Origin: Carcharhinus amblyrhynchos
Lineage: Eukaryota
Assembly: GCA_965287045.1 (NCBI GenBank)
Contig: OZ336876.1
Coordinates: forward strand, 1,736,001-1,800,000
DNA length: 64,000 nt
Direction: 5' to 3'
Of this stretch, positions 1 to 64,000 are shown in pieces. The stretch's first letter is position 1, and the number at the start of each line of letters is the position of its first letter. The notes beneath the pieces are model-generated. The model searched no databases. It was not told where the DNA came from and was given only the letters and a program-made list of their open reading frames with translations. The translations under genes and the position numbers were made by a program.

Positions 1-859
1 CTAAATGTCCTCTTTCTGGGAATGGAACTGTTGGGTTTCTGCCATATCCAAACCTTGGTTATGAATCCCATTTGATACGAACTCGAGTCCGGGCCCAGAG
101 TTCGGAAAGAGCATTTACTTTGCTCAAATCAGGTTGTTAACCCGCTAGAGTGACCCAAGATTTAAGAGCTTGGGTAGCGCAGTCGGTTGTTTTCCTGCAC
201 CCAAACCAGGTTGTTTTTGATTTTCACCCCAGGAACTTGATGTCTAAGGAAGGTGGATACATAACGTCGCCATAATTTATCAACTTGTACAATCCCCTCA
301 CATACTTATACTAATGGAAGATGATAAGAGACAGAGTCATTCTGAGTAGCCATTCTTTAAACGGTGTGGCGCAACAAATGTCTTGGCCATTTGCAATGAT
401 CTGTTCCAGCAAGTCAGTGCCATGGGATAATTGTGCGGGAGGCGAAACAGGCACGCAGGCCTGTTCAGAAGGCAGTAATCATCTCAGATTAAGGAAGCTG
501 TCAGTAAAATAGAACTCAGTTTAAAACTCAGTATTTTAATTGATCAGAATTACTTCCTGCCGAAAGTTTCCTCATTTCGAATATAATATTTAATAGAGTC
601 GACTACTTTTGAAATAGAGAAAAACAAACTAAGATTCAAACAATTCTGATTTCGATTGCTGAATTATATTGATGCGAATTTCTGGCAGCATATAGAATCA
701 GATTATAAAATCTGCATTTAGTACAAGGAAAAGATTTATTTTAGCATGTCGCTTCGTACCCGAAATCATTGATGCTCTATAATTTATTTTGCACAACGAG
801 TTGCAAGTTTCTCCCTCCAAGGTACTGACTATACTGGTTGGAAACATATCAGTCTTCTT

Positions 860-1040
860 CATTGTCCCTAGGCTTAAATCCCAAGGAACCCCCTTCCCTT
901 CTAACTGCACGGTGGCTGTACGTATGCCGCATGGACTACAGCTATTCAAGAAGGTGGCTCATCACCACCTTCGCAAGGATTGAGGGATTGGGATAAATGT
1001 TGGCCTAGCCAATGATACAGACACCAAAAAAAATGAATAC
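860..1040 (+). mobile_element. LINE 3' tail fragment (CR1/L2 group, tail shared with SacSINE-like SINEs)
   Basis: catggactacagctattcaagaaggtggctcatcaccaccttc...ataaatgttggcctagcc; similar tails occur at ~25900 and ~39520. Confidence 0.55.
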
Positions 1041-1112
1041 CAAAGAATGCTGAACAATATGTGTAATAAGTAACAACAATAATGGCACTACAGCTAACTA
1101 TGCACTTGTTCT

Positions 1113-1436
1113 CATAGAATCCCTACAGTGCAGAAGGAGGCCATTCGGCCCATCGAGTCTGCACCGACACCAATCCCATCCAAGCTATATCCCCACATAG
1201 TTATCCTGCTGATTCCGCTACCATCCCGGGACACTAATGGTTAATTTAGCGTGCCTAATCAACTTAACCTGCACATCTTTGGACTGTGGAAAGAAAGCAG
1301 AGCACCCGAAGGAAACCCACGCAAACACAGGGAGAATGCGCAAACTCCACTGAGACAGTGACCAAAGCCGGAAATTGAACCCAGGTGCCTGGAGCTGTGA
1401 GGCAGCAGTGCTGACCACTGTGCCAGCGTGCTGCCC
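1113..1436 (-). mobile_element. HE1-like tRNA-derived SINE, near full length
   Basis: Reverse complement reads gggcagcacgctggcacagtggtcagcactgctgcctcacagc...ggccgaatggcctccttctgcactgtagggattctatg, matching the copy at 13998. Confidence 0.85.
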
Positions 1437-2894
1437 AAACGTGCTGTTCTGTGAGGTTAACACGATTTTTCATATTTTCCGAAAGTGATTTAATTATTTA
1501 ATTGCTATGTTATTGTGCGTTTGTAGTTATCTACTTCCTAAACGACCATTATTTATTTTGTTGGTTGAATTATCTCATCAAATTTATTGTATGAGCTGAT
1601 AATGATTCATTTTCAATCCTTATAATCCCTTTCAAAAATTCAGAAAACATCCTTCTGAGTGCTATTTTATCCTTGTCAAAGTTATTACCCCTTTTCGACA
1701 AAATTATGAAATTCGGCGAGACGAATGAGGAATTTTGTACCGAAAACCACATGAAACAGTGGAGGAAAGAAAAAGCACGAACAGTATCTCCCTCCTCCCC
1801 CCATCGCGTGTCATCCACAGATCCCTCCCACTCCTTCGAGATTGTATTCGGTGCACTCACAAATGCTTGGCGGTGGGACAGCTGTTAGAATGCTTTCTGC
1901 AACTGACATCTTGCGACAAACAACGCACCCAGGCAGGGGTTGAAATCTATGGTAAGTAACGTAATTTTATGCACCATGTACATACAGGGCGTGCAATTTA
2001 TGCTTACCGCGAGAAAACGTAGGTTATATGTAACCCTGCTGAGTTTCAATGCGAGGTGCAAAATGACAGCGGTTTTCCCAATTGGCTCGGACAGGCAAAG
2101 CTGTCTTTATGGTACAAGAAAGGTACATTTGTGATGCCGGTTTCAGGAGGCCTTTGATAGATGGGCAAACACGCAGTATGATGTTTCATTGCGAATTCCC
2201 TTGTCAAGTACAGAATCCCACTCGTTAGCGTTAGAGTGAAATTATGTGAACCTATCCTCCACCAGAATGGAATTCCTCCTAACCGTTAGGGAGCTCTTTC
2301 AAACATCTGGCTTTATGCAAAGGTTCAAGTAAGTTGTTCTTTTCAGCAACATTGGCAGGTAAGATGTAGAAGTCAATTTCCAAAAGCAGTCGTATTTCTG
2401 ACATTATTCAAGAAATGCTTAGAATTTTGTAAGTATCAAGTAATTTACTCAATATTTAAATCAACATCGAGAGCGCAATTGTTTCCATTATCTTCATTCC
2501 CAGAAATGAATATTATTGTGTTTGTTGCGTTGTACGTATCAGGATTTGCAAAGTGTGTTAGAGACCAACATGGATACATTGTTTGGCTGAGAGGTGACGT
2601 TACACAGGCAGTAAGTGTCATAGCCATTTGATGCAAAAGTATTCTCCACTGTCAGAAATTGAGCAACGGTATAAAGTAGTTCCTCCGTTATTTGGGTAGA
2701 AGGACCAATACCGCTCAAGACATTCCATTTTGCCGCAGTGGTGCTTCACATCCGGAAGAGATGGGGTCTCCACTTGTGGACTAATCTACAACAAGACTTT
2801 CCCAGCAGGATGCTAGCGAGAATTTTGTGCTCATGCTTTTGAGGTTTTTGCTTAGTTTCCTCTTTCATACGATTCATTCTATCGTTGTAATTCT

Positions 2895-3290
2895 GTGTAG
2901 TTACCCAGTCCATCACTCAAACCAGCCTCCCATGCATTAACATTTTCTACGCGTCCCGCTACCTCGAAAAAAAACAGCCGGCATAATTAAAGACCGCATG
3001 CCCACCGGGCATACTCTCTTCCACCTTTTTCCGTCGGAAAAAAAAGATACAGAAGTCTGAGGTCACGTTCCAACAGAATCAAGAACAGATTCTTCCTTGC
3101 TGCCATCAGACTTTTGAATGGAGCTACATCTCGTTGAATTGATTTTCCTCTACAATATAGCCCACATTGTATTCTGCCATCCTTCCTTTCCTTCTCTGTG
3201 GACCGTGTTCTTTTTCTGTATAGCGCTCAAGGAACGATATTTTAAAATATATGCAAATACACGTGACGATAATCAGTCAAATGAAGGCAA
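2895..3290 (+). mobile_element. Rex1/Babar-like LINE 3' fragment
   Basis: Reverse-complement similarity to the copies at 32450-33310 and 45405-46835 (aagaacagattcttccttgctgccatcagacttttgaatgga). Confidence 0.65.
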
Positions 3291-3844
3291 ATAATTTGTA
3301 CCATTGAGTGGCCTATGAACCATCCGACCCAAATAAAATGGAAAATCCCAACAAGAGAGTAACAGTCATTTGTTCTAGCATAGAAGCAGATTAATTTCAT
3401 TTCGACCAACTGACAGCAGGGCTGCTTCCGCGGTTACCCCATTCAAAAGGGTAGGCCCCTGCTGTTGTATAAGATCCGTTACTGCGGGTAGGAAGCTGTC
3501 AGTTTTGTGGGTTTTGGAAATAAGTCATTTCTTATAGAGACGCAAGCTTCGAAGTGTTACATATTCGAGATAAGCAGCATTGGGTAAAAGCGTAACTGAT
3601 TTCCTCAGATAAAGTGAGGAAACAACTGTGTGAAACTTTAAAAATTCCACAGTACAAAATCAACAGGAATTCGGAAAATAATTTAGAAAAGTGGATCGAT
3701 ACAGGATGGAAGTAGTAATTAGAGACTTACGGATATATGAGAATAAAAATGTAATTACAGAAATAACAATCATTCGCTTTGTGGCAGTCATTCTGTTAAA
3801 AAAAACAGGTTTCATCTAGTAATACAGACGCTCAGGGATAGGCA

Positions 3845-4010
3845 TATAATCACCACAGTGCAGAAAGAAGCCATTCGGCCCACCAAGTCTGCACTGACTG
3901 CAAGAGCATCCCACCCAGGTTTTCCCCACTTCTTTATCCCTGTTACCCCGCGCATTTATCACGGTTAATGCCCCCAAGCTGCACATTTTTGTACTACGGA
4001 ACTTGGCCAA
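3845..4010 (-). mobile_element. Partial HE1-like SINE
   Basis: cagtgcagaaagaagccattcggcccaccaagtctgcac tail, as in the other copies. Confidence 0.6.
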
Positions 4011-5129
4011 GGAGCCAACAGATGTTTTAGGAGAGAGTGATGCAGATTAAAAACATCGCCAAGTACCCCCGGAATGAAGAACATGTTAAAACTAGGTAGT
4101 CAATTTCTTTTAGGGCATCCAATTATTAAGACATTGGCTTTATGAAATATTAAGCACACACCTTTGCACGTTTGGTCCCTGAATTCTCTGCCCCTCTCGT
4201 CTCATCCTCTGAATCTGTCCTTAACAAGCGCCTCATATGATATAACTTTACAAAGTTCAAAAGACGATTTCATGTTAAATGCATACTTGCGATGTGGGCA
4301 TTTTTGCAAGGACAATATTAATTCAAAGTTCATCCTGAGAAGATAATGGCGAGTTGTCTTAAAACTATACAGACAATGATGCGCAGGGGCCCCCAGGTTG
4401 CTGTTAGTGAGCGAGGTCCTGGATTTTTACACGGCAACAGAAAACAAATGCAAAATAATCCCAGGTCAAGATAGCCAGTGACTTGGATGGGAACTTGCAG
4501 TTGACGGTTTTTCAAGGCACCCGCTATCATTGTCCTCCAAGGTTGCAGAGATCGCGGGACGGGTAAGTACTGTGCAAGAGGCGGAGGCTAGCTACTGCAG
4601 TGCACACTGCTGCCACTGTGTGTCGCTGGTGGAGGGAATGCAAGTATAAGGCGGATGGGTGGCAATCAAGCGCGCATTTTCATGAATGTCTTTGATATTC
4701 TTGAGGGTTTGCGGAGCTACACAAATTCAAACAGGATACAGCATCTTAAATATTTCAATCTTAAGGGCGCATCAAGGGCAAACATAGTAATAAAAATAAA
4801 TATTGGCATATTTTATTTAAACACTGCTCATGTTAGGCTGCAGTGACATTAAACAAGCGATGCATTCCTTTTAGATTCAAATTCATTGAGCTGAAGGATC
4901 TTGTGCACACAAACAAAGCAGATTTTGTAAAAAGAAACTTCATAAAACTGATCAGGTGGAATACTGAATATTGTGTTGAATTCCTGGCACCTCAAATTAT
5001 GAGGGATTTGATAAGATCCTTACTGGGATGTTGCAACTGCATCATTTCTCTTACATGGAGGGAATATATACATTATTAAATTAGCATCAGTAGAACTGTT
5101 CAAATTCTAAATATTTTGATAACATAAAC

Positions 5130-5760
5130 AACAGAGACGCTGGTACATATAAACCCTGATTTCAGGCATTGAAAGACACATTCTGCCCATCCTGTCCATG
5201 CTAGCCTGACGACATGCAAGTGTCTTTTCTAATCGCACAGTCGTGGGCCGATAGCCATGCAGTTTACGGCAATTAAGGTGCAGTTCCAGGTATTTCCGCA
5301 GAGAGTTTAGAGTCTCTGCCTCCATCATCAACTTAGGTAATCAGTTCCAAACAGCAGCGCCCTCTGCGCACAAAACAATGTTCTTCCCCATGACCCCTCG
5401 ACACCTTCTGTCACTTATATTGAATCTATGTCCCCTAGAATTCTCCGCCAAGGAAACAATTTTATCCTGCCCACTCTATCTCCTCCTTATAATTTTGTCC
5501 ACCTCAATGGAATCACCGCTCAGCCTTCTTTATTCCAAGGAAAATGACGTCAACTATCCATTTTTTTCCTCGCAGCTACACTTTTCTAGCACTCCCAACA
5601 TTATTGAAAAACTCCTCTCCACTCGCTCCAGGACAATTACGTCTTTCCTGCAACAAGGTAACCAGAATTGTATTATGCTCTAGTTGTGGCGTCATTAGCG
5701 CCTTATACAAACCCAACATTCTATCCTTACATTTTATATTCTACACTGCTGCTAATGAAA
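5130..5760 (-). mobile_element. Decayed CR1 LINE 3' fragment
   Basis: The minus strand retains CR1 3' ORF2/UTR motifs (caattctggttaccttgttgcaggaaagacg; EAETLNSLRKYLELHL). Confidence 0.6.
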
Positions 5761-8489
5761 GAGAACAATTCTTTTGCAGTAAAGTCGAGCCACGCTCACA
5801 TTTCGAATCTAGCAACCCCCTAGACGTTATGTTAATTAATTAATATAGAAGATTGCATCTTGTTAAACAATGGTAACATTTATTTCAATAACTCACCATC
5901 TAAACGACAATCAGTACTCAATTAGGTGACCATTCTATTATCCCCTTTGAAAGCTCACCCATCGGGATTTTGTCGGTAGCTCTCAAATTCTTCATGATAG
6001 TCACAATTTTGGTATTATTTTTCGAGTCATGAGTAATACCCCTGGTTGGGATAGCATTTTCTGTCCAACCCTATGTACGCATCATCAAAGTGGCTTTAGG
6101 AGTCGACCACGTTGTTGTGGATCACCAAAAAATTTCTTCATTTTTTTTCAGGAAGCTTTTACAATCGCACTCAGATTTAAAAATCCAGCTTCGGACTTGG
6201 TTGCCCAGACCATTACCCTACTTTGATAGATTACTGTGCTGTAACGATATCAGGATGCGCCCCCGCCTCTTGGTTTCAAGCACGAATCTATGTCAGCAGA
6301 ATGATCACTTACTTCAACCTCCCCAACATCTGCAGACGAGAATGGCCTCAGCTCCTGCAAGGCCCTGAACTTCAATGTACTTAAGGTCTTTGGGCTTGGC
6401 AATTTAAGCGACCCTCCGGCCTGCCTCCCACTTTCTCAATAAGCACACATTTCACAAATTCCTGCGGCAGATATCTTAACTTGCAGGGAATCCTATTCTT
6501 TTGTCGCCTTTGGCCTTCACTCGCCCCCACATATTTATTACTTCAAGCTTTAAAGATATCAAGTCATGTCCAGCAATTACAGATTAACTTGCTTCTGGGC
6601 ACAATTCAAGAATGATTCTGGACAAAATTATCTGTCATTTTGGAAAATGTAGGCCAATTAAGGATTGGTAGTTAGGATTTGTTGAGGCCACTTGTGGAAT
6701 GGTGGAGAACAAGAGGACACAGCTTTGAGGCAATTAGCAAAAGAAACCGTGGTAATAGGGGGGCTTTTTAAAGACATAGCTTGGCATTAGGAGATAAAAT
6801 GCGCTATCGGTGAATCTGGTAGAGACAATTAAATTGTGGCTCACAAGGTCAAACTGGATAATCTGTAAAGGATGACTGTGTATAACCACATGATGTGGGG
6901 GTTGAGTGAGGGGCAGTAGGGGTGCGGTGGTGGGTGCATGGCGCCAGCTAGATTGCTCTGAAGGAGAGCTAACAGAGACATGGTAGGGCTAATGGCCTCT
7001 TTTTGTGCTGTCGCTGTTCTGATTGTTGATTGAACAATTCTGGATTGTCCATTCTTTCAATTTTAAACAATTCCCTCAATCTGGAATTGAATGATTCTCG
7101 CAGGATTATGAATTTCATTTTCCACTACTTCATATCAGAAAAAAAAGTTTAGTTTGCAAAAGCTGAGACAAACGCGCGCAAATTTTGGACACGTGTTACA
7201 TTTTTTTGGGTTTTCCTTATCTCAGCAGTCAGAATGCCGGAAGCGCTTGTAACCAAATTGTTCACCAGCATGGCCAGATTCACACTATCGTTCAGACAGA
7301 GGGTAGTATCCAGAATTTTCTCTGCCCGCGTCTCCTTTCCATTGTGGCATTTAACTTGAATTTCTTCTTATTATTCCAACTAAATTTGCTGGGTTGAAAG
7401 TCATTTGTCCTATGCCAATCTCTCCCTGAGTCAATGTATGTCCTCCTGAAATATCCTGTGGCTATCCTATTTCGATCCTCACTGCTGGCTTCTTCCACAA
7501 GTATCAGTCAGATGCAAGCTATTAAATTCTGGCCTATGCCCAAGAGACATTATATTTCAGTTAGAAGAGTTACCCGTGTATTATCCTAGGTATACAAATA
7601 TACATTTCCAAAGGCCTTCCAGCACCACAAAACGAAACGAAAGTCCTTCAAGCTGATGTGACTATTTTTGCCCAGGCTGAGACACAAGGCGGTGCATAAA
7701 CATTTCCTTTGAGTATAAAGTGGACACAATGCCTCAATCCCTGAATACGTCACAAATTAATGCCATATTAATGTCAATTTCAATATGTCTGTTCGCCGAG
7801 AAAGCACCAGGATGTCCGCATTACATCAAGTTATGAAAATTGAGAGATGGTCAAAATCAAATTTATGTTGCATGCGTATTTTATATTTTGCATCACATGA
7901 ATTAGCTGGCTTGCTTCAGTCATGCTCCTTGAAGGATATGTAAACCATTCGTTATTTTAGCAATGGTCTATAATCTACATACGTTGCTATAATGTGCCAA
8001 TTGCACCACATCACGCATTTTCCAATTGTATTCGTGGATTTCTTGAGTGAAGTATTTTCTTTATTTCGCTGGGTCGACGTTCCCTGGTGTGGCACCGCTG
8101 ATGCGTTTTGGACATCAGTATCTTGCATAATAGTTTCAGTTGCTACGTTGCCGCAATTTAAGGGCGAGCCATTGTCCTTATGGACACAAAATGCATTGGG
8201 GCAAAACGTTCCACATTCCCTTTAGTCCGAAATATCTTGCAGTTCCTAAAATTAATTACAATTACAAAGTTTCGATCTGAGAATAATATCTGTAATATAA
8301 GAACATTCGGCAGATTTCCAATCACATTGACCATTTGTTGGTGAAAAAATGCATCATTGTTTTTAGGGCACAGAAGTGTTTTTATTCACACTTTTCACGG
8401 AATTGTGCAAAACACAACATTTATTCGGTCGCAGGCATAGCAAAATCATTGTAAATCTCATAAAGTATGAAATATCTATTAAACTCAAG

Positions 8490-9860
8490 AAGTCTGGCAA
8501 CATCAGTGGAGAAAGAAACAGAGCAAAAGCTTTGAGAAACAAAACTCTCCTTCAGAACTGAAGAGATGCAGAAATGAAATGGATGCTATTCTTGGAAAGG
8601 TGGGGGAGGGAGGGGGTGTGATGACCAGGTGTGGGGTGCGAGGATGAGGAGGGTGGGGGTGGGGGGCGTGGAAATGCGGTCTGAATAGAAAGCCAGCGAT
8701 AGGTCGACACACAGGAGAGATTGACGAGACAAATGTCATGTTAATGATAGCATTAAGGGATAGCGAGGTGGTATAAGGGTAAGAAAGCAGATTGTTTTAT
8801 TAGGAAATAAGTGTAAAGCTAAAGAACAAATAACCGGTGGCCCTGTGGGGAACAGGCGGAGTGCTTGTATGGGCCAAACAAAGGAATCAAAATGTGGGAA
8901 CTTTATAGTATAATTTTGTTCTGTTTACAAGGATTTAACATCTCTTTAGATTCCTTGCTTAGCCTCAACGCAAACACTGGGCCGTCTGTTATTTGTTCTT
9001 AAGTTTTCCTTTACCTGAACCGTTGATCATGACCAAATTCTGCAGAGGCTGGAACCCGGAAGAAAAAACAGAGAAGTCTGGAAAAAAAACCCAGTAGGCA
9101 TGACTACATGCATAGGAGATAAAACAGACTTAACCCTACAGATGCTGCCAGATCTCTTGAATCTTTCCAGCATTCACCGACCTATGTTTTTCTGATAACA
9201 CTGACTGCCATGTCACCTTCATGCCACTTTCAGCACTTCTTTCATGCAGAATACTCTCATTATTTCTAGGGTTGTCTTGCATCCATGACATATTTGTTCT
9301 TAGTTCTGACGTGCCCCTTATTTTCTATTTTGCTCAGCTCTCCAACTCGATAATACATTACTTTTCTACAACTCTTCAGCTTTGAAGAAGTCAGTTGGAC
9401 TCGAAATATTGACTTTTTCTCTCTCTCAATACATACTGCCAGATCTGCTGAGTGTATCCACCATCTTCAGTCTTTATTTCAGTTTTCCATTTTCCACACT
9501 GTTTTGCTTTCATTATTCATTAGATAATCAGCTATGTTATGGTCATGAATCAATTGTACTCAAGGAAATATTCACCTTGACTTGAGCTTTCTTCCTGGAC
9601 GTTCCTGAATCTGCCTAATGTCAATTATCCAAAACAGAAAATGCTGGAAAATCTCAGCAGGTCTGACAACATCTGGAAGGAGAAAAAAGAGTTGATGTTT
9701 TGAGTCTAGATGACCCATTGCAAAATACCCTTTGGTGATCCGGTCTGAAAATGTCAGTAATTTTCTCTCCTTACAGATGCTGCCAGACCTGCTGCGATTT
9801 TCCAGCATTTTCTCTTTTGGTTTCTGATGCTAGCATCCGTAGTAACTAATTTTATCTAAT
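8490..9860. mobile_element. Penelope-like element remnants with inverted terminal arms
   Basis: Repeated motifs gatgctgccagacctgctg / cagcaggtctgacaacatc; clear inverted repeat at 9630-9820. Confidence 0.55.
9576..9614 (-). CDS. Possible further gene A cytoplasmic exon (39 nt): ADSGTSRKKAQVK
   Basis: Acceptor ttgacattag| and donor AAG|gtgaat. Open in phase 0-0 and also in phase 2-2. The acceptor is weak and sits next to a repeat. Confidence 0.35.
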
Positions 9861-11142
9861 GCCAATTATTAATTGTTTGAAATGGAAGTGATGCTTTTAA
9901 AATAAAAGAGAAAGGAGAGCTATATAAATCTACGGAATACGGATCATTGGAATAGATTAAAATTCGTTAATAATATAAATATGATGTGTTCAAAAAACCC
10001 TTGGGCATTGCAATGTTGTATGAAATACATTGATCCATTATCATCACAAAATCACAGAATCCAGACCATGCAGAAGAATGCCATTCGGCCAATCCAGTCT
10101 TCATGGTTTATCTTTCCTGGGCTCTTTCCCTGTAACCCTATCTATTTACCACTCCCACTATCTTCCCTAACTTTTTCAGAATTTGGAAGCTCGGATAGTT
10201 GCAATTATTTTTCCATAATGCAATGTGAAATGTCTTCTCACAACTGTTATGGAAAACAGTCCTGGTAGATAGAACAACAGTTCACCATGCATTCAATTGT
10301 TGCAATCTCAATTCAGAAACACGTTGAATCAGTTGCAACAACTTTTGAATTAACCAAAACAACGGCATGAATTATTCCTTTGCCTGGCGTTTAGAATTTG
10401 CTCCTGATTTGTCTGCATGAAAATGTATCTATGTTCAAATTTGTGAAATATATTTTTTCGGACACTTGTTTTGAGTTGACAGGGAAATCAGACGAAGATT
10501 AATGCTATCGTCACAACATGTCCTGTGTTTGATCAGCTTTATGGATCATAACCAAGAAAAAAAAACAGTTAATTGAATGAAGGGAAAATCAGAAAGGGCG
10601 CAAAATGTATTTCCAACATATTGCCACCAGTATGTTTGCACACAACACCTGAATCCCTTCAACATTACTTGTCAATTCATTCAGAAGCATACATAGAAAA
10701 TATAAGCATGGGAAGGCCATTCGGCCCTTCGAGCTTCCTCTGCCTTTGTCTTCCCTCTCTCCATATCCCTTGATCGCTTTAGTCCAGACCTATTTCTAAT
10801 TTATTTTTGAAATCATGCTCTGTAGCTATTTGTGATCACTTCTCACTCTTCTAAACCCCAAAGAATGTTGGCCTAAACGATTTACTCTCGCCTCATATGA
10901 CAGTCCTACTCTCCCAGGAATCATCCTAGTCAACTTTTGTTGCACCCTCTCTATAGCAAGAACATATTTCCTCAGATAAGGGCAACAAAACTTCACAAAT
11001 TACTCCAAAAGTGGCCCCAGCAACGCTCTCTACATAAATTCACTGGTCCTCATCATATCTTTTTTCACATCCTTAGAATTAGGTTATCAGCAAGTATTAA
11101 GTACCAAAACGCAAACTTCAAATGAGAGGGCTGTATACTCAC

Positions 11143-11180
11143 ATTTTCGTCTGGGCTAGGATATTGGGCCCGGGGAATTT
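11143..11180 (-). CDS. Gene A first cytoplasmic exon (38 nt): (K)IPRAQYPSPDEN
   Basis: Acceptor attgtcttgtttcag| and donor AAT|gtgagt. Phase 1 to phase 0, in frame with the TM exon. Confidence 0.72.
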
Positions 11181-11369
11181 CTGAAACAAGACAATGCACA
11201 ATTATAACCCTACATTTTATCAACATTGAATAATGTATATTCTCTTTAACATCATGTTCCCCTTAAAATGGTAACTTATCAACTTTCACTCATGGTTATC
11301 AAAACTGAACTTCTTCAATGCTAAACTAGTTGAATTAATATATATATGCACGCATCAAAATACGTATCG

Positions 11370-12000
11370 GAGCTTAATTTTAGATCTAACATTGTGCATT
11401 GAGTGCAGGAGAAGGACTATGTGCTACTCTACAGAGGAACTTGGTAAGACCACACCTCGAATTTGGTCTCCTATTCCGAGGAAGGATGCTCTTGTTATAG
11501 ATGGGGTGCAGAGAAGATTTACCACAACTGATTCCTGTGACGGTAGAACTGATGTTAGTGTAAGGATTCAATTTGTAAGGGTTATATTGGTTGGAACTCG
11601 AAGAATGAGTGAGGCGAAGCCGAGTGGGTGGGGGCCTCAGTGAAACCGAAAAAAAAGCACGACTAGACGGGGTAGATGCAGGAAGAATGCTCCCGATGAT
11701 GGGGTGATAGAAAACCAGGGGTCATAGCCTAAGGATACTGGGTAAAACATTTTGGACTGCGATAAGGACACATTTCTTCATCCAGAGAGCCTCTAGAATT
11801 CGTTACACAGCTGATGTCAAAGTACTGCATGTCTTCAATTAGGAGTTAGGTACAGGCTTTCGAGTGAAGGCGATCAAAGGATTTTGGGAGAAGGTAGGAT
11901 CAGGTATTGAGTTGAATGACCCGCTACGATCGTAGTGAATTGCGGAGTAGACTCGAAGGGCTGAACGGTCTATTCCTACTATCGTTTTCTATATTTCTGT
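11370..12000 (+). mobile_element. Decayed CR1 LINE 3' fragment
   Basis: ttggtaagaccacacctcga...ggggtgcagagaagatttacc...tcgaagggctgaacggtctattcct (LVRPHLE/VQRRFT-type motifs plus 3' UTR). Confidence 0.7.
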
Positions 12001-12561
12001 TATTCAGGAAATGTTTTTCAGATGAGAATCACTCCCTCTCCTCATTTCTGTTTGTTTATTGCCCATTATCATGGTCAGTTGTTCCTTGAAATCCATCACC
12101 TGCCATTTATCAAATCTGACCATTTGGTGTGATGGAAACATTCACAGATTGTGACTTGAAATTGCAGGCATGCACCTTGACCGAGTCACTGAACGGACCA
12201 TAGAGCTCCAGCTGCATTTTCTGTCTTCATGCTAAGCAGGGTATTTGTTTCTGGTGTCTATGCAATCCACCAATCCCGACTAGCACCACCAATACAGTAA
12301 TGCATTCATTCTGGATCCGTTCCCCCATGCTACCCACTTCCTTCACACCCCACCGTATCTCTATAGAACTGGCCACCTGATTAGATGATACTGTAATAGT
12401 TAGGGATATGAAAGGATGTTGCTTTTGGAGAATTCATCACGTGTAAATCCTCCAGTTTTGTTTGCTTTTTGCTTTTTTTTCTTTCCAAGGGAGACTGCGA
12501 AGTTTGCATCAAACTGCATGTCTTGTATTAACATTGCTGTTTAAGATTTGTGTTTATTTAC

Positions 12562-12657
12562 TCCGTTTTGGTAAGATCGCACCGAGTAATGCAGAGGTTA
12601 GAATGAGAACTATTAATGCTGTACAAATGAAACTGAATGCCGAAGTAAGATTATAAC
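12562..12657 (-). CDS. Gene A transmembrane exon (96 nt): GYNLTSAFSFICTALIVLILTSALLGAILPKR
   Basis: Strong acceptor ttcttcttttttctctccag| and donor CGGA|gtaaat. Phase 1-1. About 23 uncharged hydrophobic residues followed by a basic stop-transfer (PKR). Confidence 0.8.
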
Positions 12658-12899
12658 CTGGAGAGAAAAAAGAAGAACATTTTGCAATTATTTTAGAATT
12701 ATTACGGCAGAAATTATAACAAAGATAGCTTTATATTTTTTTTTCACTGGGAATGGCTTTCATATTGGAATTGTCAAAGGTCAAATGATAGAGATATCTA
12801 GGACAAAATTCCAGGAAAATGGTTCGAATTCTAGCATGACATCTGGTGAAATTTGAATTCAATAAACTATTTTCGATTGTGATTAAAACCCATGTGGTT

Positions 12900-13390
12900 C
12901 AAGGTAATTGGGATGGCCAGACTGACATATAGAGATTGAGTCAGTTAAGATTGAATTCGGTGGGGTTCAGAAGAATGAGGGAGGACCTCATTTAAACTTA
13001 TAAAATTGATACAGGACTAGACAGGATAGATGCAAGAAGGATTTTCCAGACGGGAGGACAGTCTGGAACCAGGCGTCACATGCGCAGATACAGCGTAATT
13101 CGTTAGGACAGAGATAAGGAGAAATTTCTTCACCCAGACACTGGGCAGACGATGGAATTTGCGACCATTGGAAATAGTTGAGGCCAAAATATTGAATGTT
13201 TCAAGAAGCAATTAGATATAACTCTTGAGGGGAGGGGGGACAGATCCAAGGATAATGTGGCGGGAAACACAATTAGCCACGAAGTTGGATGATCATCCAT
13301 GATCATAATTAATGGTGTAGCAGGCTCGAAGGGCGGAGTGGCCTTCTCCTGTTCCAATGTTCTATGCTTCTATGAATGTTTTTATGTTTC
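12900..13390 (+). mobile_element. Decayed CR1 LINE 3' fragment
   Basis: agaagaatgagggaggacctcat...gcaggctcgaagggcggagtggcc, ending in a (ttctatg)-type tail. Confidence 0.7.
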
Positions 13391-13997
13391 TACGTCCTTT
13401 AGAGGAGTTAGGTAGCTGCCATAACAATATCTTGTGTGCAGTTGACTCTAGGTTCACAGCAAATTAATTACTCTAAAATGTCCCTGTGAAATGGCCTTTA
13501 CACCATTCAGTTCCAGGGCAATTATGAATGGACAATTTGTTCTGGTCCAGTCAGTGGCGTCACATCGTAGGGAAGAAAGAAATGAAATCTGCCTTCAAAA
13601 ATTAACTTAACACTCACCGCGCACGTTTTGGGAGCACCCAGGTAAGCACCTTCACCTAAATTATTATTCTGGGAGATGGGCAGGGGTGGTGATGTAATAG
13701 AAATGCTCACAAATAACCAATGGAGAGTCCTAGACTATTACTCTGGGAAATTGCGTTCAAATCTCAGTGGAAGAATCGGTCAATTCAATAAATCTCGATT
13801 TGACAGCCCCTCTCTGTGAGTTACAAGTCCTATGCACTTGGGCCTAAGCCCAAGGGCTGCAGCCAATGGAATGTAAAGTCAGTTAATCAATCTGAAATAT
13901 AAAGCTGGCCTTAGGTATATGGACGCCCACCAGCTTTCATGAAATTATTCAGTTTGCTGGCGACCTTTCAGATGAATAAATCTACAGATTAATAAAT

Positions 13998-14332
13998 GGG
14001 GCGGCACGGTAGCACAGTGGTTAGCACTGCTGCTTCACAGCTCCAGGGTCCTGGGTTCGATTCCCGGTTCAGGTCGCTATCTGTGTGGAGTTTGCACATT
14101 CTCCTCGTGTCTGCGTGGGTTTCCTCCGGGTACTCCGGTTTCCTCCCACAGTCCAAAGATGTGCAAGTTTGGTTGATTAGCCATGCTTAAAAAAAATGTC
14201 CATTAGTGTCCAGGGATGCGTAGGTTAGGGATTAATGGGTATAATATATGGGAATAGGGCCTGGGTGGGGTTGTGTTCGGTGCAGACTCGATGGGCCGAA
14301 GGGCCTCTTTCTGCACTGTAGGGTTCTATGAT
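13998..14332 (+). mobile_element. HE1-like SINE, full length and young, nested in a SacSINE-like SINE
   Basis: gggcggcacggtagcacagtggttagcactgctgcttcacagctccagggtcctgggttcgattccc (A/B boxes) through ctgcactgtagggttctatgatt. Confidence 0.9.
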
Positions 14333-14472
14333 TCATCCTTATCCAGTCTGACCTACGTACGACTCCTAACGCACAGCTATTTGGCTGACCCCGAGCTGCC
14401 GTAATTGTCGATTTTACCAAAACAAATCTAATCCAGAATGGGAGGGAAAATGGGAGAGATGCAAATCCGTTT

Positions 14473-15330
14473 TGGGGCGAATTCATAGCTGCTATCCTAT
14501 TATTTCGTGCATGAACAATTAACAGAAACGCTTCCACGCCTGCAGGGGCTGGGGCGGGGCTCATCTCGCCTGAACGCTGACAGAGAACAGAAGAGGGCTT
14601 CATTATGCATGTGCAGGTCTCCATAGCACAGACCCGTCACTGAGCCTCTGCTGCTTTTAGCTTCCTTCCAGGGCCTCCACAAAGCAGCCTGATCAAATCC
14701 CCAGCTGTTTCGGAGGCCTGCGGTATATCGAGACCCCCATCCGCCCGATTCGATGCCCCCCTCCCTTCCCGCCCATGGTCGAACGACCCCCTTCCCTCTT
14801 CTGACACCCCCCACCGCCCATTCCATGGTCACTTGCCCGACCCCTCCGCAGTGACTGCAGACCCGATCACCCCGCGATCGCTGGTGTGACCCCCTCTCAC
14901 CTTCACCCATGGCCAGCTGGGCAGCCCCCTCCCTCTCCCCACCGATCCCAATGCAACGTGAGAGCATAACACCCCACTCTACCGATATCGGTCTGATGTA
15001 AAATGGTCAGCTGTTCCCTGCACTCTCCCCACACCGATCCCAATGCTGAGAGGCAGCAAGCTCGCCTCCCACCGGCCGTCCGCCCCCCCCCTGGCCTCGC
15101 CCCAGTAGGTCCTGCCTCCAGGCCCCACCTCTTGGCAAATTTAATCTAAATAACTTATTCAGCTTCGCACCGGAAATGGGCACGATGCTGACCTCGCCGA
15201 TATCCGGTGCCAATAAAAACGCAAGAGGCCAGAGGGCGTGAACGTGATTTCTTCGTTTTGGCACAATCATACAGGTTCGCCCGCCCACCCATCGGACGGC
15301 ATAATGCAATGTATGATTGCCCCCATAGTG
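14473..15330. repeat. GC/CpG-rich interspersed element, probably a non-autonomous DNA transposon with internal degenerate repeats
   Basis: Abrupt GC and CpG rise, C-rich core with repeated accgatcccaatgc (~14941 and ~15033), and no credible ORF. Confidence 0.4.
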
Positions 15331-15741
15331 TCAGCGCAGACAGAGGCCCTTTGGTCCATCTTGACTTCTCCTTCCATCCAGCATCTATCCATTCTAATCC
15401 AATTTTCTAGCGCTTGGATCAGTGCCTTGAACGCAATAGTGTGTCAAGTGGTCACCACAATGTTAATTACATGTTGTAAAGGTTCTCTCTGAAATTGACA
15501 CTTAATTCGATCGAAAATGTGGATATGCTAGCCTTGTCATCGATGCCTACTTCTACTGAAATAAAATGCACAATAATTTTATTGTGATGGCGGTCAAAAA
15601 AGTGTGTAAGTCAGCACTGCAAAATGCTTACTATCAGTGCAGTATACAATCCTATTATCTACAACTTCTGCAAAAAAAAATGCTGGCTCAAGGAAAATAC
15701 ACTTTAATACATTATAGGAACAAACTGAATATTCCGCTTAC

Positions 15742-15783
15742 CAGCCTTCTCTGCCGAAGCTTTATTTCTCGGTTCTGGGCGTT
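15742..15783 (-). CDS. Gene A stalk/connecting-peptide exon (42 nt): (E/K)RPEPRNKASAEKA(G)
   Basis: Acceptor ccctttcttgtttcag| and donor CTG|gtaagc. Symmetric phase 1-1, open frame, and located between the Ig and TM exons. Confidence 0.72.
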
Positions 15784-16021
15784 CTGAAACAAGAAAGGGG
15801 AAGGACTGGTCAATTTGTTCGGGCGCTGCAGCCTGCCATATTTAGTTGTCGAGACAGCTGTAGAATTTAATATTACGGGACGTGTTTATCAGGTGGTCCG
15901 TACAATACCAACCATTCCGAAGCACTGCTCAATACGAATTTGTAATCAGCGTACCTGTAATCCTGTTGTTCGAACTCATGAACCAGACAAGGCAGACTGA
16001 CACACATACAAATAGAAGTCT

Positions 16022-16328
16022 AGGGTGGTTAGCACTGCTGCCTCACAGCACCAGGGCCCGGTTTCGATTCGCGGTTTGTGTCACTGTCTGTGTGGAGTTT
16101 GCATATTGTCCCTTTGCCTGCGTGGGTTTCCTGCGGGTGCTCCAGTTTCCTTCCACAGTCCAAAAAATGCGCGGGTTAGGTGGATTGGCCATGATAAATT
16201 ACCCCTGAGTATTAGGGAGACTAGCTCAGTTAAATACATGAGGTTTTGGGCATAGAGTCTGGCTGGGGTTGCGTCGTGCAGACTCTATGGGCCGAATGGC
16301 CTCCATCTACGGTGTAGGTTCTATGATT
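16022..16328 (+). mobile_element. HE1-like SINE
   Basis: gtggttagcactgctgcctcacagcaccagggcccggtttcgattc...gggccgaatggcctcc...ttctatgattct. Confidence 0.85.
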
Positions 16329-16789
16329 CTGTGGTTAATGAGATGCAGGGAACTTTGTATTCGTAACTTAGCAGTTCAATTACTTCCAGTACAGCGACAA
16401 CTGGATAGACACTGCAATTAAACAAGCAATGAATGATAAACGCCTGCAACTTCTCAGTCAGTCCTGCCCTGGGAACATAACTTGCACCCTTGACTCTGGC
16501 AGTGCACGGTATGTGATCTGACATCACCTTTGCTATATATTTAAGTAATTGTATAATTACTTTAAGAGCCAGTCACATGATTTGATTGTGATATCATCCG
16601 GATCTTTCCCAGGTCTTTGCAGTGGTTTCATTTTCTTATTGATGCAGGTATTATCTCCCATAACAATCTGTTGTTGTTTTGAATATATAAGTTTATGTTT
16701 TTCTTAGAGTCACAAGTAGTCTTACATTGACTCTGCAGTGATGTTACTGTGATAATCCCCTAAATGTGGTTGTTGTTTTGAATATATGT

Positions 16790-17490
16790 ATTCAAACCGT
16801 ATCATTTGATTGCCTTTTACATCCACATCGCATAATAAAGATAAGACATCAGACCATTCAGTTGTATCAGCCCATGGTCCACCATTTTGCCACAATAGCA
16901 ACACTGAGAAGTCTACAACATGGTTATTTCGGGATGCTGCACAATTTCTTATCAACCTGTTCTTCTTATAGATTATCTAGAACCAAAGTTGTCAATGAAG
17001 TGTGCAAGAGGGCATATCAGGAACAGCACAGACACATCTTAAAACGAGGTGACAAGATATTGAAACTACCATACAGGGCTACTTGCGTCCCAACAACGGA
17101 CTTTAGACAGAGCTAAGCAGTTCCACAACCCAAGGGTCAGGTGTAAGTTCTTGGGAACTGCAACATTCATTCCTGAACGATTTTGGACAATTAAACAACT
17201 CGCGGGGGGAGCAACCTCCACAAATATCCCCATCTTCAACGACTGGGGAGCATAGCACATCACTAGAAAATATAAAACTGAAACATTCAACAACAATCTT
17301 CAGCTCAAAGTACCGATTGGATGACTATCTCCTCCGCCCCCCGTGGCCCCCAACATCACAGATCAACTATCTTCAGCTAATTCCATTCACCCCATCTGAT
17401 GTCAAGAAATGATTGGATGCACTGGATACTGCAAAGGCTGTGCGTCCTCATAATATACCAGCAATAGTGCTGAATAAACATGTGTTCAAA
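16790..17490 (+). mobile_element. Decayed LINE ORF2 internal fragment
   Basis: ggacaattaaacaactc...cacaaatatccccatcttcaacg...ctggatactgcaaaggctg (LDTAKA-x-GPD-type region upstream of RT). Confidence 0.55.
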
Positions 17491-17960
17491 ACGTGAAGAG
17501 ATAATCCAAAACGCCAGTTACTAGCCTAGGAAAAGGTCGCAGGCCGTTATTTTGTTGTCAGCCTACATTTACAATCACTTTTCTGAGCCAGGAGTTTTGT
17601 GCGCAAGGCCGAGACTTGAAACATGTTAATAGCAATCGGACGTTAATTACTCTAGTGCATGATGTCTTACACGGTAGGAACGAGACGTCGTGAGATATGA
17701 GCTCTTGGAGCAAAATGAATCAAAGGGTATGGGAAGCATGGGTTGAGAGGTGGGGGTAGGTCGGGAAGCATATTACATGATCATCCATGAGTATAGTGAA
17801 TTGGGGAGCAGACTCAAATGTCCTACAACTCCTAGTTTCTACACTTCTACGAATGTATTACCGTTGAGGTTTATAATAAATAACATCATGTCTAGTATAC
17901 AAATCATAGGGAGTTCTCTCAGGGTTCATTGTGTAATACATATCTCTGAAATATCTTTTC

Positions 17961-18962
17961 AGTTACAAGTGGTGTACCTCAAGGATCTGTTTTGGGGCCA
18001 CTGCTGTTTGTCATTTTTATAAATGACCTAGATGAGGGTGTAGAAGGATGGATTAGTAAATTTGTTGACTACACCAAAGTTGGAGGAGTTGTAGACAGTG
18101 AGGATGGATGTTACAGTTTGCAGAAGGACATAGATAAGCTGCAGAACTGGGCCGAGAGGTGGCAGATGGAGTTTAATATAGAAAAGTGTGAGGTGATTCA
18201 CTTTGGTAAGAGTAACAGGAGTACAGAATATAGGGCTAATGGAAGGACTCTTAGTAGTGTTGACGACCAGAGAGATCTCGGGGTACATGTGCATAGCTCC
18301 CTGAAAGTTGGCACCCAGGTTGATCAGGTTGTTAAGAAGGCGTACAGTGTGTTAGCTTTTATTGGTAGAGGGATTGAATTTCGGAGCCGTGAGATCATGT
18401 TACATCTGTACAAAACTCTGGTGCGGCCGCACTTGGAGTATTGCGTACAGTTCTGGTCGCCACATTATAAGAAAGATGTGGAGGCATTGGAAAGGGTGCA
18501 GAGGAAGTTTACCAGGATGTTGCCTGGTATGGTGGGAGGGTCTTATGAGGAAAGGCTGAGGGACTTGAGGTTATTTTCATTGGAGAGAAGATGGTTACGA
18601 GGTGACCTGATTGAGGCATACAAGATGATCAAAGGATTGTATAGGGTGGACAGTGAAAGCCTTTTACCTCGGATGGTGATGGCTAACACAAGGGGACATA
18701 GCTTTAAATTAAGGGGTGGTAATTATAGGGCGGATGTCAGAGGCAGGTTCTTTACTCAGAGGGTAGTAATGTCGTGGAATGCCCTGCCTGCAGCAGTTGT
18801 GGACTCGCCAACTTTAAGGGCGTTCAAATGGTCAGTGGATAGGCATATGGATAACATTGGAATAGTTTAGGTTAGAGGGTCATTAGATTAGTTCCACTGG
18901 TCGGCGCAACATCGAGGGCCGAAGGGCCTGTACTGCGCTGTAATGTTCTATGTCTATGTTCT
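17961..18962 (+). mobile_element. Young 5'-truncated CR1 LINE (RT C-terminus plus 3' UTR)
   Basis: ORF 17992-18870: GPLLFVIFINDL...KFVDYTK (FADD mutated)...LYKTLVRPHLEYCVQFWSP...RFFTQRVVMSWNALP; tail tgttctatgtctatgttct. Confidence 0.95.
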
Positions 18963-19829
18963 AGGAAATAACATCATCAAACAAATGTTTTACGTTTGCG
19001 TTGGAGCTGCAGGGCTTTGCCGTGTGTACATTGGATGTCAATGTGTACACTATTAGGCAGACAGCTGCACTTAAAAAAATACCTATAAACGAAACTGGGT
19101 CATTGACTCATTTGGACTCGAAATGTGAGTTCTTACAGTCTCCCCCTGTGTTCTGAACATATGTGCAATTATTCGTAAATTATTCTGAGCGGCAATCAAT
19201 GCCAGGTTGTGAGATGCAGAGGCGGCAGAGAGATTTCACTGAGGTGCATTCTGGAAGAAGTCGGCGTATTGACGTCTACTGAAAAGTGGGAAGTAGAAGA
19301 ACTTCTCAAGTGATAATCAGGGGGAAGAACATTCATCAGAGGCGAAAAAAAGGCTACTCCACTCAGGTGAAGTGAAGGAAAGCGTGAGCCGGTTGTAATT
19401 GTTAGGTTATTGTGCGGGTGAGAGGGTTATTGGAACAGCAAATGTCAGCATTTTGGGAGAGGTTATGAGACTGTGACGGTCAGTGTTGACAAATTCTGAG
19501 AGGTGAGAGAACATGAGGGTGGTGTTCAGAGAAATTCAGCGGAGAAGAAGGCAGGATGGGCTCAAACTGTGTAGGGGAGGGTGAAATGTTTGTGGGTGGG
19601 AGTTTTAGAGACTGAATGAATGCGAGGGTGTAAGAGAGGGTGGGAGCAGATTGCGTTCATAATTTTGCCTCACTCGCCGTCTCAGGGTTGTTATTCACTC
19701 TCACTCATACCCACAACCACAATCGCTTCATAGTTGGAGTTGACAGCTGGGGTCTGGTAAGTGTTGCATTTGCGACCTTTCTTATATCCTAACCTATGTG
19801 TATAGTTCTCTTTATTTTCAAACTATAGT

Positions 19830-22800
19830 CCTGTTCGCTTGACTGTTCATTATTTCCCTGCAGTCATTGCATTTGGCGAAGAGGCAAAGCTGGATTTTTA
19901 TGTTATCTGGTGTACATCGGTAATAAAAAAAATCTTTGAGTCGCAACCCTTCCAAAAATTTTTACTGCAAAAAATTGTGAATGCGAAGCTTCCTTCCAGT
20001 TCAAAGTACCAAGGTTGCAATCTTCGGTTATGCTGAGGCAACACAGTATTTCTACTGGTCTGATCCAACGCCCTATGCTTTACACGACAAAGCAGAATCT
20101 GTGAAGTGTCTGGAGGATTTAGGAATGACTGAGATTGTGCAGTTTTCTAAGTGGGCTGCCTCCATCAGGCGGTCTGGACTTGTCAGGATATGTAGAGATT
20201 GTAAACTGATCATGAACCAAGCTGAACAACTTATACTAAATTTGTCATGCGTCATGCTTATCGGCAGATAGAGTTAGATGAGGCATTTAGCAAATTCATA
20301 ACAATCCATAAAGATTTATTAAAATATACTCGTTGGGAGTATTGTTGGCATGCACCATATTCCACCAGAACCTGGAAAAATTGTTACAGGAGCTTTTCAA
20401 GGATTCTGTCTATTAGGACGATATATTTCTTACCGGAGGTTCTGCAGATGAACGCGTGCAAATTTCGAGGACGTGTTGAAAAAAAAAGAAGCAAAAATAA
20501 GATACAAACACGGAATCCAAGATAGTAGAGATTCGGGGTTAACGCTCAGGGATTTCATCCAATGGAGTTAAAGGATAAAACAATCCAGGGAGCACCAGCC
20601 CCCAGAAATGCATCAGAATTTAATTCAATCGTAAGCATGGTGAACTATTAGGGACTACTTATCCCCAACCTCTCCACGTTGCCTTTGCATACACTTCTCA
20701 GGAAGTAGTGGAGGCTGTACTGGAATTAATAAAATAAAAAAAAATTCGAGAGACTTTGAATGGCTTTGTTGTCTTCAAGTCTCTTGGTCCATTTTGATGA
20801 GGTGAAACAAATAGTGATGATTGTGTGGCTTTATCCGAGTCATGGGAGCGGTATTGTCGCACAGACTTAAGGATAGTGTAGATATCTACCGTTTTCACTT
20901 CGTGAACACTATCAAATGCTGCGAAGGGCTATTCAGAAACCGAAAAAGAAGGCGTAGCTATAATTTTTGGGGTAAAACAGATTCAGCAATAAATTTACAA
21001 TTTGAAAGCTATGGTAATTACCGACCATAAACTAGTTCTGGGCTTGTTAGAGAAGACAAAGTCACTTCCCTATTTCTTCAGAGACTTTAGCCCGTATTTG
21101 ATGGCGCACAATATACATTCGAACATAAGCCAGGAACCCACATGACCAATGTAGATGCTTTAAGCCTCCTTCCTTGCGAGATTGGCATACCACAAAACAT
21201 TCTAATCTCACTAGTCCTCAAAACAATTCTGCTTACTCTCAACTTTCTGGACACGTTACATATATGGGTGCCCCAAATAAGATTATGGACCACATTTTGC
21301 CGGAGCCAGTTCAATGGTTGTTTTATGGCTGGCATATTGATAAGCCGAACCATATTAATCTTACGAAACCAGTATGGATGATCTGACATATGAGGATGGA
21401 ATAGTATTATGGGGCAACGGCGGGTTTTCCTGCTCCTGTACGGATAATACTATTGCTAGAATTTTATTATGTGCATCCTGATAGGATGGAAATGAAGATG
21501 TTAGCTATAGTTACCCGTGGTGGCGTGGGATAGATATAGACATTAGGACTTTTATTCCACACAGTATGCAGTGTCAAGAACAGCAAAGTCTACCGTCTTT
21601 TGCAATTCCGCACCCGTAGGAACGGCTAACACGCCGTGAGCGGGATGCTATGCTGATGTTACGGGCTTATTCATGGGCTGAAGCTTTCTCAACATTATTG
21701 GTGTTCAATCGAAATGTGTGAATATTCATGAGTTGAAACGCACAACATCCCGAGCCAAATCGGCAAACGTCGGGAGGAGTTCGCCACACCTTGCTTGCCT
21801 GGTGTTCTCTCTCACAATGGGACTGCACTTCTGAGCGAATAATTTAACTACATCGTGTAAACCAATGGTATTCAGCAACAACAAAAAAAAGCCCCCCTTT
21901 CATTCAACACTCAACGGGATAGCAGGAAAAGCCCTCAAGACATTGAAATCTGCCCTGGAGAAAAAACAGTTCTCTGCACCTTTACAACTTCAACTGTTCG
22001 TTTCCTACTAACACACAGCACAATTCATCAGGCCTCGATCAGCCTTACTCCCCATCTGAATTCTTCCTGGGAATACGTCTTTGGATAAGATTGGCATAAA
22101 GCCGGAATTCCCCACCCACGCTGATTTAAAAGCCAGAAATACCCGCTCAAGAATTAATGGCGTTTCATATTCTCCGCAACCCGCTCACTAAAATTCCAGT
22201 AGCGGACGGGATGAGAGAATTCCGGCCAATATTTCAAATATGCGTGGAGGTAACAGGCAAAAATGCCATACGTAGAGGAGATATCCTGACTCCACCAAAA
22301 TTAAGAGGGCTTTTCAGGTAAATGGTTTAGTTTAGGGAAGAAAGTCAATGTTAGTCCGAGTTGGGTCCCTGGGATGGTTGTGGCCACGGCAGGTCCAGGG
22401 TCAGACGTATTTGAAATATATTCCAAGACAATGCAGGAACATGTAGACCACCAGAGGTGTGGAGAAGTGCGCACAGTACCAGTTGGGAAAAATCTCCCTG
22501 CTACTTCTAAGAGTGGCTCTAGCAATTGTAAGTGGAATTGAATCCTGTATCCCAGAGAAAGGGTCGAGTAAAATTCCGGTGAAAATTGGAAAGGTTGCCG
22601 CCACTCCATTGCGTGTGCAAAGTGGAACCTTCCTGCTGTGCAAAATTCCATGGCAATTACATCGACTGGAGAAGGACCTGTTGATTAACTACTGCACTCT
22701 AAAGAATCAGAACATCTCCAGATAGGTTTACTTATTGAGAGACTGAGTCAATTCTCCACATCTCTTTGTTGTGCAATATTGTGAATAGTTTTATTGTTAC

Positions 22801-23083
22801 TGTGAAATATTTATTAAGAAATCCTTAAGAATTCATTGAGACGGATCTTGTGACGTGCCCCTTTTTTGGGGTGAGGGGTGGAGTGGTGGTGGGGAGAGTC
22901 ATCAGCTGTTAGACCAGATCAGTCTCACAGGGGTGTTTGCTTGCCGATTGGAATTGACAGTTGGAGTCCAGGAGTCGCTGACTTTACAAGATTTCTTATC
23001 ACCACCTCCTGGAAACAGTTATTCTTTCATAAATAAAACCTCCTTTTCGTTTACCTGTCTTGTTGTTAGGCAATTCCTTACAC
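19830..23083 (+). mobile_element. Decayed Ty3/Gypsy LTR retrotransposon (RT, RNase H and integrase relics, probable 3' LTR ~22849-23083)
   Basis: Fragmented motifs PYAL..., FSKWAASI...VRICRDCK, HAYRQIELDE...KYTR, GAVLSHR, HKPG...NVDALSLLP; many stops and frameshifts. Confidence 0.85.
22100..22227. mobile_element. ~128-bp MITE-like insertion within the Gypsy relic
   Basis: Terminal inverted repeat gccggaattc / gaattccggc; a similar element lies at ~55609-55730. Confidence 0.55.
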
Positions 23084-23148
23084 TACCCATCTTTGACTTG
23101 CATGCACATATGATGGAAAACATTGTTCGTTGGCTAATTTGTACTCAC

Positions 23149-23428
23149 CCATTACAGTTACTCTTATAACTGCCCGATCGTTTCCTACTCAGGACCAGCA
23201 AATAGACACAACGGTAGTTTCCTCTGTCTTCGGAAGTTACGTTGGGTTTGGTGAAGGCCACAGACGTATTTGAGTCGGTTTTAGCTTCGAAAATCATATG
23301 TCCGCCTCTGAATATATTAAAACATTTGGGACCATCGAGGCCAACTCCACACTTAATGATGCTGATCCCTCCTGCAAGTGCAAAACTCGAAATTGGATCC
23401 AAGCTCAAGACTGGCTTTGGAAGGCGAC
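23149..23428 (-). CDS. Gene A C2-type Ig-like domain exon (LILR/KIR/FcR-like), possibly frameshifted near its 3' end
   Basis: Acceptor ttttttctgcgaattcag|GT, phase 1. Encodes RLPKPVLSLDP...GG...IKC...F...NVTSEDRGNYRCVY, with the LPKP start and the D-x-G-x-Y-x-C motif. The gtgagt donor gives 280 nt (out of frame); the alternative donor AAGA|gtaact at 23162 gives 267 nt (in frame). Confidence 0.85.
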
Positions 23429-24454
23429 CTGAATTCGCAGAAAAAATCAACAATCAGTGCATCAGTGTAATATTCCAACTCTGGTACGAGGTGTGGGCTA
23501 TAAACAAAAAGAAAGAATGATGTGTTTAGCACACCTAGATTCAAAAGAAGAGCATCATATGTATTACAGGAGCTGTTAACTGCGTAGAGTAGACAATGAA
23601 ACTAAAACCGAATCCTGTCATACACGCCAAATGCCATCACCATCAAATAAAGTGACTGACTCTTGAAGCAATTATGAAACCACTTAAATGTATAATGTCC
23701 CTTTACGGTTGTTTGAAACCCGTTCTGTGTAACGTGCGTTGCCACTTTTGAAATGAACCCCTGTTAATAACTAAACAAATAGCTTGGAATCATTTTCCAT
23801 GTTCTTTCTAAAAAGGAAATCTATTTTATGGGAAGTATTCACTTAAATTGTCTCTTTAAGTCTATGCTCAACATTCACAATCAAGCTAAAATAGAGTTTT
23901 GGATAGGTTTGGCAACATCTCTGGACTTTAATGACCTGTTCCTCTACTTAGGGTCAATCCATGCTTTTTTTGTGTGAGCCATTGCTCTTTTATCACCATT
24001 ATGTCACATTTGCAGATCCGACATCGCTATTTGAGCACAAGGTGCATCAAACTTTGATATTCATTTGGTGCATTAAAAATATTCATTCTAAAACCAAGGC
24101 AGGCCTCCTTCATTAATTCAATGATCAAATAGATACCACAATTTCCTAATGTAAATACACCAGCAAATATGAGTTTGTGTGCAATTGTAGTATTTTTGAA
24201 ACACAGACAGTTTGTTCACAAATTAGCTTGTTGCTGCTTATCAAGTAAACCTGCAGTGTCCCTAATCCTTTGACCCAGCTGTTTTAAATACCAACATTTC
24301 CCGTGGCTTCAATATTTCGTGTACTGAAGTCGTTATCAAAATTAGCCATAATTCAAATATCTTCTCATATGCCTGACAGAAATCCTCTTCAAGAAGAAAT
24401 AATCCAACCATCACCACTTGACATTCAATGAAAATACCATGCTGAATCGCCTAC

Positions 24455-25361
24455 TGTGACTATAGTCTGTCTTTAAGGAATGCTTTTGTTTTGAATCATG
24501 TTCTCTGCACTTCAGCAGACTTGTGTTTTTCATTGTTGCCGAGCTGTCTGCTAGAAGTCCTCTAAATACCACTTCAATGGCTTAAATAGTGATTAATTTA
24601 TTTTTAAGCTGGGTACAATGCAGTGACTTGGCACTTAGGCTGGTTGGCATGTCATGTGCTTTGGAGAGTTGCCTTATTCATGGTGAATTCAAGGTTTCAT
24701 TTCCCGTTTCTTGATGGTTGCTGTTTTAGTTATAAGGTGTTGGGCACCAGACTGCAGTGTGTTTTTTTCTCTCTCACTCTCTCTGTAATTGTACATACGG
24801 TTGGCCAGCTGGAAGCAGGCCACCTGGCCTTCCTGGAATGAAAATGCTGCTATTGGTGGGTTGCCAGCTAGTACCTCGAGTTATTTCTCTCTCTCTCCCT
24901 GGTGTTTTGCGAAACTGTTCTAATTTCAAGCTGGTCTGCATGTGTATCACGAGGGCTGCTGGATGTTGCAAGGCTGGGAATTCAGAGTTTCAATTCCCCA
25001 TCCAAGGAACTAAGCACCAACATGACGCGAGCCTTCTTTTTCTTGTGCTAAACGTGTGGCAAGGAGCTTGTATGTGGTATTTATTTGGTTGGAACAGTAT
25101 TCAGCTGTTAAGGTTTATACAACATCATGATTGTTTCTTTTTCTTGTTTGCAATTGGTGAAAGTTATTGTTAATTTTCTTTCTATACATACTAACTGCAT
25201 TCTTAAATAATTTTTGTTTGATTAAAACTCCCTACTTAATAATTTGAATCATACCTGAAGTGAAATATCTCATTCTTATCCCAGCCAAACTAAAATAGCA
25301 AAACGTGTGATCCAGGCGGACATCATAACACATTGTGATGTGTCTAAACTGAATCATAACA
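24455..25361 (+). mobile_element. Solo LTR (TG...CA) with 4-bp TSD, inserted in a LINE fragment
   Basis: ctac|TGTGAC...CATAACA|ctac; the host LINE sequence resumes on both sides. Confidence 0.7.
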
Positions 25362-26479
25362 CTACGAATCATAACACCACTACCAACATGCTAGGGATTA
25401 CCACTGACCAGATACAGTACTGGACCAACTATGCATCAAGACTAGGTCAAATTTGAACTCTGTCACAAGTAACTCACGTTCTGTCGTCCCAAATCATGGC
25501 CAATATCTGCAAAGCTCAAGTCAGAAGCATAACTAAATACACTTTACTTATGTTGATGGCTTGAGCCATCCAGGACAAAGCAAATGGTTTGAGTCGTACC
25601 CCATCGACCACCTTCAAAAGACATTTACTCCACCTTCAGCGGGCAGTGACAGCAATGTATGCCATTTACAAAATGTACGGCAGCAACTCACCAAAGCTCC
25701 TTAGACAACACCTTTGAAATCAAGGGGCGCTTTCATGTAGAAGAGCAGGGTCAGCAAACGCAAGGGGGCAGAAGTTCCCCTCCCATCACCACCTTGGCCC
25801 CTATCATCGTTCACTTACTGTTGCTGCATTAAAATGCTGAAACTTTTTCCGAACAACATTGTGGGCGTAAACTAATAACATCGCTGACAACAGTACAAGA
25901 AGGGCAATTGTACATAGGCAATACAAATGTCAGCCTAGCTGTCGACGTCCACGCCCGGGGATATAATTGGGAACAAAATATCGCATAATAGTTGATGCTC
26001 AAAATGTCTGACAACTGTTTAAAAGTGTCCTCATGGGATTTCCCAATTAGTGTTTGTGAACTCACACACCTTCCCAAATATCCGGTACATTTCCCAAATT
26101 CTAAGCATCCCACATATCCCACATATGCTACATATAACCTTACAGTTAATCAGGGCATAGCTACCGCCATATCCTCCCAGAAGGCCACTCAAAGTTCCTT
26201 GAAATCCACACTGAAAAAACTCACTTTGGTCTAGATTTCCATCACCTGCCTAAACATCTGTTTATTATTCATATTGTGTGTGTCTGAGCCACTTACTGTA
26301 TGGCAATAGCTGCCTTGAGCCATTACAGGATATTTGGTACAGAATAAAGTGCAACACAACATAACAACATTTTAAGAATTAAATTGATTGTCATAACAAT
26401 CATGCACGAATAAAGTTTCTGGCATTTCAATTGTTATGAAGATCACTAACTCACCATACCATTAACTCAGATTTGATTA

Positions 26480-27716
26480 AACTATTGGTATGTTTTGAGG
26501 ATGTAACTAGTAGAGCTGATTCAGGAGATCAAATGGATGTGGTTTATTTAGGGTTTCAGAAGGCGTTCCACAAGATCTCACATAATAGACTACTAGGTAA
26601 ATTTAAAGCACACAGGATGGCAGGTAATATCTTGAAGTGCATAGAGGGCTGGCTAGCAGATGGGAAACAAAGGGTTAGCATACATGAGCCTTTTTCTGAT
26701 TGGCAATCAGTGACTGGTGGTTTTCTACGAGGATCTGTGCTAGGACTCCAGCTGTCCACATTACATATTAATGATTTGAAAGAGGAAACTGAATATATTA
26801 TGTCCAAGCATTCGACGAATAAAAGTTGGTAGGGAAGATGTGCTGTGAGATGGGTGCAGAGATGCTTCTGCGTGATTTGGAGAGGCTGAGTGTGTGAGCA
26901 TCTGCATGACATATGCAGTATACTATGGATAAATGCAAGGTTATCGACGTTGGTAGCAACAATAGGAGGACAGGTTACTATGTGGATGGGTGTAAATTGA
27001 GAGAAGTGTATGCTGAATGAGACCTTGAAATCCTCGTGCATCAGTCTTTCAAAGTAAGCCCACAGGTAGGAAAGAAGGCAAATGGTATTTTGGCCTTCAT
27101 AACGAAAACATTTGAACAGTGGGATAGGGAGGTTTAACTGCTAGTTTATAAGGCGTTGATGAAGCCACGCCCGGCGTATTGTGTGGCGTTTTAGTGTCCT
27201 TCTCTGAGGAAGAATGCCCTTGGTATAGAGGGAGTGCAGCAATATTTTATTAGGCTGATTCCTGGCTTGGCAGGTCTGCGCTATGAGGGGAGTCTAGGGA
27301 GGTTGGGATTATATTCAATGGAGTTTAGAAGACTAAGAAAAAATCTAATAGAAACTTCTAAAATTCTAACAGTGTTAGACAAGGTAGATTCAGAATGAAT
27401 GTTCCTCATGATGGGGAAGTCCAGAACGAGGGGAAATGGTTTGAGAATAAGAGAACTGACTGAAGGAAAACTTTTTCATCCAGAGGTGGTGCGTGTGTGG
27501 AATTCAGTATCACAAAACGTAGTTGAGGCCAAAACGCTGTGTGATTTCAAGAATAACGTATATAGCTCTTGGGGCTAAAGGGATGAAGAGATATGGGATG
27601 AAAGAAGGATCAGGGTATTGAATTCGATGATCAGCCATGATCAAGATGAATGGCGGAGCAGAACCGAAGGGTCGAATGACCTACTGTTGTTTCTAATTTT
27701 TATGTTTCTATGTTTC
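26480..27716 (+). mobile_element. Decayed CR1 LINE (RT plus 3' UTR)
   Basis: ORF 26473-26832: DVVYLGFQKAFHKISH...GSVLGLQL...INDL; tail tatgtttctatgtttct. Confidence 0.9.
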
Positions 27717-28724
27717 TTTTTGCTAATCTTAGCCACATCCATATGATTGTTAACATTTGCTTAATGGTTTTGTCAGTTTCATATTGCTGCGAATCCGGTC
27801 AATAGAAACAGGATGTGAAAATGTTTATAACAATGCCACATATCCTCCTCGATGGGCGTTGTTCCTGACCTTAATGCAAAATTAGTGTTGCAGTTTTTGC
27901 CGTCTTCCTCAAGCCTGAACGGCACGAAAAGTTTCTTATTTCAAATCAATTGATTATGGTGACGCTATTGTACCGTTGGTGTTTGGGGTGGAGTGGGAGG
28001 AAGGTTTCAGTAGTGGCGGATGGATGACTGCGGAATGCATAATCCAAGCCCCAACGCCCAACAATACTTCTGTCATTTTAAGTGAATGTCTATGAGGAAG
28101 GGCCCTGCAGATAAATCTTTTCTCTTTCTCGCAAATAGTACCATCAATGTATCTCTCCAGATATAAATATAAATATAATTAAACATGTAAGAATGGCGCA
28201 TTGTGATAACTAGTGACTCACCCCGAGCTCTCCCAATGTCCAGTAAAAGTGAAATAAAAGCGAAAAAATAAATTTAAACCTATCGCTGAAAATGTATATT
28301 TAAATATCCACTTTCATAAACAACAACGGGAAGAATCTTTTAATTTTTCATATTTGATAAAATTAAGCGCCTGCGATGGAAAATCTACTCCGGACTATTG
28401 GCACACAATGGGAACCCGTCGGTTCGGTGCAGTGCTAATGCGTCTCTAGACTGAGGATGTCGCCTTAGAGGTAATAAATAGTTGGATAATTTGGGACTAG
28501 AACTGGAGGGGGCTAATGCTCAGAATATGACAATTCCCAGGTCAGTTATTTACACTTGCAGTGGAGAATCCCAACACAGTTTGGAACTCATAATCCAGTA
28601 GCTGTATGTTCCTACTCAACATACTAAATTGACTCAATGCCATTTCTCACAAGCTTTACAAAATATATCGCAGAACAAGGCTATTGAAAACAGACAGCGC
28701 CCTCTCATCCCCCCTCCCCCCCCC

Positions 28725-28860
28725 GCACACAGACGCGCATGCGCGCGAGCAAGCGCACACACACACACACACACTCTCTCTCTTGCGCGCACTCTCTCCC
28801 TAACAGCCACACACACACACACATACACATGTAGGTATACACACACGCACACATATATAT
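28725..28860. repeat. (CA)n/(CG)/(CT) compound microsatellite
   Basis: Direct inspection. Confidence 0.85.
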
Positions 28861-29985
28861 CTATGCTCCTACCAGAGTAAAAGTAAAGCAATGGTAGTTG
28901 TCAGTTGAGTTGACATTTCCCTGCAAAGATAATCTGGAGGCCAATGCTACCACCCCAGAGATTTGAGTAGAGCTCGTGATATTAAAGTCAGTTCGTGAAT
29001 CTGGGAATATGGGGGCAATCTCCCCAAGAGAAACCATGCATTGCTGCAACAAAAAAAAATCTGCCTCAACAATTTGGAAGGAAATTTCTCTCACTTATTC
29101 AGTCTGACCTACACATGATTGCAAACAGGCAGCAATGCGTTGAGAGTGAACTACCCTCTGAAATGGCTTTGCAAACTGCACAACCCAAACGCGATTTGGG
29201 ATGGCTAACAATATAGTCCCGTCAGTAGTGCAAGTATCTGTTGTAAAATGAAGGAACACTCGGATAGAAGTATGCATCTATATATACGTAGCACCGAGAT
29301 TATGGGGAAAGGCCGGATTTTCTGTAAAAGTATTTCCAGTAATAAAAAGTCAGTCCCTCAAACGAAGCATGACGAATCAGTTGACTGAAGAAGGCAGAAG
29401 TTCCTTCTTACATTGGCACATCTGTTTCTTTTCCTGTTTTCCTATTTTTGATGTAGCCTATTTAAGCTTCCCCCATAATCTTACCTTTTATCTCTGCGTA
29501 TATCTCTAAACCCCTTTGCTTCTCTACTCCAAACAAGCTTGTATGCTCGACATACACCACCCCACATGTTAAAATTGGCACGAGACAATGCATAAAAAAA
29601 ATAAAATGTTTAATCACTTAATCACAAAAGTATCCGCACAACATGTTTTTTTAAAAAAAGTCAAATTCGGAGCTCGCAAACCTAACACGAAAGCTGGCTG
29701 TAATCTTAATTGTTGTTGAAACACTACACAATGTTCTGTATAAGTCCAAACTTGTAGTTTAATTGATGGCGTTGCTTACCCAAATAAAAGAAAAATCGCC
29801 ATAGTGCCAAATAACCATCGGTTGCTCTAACTGGTGGTGATCACCACACAGCAGGTGAGGAGTAAAGCTGGAAAGGCGGGCATCAATAACCTCTGGGAGT
29901 CCGGGATTGAATCCGCAGTGTTTCCATCGCTCTGCATCAGTAACCTAACCATCTGCCTAGCAAAAGGAGCAATACAAGTACTCAC

Positions 29986-30025
29986 CCAGTGAGAGGAGAA
30001 GGACCGCTGGGAACATCCTGTACAT
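29986..30025 (-). CDS. Gene A putative leader exon S1: (MYR)MFPAVLLLSL-G
   Basis: ATG at 30016 (in-frame upstream ATG at 30025), hydrophobic codons and a phase-1 donor CTGG|gtgagt. Coding length is 31 or 40 nt, typical of split-leader IgSF receptors. Confidence 0.6.
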
Positions 30026-31133
30026 AGAATGTGCGGGGAGGTGGGAAACCGAAGGTAAGGTCAATGACGCACCTACACGCATGACCTTCGCCCCAGTAAC
30101 ACATCAATTTTAAACGCTTTGCTACCTACACCGGATATCACAACTACAGCACAGTGGAAAACTCCAAGGCGCAAAAACCATATTTGGTTGTTCCGGAGTT
30201 AAACAGTAAACCAGTGAATCAGCCGGGTAGCAAGAAACAGGAAGTACAGTTTGACGGGTTAATCTACATTACATTAAAAAACGTCAGTGATCTGCATTAT
30301 AATCAATCAATAGGGTAACAGAGTGATGTCAATTAATTACATATAACACGTAATATTTAATTAATTGAAGCATTGTTCAATGTTTCCCTTTACCTGTTGG
30401 TGACCCCAATGAGTTGCAGTGTGTCCAGCGTTGCCTTCTGACCACTTCAGGCGTCCGTTTCTACCTGCTGCAGCCAGTGTAGAGAAACTGAGTCACCACT
30501 GTGCTTATGCAAGGGTGGGAAAAATGGCCAAGACAATGGGGTTCATCTTGCCTGCTTGGCAATGCGATTTCTCGGGGACAACAATGGGAAAACAAGGTTT
30601 CCACCTGCAGAGAAAAATAAAACTGAGTTGCTGCCAGTGCTCTCAGGAATATTTATTGTTTTCAACGTCAGGTTTGCTGCAGGCACTCAGGCTTAACCCT
30701 ACAGTGACCAGTCGAATGCACATTGTAAGAAGAATTTCGTAACTCAGGGGACCCTTGGTGCATGAATCACGGAAGGCTAGTGTGCAGATACAGCAAGTAG
30801 ATAAGAAAGTTCATAGCATGCTTAATTTCATTGTGAGGAGAATTGATTATCAAAGTGGGGAGGCTATGAATCGACTGTACAGGATATTTGTGAGGCAATG
30901 TTGTTGAGTTCATTCCTTAATTTAGTATGTAAAGATGTTGGAAATAAACGTTCCAATTTGGTTTTGTTTGTTGTTCTTTCACAGGACGTGGGTGTTGCTG
31001 GCGATGCCAGAGTTATTGCCCATCCCTAAATGTCTGTGAGGACGCAGTTATGTGTCAAGCATATTGCTGTGGATCTGGGCTCACACGTAGGCCAGGCCAG
31101 CTAAGGATGGCAGATTTCATTCCTTTACTTTAT

Positions 31134-31350
31134 GGGCGGCACGGTAGCACAGTGGTTAGTACTGCTGCTTCATAGCTTCAGGGCCCTGGGTTCGATTCGC
31201 TGCTCGGGTCACTGTCTGTGTGGAGTTTGTACATTCTTCTCGTGTCTGCGTGGGTTTCCTCTGGGTACTCCGCTTCCCTCCCACATTCCAAAGATGTGCA
31301 GGTTAGATTGATTGGCCATGCAAGAAATTTCCCCTTAGTGTCCAGGGATG
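31134..31350 (+). mobile_element. HE1-like SINE, 3'-truncated
   Basis: gggcggcacggtagcacagtggttagtactgctgc...ggttcgattc...ccttagtgtccagggatg. Confidence 0.85.
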
Positions 31351-32449
31351 TGGCCTACTTTAGTTCCATATGCTTATTAATATTTCTAAAAATCAATGCT
31401 TAGTTCTAACTTTCGATTCTTAATTTTTGTCCAAACTTGTGCGCTTAGTTTCGGGTTAAACCACCGAATTTCGTCTTGGGCACATGCACTGACATCCTGC
31501 AAGGTATCCAGTTCACTTCCTTCTACTCTGAAAGTGGATGAGTAAGGAACAACGGAGAGACCTAATGAAGATGGTGCGATTGTTTACCATAGAATAACAT
31601 TCAGCTCCAAGCCTAACCCAGTAATTTCTGGTCCTTGCCAACTGTGCTGTTCATATTATTTCCAACCTGAATGCGAAATCGTGGGGGCGGGGTGGGGGGG
31701 AGGGTTATAATATTTCAACTCCAACTCGACGAACAGCGTTTCTTCTTCCTACCAGACATTCTGAAAACATTTTGGCCGTGAGAATATTCAGTTTACTACC
31801 TTTTGTTTTAAACACCTTCCATTTTCAGTTCCGGTTAACTTCTTTGCTGTAACCCTTTTCTTCTCTGCTGACCGTATTTTCAATTCCCATATGTGTCTCA
31901 TTATTTCCTCACGTTGCCTTGCATCTTGCTTAATCACCTATGCATACTACCGTGTTTAAAACTTCTTTTTAAATGTTTTTCCGTTCATTCCCTTAGCTAT
32001 AGTGTTGTAGATATCATGCCGAATGTCCAGTTTACAAGTTTCTTCACTGTTGCTACAACAGAAGGTCAGAATGTCAACTTTCTTTCTCATTCCAACAATG
32101 CCATCTGACCATGTGAACGTTGCCAACATGTTGTGTCTCTGTTGAATGTTATGTTAATATCTACTCAGGGTAAAGGCCCAAATGTTTTAGTGGCGCCTCC
32201 ATGACATAGATAAATCAACACGTCAAAGAGCACGCGCACCCATCTTAGAAATTGTTACTCAAGTACTAAAACTCAAAACCATAGCTCTCGGTACTTTCCA
32301 ACCATACCAATGAGAATAGGGGTCTCCCAGAAATTCCGCTCTAAGTGAGACACCATTCTGACTTGCACCCAGGTCAGCCGTTGTTTCGCTACCGCTTGGT
32401 AGAGAGCAAGTAATTCACATCACTCTGAGCATAACTAATTGGTATTGAA

Positions 32450-33310
32450 TTTGATTGATTTGATTTCAGTTCCTAATGTCACATGCATTAACATACAGTG
32501 AAAAGTATTGTTTCTTGCGCGCAATGCATACTGTTCATTGAGAAGGAAATTAAAGAGTGGAGAATGTAGTGTTAGTCATAGCTAGGATGTAGCGATAGAT
32601 GAAATTAATTCAAGGTAAGTACATTCAAAAGTCTGACAGCAGCAGGGAAGAAGCTGTTCTTGAGTCGGTCGGTACCTGACCTCAGACTTTTGTATTTTTT
32701 TCCGGCGGAAGAAGGTGGAAGGAAGAATGTGCGGGGGTCCTTAATTATGTTGGTTGCTTTGCTGAGGCAGCGGGAGGTGTAGACAGAGTCGGTGAATGGG
32801 AGGCTGATTTGCGTGATGGATTAGCCGACATTCACAACCTTTTGTAGTTTCTTGCGGCCTTGGACAGAGCACGAGGCATAACAAGCTGTGATACAACCAG
32901 AAATAGTGCTTTCTGTGGTGCAACATTAAAAGGTGGTGAGGGTCGCACCTGACATGTCCAAATGTCCTTAGTCTTCTGAGAAAGTAGAGGCGTTGATGGA
33001 CTTTCTTAACTATGGTATCGGCATGGGGGGAGCAGGACAGGTTGTTGGTGATCTGGGCACCTAAAAAGAAATGAAGCTCCTGACCCTTTCTAATTCGTCC
33101 CCATTAATGTAGCCAGGGACATGTCCCACTTTAAACTTCCTGAAGTCGATGACAATCTCTTCGTTTTGTTGACATTGAAAGCGAGATCGTTGTTGCCATA
33201 CCAGTTCACCAGATTCTCCGTCTTATTCCTGTACTCTGTCTCATCATAGTTTGAAATCCGACCCACTACGGTGGTGTCGTCAGGAAACTTGAAAATCGAA
33301 TCGGATGGAA
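32450..33310 (-). mobile_element. Rex1/Babar-like LINE 3' fragment
   Basis: Highly similar to 45405-46310; (ttgat)n tail; FKF-x-DDTTVVGRISN motif on the minus strand. Confidence 0.8.
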
Positions 33311-34234
33311 GTGGGATTTTAAGGGCCTCTCTCAGGGAGAATGCATGCTTGACATATTAACTACAGGGCAGTCCAGTAAGAAAAAAGAAACAGAAAACAG
33401 TTTGGTTCCAGTTGATGCTGCTATCGCTCTGGTAATGTACGAGGTTCCTGATATCGAAAAACAATCATAAATAATCGTCAACCATGCTCAAGTCTGAATA
33501 GATGTTTTGTGATCCTACATTGAATTCAGTAGCGAACACAGTGTTGCTAATTTGGTGCTACTATAGGGTCATGAAGCTCTAGGGCACAGGAAAAACTCTG
33601 TTAGCCTATCCACTCTTTGCAGATACATTGTGTATGGTATCGGTCATCATGAGAATTAATTCGGTCCATGTGATGCTGCAGTGGATTGTTAGAGCATACA
33701 CTTTTTTTTCTACTTTGTGGCTAGCTTTGGTTTCAAAGCCCGATGTGACACATGACAGTCACATGACAATTATTTTAATATTAATAGCTGAGGCGTATGT
33801 TATCTTCTACATAAATACTGGTGTGTACATAGACATAAGTTCAGCATTGTTAGAAGAATTCATTAATAATTTTCACCTATTGTCACTCAACTGGAGAAAT
33901 GATGATATTTTTATGATATTTATCGAGACCTGTTGCTGAATAAATACTCAAAGGACCTGTCAATAGACCAATTCTTCAATCCGTGCTGATGCCAATATTA
34001 TCAATAGCAAATATCAAACTATAAAGGATTGCCTGGAGTTTATGTTTTCCAATTAATACATTTGACTTACAAATTTATTCTCTCCCCCGCCTCGATACCT
34101 ACATTGTTCTCATCACGCTATGAGCTAAGCTTTCAATTTCTATCTCCTTCTTGTGACTCTATTGTGATCATGTTTCGTACTCCCGACCCTGGGAAGTATT
34201 TCGTGCGATGTTCAACATATGAAGTGTCTCCACA

Positions 34235-34359
34235 GACACACGGATACAGATACACCCACCCACACACATAGACACACACACTCTTACTCTCTTATACGCA
34301 CACAAACACACTCACACAAGCACACAAACTGACATACATACTGACAGACAGACAGACAG

Positions 34360-34390
<31 letters not shown>

Positions 34391-34490
34391 CACAGACACA
34401 CATATATACTGACACACTACACACTCTCTCATACACAAACACATTCACACAAGCACGGGCATACTGACACACACACACACACACGCATAC
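34235..34490. repeat. Degenerate (CA)n/(CAGA)n microsatellite
   Basis: Direct inspection. Confidence 0.85.
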
Positions 34491-36929
34491 ACGGGTGCGG
34501 GGCGGGAGGGCGTGTGGCGCAGAGTGGGAATGTCATTTGCTTGGCTTTTTGTTATCATGGGCGAGAGTCAAGTGGCAATGTTAGTTGCATTATTTCCTAT
34601 GGCTACTTTCAGATATTAATTCGACATGCACAAAAAGAGAAACGTATTTGTCTTGCAGCTAAAGCCTGGAGTCTGGCATTTAAGTAGGCAACTATTTTCA
34701 AAGCAGGCGGATTCAGGATTTTCCTTTTTGTGTTGAAAGGGCCTATTGTTCTTTGTCGGTAAGGGAAGCTTAATAAACACAAGGGGGAGACAAAACATAA
34801 GTCAACACTGGCTAATTTAATGTGGTGTCCTGGTGGGAAGGGGGGGGGGGGGCAGGCACTTTAGTAGCTCCGCTGCCAAATGCGCTGTGCCTCTGTTCTA
34901 CTGATTGGGTGTGCTATTAACCATTTTACAAACATATTCCATTTTCGTTCTGCAGGTGCATTTTGAAAGCTTCCAGCTCCTTTCTTATATAGTGGGGTAT
35001 GAAGTACCCGGTACTATTCCGAAATAAGAGACAACGCGGACTACTTGTCTTGGGCCATTCAGTTGTTAGAGCAGATCGGCTAGACGGATGAAATTGAAGA
35101 CAAACCCTTGGATTAACGTCTCTGCGCCTCATGTCCCTGAGTGTCACACAGGGCAAGATCACTATCTCCAAAATGAAGCAAGACTGAAGCTGGGATCAGC
35201 CTCGACTGCACTTTCCAGGTAACAGGAAAATACGTAACAGATGTGCTTATGTACTGTTTTTGAATTTCGTTATAGAAAATTATATTAAATGCATATGTTT
35301 CCTTAATGACAACCATTCAGGAATGGGGTCATGATGAAACATAAATTTTATATTTATAATTCCTTCGAACTTCAAATACGTTTTAAAATGTGCACCCGAT
35401 TTTTAGCAGGCGTGGTACTGTTCACGGCGTCAGATTATTTCTGTTGAATTGATCTTTTTCTTAAAGATTATGCAGCTATTTATAACTGATTAGGAGACGG
35501 GAATTCGTTAGCGCGCGTAAGATTTGGTGAAACACATTTTGACCAGATAATCATAGATTTATTAGGTATCGAGGAAGCTGATGGCATAGCATACTAATTT
35601 GACAACATTAAAATAATAGTATGCAATATTATGGCTCGTATATCCAATCAACTCTCTTCTGGATAGTGGAAGTATGGCGACCAGTTAATTATAATTGAAC
35701 CGGTAACTAATCTGCTGGTTGTGAGGAGAGTTCCTATGCATAGTGATTCTCACGCTTACAGAGTAAGAGGTCAAAACGTCATTAAGACATTCAGCCCCTT
35801 GAAACTGACTCACAGTCCACTTCGATCATGGCTGACCAAAGCCACAACTCCATTGCACTTTCTTTGCTTCATTTTGTTTCACTGCAATTAACTTATACAT
35901 ATCTACCATGTAAGCTCTGCGGCGACATATACTGGTGGAGAGATTCCAAAATTCTGCTAAGCCTCTTGTATCTAAAATGCTTTGAGACTTCCATTCAGAA
36001 TGGCTCTGAACTAATATTTATATCGCATTTTTTTTACCTTGATATGCAGCCATTGGAATTAAATAACATGTCCCTGAATTTTACGACCGATCGAACACAT
36101 GTTGCTAATTTTCCGCCATAACCTAAAAGGGATAGCCATTTCCAAATTTCTATTTAGTCGGCTTCTTACTTAACGCATGAGAATGAAAGCAAATGTTCCC
36201 CAGGGGAAACTAAACCTGTTGTATCTGAAATAGATTGTGCTGCCTGGGCGTCAAGGCGGCCTAAGAAAGCACAACATCTTACCAGTTTATTTAGTTTTCC
36301 TTTCTTCCTGAACTTTTGATTGCCTTCCTACTTTTTTCTTCGTAATTATGCTTTAATTTGCTGGCGAGTTTTTCCGTTGGTGCAAGATCAGTTGTAATTC
36401 AAATGGAAGAAGAAAAACAAAACCAATTTGAAAAGAACGTGCAATTATGAGAGGATTTTAACAAGGATAAAGAAGCCAAACCAATAAGTATTTTTCTTGA
36501 CGACGTCAGGTGGTGGTTATATGGTCATACGCTTAATTTTCGGACACCTATGCTAATAGCCTTCGGGTTAGCTTCCAGATCCTAGCACTGGGCGTGGTGG
36601 AATCTAAACTCGGTTCATAAACTATCTGGAACCTAAGAATGATATAATAGTGACCGCGAGGCGACAATTTCTTGATGTAAAAGCCCGGCCCCTTCACCAA
36701 ATTCCTTTAGGCATTGAAATGCGCCGTCCTTGCCTGATCTGGCCTTAATGTGACTCCAGAATCACAACAATATAGATGTCCCTTAACTTACCTCGGAAAT
36801 AGTCCAGCAAGCCACCCTGTTTAGGGACGGATGGTAAATACTGCCCATGTTGGCCATCGCTTGAATTAAGAATGAAAAAAAACAGGAGATATTATAAGAA
36901 ATGCAAAATCAGGTCTAATATTATTTTTG

Positions 36930-37560
36930 CAGACATGTTAATGCAATCTCGTTAAGGTCGATGCAGTTAACGCGGACATCACCAAAGGGCCTTTGATATG
37001 GTATCACATGGGGGCATTTTAAAGTGAATTGCACATTAGCCATATTTCATTCCTGCCGGTTGCAGGAAGATTGGTCAGATGGACATTGCAGTGATAGATC
37101 ATATTTAACACTGACAACTGCAAGGTGATGCCCTTTGTAAGAAGAAATAAGATTAGGGAGCATTCAATGAATGCCAAGACACTTAGAATCTGAGAGGAGA
37201 AGAAGGATCTTAGGGTAATTATTCACAGATCCCTGAATTCATCAAAACACGTCAATATGATAATTAAGAAGACATATTAGACATTGCTTTCATTCATTCG
37301 TGGTATAAGATCAAGGAGACAATCTTGGAGGTGCATAGAATGTTTTTAGGCCACATTTGGTGTACTGTTTGCAGTTCTGGTCACCTCACTCTAGGAAGGA
37401 TGTGATAACACTGGAGGGGATACAGAGGAGGTTCATCAGGATATTGCCTGGGATGGAGCATCTGAGTAATAAGGAGAAGCTAGATAGGCTTAGATTGTTT
37501 TTGTACAGCAGGAATGGCTGAGGGGGGAGATGTTTGACGGAGAGAGAGAGAGAGAGAGAA
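36930..37560 (+). mobile_element. Decayed CR1 fragment ending in (GA)n
   Basis: ggccacatttggtgtactgtttgcagttctggtcacc...cagaggaggttcatcaggatattgcctggg. Confidence 0.7.
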
Positions 37561-39234
37561 TACCTCTTGTTCTGCATGACTGCCAGACAATTTCATTTTT
37601 TATTCACGTATTCTTTTTAATGCGTACATAATGCTGCCTCCTCATATCTTGTCATCTGTGCGCGTTGTTATTTCTCAATTTCCAAGAGGTGATGTTCTGC
37701 ACGCATCTATTCAGGGGCTGCAGGCGCATTAAGCGAGTAGTCAGGTATGCGACAGCCACAATTGATGTTGTGTAAGTGTTACACAGTTCGGGCGTGGTAA
37801 CGTTACATTTGTGCTGATCTAAAATAGAAACCATGAACTCGAGAACAGGAAATAGTTTTGCGACGGTAATTGCGGATTGGCAGTTTAGCTTCCCTAAAAT
37901 CGCATTAGTGAAGCAGGTAGACTTTCTTATCAAGTGTTTTCTTGGCCAAGATTAGAGGGAAAATGATTTTATCCCTGACTCGTGAGTTTGTTGAAGACAA
38001 CTCTGATTCGCCGTGACAGGATTTGAATGCGTGTGCCCAGATCAGTCTGGAATCAAGAGTTCAGACCGCAGCAAATGGTTGTGTAGAATTTTAGCTTCAA
38101 ATTCCTTCTGACTGTGATTCAAACTTTTTGAAATTTAAGAATGCCTGATTGCAGATCCTTCACCAACAAAACAACAGTTTCAGCTGCAGAAGCAGTCAGA
38201 TCTCTCAATAACAAACGAATAATAACGTTATCAATTAATAAAGTATTTATAATCATCACAGGCTTTTTACTGACACCTGAGCAGTCAATATCCAGAAACT
38301 AGTTTTTATTGTTCCTGCTGCTGGGTAAAGCATTGTTATTGTACTCCAATGTTTGTGTGAATAAATTACCAACAGTTCCAACAATGAGAGGACCAAGCAC
38401 AGGCGAGACAAAGAACTGGGTGAGATTGCAAGTGATTCCAAAGTACCTAAGAGGGTAAATTAATTTCGCGCTGTGCAGAGTTCACACAAATGCTTTAAGA
38501 AGTAGATGTAATATATTGTGGTGCTGGCGAAATGAGACTGTATTCGCTAGGCAGTTTAAAACTGTTGTTGGAGGTTAAGAAAATGCTTGAACATGGGCAA
38601 ATAGGGAGTGGAATGTGTGGTGGGCAGAAAAAGTGCATACCGGGCAGACTCAAGGAGGATTTGAATAAACGTAGCGATTTACTACCGAAAGTTTCAGTTG
38701 TCAAATAGTCAGTCACTTTCATAAATTAGCAAATACGAGGACGCTTTGCACGCAGCAAGTTTCCAAATCTAGAGATGAGGAAAACATCCAAATGAGTTGA
38801 TGTCGTGATGTTATTTCAGGGACAATATTTGAACAGAAATAATTTAATTTTGAATAATAACAACATGATGATGCCCAGACGGTGATTTGGTGTTAATGTT
38901 AGTAAATTATTAATACAGGCACCCGTTCTGGCGACATGGCTACCAACAAAGCCTGGTGGGATTCAAAATAACTCAAACATCTGGAAGTAAATTCTGGCCT
39001 CAACACTGATGGCCTGATGGGAAGGAAAATTGACATCTTTAATCTATGTGGCCAACATATATCTCCAAGCTCATATTGATGCTGTTAATTATTATCTTCC
39101 ATCTGCAATCATCAGAGAAGCATTTCTGTTCTCGGGCATAAAATGGGCACCGTTCCAGCGTTATGCACACATGATCAAACAATTAATGTTTAAATGACAC
39201 ATCTGTGATTAGATAGAATAGTAGGCATGGAGTC

Positions 39235-39565
39235 GAAGGCCGAGTGGCGTTATCGCTAGACTGTTAATCCAGAAACTCAACTAATATTTTGGCGTTCGAA
39301 TCTCGCCACGGCAGGTGGTGGAAAGTGCATTCTGTAAAAAAATCTGGAATTAAAAATCTATTGAAGTCTCTTTATCGACTGTCGGGGAACGAAAAAACGT
39401 CTGGCTCATGAATGTCCATTAAGAAATTTGCTGCCCTTATCTCGTCTGACCCACATGTGACTCCAGAGTCACAACAGTGTGATTGACTTTTAATTGCCCT
39501 CGGTTAAGCAAGGGACAGGCAATACATGTTGGCCAACCAGCAACACCCATATCCCAAGAATGAAT
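39235..39565 (+). mobile_element. SacSINE1/DeuSINE-like SINE (more decayed copies at ~13690-14400, 36510-36870, 38880-39170 and 63700-64000)
   Basis: gtggcgttatcgctagactgttaatccagaaactc...gttcgaatctcgccacggcaggtggtggaa...cacatgtgactccagagtcacaacagtgtgattgac...ttggccaaccagcaacacccatatccc. Family assignment is from memory of shark SINE consensus. Confidence 0.65.
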
Positions 39566-40519
39566 TAGAGAGAAAAAGAACATTGGAGACTTTGCACAGT
39601 CCATCACTGCCTCAGTGGTGCAGGATGATGTTAACCTGCATGTTGAGCTCAACTACTTGATGAGAAACTGAGTACTCGCACTGCTCACCCAATGACAAAA
39701 CTGCTACTTCTGACCTATAGACAAGAAATGTGCTAGGTTTTCCGTTGTTTTAACGTAACACCGTCCCACAATGTCAAAATCATTGTCCATTCTATTGCCA
39801 ATTTGAAATGACTCAGACATACATTCGTCGAACGTGGTAAAACAAAATTGGGAGTCAGGAATGATAATACATTTCAAAAGAAAGGGCATTGCTTTAGCAG
39901 TATGTGACCAGGGCACATATCGGAATCGAAGAGCTGGAGGGGCTACTTGAGCCTTTGAACAAGGCTCTGTCATTCAATTAGCTTCACTTTCTGGCCTATA
40001 TCCTGGACTCCTGTGCTTCACAGAATTCTGTCTAAACTGGGCTTGAATATATTCAGTGACCCACTACATCCAGCAGAAATCCACAGAACGACAATTTTTT
40101 TGGAAGAAAAGTTTTCTCCCCATGTTTGTGTTTCAACTGGGAGAACACTTAATGATAAATTATGTTGCCCAGGATGGTCTCACCCCCTAGGGGAAACATC
40201 CCACAGCAATGTGCGTCAACAAATCCCCTCAGGTTCATAAAATCATATAATCCATAAAATGCAGAAAAAAAGGCTATTTGGCCACAGAGCATTCAACCCA
40301 GGCCCTAAGACTGAAACCCTGTGTATTTACTCCATCATCCTTATGACCCACACATTCGGGAAACCATGGGACAATTTCGCACGGCCAACCCACCTAACGT
40401 GCACATCTGTGGAATGTGGAAGGAAACTCCAGCGCCCGGAGGAAACCCACACACTCACAGTCACCCAAAGTCCGAACTGAACCCGGCGTTGTGACGCAGC
40501 AATGTTAACCATCACCTTC

Positions 40520-41700
40520 CTTATATTTTGTAATAAAATCACCTTTCATTCTTCTAAATTCCAATGACATTAAGGTTAACTTGATCAACAGACCTTCAAA
40601 AGGCAACCCTTGTCGGCTAAGAGTGATCTGTGAAGCTTCACCCCAACAAAGTTAAACTAACTCATATTTATCCACGTTATGCCCAATTTGCCCTTCTTTT
40701 TTGCTCGTTGACCTTTTCCTGCCTATATCCCTTTGCAATTTCCAACCTCCATCTGACAACTTAGGTTCCTATCTACTTGACCACAGGGAAATTGCCATAC
40801 ATTTAATCTCTTCATTCAAGTTAACAACACAGAAACAAAGAACCAGAACGGACCTCACTGGCATTCACTACATAACGTTTGCCCAAGACCGACCAAATTA
40901 TCCCTAATCATCTCTACATGCTAACCCACCAAACCTACACCCAGGCAAATACATTGCCCTTCACAGGATGTGTTAGTAACTTGTTTATTGAGTTTTAAAG
41001 TCATACCTGATGAGATCTCCTGCAGATATTCAAATTGAGCAATCTAGAGTATCAGCTTTATCCATCTTGAATGATATTTTCTCAAAAAATAAACTAAATC
41101 ATAGTAGTTAAACACGATTTTCCTTTCACAAAACAATGTCAGTTTGCCTGATCAAATCTTCTTGAAGCAATTATCATGCTATGAACTCCTTAACCGTGGG
41201 TTTCAGCACACTTCCAATGACTGTTGTTAGATCTGTACCTTCCTAGTTTTTAGCTCCTTCTTTGCTTGAAAACATTTCTCACATTAATAATTTTTCAATG
41301 TTTTGGAACCTGTAACCAGTGGATCTGCTACATTTGTTGCCGTTTTTTTTGAGACACTTAGATGCAGAGCTCCTGTGCTCTGTGTGCCTGTCGACTTTAA
41401 TCATTCCCTATTACGTTGCCCTGGTACTGGTGATAGTATTAAGTTAATCCTTATCTAAATACTTCTAATTTTCAAGAAAATTTAGGAGGTTTGCCAGGTT
41501 TTCTACAGTAAAGAAATGCATACAAAATCCAATCGACACCTCCGCCATTGTTTCGTTTCAACACCAATTCCATAAGCTCACTTTCGTGATGACCAATGCT
41601 CCTTAACTTAGTCCTCTTCCATTCCAATTCTTTTACAATATTTGACGGTAGTTTTTTTAAGTTATTGCTGGCTACCATTTTTTCATCCTTCAATTTTTAC
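40520..41700 (-). mobile_element. Highly decayed CR1 LINE
   Basis: Minus-strand CR1 ORF2 remnants, e.g. gtgaaaggaaaatcgtgtttaactac and ggtcaagtagataggaacc. Confidence 0.5.
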
Positions 41701-43059
41701 TTCTGTATTATCTTTTTATATGATACAATATATATAATTCAAATAATTGACTACAAGAACAGCGTTGCGCTATAACACAGTAATATTTCCAATAAGATGG
41801 TGATGAACACCTTCGCCACCCGTAGATGTATTGAAAATTGACATTTCAAACGGAATGCTTTAATGGAGATAAATTTCAAATAGATGTTGAAGCGAGAGAA
41901 ATGCATTAGGGCCAGGAATCAAATAAGCCACTAATACCAAAGGATGTGAATTATTGGACTACTGTGAAGGTGGAGGTTACACACCAATGTATCCTGTGGG
42001 GTTACCACTGGAAAGTAAAGAAATGCGGACTAGTACATAAAGACTGTGTGTGACGAGAGTCAACGGCCGATAATCTCGAAGAGAGTAACTCAACTCCTAA
42101 CTCCCCAAAACGTGTTAATTCCTTATAAAGCACAAGTCAGGAGAGTGATGCAAAACACTCCATTTTCTTGACTCTTTGTTTGCAATAATGTTCTGAAGCT
42201 CGACAGCACCAAGTACAGGGCTCCCCTATTGACTGCCATCCAATCTCTTACGTTATACAGTCCGCCCTCCAACACGGAAGACCAGTGGCAATAGTTTGCA
42301 CCGTCTACCATTTGGACGGCAGCAACTGACTAGTGTTCCTTCAACAACATTCTGCAATTCGGCCGCCTCTACGCTACCGCGAAGAATAGCGTTGGAAGAT
42401 GAATGCAAACACTTCCCCTGCAGGATTCCCCTTAATTTACACACCTTATCGAATTTCAGCCGTATCGCCTCTACTTTACTTTCACTGTGTCAAAATCTGA
42501 GAACTCTCTCCTTAACAGCACTGTTGATGTACCTGCACTACACAAAATATGGCGGTTTGAGATTTACTTCAATGCAGCCTTCTCAATGGAAACTAAACTT
42601 TAAAGTTTAATGCAAACAAAAGATGGTTGTTGTTGGATATCTGGAATTAAAGCAGAAAGTGTTGGATAATTTCAGAAAATCTGGCAGAACTTGTGGAGAG
42701 AACAACGTTTATGTTTCGAGCGTATAAGACCTATTTAAATGTTTCTGAGTGAGTGCGAACACCCAATTCATCCTATGTCGCAACTTAGAAACTTGTCTAG
42801 AATATTACCTCTAAAGGCATTCTGACTGGTTTACCCTTCTCTTCCTTTTGTATTGGAGAAATTACACTCCAGAAGTGGCTCACTGACCGTAAAGCTATTT
42901 CGGACATATTAATGTCGTGAAGGCTCATAAATAGAGGTAAGTGTTTTGGATCATTTATTTTACTTTATTTTATTTTTGGTCGCGTATAGACTATCTGCAG
43001 AAATAGCAATCATGTCACACATTTAACTTGGAGGTCATCTGCTTCGTTTTATCCAATAC

Positions 43060-43340
43060 ATAACTCTCCCCTCCTCTCGCCATCCATCTCTCCCACCTCA
43101 CCTCTTTTGCTCACACACACGCACACACACTCACACACTGTGTCCCTCTGTCTCTGTCTGTCTGTCTACCTGTCTCAATGCCCCCTCTACCTCTCCCTCC
43201 ATAGTCCTGCCTTCCCTTCTCTCTCTTTAACTGTCCCTTTGACTCTGTATTGCTCAGTATTGCCCATCTCTTCTCTCTTTCTCTCTTATTCTCTCCGTGT
43301 CTCTCTTTCTCTTTCTCGCTCCCCATCTTTCTCTCCCTAG
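43060..43340. repeat. CT-rich/CA low-complexity tract
   Basis: Direct inspection. Confidence 0.8.
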
Positions 43341-43769
43341 TACCCACACTTTCGTTGAATTGACAATTTTTTTTGTAGTCAAACATGCACACATCTCAAG
43401 GAACCACAATATGCTGCAGTTAGCTGGTACTGTTGGAGAAAAAAAATGACATGCTGTCAATCCTTTTCCTCTTGGACTCATCAGAATAGAGTCATAAGAA
43501 TACTAAATTTCAAAGGAAGCAACAATGTTTTTCCTGTGGAAATGCTATCCTTGTTCATTTGTCCTGATGAGTGCAGGATAAAACGTTTCAATAAATATTT
43601 AAGTTCTGTAAAGGCAAGCGATGATTGAAAGTGAGTACAATGTTGACAATTTTGTTCGATGCCATGAGAAATGGACCTTAGCCATAGGCATTATCCACGC
43701 CCTTGTAACTGCCTCCTGCTAATCTAATGCCGCGTGCTACCCTGGAGTTATATCAAAGGGGAGTACGTG

Positions 43770-44610
43770 TGTTTTATTCATTGGAAGGACATGGGTGTGG
43801 CTGGCTAGTCGAGAACTTATTGACCAGCCCTAGTTGCACTTGAGAACGTGGTGTTGTGCTGTCTTCTTAAGTCGCTGTTGTCCCCGAGGTTCTGTTACAT
43901 ACATCCTGCTGTTAGAGAGGGAGATCAAATACATTGGACAGTGGAAAAACAATGATATATTTCCAAATCAATATGGTGATCTGCATGTGGCGGTGTTCTC
44001 AGATAGCTGCTGCTCTTGACGTTCTCGATTCTAGTGGTGGTGGGGTTGAAAAGTGCTCTCGAATGATTCTTTACTGGTTTCTGCAATGTAGATGTAACTT
44101 ACACATGACTGCCACTTTTGGAGAAATTGATAGTTTGTGGAAAAGGTAACACACAATCGGGACTTTAATTTAGGATGCCGTTGAGCTTCTTGAATATTTT
44201 TGGAACTGTACTCATGCAGGGATTAGGAGAGTATTCCATTACACTCCTGACTTGCGCCTTGTAGGTGTTGGACAGGGAGTCATGGGTGAGTTACTCATGA
44301 CAGGAGTCCTAGCCTCTGACCTGCTTTGGTAACCACAATATTTATGTAGCTGGATCCAGTGCAGTTTCTAGTCAATGGTATGCCACAGGATGTTGATCGA
44401 GGTGCATTCAGAAAAGGTAATATCATTAAATGTTAAGGGGTGATGTTTAAATACAATCTTGTTTGAGATGGTTGCTGCCTGGCACTTCTCTGTTATAAAT
44501 GTCACTTGCTACTTGACAATTCAAGCCTGCATATTTTCCAGGTCTTGCTGCACTTGGCCAAGAACTATTGCAGTATCTGTGAAGCCGCAAATGATGGCCT
44601 TATGGAACAG
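43770..44610 (-). mobile_element. Decayed LINE 3' fragment (same family as 24360-25960 and 41950-42600)
   Basis: ggagagtattccattacactcctgacttgcgccttgtagg...ttctagtcaatggta...gttgctgcctggcacttc. Confidence 0.6.
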
Positions 44611-45404
44611 GTTAGGTCTAAACCGTTTCGAAGCCAGAAGAGTGGGAAGTAATACAATTGAAATGTAAAGTCCTACAGTATTGTATAAGATATAGAGTGA
44701 GAGGACGTCTCCACGTTTGGGGGAATCTGGAACCAGAAGATAGTTTAAGAATAATTACGATCCTCTGGAGGTAGAGTTGAGGAGATATTTCTCATTCTCT
44801 CAGATGGTTAGTTTTTGGAACTTTCTCCCACAAAACAAAAAAAAAGAGGGCTGGCTCATTGTTTACAATCAAGAGTGATTTGGATTCGCAAGACATTCGA
44901 TTGACAATTGACATTGGATTGACAAGAAGGTCAAGGATCACATGTGTGGAAAGTGAGATGGAGGTGAGACTAAAACAAGATCAGTCATGATTTTAAAATA
45001 TGGTGGAGTAAGACCAAAGGTCCGACTGACGTAGTCCTGTTCTAAGGTCCAATGTTCTGCCTTAATGGCAACTCGGCCTCGGAAGCAATTCTGTTTGTGT
45101 TCGTGCTCTGCCTATCCTTACTTTACTTGACGCTGCATCCAAAAGACATTTAGTCCCGTTTATGGGGAAATCTGTTTTATTAAGTCCAAATCATATCCCT
45201 CATTTACAAAGGTAACGTTAAATTTATTCTGCACCTCTCTTAGATTGTGATTGGAAATTTCCTGACTGGATGTTTCAAGCTGTCTTTCTCGCAATAAAAC
45301 ATCAGTCCTCGATCATCTGCGATCATTTTCTCAATGTATTGCTTTTAATCATGTTTTTGGCTATCTCTCCACTACCTCCAGGTTTTGAATTCAGGGAACT
45401 ACTT

Positions 45405-46835
45405 GATTTGATTTGATTTGATTAATTATTGTCACATCTATTAACATACGGTGAAAAGTATTGTTTTGTGCGCACTATACAGACAAAATATACCGTTCAT
45501 AGAGAAGGAAACGAGAGAGTGCAGAATAAAGTGTTTCAGTCATCGCTAGGGTGTAGAGAAAGATCGACTTAACGCAAAGTAAATCCATTCAAAAATCTGA
45601 TGGCGGCAGGGAAGAAGCTGTTCTTGAGTTGGTTCAACGTGACTTCAGACTTCTGTATCTTTTTCCCAAAGGAAGAAGGCGGAAGAGAGAATGTCCGATG
45701 TGCGAGGGGTTCTTAACTATGCTGGCTGCTTTGCTGAGGCAGCGGGAATTGTAGACAGAGTCAATGGATGGGAGGGTGCTTTGCGTGATGGATTGAGCGA
45801 CATTCACAACCTTTTGTAGCTTTTTGCAGTCTTGGGCAGATCAGGAGCCACACCAAGCTGTGATACAACCAGAAAGAATGCTTTCTATATGCATCTGAAG
45901 AAGTTGGTGAGAGTTGTAGCTGATATGCCAAATTTCCTTCATCTGATGAGAAAGATGGTGGGCATTCTTAACTATAGCATCAGCATGGTGGAAGCGGCTG
46001 GAGGCGGGGTGGGGTTAGTGGGAAGGGAGGTGAATGGGTTGGGGGAGCTGGAAAACAGGACAGTTTGTTGGTGAGCTGGGCATCGAAAAACGTGGAGCTC
46101 TCGACCGTTTTAACTTCGTCCCGATGATGTAGACAAGGACATGTTCTCCTCTACGCTTTCTGAAGTCGAAGACAATTTCCTGTGTTTTGCTGACATGAGG
46201 GACAAATTATTGTTGTTGCGCCAGTTCACCAGATTCTCTATCTCATTCCTGCATCTCTGTTCGAGATTCGACCCACTACGGTGGTGTCGTCAGCAAACTT
46301 GAACATTGAATTGGAGGAGAATTTGACCGCACAATCGTAGGTGTGTAAGGAGTATAGTAGGGAGCTGAGAACATAGTGTTGTGGGACACCGGTGTGGAAG
46401 CTGTTCGTGGAGGAGGTGTCGTCGCCTATTCTTACTGATTGTGTCTGTGAGTTAGGAAGTTCACGATCCAATCGGAGAGGGAGGTGCTGTGACCCAGGCC
46501 ACGGAGTTGGAGATGAGTTTCGTGGGAATAATAGTGTTGGAGGCTGAGCTGTAGTTAATAAATAGGAGTATGACATCGGTGTCGTTGTTATCTAGGTGTT
46601 CCAGGATTGAGCGCAGGGCCAGGGAAATGGTATCTGTTGTGGCGGTACGTTAACTGTAATGGATCCAGGTAGTCCAGGAAGCTGAAATTGATTCTTGCCA
46701 TGATGAATCTTTCGAAGCACTTCATAATGATGGATGTCAGAGCCATCAATCGATACTCATTAAGGCATGTCACTTGGTTTTTCTTAGGTACCGGGATGAT
46801 GGTTGTCTTCTTGAAACAGATAAGGATCTCAAATT
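45405..46835 (-). mobile_element. Rex1/Babar-like LINE, 5'-truncated, with RT relic
   Basis: IIPVPKK...[26 protein letters not shown]...LSSLLYSLHTYDC...KFADDTTVVGRISN; (ttgat)n tail at 45403-45423. Confidence 0.9.
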
Positions 46836-47319
46836 TTTGTAAATCCTGACTACGCAATAATTATGAAATATCAACGGGCAATTTTATTTCCTGCATCTTC
46901 AGTACAACAATCAAGTTCAGTCCATTCGATGTATGCCTAACATTCAATTATCTGTCATCAAAGGAATTGAATATGCTGTAGGCCGCACCACATTGGGTAA
47001 AAGTTAAGATGTGCATTGTGATCAAATGATCTAAAAGCAAATTCAGAACCCCAAAGATATAGAAAACATAATTAATGTTGGACGTCTAATCTCTTCCATT
47101 CCACAATTCCAAAATCAAACCAATGTTTTTCTTTTCACCACCGAGGTCTCAACTCATGCCCACAGCCTTCCAAAACGGTGAACATGAGGAAGTGCTGGGT
47201 GGACTCAGCACTGAACGGGTCTGGATGGGGAAGCGACGGTTGTATGAAGTGCTGTAACGATGCTATTATCTGTATTGTAAAAAGATTCCATTCTTATTTA
47301 CCTCGATAGACTGTAAGAT

Positions 47320-47870
47320 CACAACACAGAAGCAAATGCAAGTCATTCGGCCTATGGAGTCTGCTCGGCCATTCAATGAGATTGTGACTAATCTAATATG
47401 ATAATCCCCAACTCCCACTCTCCTCCATCCCCATTTCCCTTGGTTCCCTTAATAATTAAAATTCTGTCTGCTTCAGCACTGAACATATTTTCCGACCCAA
47501 CATTTACCACTCTCTGCAATAACAAATTCCGTAGATTCACTATCCTCTGAAAGGAGAAAATTCTCAACATCTCTGTCTTCAATGGAGGATCCCCTTACTT
47601 GATGTTATGTCCTGTGATCTTAGACTCTGCCACAAGTTGAAAACAGTCAATCAGCATCTATGCGATCAAGCCACCATCCCCTACCCCTCCGCGAATCTTA
47701 TGTGTCTCAATAATGTCACGTCTCATTCTTCTACACTACACTGAATACAGGTATGAACTGTTCAACTTCTTCTCATAAGAAAATCCCTCCAGCCCTACGA
47801 TCACAATAACGAATCGGTGGACCATCCCCAATGCCAGTAAATTTTTGCTTAGTTAAGGGAACAAAACGGT
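47320..47870 (-). mobile_element. CR1 3' fragment
   Basis: FSFQRIVNLRNLL motif; tail cattcggcctatggagtctgctcggccattcaatgag. Confidence 0.7.
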
Positions 47871-48144
47871 TGTGAAAAAGCAATCATCGGATGTTGGAAA
47901 CATGACGCTGAACAATGGGCAAAGTTGCACTTGACTCAGTTTATTGTGCATCAAGATACCTGAAAAGAGAATAGAGCGGCCTTAAGGCAACATACATGAT
48001 TGTTCCTTGTTTGCAGGAGCCAACATTCTGGTAAGGCATACTTAACGAGAAAAAAACAACAAAAAAGTGATTCCTAGGAGCTAATATAACAAGAAGAAAC
48101 TCATTCAGTGGTGAGCCTGCATGGCAGCATGTTGGAAAGAAAAC

Positions 48145-48512
48145 ATAAAAATTCTACAGTTTAGAAGGAGGCCATTCACCAGTGACTCTCTGGAAGTGCA
48201 CTCCGAGACTCACTGTCCCACTTTATCACTTTAACCCTGCGCATAACCAGTCAACCCGATTGCCCTTCTTTTGACACTAATAGTGAATTTGCTGTGCATA
48301 ATCCACCTAATGTACACATTGTTGAACACTATGGGTCATTCCACGCAACTTGCTCAATTTTATTCTATGGGTGGAAGCCAGATCAGTAAAGGAAACTCAT
48401 GCAGATCCGGGGACAACGTGCAATTTCCACACAGTGACCCAAAGGCAGAAGGGAACCCTGGTCCACTGAGCTGTAAGGCAGCAGCGTTAATCACTGTGCC
48501 ACCGCGTTGCCC
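48145..48512 (-). mobile_element. Decayed HE1-like SINE (another at ~40250-40515)
   Basis: gctgtaaggcagcagcgttaatcactgtgccaccgcgttgccc head; gaaggaggccattc tail. Confidence 0.65.
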
Positions 48513-49161
48513 TTGATCTCCCTCTTTCACTCACTCTTTATCACACTGGCACACAGACACTGAAAGCTATTCCGAGAATAAAGTCGAAATATTGTTTTAC
48601 CAAAATTTGGCATGACACGTATCTGCTTTTTGGCTCCGTTAAAAGTTGTCAGATATAACAAAGAAGAAAGAAAATTAAAGCACAGGAACAGGCCCTAGCC
48701 TGGACCAATCATGCTACCCGACTGAACTAAAACCCCTTACTCTCCCGGGGATCAAAAGTTATTGCATTTTACATGTGTTATGTTCACCTTTCATTCTCTT
48801 CCTGATTCTTTACGACAGAATGTAGTCCATTACTAACGTTGCCTGTTAAGAGAGTGGAAGTAGATGCCTTTGAGAAAGTTGTTGAGAGAAGTGATTCATT
48901 GTCGGCAACTTCTCTTTGACATGAATACCTATGAAGCTTTGTAAATCCATTAAATTCTAATTACTAGCGTATACATAACATTCCTTTGGATAAAGTATCT
49001 ATTGTCGACTTTACTACAGCCAATTGTAATGTTAAGCTCCCATTCAATATTATAAAGTCAATGTCACATGAGAGTTGCATGTTGTGGCCATGAGGTGGCG
49101 CTGTGAAGTAATAAAATCTAAATACAGATTTCTCCTTCCCCAGGCCATCTGTATTTTAATG

Positions 49162-49430
49162 TTAGAAACATTTTTTGTTGCTGAAAGTGAGACACGTTAC
49201 TGTACCATTCAGCACAAATCCAAGCGTGTCTGATTTCGTAAGGTTGTGAGGATTTAATGTCAAAGCAGAAATAATGTATGGCAAGCCAACCCTACTTGGC
49301 TGGATGTTTCCATGGAGAAGGCACAGGAAATCTCGAGGTTGTCCGGGCTCCTGAAGCCAATTAGCTCCCATTTTTATGTGTGGTGAAAATTTCTGCAATC
49401 GTTTGAAATTTTGCATTCTTGCCTTTGTCC
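49162..49430 (-). pseudogene. Possible decayed Ig V-set exon relic
   Basis: Translation NWLQEPGQPRDFL...GLP...LTLNPHNLTKSDT, then ICAEW in a shifted frame, resembles W-x-Q-x-PG...L-x-I-x-N-L...D...Y-x-C. The first Cys is absent and there is no canonical RSS. Confidence 0.3.
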
Positions 49431-50522
49431 TGACATGTTCAAGAAAAAAAACTTTGGCAACAAGTCTCACTTAACAATAATATTCGCATTCTGTACTAGC
49501 AAGAGGCAATTTATATCCACTGTCAGCCTGCAGGATATCTCAATACAATGTATTTTAATTGAAAAAAAACACGTATTGTAATGGAATGTTGCACTAAATA
49601 ACAGAAGTGGGTCACTTGGACCTTCGGGCCTGTTCTACCACACAGCAAGAAGGTAGATATGGTTGGCGCTCTGACTGTGGCCTCAATTCGACTTTACCGT
49701 GAAATACAAACTCCTGTTACACGCTTCCTCACCCTCACTACCCACCGCCCCCCCTTCCTCAACTCATACACACACACGCAAACACGCATACCAGCACACC
49801 CCTCACACAACATAACATTTGAATATTGCCTATCCGAAAAGTGCCTAAAACTGCCTGAACTAAATTCAATGACTCAGTTCAAGTCTTGTGCGAATCTGGG
49901 AGCCTTGGTCATGCTCTGTTAGAGTCGCTCCCTCTATCTGTGTCAGTTACATTTGTTTTAGTTATTAGTCGATGAATCCCATCGTTAGGGATTCACCTTG
50001 TATCCTTTTTGTAAACTCGCTCTATTGGCAGAAAGATATGTTGCTCCATCATTTTTGGATGGGGAATAATCGTTGGAAATGTGTAATTTTGAATAAACGG
50101 AAGACCATATTTTGTACAGAATTAAGACGAATTTCACATTTTCTTGCACTTCAGTGTAATTTGTTCCGTTTAAGTAAAATGAGAGATAGCTTCTTTCTGG
50201 TGTACGTTAAGCATTGGAGGGAGCCAAAAGGGAATAGTTTTTAGTGCATCCTTTCACTTGCAACTGGTTTTATCGTTATCGCTGCTACCGATGTGGTCTC
50301 ATCTATGGTGCCGAGACTAAATGTATATTTGGTGGCTTCGCTCAGTCTGATCCCTTACAAGCCATAGATTGGAAACAGTAGTCTGACCACTCTTGTGCCA
50401 AAAAGGCCGGAGTTCACTCATTCATTGCAATAATAGCGAAAAAAAAAAGGAACGATAGATCTACAGAGAGAGACAGGCGAAAAGAAACTGAGGCAAAGCT
50501 ACAGAGAGGGATAGGGAGAAAG

Positions 50523-50597
50523 ACACATACACGTACGCACACACACACACACAAACACACACGCACACACAAGCATGCACACAGACACACGCACATG

Positions 50598-50676
<79 letters not shown>
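50523..50676. repeat. Long (CA)n microsatellite with a pure core at ~50601-50676
   Basis: Direct inspection. Confidence 0.95.
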
Positions 50677-50683
<7 letters not shown>

Positions 50684-53600
50684 GTTCTTCATTCGGATGA
50701 TACCTTCAATGAAGAAACACGAGCAAGGCATGGAAATACGGTCTGGATTTCTTAGAGAAATGAAGTAATGATTCAATATAAGAGTTTGAAATCATTGAGG
50801 GAAGATATTAGTTAGAAAAAATAGGTTTCTTCAAGGGACGGGCTGCTATAAAAAGGCACTGTAATGTAATGTCTATTAATTTATACCAAAGCAAACTGCT
50901 GCTGATGCTGGAATCTAAAACAAATACAGAAACATGCTGGAAAATCGATAAAAGTCTACAGCATCTTTGAAGATGTATTTGGGCAGAGTGCAAAAAAATC
51001 ACATTTTCTTTAGACACCGTTGTGGGACTTAGGATTGCAGTAATGGAGGTAGTGATAGAAATACGTACAGGGTCAACATTAGATGCTAATTCAGGTAGTG
51101 ACTGAAGGTAGGACTGAAATTGAATTTCTGCAGAACAGTCAACATCGTTAAAGATTAGAAAGGGAACAGCCCATTCTTGTACACCCATCACAAAAGATAA
51201 TTGTGCAGGAAGTGCACGTAATTAGGAAGGAGAGTTGCATGTTGCCTTCATTGCATGGGGCATGCAAAATGCAACTGCAACTATTTTCTTACGACTGAAC
51301 TGGAAATTGGTGAGGTGACACACAGAGTATTCTTCTGGTCTTTTTAATTACGAACGGACAGCTAGCATTGTACGCATTTCAGAGGCACTGATTCCTGGCA
51401 CAAAGTGTGACCTTGTTGGGGAAAGGGTCTAAGCTAATTGGAGATGAGAAGGACGTAACATGTTCTGATTGAAATATCTATGGTGCTGTGGATACTTGAA
51501 GTACTAACTATTGAAGTGATGTTTCCCTTCATGGGTGATGCCGAGATGTTGGGGGTACGCTTCCTGAATAACTGGTCAACATCAAAAACTGAGCCGTGAG
51601 AATCTCTTGTATCAGCGGGTCCTGGGTCATTGCAATTTGTTTCCATCAGACTGCATTAGAGACAGTATCATTTTCATCTTGCATGTTGAGTTAGACAGGT
51701 TTTTGATCGACAAATGAGTCAAGGGTTATGAGGAATAGAGAGGAAAGTGGATTAATAGTCACACTCAGTGCACCCATGGTTTGGTTGCATCTACTGATTT
51801 TAACTGGATGATAAACAATTTCACTCAGTAACAAAACACACAGAGCATGTTGCAAATTTCCGTTTGTTATTTCTTCGTTAAGGGTTACAGAGGAATTACA
51901 ACACCACAATTTCAACACGAAAACTAGCCATTCGTAATAACCAGTCGACTGTTGTTGAACAGCCTGAACCCTTCAATTGTAATGGTTCCTTGTTTTAGTT
52001 TTGCATTGAGCATTTATAATTTAAAACAAACATCGATGATATCTTTACGCTTTTAGCTTTTAAAGTCCTAGAAAAAGGAATACTAATATTTTAAACAACT
52101 CGCATTTGAAGATGGGGATTTTATTAACATTTGCTAAGGATTAACTTCAAAATGTGTAGTGACAAGATGTGAAATGAGAATTCTTTCAGGACAAATAGGC
52201 TGCCGAGAGTAAAGCATTTAAGGATTGGTGCAAAATGTACGGGAATGCGGGGTGAGGGGGGTCGGGGGGAGGGGTGGGGGGGGGAAGGTGGACAGGAGTT
52301 GGAGTGGGATAATAATGATGTCAGGAATATAGCGGACCGAACGCTAAGATATGCAATTAGCAGCGTGAGTTAGGTAACGGCTGGCACCAACTCCAAAGAT
52401 AAAAGGAAGGTGAGTGGGGGAAATGGAGGATTAGAATTGTAGGGGCTGGAAGAATTTACAGAAGCAGGAAGAGAGAAGTGCAAATGAACAATTTGATCAA
52501 GAGGATGTGAATTGAAAGGGACTGCAGGAGGTTGAAGAGATAGAGAGGTGGTTCAAACCTAACAACGTATTACAAAATCGAAATGTAGAACAGGGGAGTC
52601 AAAGTTCTGGATGAGCTCAAAGAAAATAATGATGAAAATGTTGACGAGGTGAGAATTGGAGAGAAACAATCAAAGCGACAATAAAGTGTAGATCACTTCT
52701 TAATGAATAAAAACGAAAAAAAAAGTTTGCAGAATTTATCCAAAACTCCGAGCTAGACTTTCTTCATTTCAAGACTTTTGGGAGAGATTTTCAAATAAAA
52801 ATAAACATTTCTGCCATTAATACTATTTTGAGAAGATTTTCAAACGTAGGGAATTTCACCAATTAGCAACAGATTGCAGTTGACTGGAATATGGAGAATA
52901 GGCTTCAGACAATAACTAGAAATTGTGAAGCAATGACCTTCTGTCTGTTTGAGACTGACATCAGTATCTACTTATTAAACTAGGAAAACCTTGTGCAAAC
53001 GGAAATTGGTGACTTGGATATAACGTGATGTGCAGAATTTTCTTTATTGGTAACTGATTTCTACAATCAGAAGGCAGTTTCTAAGGAAGGAAAGAAAGTC
53101 CTCCAGCAGACATCGCTGTTATAGAAAAACGTGTCACATACACTAAGGTTCCAATATGCCTTCATCAGCTTTTAACCAAGACTCCTCTTTCCTTGTGGCC
53201 CATTTCCCATCTCCAATCGGCAATCTTATTTCCAGTCATTTAACTCTTTCTGACAAATTTGTCCCCAACTTTTCCAGGAATCCCCGATTGAACCTTCCCA
53301 TTAATGGTTTATATCCAGCAGGAGTAGAATGTTCAGATTTTTCCCCAGGAAAATCTTTGGTACCTTCATTGTCCAGTGAGCTCCAACTTCTGAATCTCGA
53401 GAAAGATCCTCCTGCTGGTTCAACCTTTCTGGTCAGGTCTCAGGAGTAGTTTGGAGTCAGAGTTCTTTTTTCACGTGAACAACATCATCCATCGCAACAT
53501 AGAAATGTTAATGGCAGAACGAGGCATTGTCGTCTGCGAACCTGAGCTCAGATAGACCAAATTAACTTGGACCACACACTCACGCCTTTTTAGGAGCCCA

Positions 53601-54142
53601 GAAAATCCTCATGCTCTACACCCAACCCCCACACAGGCCAGGTTATTGTGTAAATCTTTTTTTTTCAAAACCATGATTGAATCTGCCTTCATCTTCCCCT
53701 CGGGTCATACTTTCCAAACCATAACCACTCACTTCTTTAAAAGATTCCGCTCTCATTACCCATCTTGCCATCATTGGCAACATCTTCTCTCTATCTCCTC
53801 ACCCCATATCCCCAATGAATTTGAAAACATCTGTTTACTCTTTTCTCAAACATGATTTCCCTCAGTAAACAGACTCAAATTTTCCAGTCTTAACAGGTCA
53901 CGGAAACAACTCATCCCTGGAAATATATTTCATTAAAGGTTTTCTGCATCTGCTTCAAAACATGCATCTCTTTCCACCAGGGTGGTTGCCAGACTCAACA
54001 CAAAATCTTCCAGTATAGTTTGAAAGTAGCTTCTTCGTAACGCTTTCACATTTATAACTATTGCCTCTTGGCACAGAATCTGTGGATCCACATGAATCCA
54101 GGTGCAACTTTGCTTCTGGTCGCTGCCTTCCAACAATTTATT

Positions 54143-54523
54143 TGGCACGGTGGCAGAGTGGTTAGCACTGCTGCCTTACAGCACCGGGTACCTGTATTCA
54201 ATTTCCACTTTGGGTGACTGTCTTTGTGGAGTTTGGATTTTCTCTGTGTCTGCGTGGGTTTCTTTTGAGTGCTCTACTTTCCTCCCACATTATAAAGATG
54301 TGCAAGTTAGTTGGATTGGCCATGCCAGATTATTCTTTAATTGCCAAAGGGGGGAGGGGGGGTTGGGAGGAGGATGGGAGCAGGAGGAGGAGGGGAATGG
54401 GGTTAGCGGGTAAATACGTGAGGGGGCAGAAATATGACCTGGTTACGATGCTTTGTTGGAGAGTCGGTACAGACTCAATGGGCTGAATGGCCTCCTTCTG
54501 CACTGTGGAAATTCAATGATTCT
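54143..54523 (+). mobile_element. HE1-like SINE with G-rich internal expansion
   Basis: ggcacggtggcagagtggttagcactgctgcc...gggctgaatggcctccttctgcactgtgg. Confidence 0.8.
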
Positions 54524-56199
54524 AACTGTTTGCTTTGCAATGGACATTCGTTTTGCTATTTCTTACTTTTGTAGATTAACAATGAACGGGTAGGGAAAAC
54601 CTACGATCGCATGCTGAACTTGGACGTTTGGAGTTTCCGAGTCCTGGTAAAAATAGCGAACACACGTTTTATTTGTTCTTATTTAGGTTAAACTATCTTC
54701 AGCTCAGTGATTATATGTCTTCTTCACTTGTATATAGTTGAAGGGTCAGCCCCATATTCACCAAAAAATATATTGTGTCTTTGGGACAAATTTCTGATAA
54801 ACTATAGTTTGGTGTTTGCTAACCTTAAATAGATAAAAACAGGTAACAGTGTCTTCACCCCCAAATAAACATGACTCCAAGGGAATTCTATCTGATTCAA
54901 AACTAAAAAGAAAATAGCCGACTAGACCCGAACTGTCAATCGAGGCGTTTTTTCCTGCAGTTGAATCCACATTAGTCATTACAGCCCTCGTGTTCTCTCA
55001 CCATTGTGACTTTATTCAGCGTTGACCCCTCTTCCTTAGAATCATATCTAATAGTCATCTTATCGAATAAAATCAAGAAAATGATTTCCTCGTACTCACC
55101 AATCTCTTGCTAAGTAAAGTATTGATAGGATATTTTTGACTATCTTGTCTTAATATTCTATTATCTATCTGTAGTTCTCAAGTGCAAATTCCATCTTATT
55201 CTTTATTGCTTTCTTTCTATCTCTCTTCCTGCGTCCCTCTCTTTCTGATGTTCCTCTCTGTCTCTATTTGTCTTGACTTCTTTGCTTTGCTCGCTGTGTC
55301 TCTCCCTCTGCCATTCCCTCCCTCTCTCGTGTACTCTCTCTCTCTATATGCATCTCCTTCTGTCCGTCTAAATGATTGTCTGTCTCTGCTTGATCAAAAT
55401 CTTTACCAGTTTAAGGTACGTATTGGTTCAGCTATCATATCTCCCCTGCTGCAGAGGGGAAATAAGTAACCCAATTCTAGTTATTTTTTACCAATGTGTA
55501 TAAAGATAAAAATCTGATTCAATCCTTGTAAGGCTTTGTTGGAGAGTCGGTGCAGACTCCACTGCACTGAAGGCATTTCAGTAACATGGAGGCCAGAATG
55601 TACTGACAGGGCTGGATTTTACGGCCTCGCTCGTCGTGAAACAATAAAATCAAGCCCGAGGTTGATGGGACATTTTCTGCCCCTTGCCTACTCCAGTTCT
55701 TATGGTGGGCAGGGCGATAAATTTCCGGCCTATGTGTGCTAACCAAAGGATATTGAGAATTGAACTATGCATCATCTTCTAAGTGTGGCCTAATGAAATG
55801 ATAATGGAGCCCACATTTCAGTTTTGTGCTCGAAATACAGTCTAAAGAAGGGATACCGAGACCAGCATTGTGCACAATTCTTCCAAAATTGGTGCAGAAA
55901 ATACTTTACATAACTTCAAGTCAAATTATTCACATTCATTTGTTTCCCCTAGAAGTAAATCTAGACCTTGCTTTGAATTTGCCGTGTTGATGGTAATACA
56001 TATCACAACTTCTGTGGTTTTTTCCTTCCATTGATGTGGAAATTTACTTTCTATTCTTGCGCGTATAAGTTCTTATTTTCGAAATATTTCGTAATCTCCA
56101 TACTTTTCCATCACCAAAAAGAACATAATAATTTTAGCATTTTGAAATGTATTTTCCAAACTATGCTCATTTCTCCGTAGGGACATACAAGGAAACAAA

Positions 56200-58232
56200 A
56201 CAGGGACATACGTTGACTATTCGGCCACTTCTATCCTCCTCGACGATTTAATAAGATCGTGGCTGATCTGATTTTGTCTTTCACTGCACATTCACCAAAA
56301 CCTTCGGAGCATCGAAACATAGGAATTTGAGCTGAAGTAGGCAAATCCTGCCCTTCGAGCCTGCTCCGCCATTCAATCAGATCATGGCTGTCCCATGTCT
56401 CACTATCCGTTTTTTTTATTAGCAACACATCTATCTCCTTCCTGAAACCATTCAATGAATCAGACTCCATCGCGTTATGTTGCAGCGAGTTCCACAAATT
56501 CTCCACGCTCTCTGAGAAGTGGTTCCTCCTCAGTCCAGTTTTAAATCCACCTCCTCAGAACCTACACCTGTTACCACATGCTCGATATAGCCTCATAAAG
56601 GAATGAAATTAGGGGTACAGAGGTTGCAAATATACCTTCATCCATCTGAGAGTGAAATAAAATGTTGTTTCCTCTTTCCCGTGGTTGAGAATCTTTGGAG
56701 CTCTTTTCCTCAAAAAGCAGGGCAGGCAGGTGCATTGTGAGGGTTGGATAACCTATTCACAAACAAGGGAGAAGGGACCAACATTTGGCAGATGGAACTT
56801 AATGTGGACAAGTGTGAGGTTACCATCTGTGGTAGAAAATAATAGAATGTCAAATGATTAGCTAAATACATAAATTAGCTGGAGAAGAGAGACCACTTGG
56901 TCTACATTTACTTTATTATTCCCTTTTAAAATTTTATATACATCGATCTGATACCCTCTTATCCTTCTAAATGCCAATGAGTATAAACCAAACTGTTTAA
57001 TATTCCCTCTGATGTCAACCATTTCTTCCCCAGAATCAATCTGATGAATCTCCTCTGACCCTCCTCCAATGCCACCATATCCTTCCTCGAATGAGAGAGA
57101 AACTAAGCACAATATTCCAGCTTTGGTCTGACCAGCACCCAATACGGTTTTAACAACAGTTCTCTGTTTCAGTACTCCAGTCCCTTTGCAATATATGCCA
57201 TCATTCCGATTTGCTTTTTTCATTACATTCTGCACCTGCATGCAGGCTTTCTGAGATTCATGAATATAGACACCCATATCAGTCTGCCAGGACGCATTTT
57301 GAATCTCCTTTCCATTTAGCTAACAATTTGTTCTTTTTTTTATCTGCCTAAGTGGACAACTTCACATTTATCCACATTAAAATCAATCTGCCAAATTTTG
57401 GTGCGCTCTCCCTTGTTTGTCAATGGAGTATCTACCACTCACTTCGAACTATTCCATTTACCTGCCTGCCCTGCTTTATGCGAAAAAAAAGAGTTCCAAA
57501 GATTCTCAACCATGGGAGGTGGAAAATAAAATCCTTTCTCCCTCTCAAACGAACAAAAACTTATTTGTAACTTGTGTACCCCTAATTTCATTCCCATCCA
57601 CAAGTAGAAGCATCCATTTTCCCATGCTTCATGCTTCTGTGTCATCCACAAGCTTACACTTTTTTTTCTGCAAAGACAAAATATTTTATGCAGTTCTGGA
57701 ATTCACATTTTTGGAGACATGTGAAAGCACTGGGAAGTGTGCATTGGGTATACACCAGGAAGTTTCTTGGGTTGGAGTTCTTAAATTGTGGCAAACATAA
57801 ATAGATTAGGGTTGTTTTCCATGAAGCACAGGAGATTGTATGACATTATTAGTGACATAGATAGACTAAATGGGGTGGGCGGGGTGGGGGGGGGGGCGGG
57901 GGTGGGGGAGTTGATCTTTCCCCTTGTTGCAGGAATGAATGACCGGAGGGTAAGATTTAATATGAGTTGAAGGAGGTTTGGAAGGAATTTGAGGACATAT
58001 TTCTTCATCCGTAGAGTGGTAGGAAACTAGAACCCTCTGGCTCACATGATAGTGCAGAGAGCCTCACAATATTTACAAAATACTTTAACGTGCACTTGCG
58101 ACAATAAGACGTAATAGTCGATGCATTAAATACTTGATGTGGGATGAGAAAATACATGCAGGTATATTTGCCTGCACAGATACCGTGTGCCAATGGGTCC
58201 TGCTGTGCTGTAGAAATCTTTGAATCTATGAT
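56200..58232. mobile_element. Cluster of CR1 fragments (minus strand 56200-57410, plus strand 57680-58232) with an internal inverted duplication
   Basis: ORF 56858-57277 GVYIHESQKACMQVQNVMKKAN...GLYSLAFRRIRG; CR1 tails at both ends. Confidence 0.8.
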
Positions 58233-60284
58233 GTTATGAACTGTAACAACAAATGACAAGCGGAGAACTGTTCCTTCTGTAACATCAGAACGCGCTTGTG
58301 GGGGAGATGTCATAACACCAGCACCAGTAGAGAGAAAGAGATAAAAAACATTTATTGAGGAAATGAAATTATCACAATATTGCGGCATAGCAATTAACAT
58401 ATCACATTTTAAAGCTTTCAAAAAAAAAACAATAGAACTGCTTCCCCAGCAATTGGCAGGGCCAACGTTTATCTCCAAAACGGCAAGTCGAGTTTGACCC
58501 GTAGTTTCGGGGTATTAAATATTACCTGGTTTCAGCGCTAACTGGGGAATCTGGTGAGGGGGGAAATGAAACCTGCATTCATCAATTTACAGAACATCTT
58601 TTGTTTGAAATGTGTGAAATAGTTAGATCCGGCGCATAATCATTGTCTCGTCCTTAACACCAAATTATCCTCCTGGCACTCAGCCCAGCAGGTATTTCCT
58701 CTCCACACCCCCCTCCCCAGGTAACAAATGGTAAATCCTATATTCCTTCAGGCCATGTTAATTCCAACGATATTCGCTTTCTTATGAATATCAGTAAATT
58801 AGTGGGGACCATTATCGTGCAGCTTGCTAAAGCTTTTTAAAATTCCACACAGCACTAGAACCCGTCAATAATGATCAGGGTCATTAAGCTATTATTTTTC
58901 ACCTCGAGTATATCTTTGACCCTCTTTATGCAAATTGCTTGGTGGAAACCTTAGCAAAATTGCACACCCCAGATTGCCCAGTTCCTGGGATGGAGAGAAC
59001 AGTTTGCATCTTGCAATGAAGCCACACACAAAAAAAATGATGCAGTCGCAATTAGCAAAAGCAAAATTTTGATGCACAGTTTTGAATAATTTTTGATGCA
59101 TAGATTTTCCTGCACAGAAATATACTATTATCCTACCTGGAGAATTGTACCTCATACTTTGCAGCACGCCTCAGAAATTGACGGTGTAAAACAAAGATTC
59201 ACTTGAATAATGTAATGATCAGAGTGGTACACTCTGAGGACAGTGTTGCATTCAATCTAATGTACAAGATAAGCTTCAGATCACTAAATTTGCTCAAAAT
59301 GTTAAGTTGTCTCAAAAAGTCGATAGGGGTCAACCATTTGATTTTTTCAAAGAATCCAGACAGAGGTGTCCTGTTAAGGAAGGTGGAACACGTCGGGGCT
59401 ATACCCATCGGAGTTTAGAGAGTAAAGGGCGCACTTATTTAAACATTTAAGAAACTGAGGAGGCGTGAAAGCGCAGAAACGAAGACGATGTTTCATTTGA
59501 TGGTGAATTGAATAATAGGGTGCAATGAAACAAAATTACTCCGCCGTTAAAAAATGAGATGAAGGGATATTTCTAATTCAGAGGGTGTTCAACCTATAGA
59601 GTTCTCTCCCTCAGAGAGCCGTGTAGGCTATGGGATCATCAGTATAATCATGGTTGCATGAGATAGCTTTCTAATCAACAACAGAATCAAGAATTTTGAT
59701 GGAACGGCATTTCACAATTATATCAACACCAGTCTTATTTAAAGGCGTTGCTTGATTGCAAAGTCAAATTGCCTATTGCCGTCCATGTTTCTTTATGTTA
59801 CTTCAACTGAATCGTGCTAATATTGGAGATGCCTTTATCAGGAGGAAAATTAGGAAGATTTCCTTTCGCTTAGTCGTTTATGGAAATCAGACCCCTCCCT
59901 CAAAATGTTATGGGTAGTGAAATGGTGAAGGAGCATTTGCGGTAATAATAGCATCTTTGCATGTATATCAAGAAATATGCAAAGATGATATTGGGTAAAT
60001 GGAATTGAGGTACAGAGCAGATGTCTTATAATTGAATAACAAAATATAGGGGAGTTTCAATAGCCTACTTCTGCTTGCACTGATTGAAAATGCTCATGAG
60101 TTTGACATGTAAGTAGATTTTAACAGTCGGAGTGGGATAGGTTATCTTCGGCGAATATAATTCTCAAGATGACTGTTCACAAACGCACAGACTCTCGGGA
60201 TATTGTTCAGATGGTTCATGTGTTGCTAGTCACTGGATATCCTGCAAAGGGGCGAATCTTGTGCCCAGCACACTCGAATAGCTT

Positions 60285-60350
60285 CTACAGCTTCAGCGTT
60301 GAATAGATAGTGGGATCCTCAGCCTGGACTTTGGGAGTGTCCTTCTGCCG
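60285..60350 (-). CDS. Gene B terminal coding exon: cytoplasmic tail RQKDTPKVQAEDPTIYSTLKL* with ITIM/ITSM-like TIYSTL
   Basis: Acceptor ttgttcatttcag|CGG, phase 0, matching the upstream exon. 66 nt = 21 codons + TAG. The terminal P-T-I-Y-S-T-L resembles the final motif of LILRB-type tails (PSIYATL). Confidence 0.8.
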   Translation of the reverse strand, partial: RQKDTPKVQAEDPTIYSTLKL

Positions 60351-61152
60351 CTGAAATGAACAATGCATTTGGTCAGAAAATCTAGAAATAATCCTGGAAA
60401 TAAGTTTTATATTTCAGTAGCAGCATTGCTCCTGGGAGTAGAGGGGAACACCTCGCTGATCTAAAAAACGCTGATGGTCAGCCAATGGTTACATTTTTAG
60501 ATGAAAGTAACAACCTACGTTAAAGTTGCATAGATGAAGCACAAGAGAAAAACACGGGGAACACAGACCAGGAGAACGAGAGGTGGGACCTTCCCCATAA
60601 ACATGGGCGGGAAGTGATTACACCAGCAATATCTTTTGCTCTAATCATTGATTTGCTTTGGAAAATTTTGCAGGTGCTCACGTCGAAAGGCTTGGAGCAA
60701 ACGACATTCAAAATGGTGGGGGGGGGGGGGGGGGGTGGTGGGTGGGGGGGCGGGGGGAAGTGGGGAAAGGGTGGCGTGGGGCTGTGCGATATGACGTCCT
60801 GCACCATAACACTGCTGACGTATAATTGCCACAACCACATGATGGTGATTGATTCTTGTGTTCCCTTCATTTCCTACAGAGGGAGCAATCCCATACTTCA
60901 CTGTTCAAACATTTGATCACTTCTCTCTCCTTGGACCATTTACAAAAAAAAACATGTTTTAGCTCGTTTTGAAACGTGATAAGAAATTATTTGCCTGATT
61001 GAATATGTAGTCACAACAATTGAGATGATTAGAAAGAAGGACCCAGTGGGAAGAGGAAAAAAAATTTGCATATATCACCCCAACAGAATGTCCGAGTGAA
61101 GTTACAGAATTCACAAGGCTGACAGTATCCAACAGGGGGATGTGTAACTTAC

Positions 61153-61193
61153 ACGTTTTCTCCTCGGATTTTCTTTCAGTTGAAGAACAGCAT
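61153..61193 (-). CDS. Gene B cytoplasmic exon (41 nt): (Y)AVLQLKENPRRKR, second half of ITIM VTYAVL
   Basis: Strong acceptor ttcttttttatctctag|AT and donor CGT|gtaagt. Phase 1 to phase 0. Completes the split Tyr codon T|AT. Confidence 0.82.
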
Positions 61194-61479
61194 CTAGAGA
61201 TAAAAAAGAACCAAATAAAACAGATATTGTTTGGGTGTGCTAATTCTGCGATAGCTTGTTTCGCAGCGATTGTGGCGATGGTTAGTTTATTCATAGTACC
61301 ACCTGTGAAGCATCACTCCGCTCTAGCCTCCCACCGGCTGATCTGCTACTGAAACCATCATCTGAGCATGTGGTCCCTCCAGCCTTCACTTTCCAACTGC
61401 ATTCCTGAATACCCTCGCTCATCTGAGAGGTAAATCCCTGCAGACTGGACTGTTCCACTATACTCCTGGCCCCACTTCA

Positions 61480-61960
61480 TTATTTATGCACGTGCTCCCT
61501 CTAGGTTGGAATGTCCAACCCCATTCCTGGCTCAGGTCTCACATTCCACCTTCTGGAATGTTGAACCCATCGAATCTCATTATTTTCCTGTGCTTAAAAT
61601 TCTTGTCAATCCCAGTGTTTGCTGAAATCCATTGGCCTCTGTTAAATCTGGATTTGATTTTAAAATGCACCTCCTTATTTTCAAATCCCACTGTGGTGTT
61701 TGCCTTCATCTCTGTTGTAACCCTCTCATGCCCCTCGCAGCACCCATGCCCAACCCTCAGAGATTTCTGCGCAATTCTATTTCTCGCTACTTGGCAACCC
61801 CCATACATCCAACCACCCCAATTTTCATCACTGCACCTGTTGCACACGAGCTTCTAGCTGTCTATATTTAAGTAACTGAAACTCCATCTCCAACCCTCTT
61901 CTACATTCTCTAAATAATATTTTCTTCCACCAATACTTTGTTCAGTATCCATCTCTTTAA
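61480..61960 (+). mobile_element. L2-like LINE 3' fragment (opposite-strand relic at ~52140-52530)
   Basis: EIHWPL followed by gatttgattttaaaatg, resembling the L2 LHWLP...RIxFK motif. Confidence 0.5.
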
Positions 61961-62478
61961 TCTCGATTCTCTCGATGGTTCAAACTATAATTGAAGTCTG
62001 GCATCACCAAAGAGCCTGGGTTTTGTACCTACAACCTCTTTGGTAATTCGTTCCATTTGTCAGCCTTTATTATTGGGGATACATATCTGCATCTATGTGT
62101 TCCTGATTTCTTTACTCTGTTGCTGTTCGTTAGTTGCCTATATTTGGCGGCAGAAATTATATCAATAGGTGCCATAAAACTGGGATTGTTGGGCTGGTCA
62201 TCTATCCCCACACAGAAGTTAACATTAAATCGCAAAAACTGAAAAACATCTCAATATCAGACATTGGCGAGCGCAAGAACGAGTTCCTAAACAACTCTTT
62301 CGGGGTCGGGCCCGAAAATTTCTTTCTGTCCTCCCATTCAGAATTGAATCAGAAATAATTAAGCTTTATGCCCGCCAATATTGCATTAAAACAAAATGCA
62401 TGCAAACAGTACGGCTAATGTTGTGACAATCATAATAACAATTCTGGGTGCAAGAAGAAAACAAAACACAAAACTTAC

Positions 62479-62519
62479 AGGTCACAGCTTGGCTGCTTTC
62501 GTCATCAGGCATTGTGGCC
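62479..62519 (-). CDS. Gene B cytoplasmic exon (41 nt): ATMPDDESSQAVT(Y)
   Basis: Acceptor ttctcttatctgaag|G and donor ACCT|gtaagt. Phase 2 to phase 1. Acidic stretch followed by QAVT-Y, as in LILRB (DPQAVTY) and KIR (DPQEVTY). Confidence 0.78.
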
Positions 62520-62699
62520 CTTCAGATAAGAGAAATGGTCAATGAATCACTTTTTGCCACATGTTTCTGGATATTAAAATATTGGGGCAGGTGATGAATG
62601 GATTGTGAACGCATGTCTACCCATCGGATTAAAATCCCCCGTTTATTCATTTCAGTGAAAGCGAAATATTGAATTGAATGTAGCATGCAAAGTTTCATC

Positions 62700-63650
62700 G
62701 TGTTTTGGAGTGTGCGTGACTGTGTTCTGGCACGAATATTTGCTTTCATGAGTGTGTGCAGTGGAATAAGTGTGTGAATCGGCATGTGTGTTTGTATTGG
62801 GATGGATGCGTGTTTTTAATGTGTGTTTCTTTTCTGGTATGAGTGTGTGTTGTGGTATGATTATGTGTGCTGGTGTGAGAGAGTTATTCCGATGTTAGTG
62901 TGTGTTCTCATTTCAGTGTGTGTTCTGATATAAGTGCGTGGACTTGAATGAGCTTGTGATTGTGTGTATGTGTGTGTGTGTGCGCGTGTGTGCGAGTTTG
63001 TGTGTGTGTGTGTGTGCGCGTGCGCGCACGTTGTGGTAAGCGACTGTGTTCTGATGTGTGTTTGTGTTGTCGACTGAGTGTATATTCTGGCGTGCATGTT
63101 TGGCCCAGTATGATTGTGTGTTCTGGTATGAATATCTTTTTTTTCTGGTACGTATGTTTGTGCTGTTGTGACTGAATGCTCTGTTATGAGTGTGTGTTCT
63201 GGCGCAAGTATATTCTGGAGCGTTTTTTTTATTAGTGTGAGCTTTTGTTCTGGTGTGTGTACGCGTGTGTGTATGTGTGGGTATATGTGTGTCTGAGCAT
63301 ATGTGTATGTGTGTGAGTGTGTGTTTGTGTATGTGCATGTGTGCGGATGTGTGTGTATTCCTTTTTGTATGTGTTTTGGCGTGGGAGTATATTTCGTTGT
63401 GAGCGTGTGTTTGGGATGAGTGTGTTTTCTGATATGAATGAGCATGCTGGTATGAATGCGTATGCAAATTTAATTGTGATTAGTGTGAGTGTATTATTAG
63501 ATATGAGTATGTCTTCTGGTATGAATGTTTGTTCTGGTGTGACCTTATAAACTAGTATGAGAGTTTGTTTGTCCGTGTTTGATTAAATGAATGCCAAATA
63601 AGGTTTGTGACTGTGTGCTGGGGTCTGTGAGTGACTGTGGCTGGGATTTA
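62700..63650. repeat. Degenerate 18-bp GT-derived minisatellite (consensus ~gtgtgtgttctggtatga) interleaved with (GT)n
   Basis: Consecutive units gtgtgtgttgtggtatga / ttatgtgtgctggtgtga / gtgtgtgttctcatttca / gtgtgtgttctgatataa. Confidence 0.8.
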
Positions 63651-64000
63651 TGGGAGTTCTAGTTATATTGTAAAATACCATATGCATGTGGGAACTGAAT
63701 ATGGTGGCAATGCAACTGTACCAAGAATAGAGCTGCCAAGTGTTCAAATCCCATCATTGCTGCCTCTGATTTTTAATCTACCGAATTGATGATTTCAATT
63801 AATAAACGTATTACGTTTATTCGAGTCTCCATGGCACAATGGTAGTTTCATTTAGCGTCGTAAAATATCCAGTCAGGAGGTAAATGTATATTCAACACCT
63901 GGTTTGGTCCAATGTGAGTCCAGGTGCACAGGAATGCGGATGGGATCCTAAATTTCTTTTGAATTGGCTGAGCAGACAACTCCGTCAAATGGAAATTAGT

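Follow-up and report, generated by a model that had tools for sequence, protein, structure and literature searches.

The window, that is the whole 64,000-nt stretch analysed here, corresponds to C7:1736001-1800000 in a 2.9-Gb genome and carries, near its end, three small exons on the minus strand. These occupy 62519-62479 (41 nt), 61193-61153 (41 nt) and 60350-60285 (66 nt, with the stop codon at its end). In the sequence, AG precedes each of the three and GTAAGT follows the first two. The gene continues upstream of the window; for these parts the window numbering is extended past 64000 and 1,736,000 has to be added in order to obtain positions on C7. The features are listed in transcript order, where X1-X4 denote the transcript-like contig sets described below.

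144820-144790 and 144645, minus strand: leader candidates, predicted only (found by pattern)
135949, 112337, 104352, 96894, 93189, 86945 and 68793, minus strand: seven further open Ig exons, predicted only; the exon at 68793 is without the second Cys
67165-66872, minus strand: proximal Ig exon, 294 nt, joined in X1-X4
64692-64603, minus strand: uncharged transmembrane (TM) exon, 90 nt, joined in X1-X4
64146-64119, minus strand: tail exon c1, 28 nt, joined in X1-X4
62520-64000, minus strand: in-window part of the phase-2 intron between c1 and c2 (1,599 nt in whole; joint 'skips 1599')
62479-62519, minus strand: cytoplasmic exon c2, 41 nt, phase 2 in and phase 1 out; its last base is the T of the ITIM Tyr codon
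61194-62478, minus strand: phase-1 intron splitting the Tyr codon, 1,285 nt, GTAAGT...AG (joint 'skips 1285, CT..AC')
61153-61193, minus strand: cytoplasmic exon c3, 41 nt, phase 1 in and phase 0 out; it starts with the AT of the Tyr codon and completes VTYAVL
60351-61152, minus strand: phase-0 intron, 802 nt, from sequence and contig joint
60285-60350, minus strand: last coding exon c4, 66 nt including the stop codon, carrying the ITSM/ITIM-like TIYSTL
58351-60284, minus strand: 3′ UTR of ~1.9 kb, AATAAA from 58356, cleavage site inferred

The appearance of the splice sites is insufficient as proof of such exons, because a chance background of 56 candidate micro-exons (25-59 nt, with pyrimidine tract, AG and GTRAG) is present on the two strands of the window. 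Five runs (X1-X5) are listed over the region. None is recorded as RNA and the tag 'RNA?' of X1-X4 is a guess; for this reason these four were judged by their intron-spanning joints. All four come from a single study, seem to represent two data sets each deposited twice, and derive from a ~97%-identical relative: 52 differences and 12 gaps separate the source of the runs from the window's individual over about 1,957 nt. Such contigs show presence only, since rare forms are dropped, and absence, level and strand are not readable from them.

One contig per run in X1-X4 carries the joint 61153>60350 as well as 62479>61193, which reads CT..AC on the plus strand; for X1-X3 this was seen over window positions 56000-64000. 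The contigs across 61153>60350 contain one substitution in the last codon of c3, which explains why the 802-nt intron is listed as a joint of 805 with three letters between. On the stretch reaching 6.2 kb past the window, five consecutive canonical junctions (Ig>TM>c1>c2>c3>c4) occur in all four 'RNA?' runs, and the eight joints listed there are these five and three within a repeat. Hence, in the close relative, an Ig exon, an uncharged TM exon and four tail exons of 28, 41, 41 and 66 nt are spliced in that order. The 3′ UTR contigs extend to 58384 (X1, X2) and 58357 (X3). A processed DNA copy is unlikely, as the X5 contigs span both tail introns with neither joint present. The exons are confirmed as real: the same exons, sizes and phases are found in paralogs and the peptide is kept in five other shark species. 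Chance micro-exons are ruled out by the contig junctions and this conservation, not by splice-site strength. The initial annotation, made from the letters of the window, had placed the three exons exactly where sequence, contig joints and paralog plan put them; its view of a three-exon tail has to be given up, as the fourth exon c1 (28 nt) lies upstream and is joined in the contigs. The TM and Ig exons which it expected past 64000 are present there.

Scripted joining of the 41, 41 and 66 nt exons yields VTYAVL with its Tyr encoded as T|AT across the intron, and 28 residues between the two tyrosines, as had been proposed at the outset and as the joints bear out. The reading frame used in that proposal is fixed by the upstream c1, TM and Ig exons. 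The resulting protein has a tail of 60 residues, a TM segment without charged residue and the two motifs VTYAVL and TIYSTL. The former is a canonical ITIM. The ITSM consensus is TxYxxV/I; TIYSTL fails this test, having L at Y+3 where V or I is needed, and fits neither strict consensus. The earlier description of the distal motif as ITIM/ITSM-like thus stands, whereas a strict ITSM does not. The tandem spacing, which had been likened to that of inhibitory receptor tails, falls within the family range of 27-30 and next to the 29 of LAIR1.

Taken together, the exons very probably form, once spliced, the 3′ end of a shark gene for a membrane receptor with several Ig domains, likely an inhibitory member of a paired family in a counterpart of the leukocyte receptor complex (LRC). 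By analogy with KIR-L, LILRB, LAIR1 and PIR-B, ligand binding would cluster the receptor. A Src-family kinase would then phosphorylate the two tyrosines; SHP-1/SHP-2 would dock through their tandem SH2 domains and damp activating signals. Phosphorylation of both tyrosines with SHP-1/SHP-2 docking and damping of activation is, on these analogies, probable. Splice forms devoid of tyrosines could act as non-signalling decoys.

The gene upstream is known mainly from prediction. No transcript joint upstream of the proximal Ig exon was seen in the X1-X4 contigs on the stretch to 6.2 kb past the window. The leader candidate lies about 85 kb from the stop codon; a leader found by homology at 180.8 kb proved to be a false match, after which the pattern search was used. 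Many broken Ig exons accompany the open ones, one of the open exons is without its second Cys, and no contig at ≥90% likeness covers most of the proximal Ig exon. At the end of this exon X3/X4 differ in 7 of 60 letters, for which polymorphism, a paralog exon or contig breakage are each possible. The broken exons, the missing Cys and the gap in coverage would suit a decaying gene which is transcribed but no longer makes a working receptor. Against such decay, an open frame runs through the TM exon and every tail exon, all with intact sites; a leader candidate and seven Ig exons with both Cys are likewise open, and the TM and c2 pieces show no difference from the related organism compared with ~3% in the UTR. 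We regard decay as very unlikely. Two oddities were seen in the introns of this part. An inverted partial copy of the neighbouring Ig exon lies on the plus strand in the intron just above the proximal Ig exon (L001 about 3982-4170). Just past the TM donor, L001 about 554-586 (minus strand) matches the acceptor and first part of the last exon at 82% over 33 nt, with GTAAAT after it; it is a possible cryptic mini-exon, with no joint seen in the contigs.

The tail plan is shared by paralogs. DNA downstream of 20 paralogous Ig exons was taken, and in seven of these loci the boundaries of both c2 and c3 could be used. The fetched DNA revealed no c2 for paralog I, no c4 for paralog A and no tail exons for paralog N. 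The seven resolved paralogs show TM, 28 (49 in one), 44 and 41 nt, with a last exon of 63-66 nt in those where it could be located. Exon c1 measures 28 nt in seven of eight paralogs and 49 nt in the other. Exon c2 has 44 nt in 7/7 resolved paralogs versus 41 nt here. Exon c3 has 41 nt and an intact donor in six of the eight paralogs examined, the donor being lost in two. The split codon encodes Tyr (T|AT or T|AC) in 6/7 resolved paralogs and Cys in one. By these sequence comparisons, the split Tyr codon is an inherited family intron position and not special to this gene. A phase-1 intron appears to divide a motif Tyr in human LILRB and SLAM-family genes as well.

Relatives outside this genome follow the same scheme. 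Two protein searches returned sharks only (5 and 22 matches, with cluster members looked up for 10 of the 22). Among the 65 proteins retrieved, 27 distinct tails of this TM type were recognised, and 18 of them keep both motifs, 27-30 residues apart; the closest tails are from Mustelus, so that the gene probably comes from a ground shark. The distal motif ends in V in 18/18 distinct two-motif tails of relatives and in L in this gene. RefSeq-predicted shark proteins named FCRL5-like, LILRA6-like, IGSF1-like and KIR3DL1 (Carcharodon, Cetorhinus, Scyliorhinus, Mustelus and Heptranchias) share the TM and tail plan, and in the RefSeq proteins of two lamniform species the proximal Ig domain is 57-58% identical to that of this gene. 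The gene thus has a c2 one codon shorter than that of its paralogs, and a distal L instead of V.

The surroundings were examined with the proximal Ig exon as query, which gave at least 121 matches (150 scored of 189 candidates). Among the matches listed, 105 of 121 lie on C7 at 0.70-3.35 Mb and 16 on four other contigs. The cluster spans 2.6 Mb and holds inhibitory-type genes together with Arg-bearing activating-type genes. Activating-type TM exons were located at seven places, with the Arg shown in five. In one of them, the next TM-bearing gene upstream (proximal Ig 72% identical), an NxxR is present. Most relatives with activating-type TM have tyrosine-free tails. The 16 matches listed elsewhere form outlying Ig groups of the same family on C29 (35.4 Mb), C31 (23.9 Mb), C108 (0.6 Mb) and C40 (2.7 Mb), with inhibitory-type TM in the C29 and C31 groups. 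Within C7, the 20-kb segments at 1.84-1.86 Mb and 1.98-2.00 Mb are duplicates of 98.7% identity, 138.9 kb apart. The TM exon is broken off at about 30 nt after the proximal Ig exon copies at 1.926 and 2.064 Mb.

Some 0.8 Mb past the cluster, at C7:4.14-4.17 Mb, there is a Tweety gene with an exon whose sole PDB match is TTYH1. Beside it, at 4.116 Mb, a SAC3_GANP Pfam match was found, which is weak (1e-4) and presumably what would be expected of LENG8; this label rests on the one Pfam match and on position. Ttyh1-Leng8 is described as a conserved neighbour group flanking the mammalian LRC clusters (PMC6557307). Speaking against the LRC reading, the family of CNOT3, another LRC marker, is on C35 and in this assembly unlinked to the C7 cluster, for which rearrangement or mis-scaffolding are each possible, and an RPS9-family search was empty. 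Because of the 105 related Ig exons listed, the paired gene types and the nearby TTYH1 and LENG8-like genes, the cluster is likely the shark counterpart of the LRC.

The best solved-structure matches of the proximal Ig domain in PDB are PirB (9e-10), LILRB2 (2e-8) and LILRB1 (5e-8), and FCRL5 is absent among its 34 PDB matches. The whole Mustelus relative P0009, however, matches FCRL5 at 8e-47 versus LILRB at 6e-10. The receptor could therefore be Fc-receptor-like (of FCRL, LITR or XFL type) rather than LILR-like, possibly binding shark immunoglobulin and still with an inhibitory tail. Many relatives are automatically named FCRL5, the window's other Ig exon matches FCRL5 weakly, and the two distal Ig exons searched gave no or marginal PDB matches, the marginal one being FcepsilonRI-alpha (E 0.05). 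Several points weigh against this reading. The FCRL5 score of P0009 is possibly inflated by repeated domains, and automatic names in such families are termed misleading in PMC6557307. The proximal Ig domain favours PirB/LILRB and TTYH1 adjoins the cluster. UFC1 and nicastrin are markers of the FcR region; they reside on C92 and C13, so that the cluster is unlinked to both, and a location in the FcR region was rejected on these two markers. An Fc-receptor-like identity consequently appears rather unlikely to us, and the LILR-like, LRC-type assignment is preferred. The other Ig exon of the window (23148-23428, minus strand) is a lone divergent one (Pfam Ig_3, E 2e-5), of which C7:2.81 Mb holds a 78% copy; downstream of it the window showed neither a TM nor a tail exon. 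Elsewhere in the window, a 306-codon open frame with an RVT_1 domain at 17950-18870 (plus strand) is a likely LINE remnant, and similar fragments also occur near 26440-27140 and 56858-57319.

Comparison with known receptors follows the same lines. The inhibitory LRC receptors (LILRB/PIR-B, LAIR1, KIR-L and chicken inhibitory CHIR) resemble the shark receptor in Ig type, uncharged TM and tandem Tyr motifs about 28-29 apart; they likewise stand in clusters of paired genes with Arg-TM partners and TTYH1 linkage. LAIR1 has SSQEVTYAQL where the shark gene has SSQAVTYAVL, and its motif pair is 29 apart (PMC12191340, Table 4). In contrast to the LRC receptors, the shark gene has up to eight predicted Ig domains, and its motif pair is distributed over three exons, the first Tyr codon being interrupted by an intron. 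The tail of KIR is encoded by two exons, 8-9 (PMC6288254), and in CHIR genes exon 5 is followed by two more, 6-7 (PMC1458963), versus four tail exons here. With four tail exons and up to eight predicted Ig exons, against a two-exon tail and one to three Ig, a KIR or CHIR proper was rejected. FCRL, Xenopus XFL and teleost LITR have similarly long Ig runs and tails with ITIM and ITSM-like motifs. XFL tails are reported to comprise one to five exons, with pairing to NxxR-TM activators (PMC2413239), and LITRs are described as related to both FcR and LRC families and as recruiting SHP-1 (PMC4810170). The shark gene differs from these three by its lack of linkage to the two FcR-region markers and by a proximal Ig nearer to PirB/LILRB.

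The initial annotation had further suggested that skipping of the middle 41-nt exon (c3) would destroy the ITIM, shift the terminal motif out of frame and might thereby serve as a splice switch. By arithmetic, this skip indeed removes both tyrosines. The idea that the split codon or the middle exon is special to the gene does not survive, given the family-wide plan and the fact that all three single-exon skips (c1, c2 or c3) remove both motifs. The ITIM is lost in 7/7 skip combinations of the internal tail exons, so the middle exon is not unique; six of the seven remove both tyrosines and the distal motif survives only the in-frame loss of c1 and c2.

Nevertheless, the intron through the Tyr codon could be a conserved, regulated off-switch, in which more or less frequent skipping of c3, or a different use of the c2 donor, would turn the receptor into a tyrosine-free decoy. 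An isoform departing exactly at the split Tyr is present in 5/8 related genes with two or more RefSeq isoforms (two species), and this intron is the departure point in two distant shark orders; two of the eight genes show no such isoform. Skip routes were tested by back-translation of nine predicted isoform pairs, with shuffled exon peptides as control. Two pairs fit an exact c2-to-c4 skip, namely XP_041036000.1 (Carcharodon) and XP_067836798.1 (Heptranchias), for which 1 and 0 of 2000 shuffles were compatible. Donor read-through accounts for one pair and an Ig-to-last-exon skip for another (8 of 2000 shuffles compatible). P0026, read as c1 joined to c3, fits a c2 skip weakly, with 165 of 2000 shuffles compatible. 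Four have no fit; P0030, P0042 and P0044 match none of the tested routes, and one of the four unfitted pairs becomes a TM-to-last-exon skip after moving the boundary by one residue (without shuffle control). In the present gene, a c3 skip would place a stop 32 nt into the last exon. Junction-dependent decay spares stop codons in the last exon, as an established rule, so this decay would not be expected for the c3-skipped form.

On the other side, the skip joint 62479>60350 is not among the eight joints listed for the gene region in the contigs, from which rare forms are dropped, and both splice sites of c3 are consensus. The isoforms of the relatives are predicted models, and the ITIM is removed by all seven skip combinations through arithmetic alone. 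At least five different routes lead to the loss of the tyrosines (skipping of c3, read-through of a donor, use of other acceptors, skipping of c2, and TM-to-c4), as in leaky splicing of small exons. This variety fits leaky splicing as well as regulation. A regulated off-switch at this intron is judged unlikely, and of the earlier splice-switch proposal there stands the exact skip in predicted isoforms of two relatives, not a skip joint in this gene. We favour a full-length form, the only one seen for this gene, with tyrosine-free forms likely being minor products by several routes. It is equally doubtful that sharks hold a true multi-megabase LRC whose inhibitory members share an ancient regulated off-switch inside the ITIM Tyr codon. 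As part of the off-switch reading, and just as tentatively, paralogs might have hard-wired the motif loss, by a Tyr-to-Cys codon mutation or by c3 donor loss plus gain of a TM Arg.

Precedents for motif loss by splicing exist in several families. CEACAM1-S arises through a 53-nt exon, with frameshift and ITIM loss (PMC2110893), PECAM-1 forms without exon 14 do not bind SHP-2 (PMC5664058), macaque KIR2DL04 skips its 53-nt exon 8 (PMC6288254) and LAIR1d is without ITIMs (PMC12191340). Loss of a small cytoplasmic exon or truncation of the tail removes the inhibitory motifs in these four, as a skip would here. Their isoforms were cloned or sequenced, whereas here the skip is seen in predicted models of relatives and the Tyr codon itself is cut. 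An ITAM motif split by an intron is described as typical of CEACAMs in PMC2110893. No paper on a split ITIM Tyr codon was found in the open-access literature, subscription papers being outside the scope. The micro-exon tail itself is an ordinary receptor architecture with known splice precedents, and the more notable feature is its setting in a likely shark LRC.

With regard to this setting, shark genomes yielded neither LRC-type nor FCRL homologs in a 2014 survey (PMC4016189), which assigned their origin to bony fish. The same open-access search found no paper describing a shark LRC/FCRL cluster. What emerges here is a large paired-receptor cluster beside TTYH1 in a shark, of a family which RefSeq predicts under inconsistent names in five more sharks. 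Wang, Belosevic and Stafford (2021) reportedly treat LRC-like regions in fish and may already cover part of the shark setting. If the assignment is true, LRC-type paired receptors would date to the jawed-vertebrate ancestor and the cluster would provide concrete candidates for inhibitory receptors of shark NK and myeloid cells.

Several paralogs depart from the two-motif tail. Those at C7 about 1.327-1.334 Mb (L022) and C31 about 23.97-23.99 Mb (L037, L054, L055) have an altered start of c3: the split codon is Cys in one, and in the other, where c2 was not found, c3 begins with TT and the last exon apparently stops before any Tyr. The near-identical paralogs at C7 about 2.579-2.597 Mb (L028, L049, L050) and 2.377-2.395 Mb (L029, L051, L052) carry an Arg in the TM (GVRSA versus GVGSA/GIGSA). 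In both, the c3 donor is lost and read-through reaches a stop immediately, which leaves the first ITIM only. Heptranchias P0013 has the same TM Arg and is without the distal Tyr, with a model error being possible. Repeated conversion from inhibitory to bifunctional receptors, of the kind reported for CHIR (PMC1458963), may have taken place in this family, on the count of two events only.
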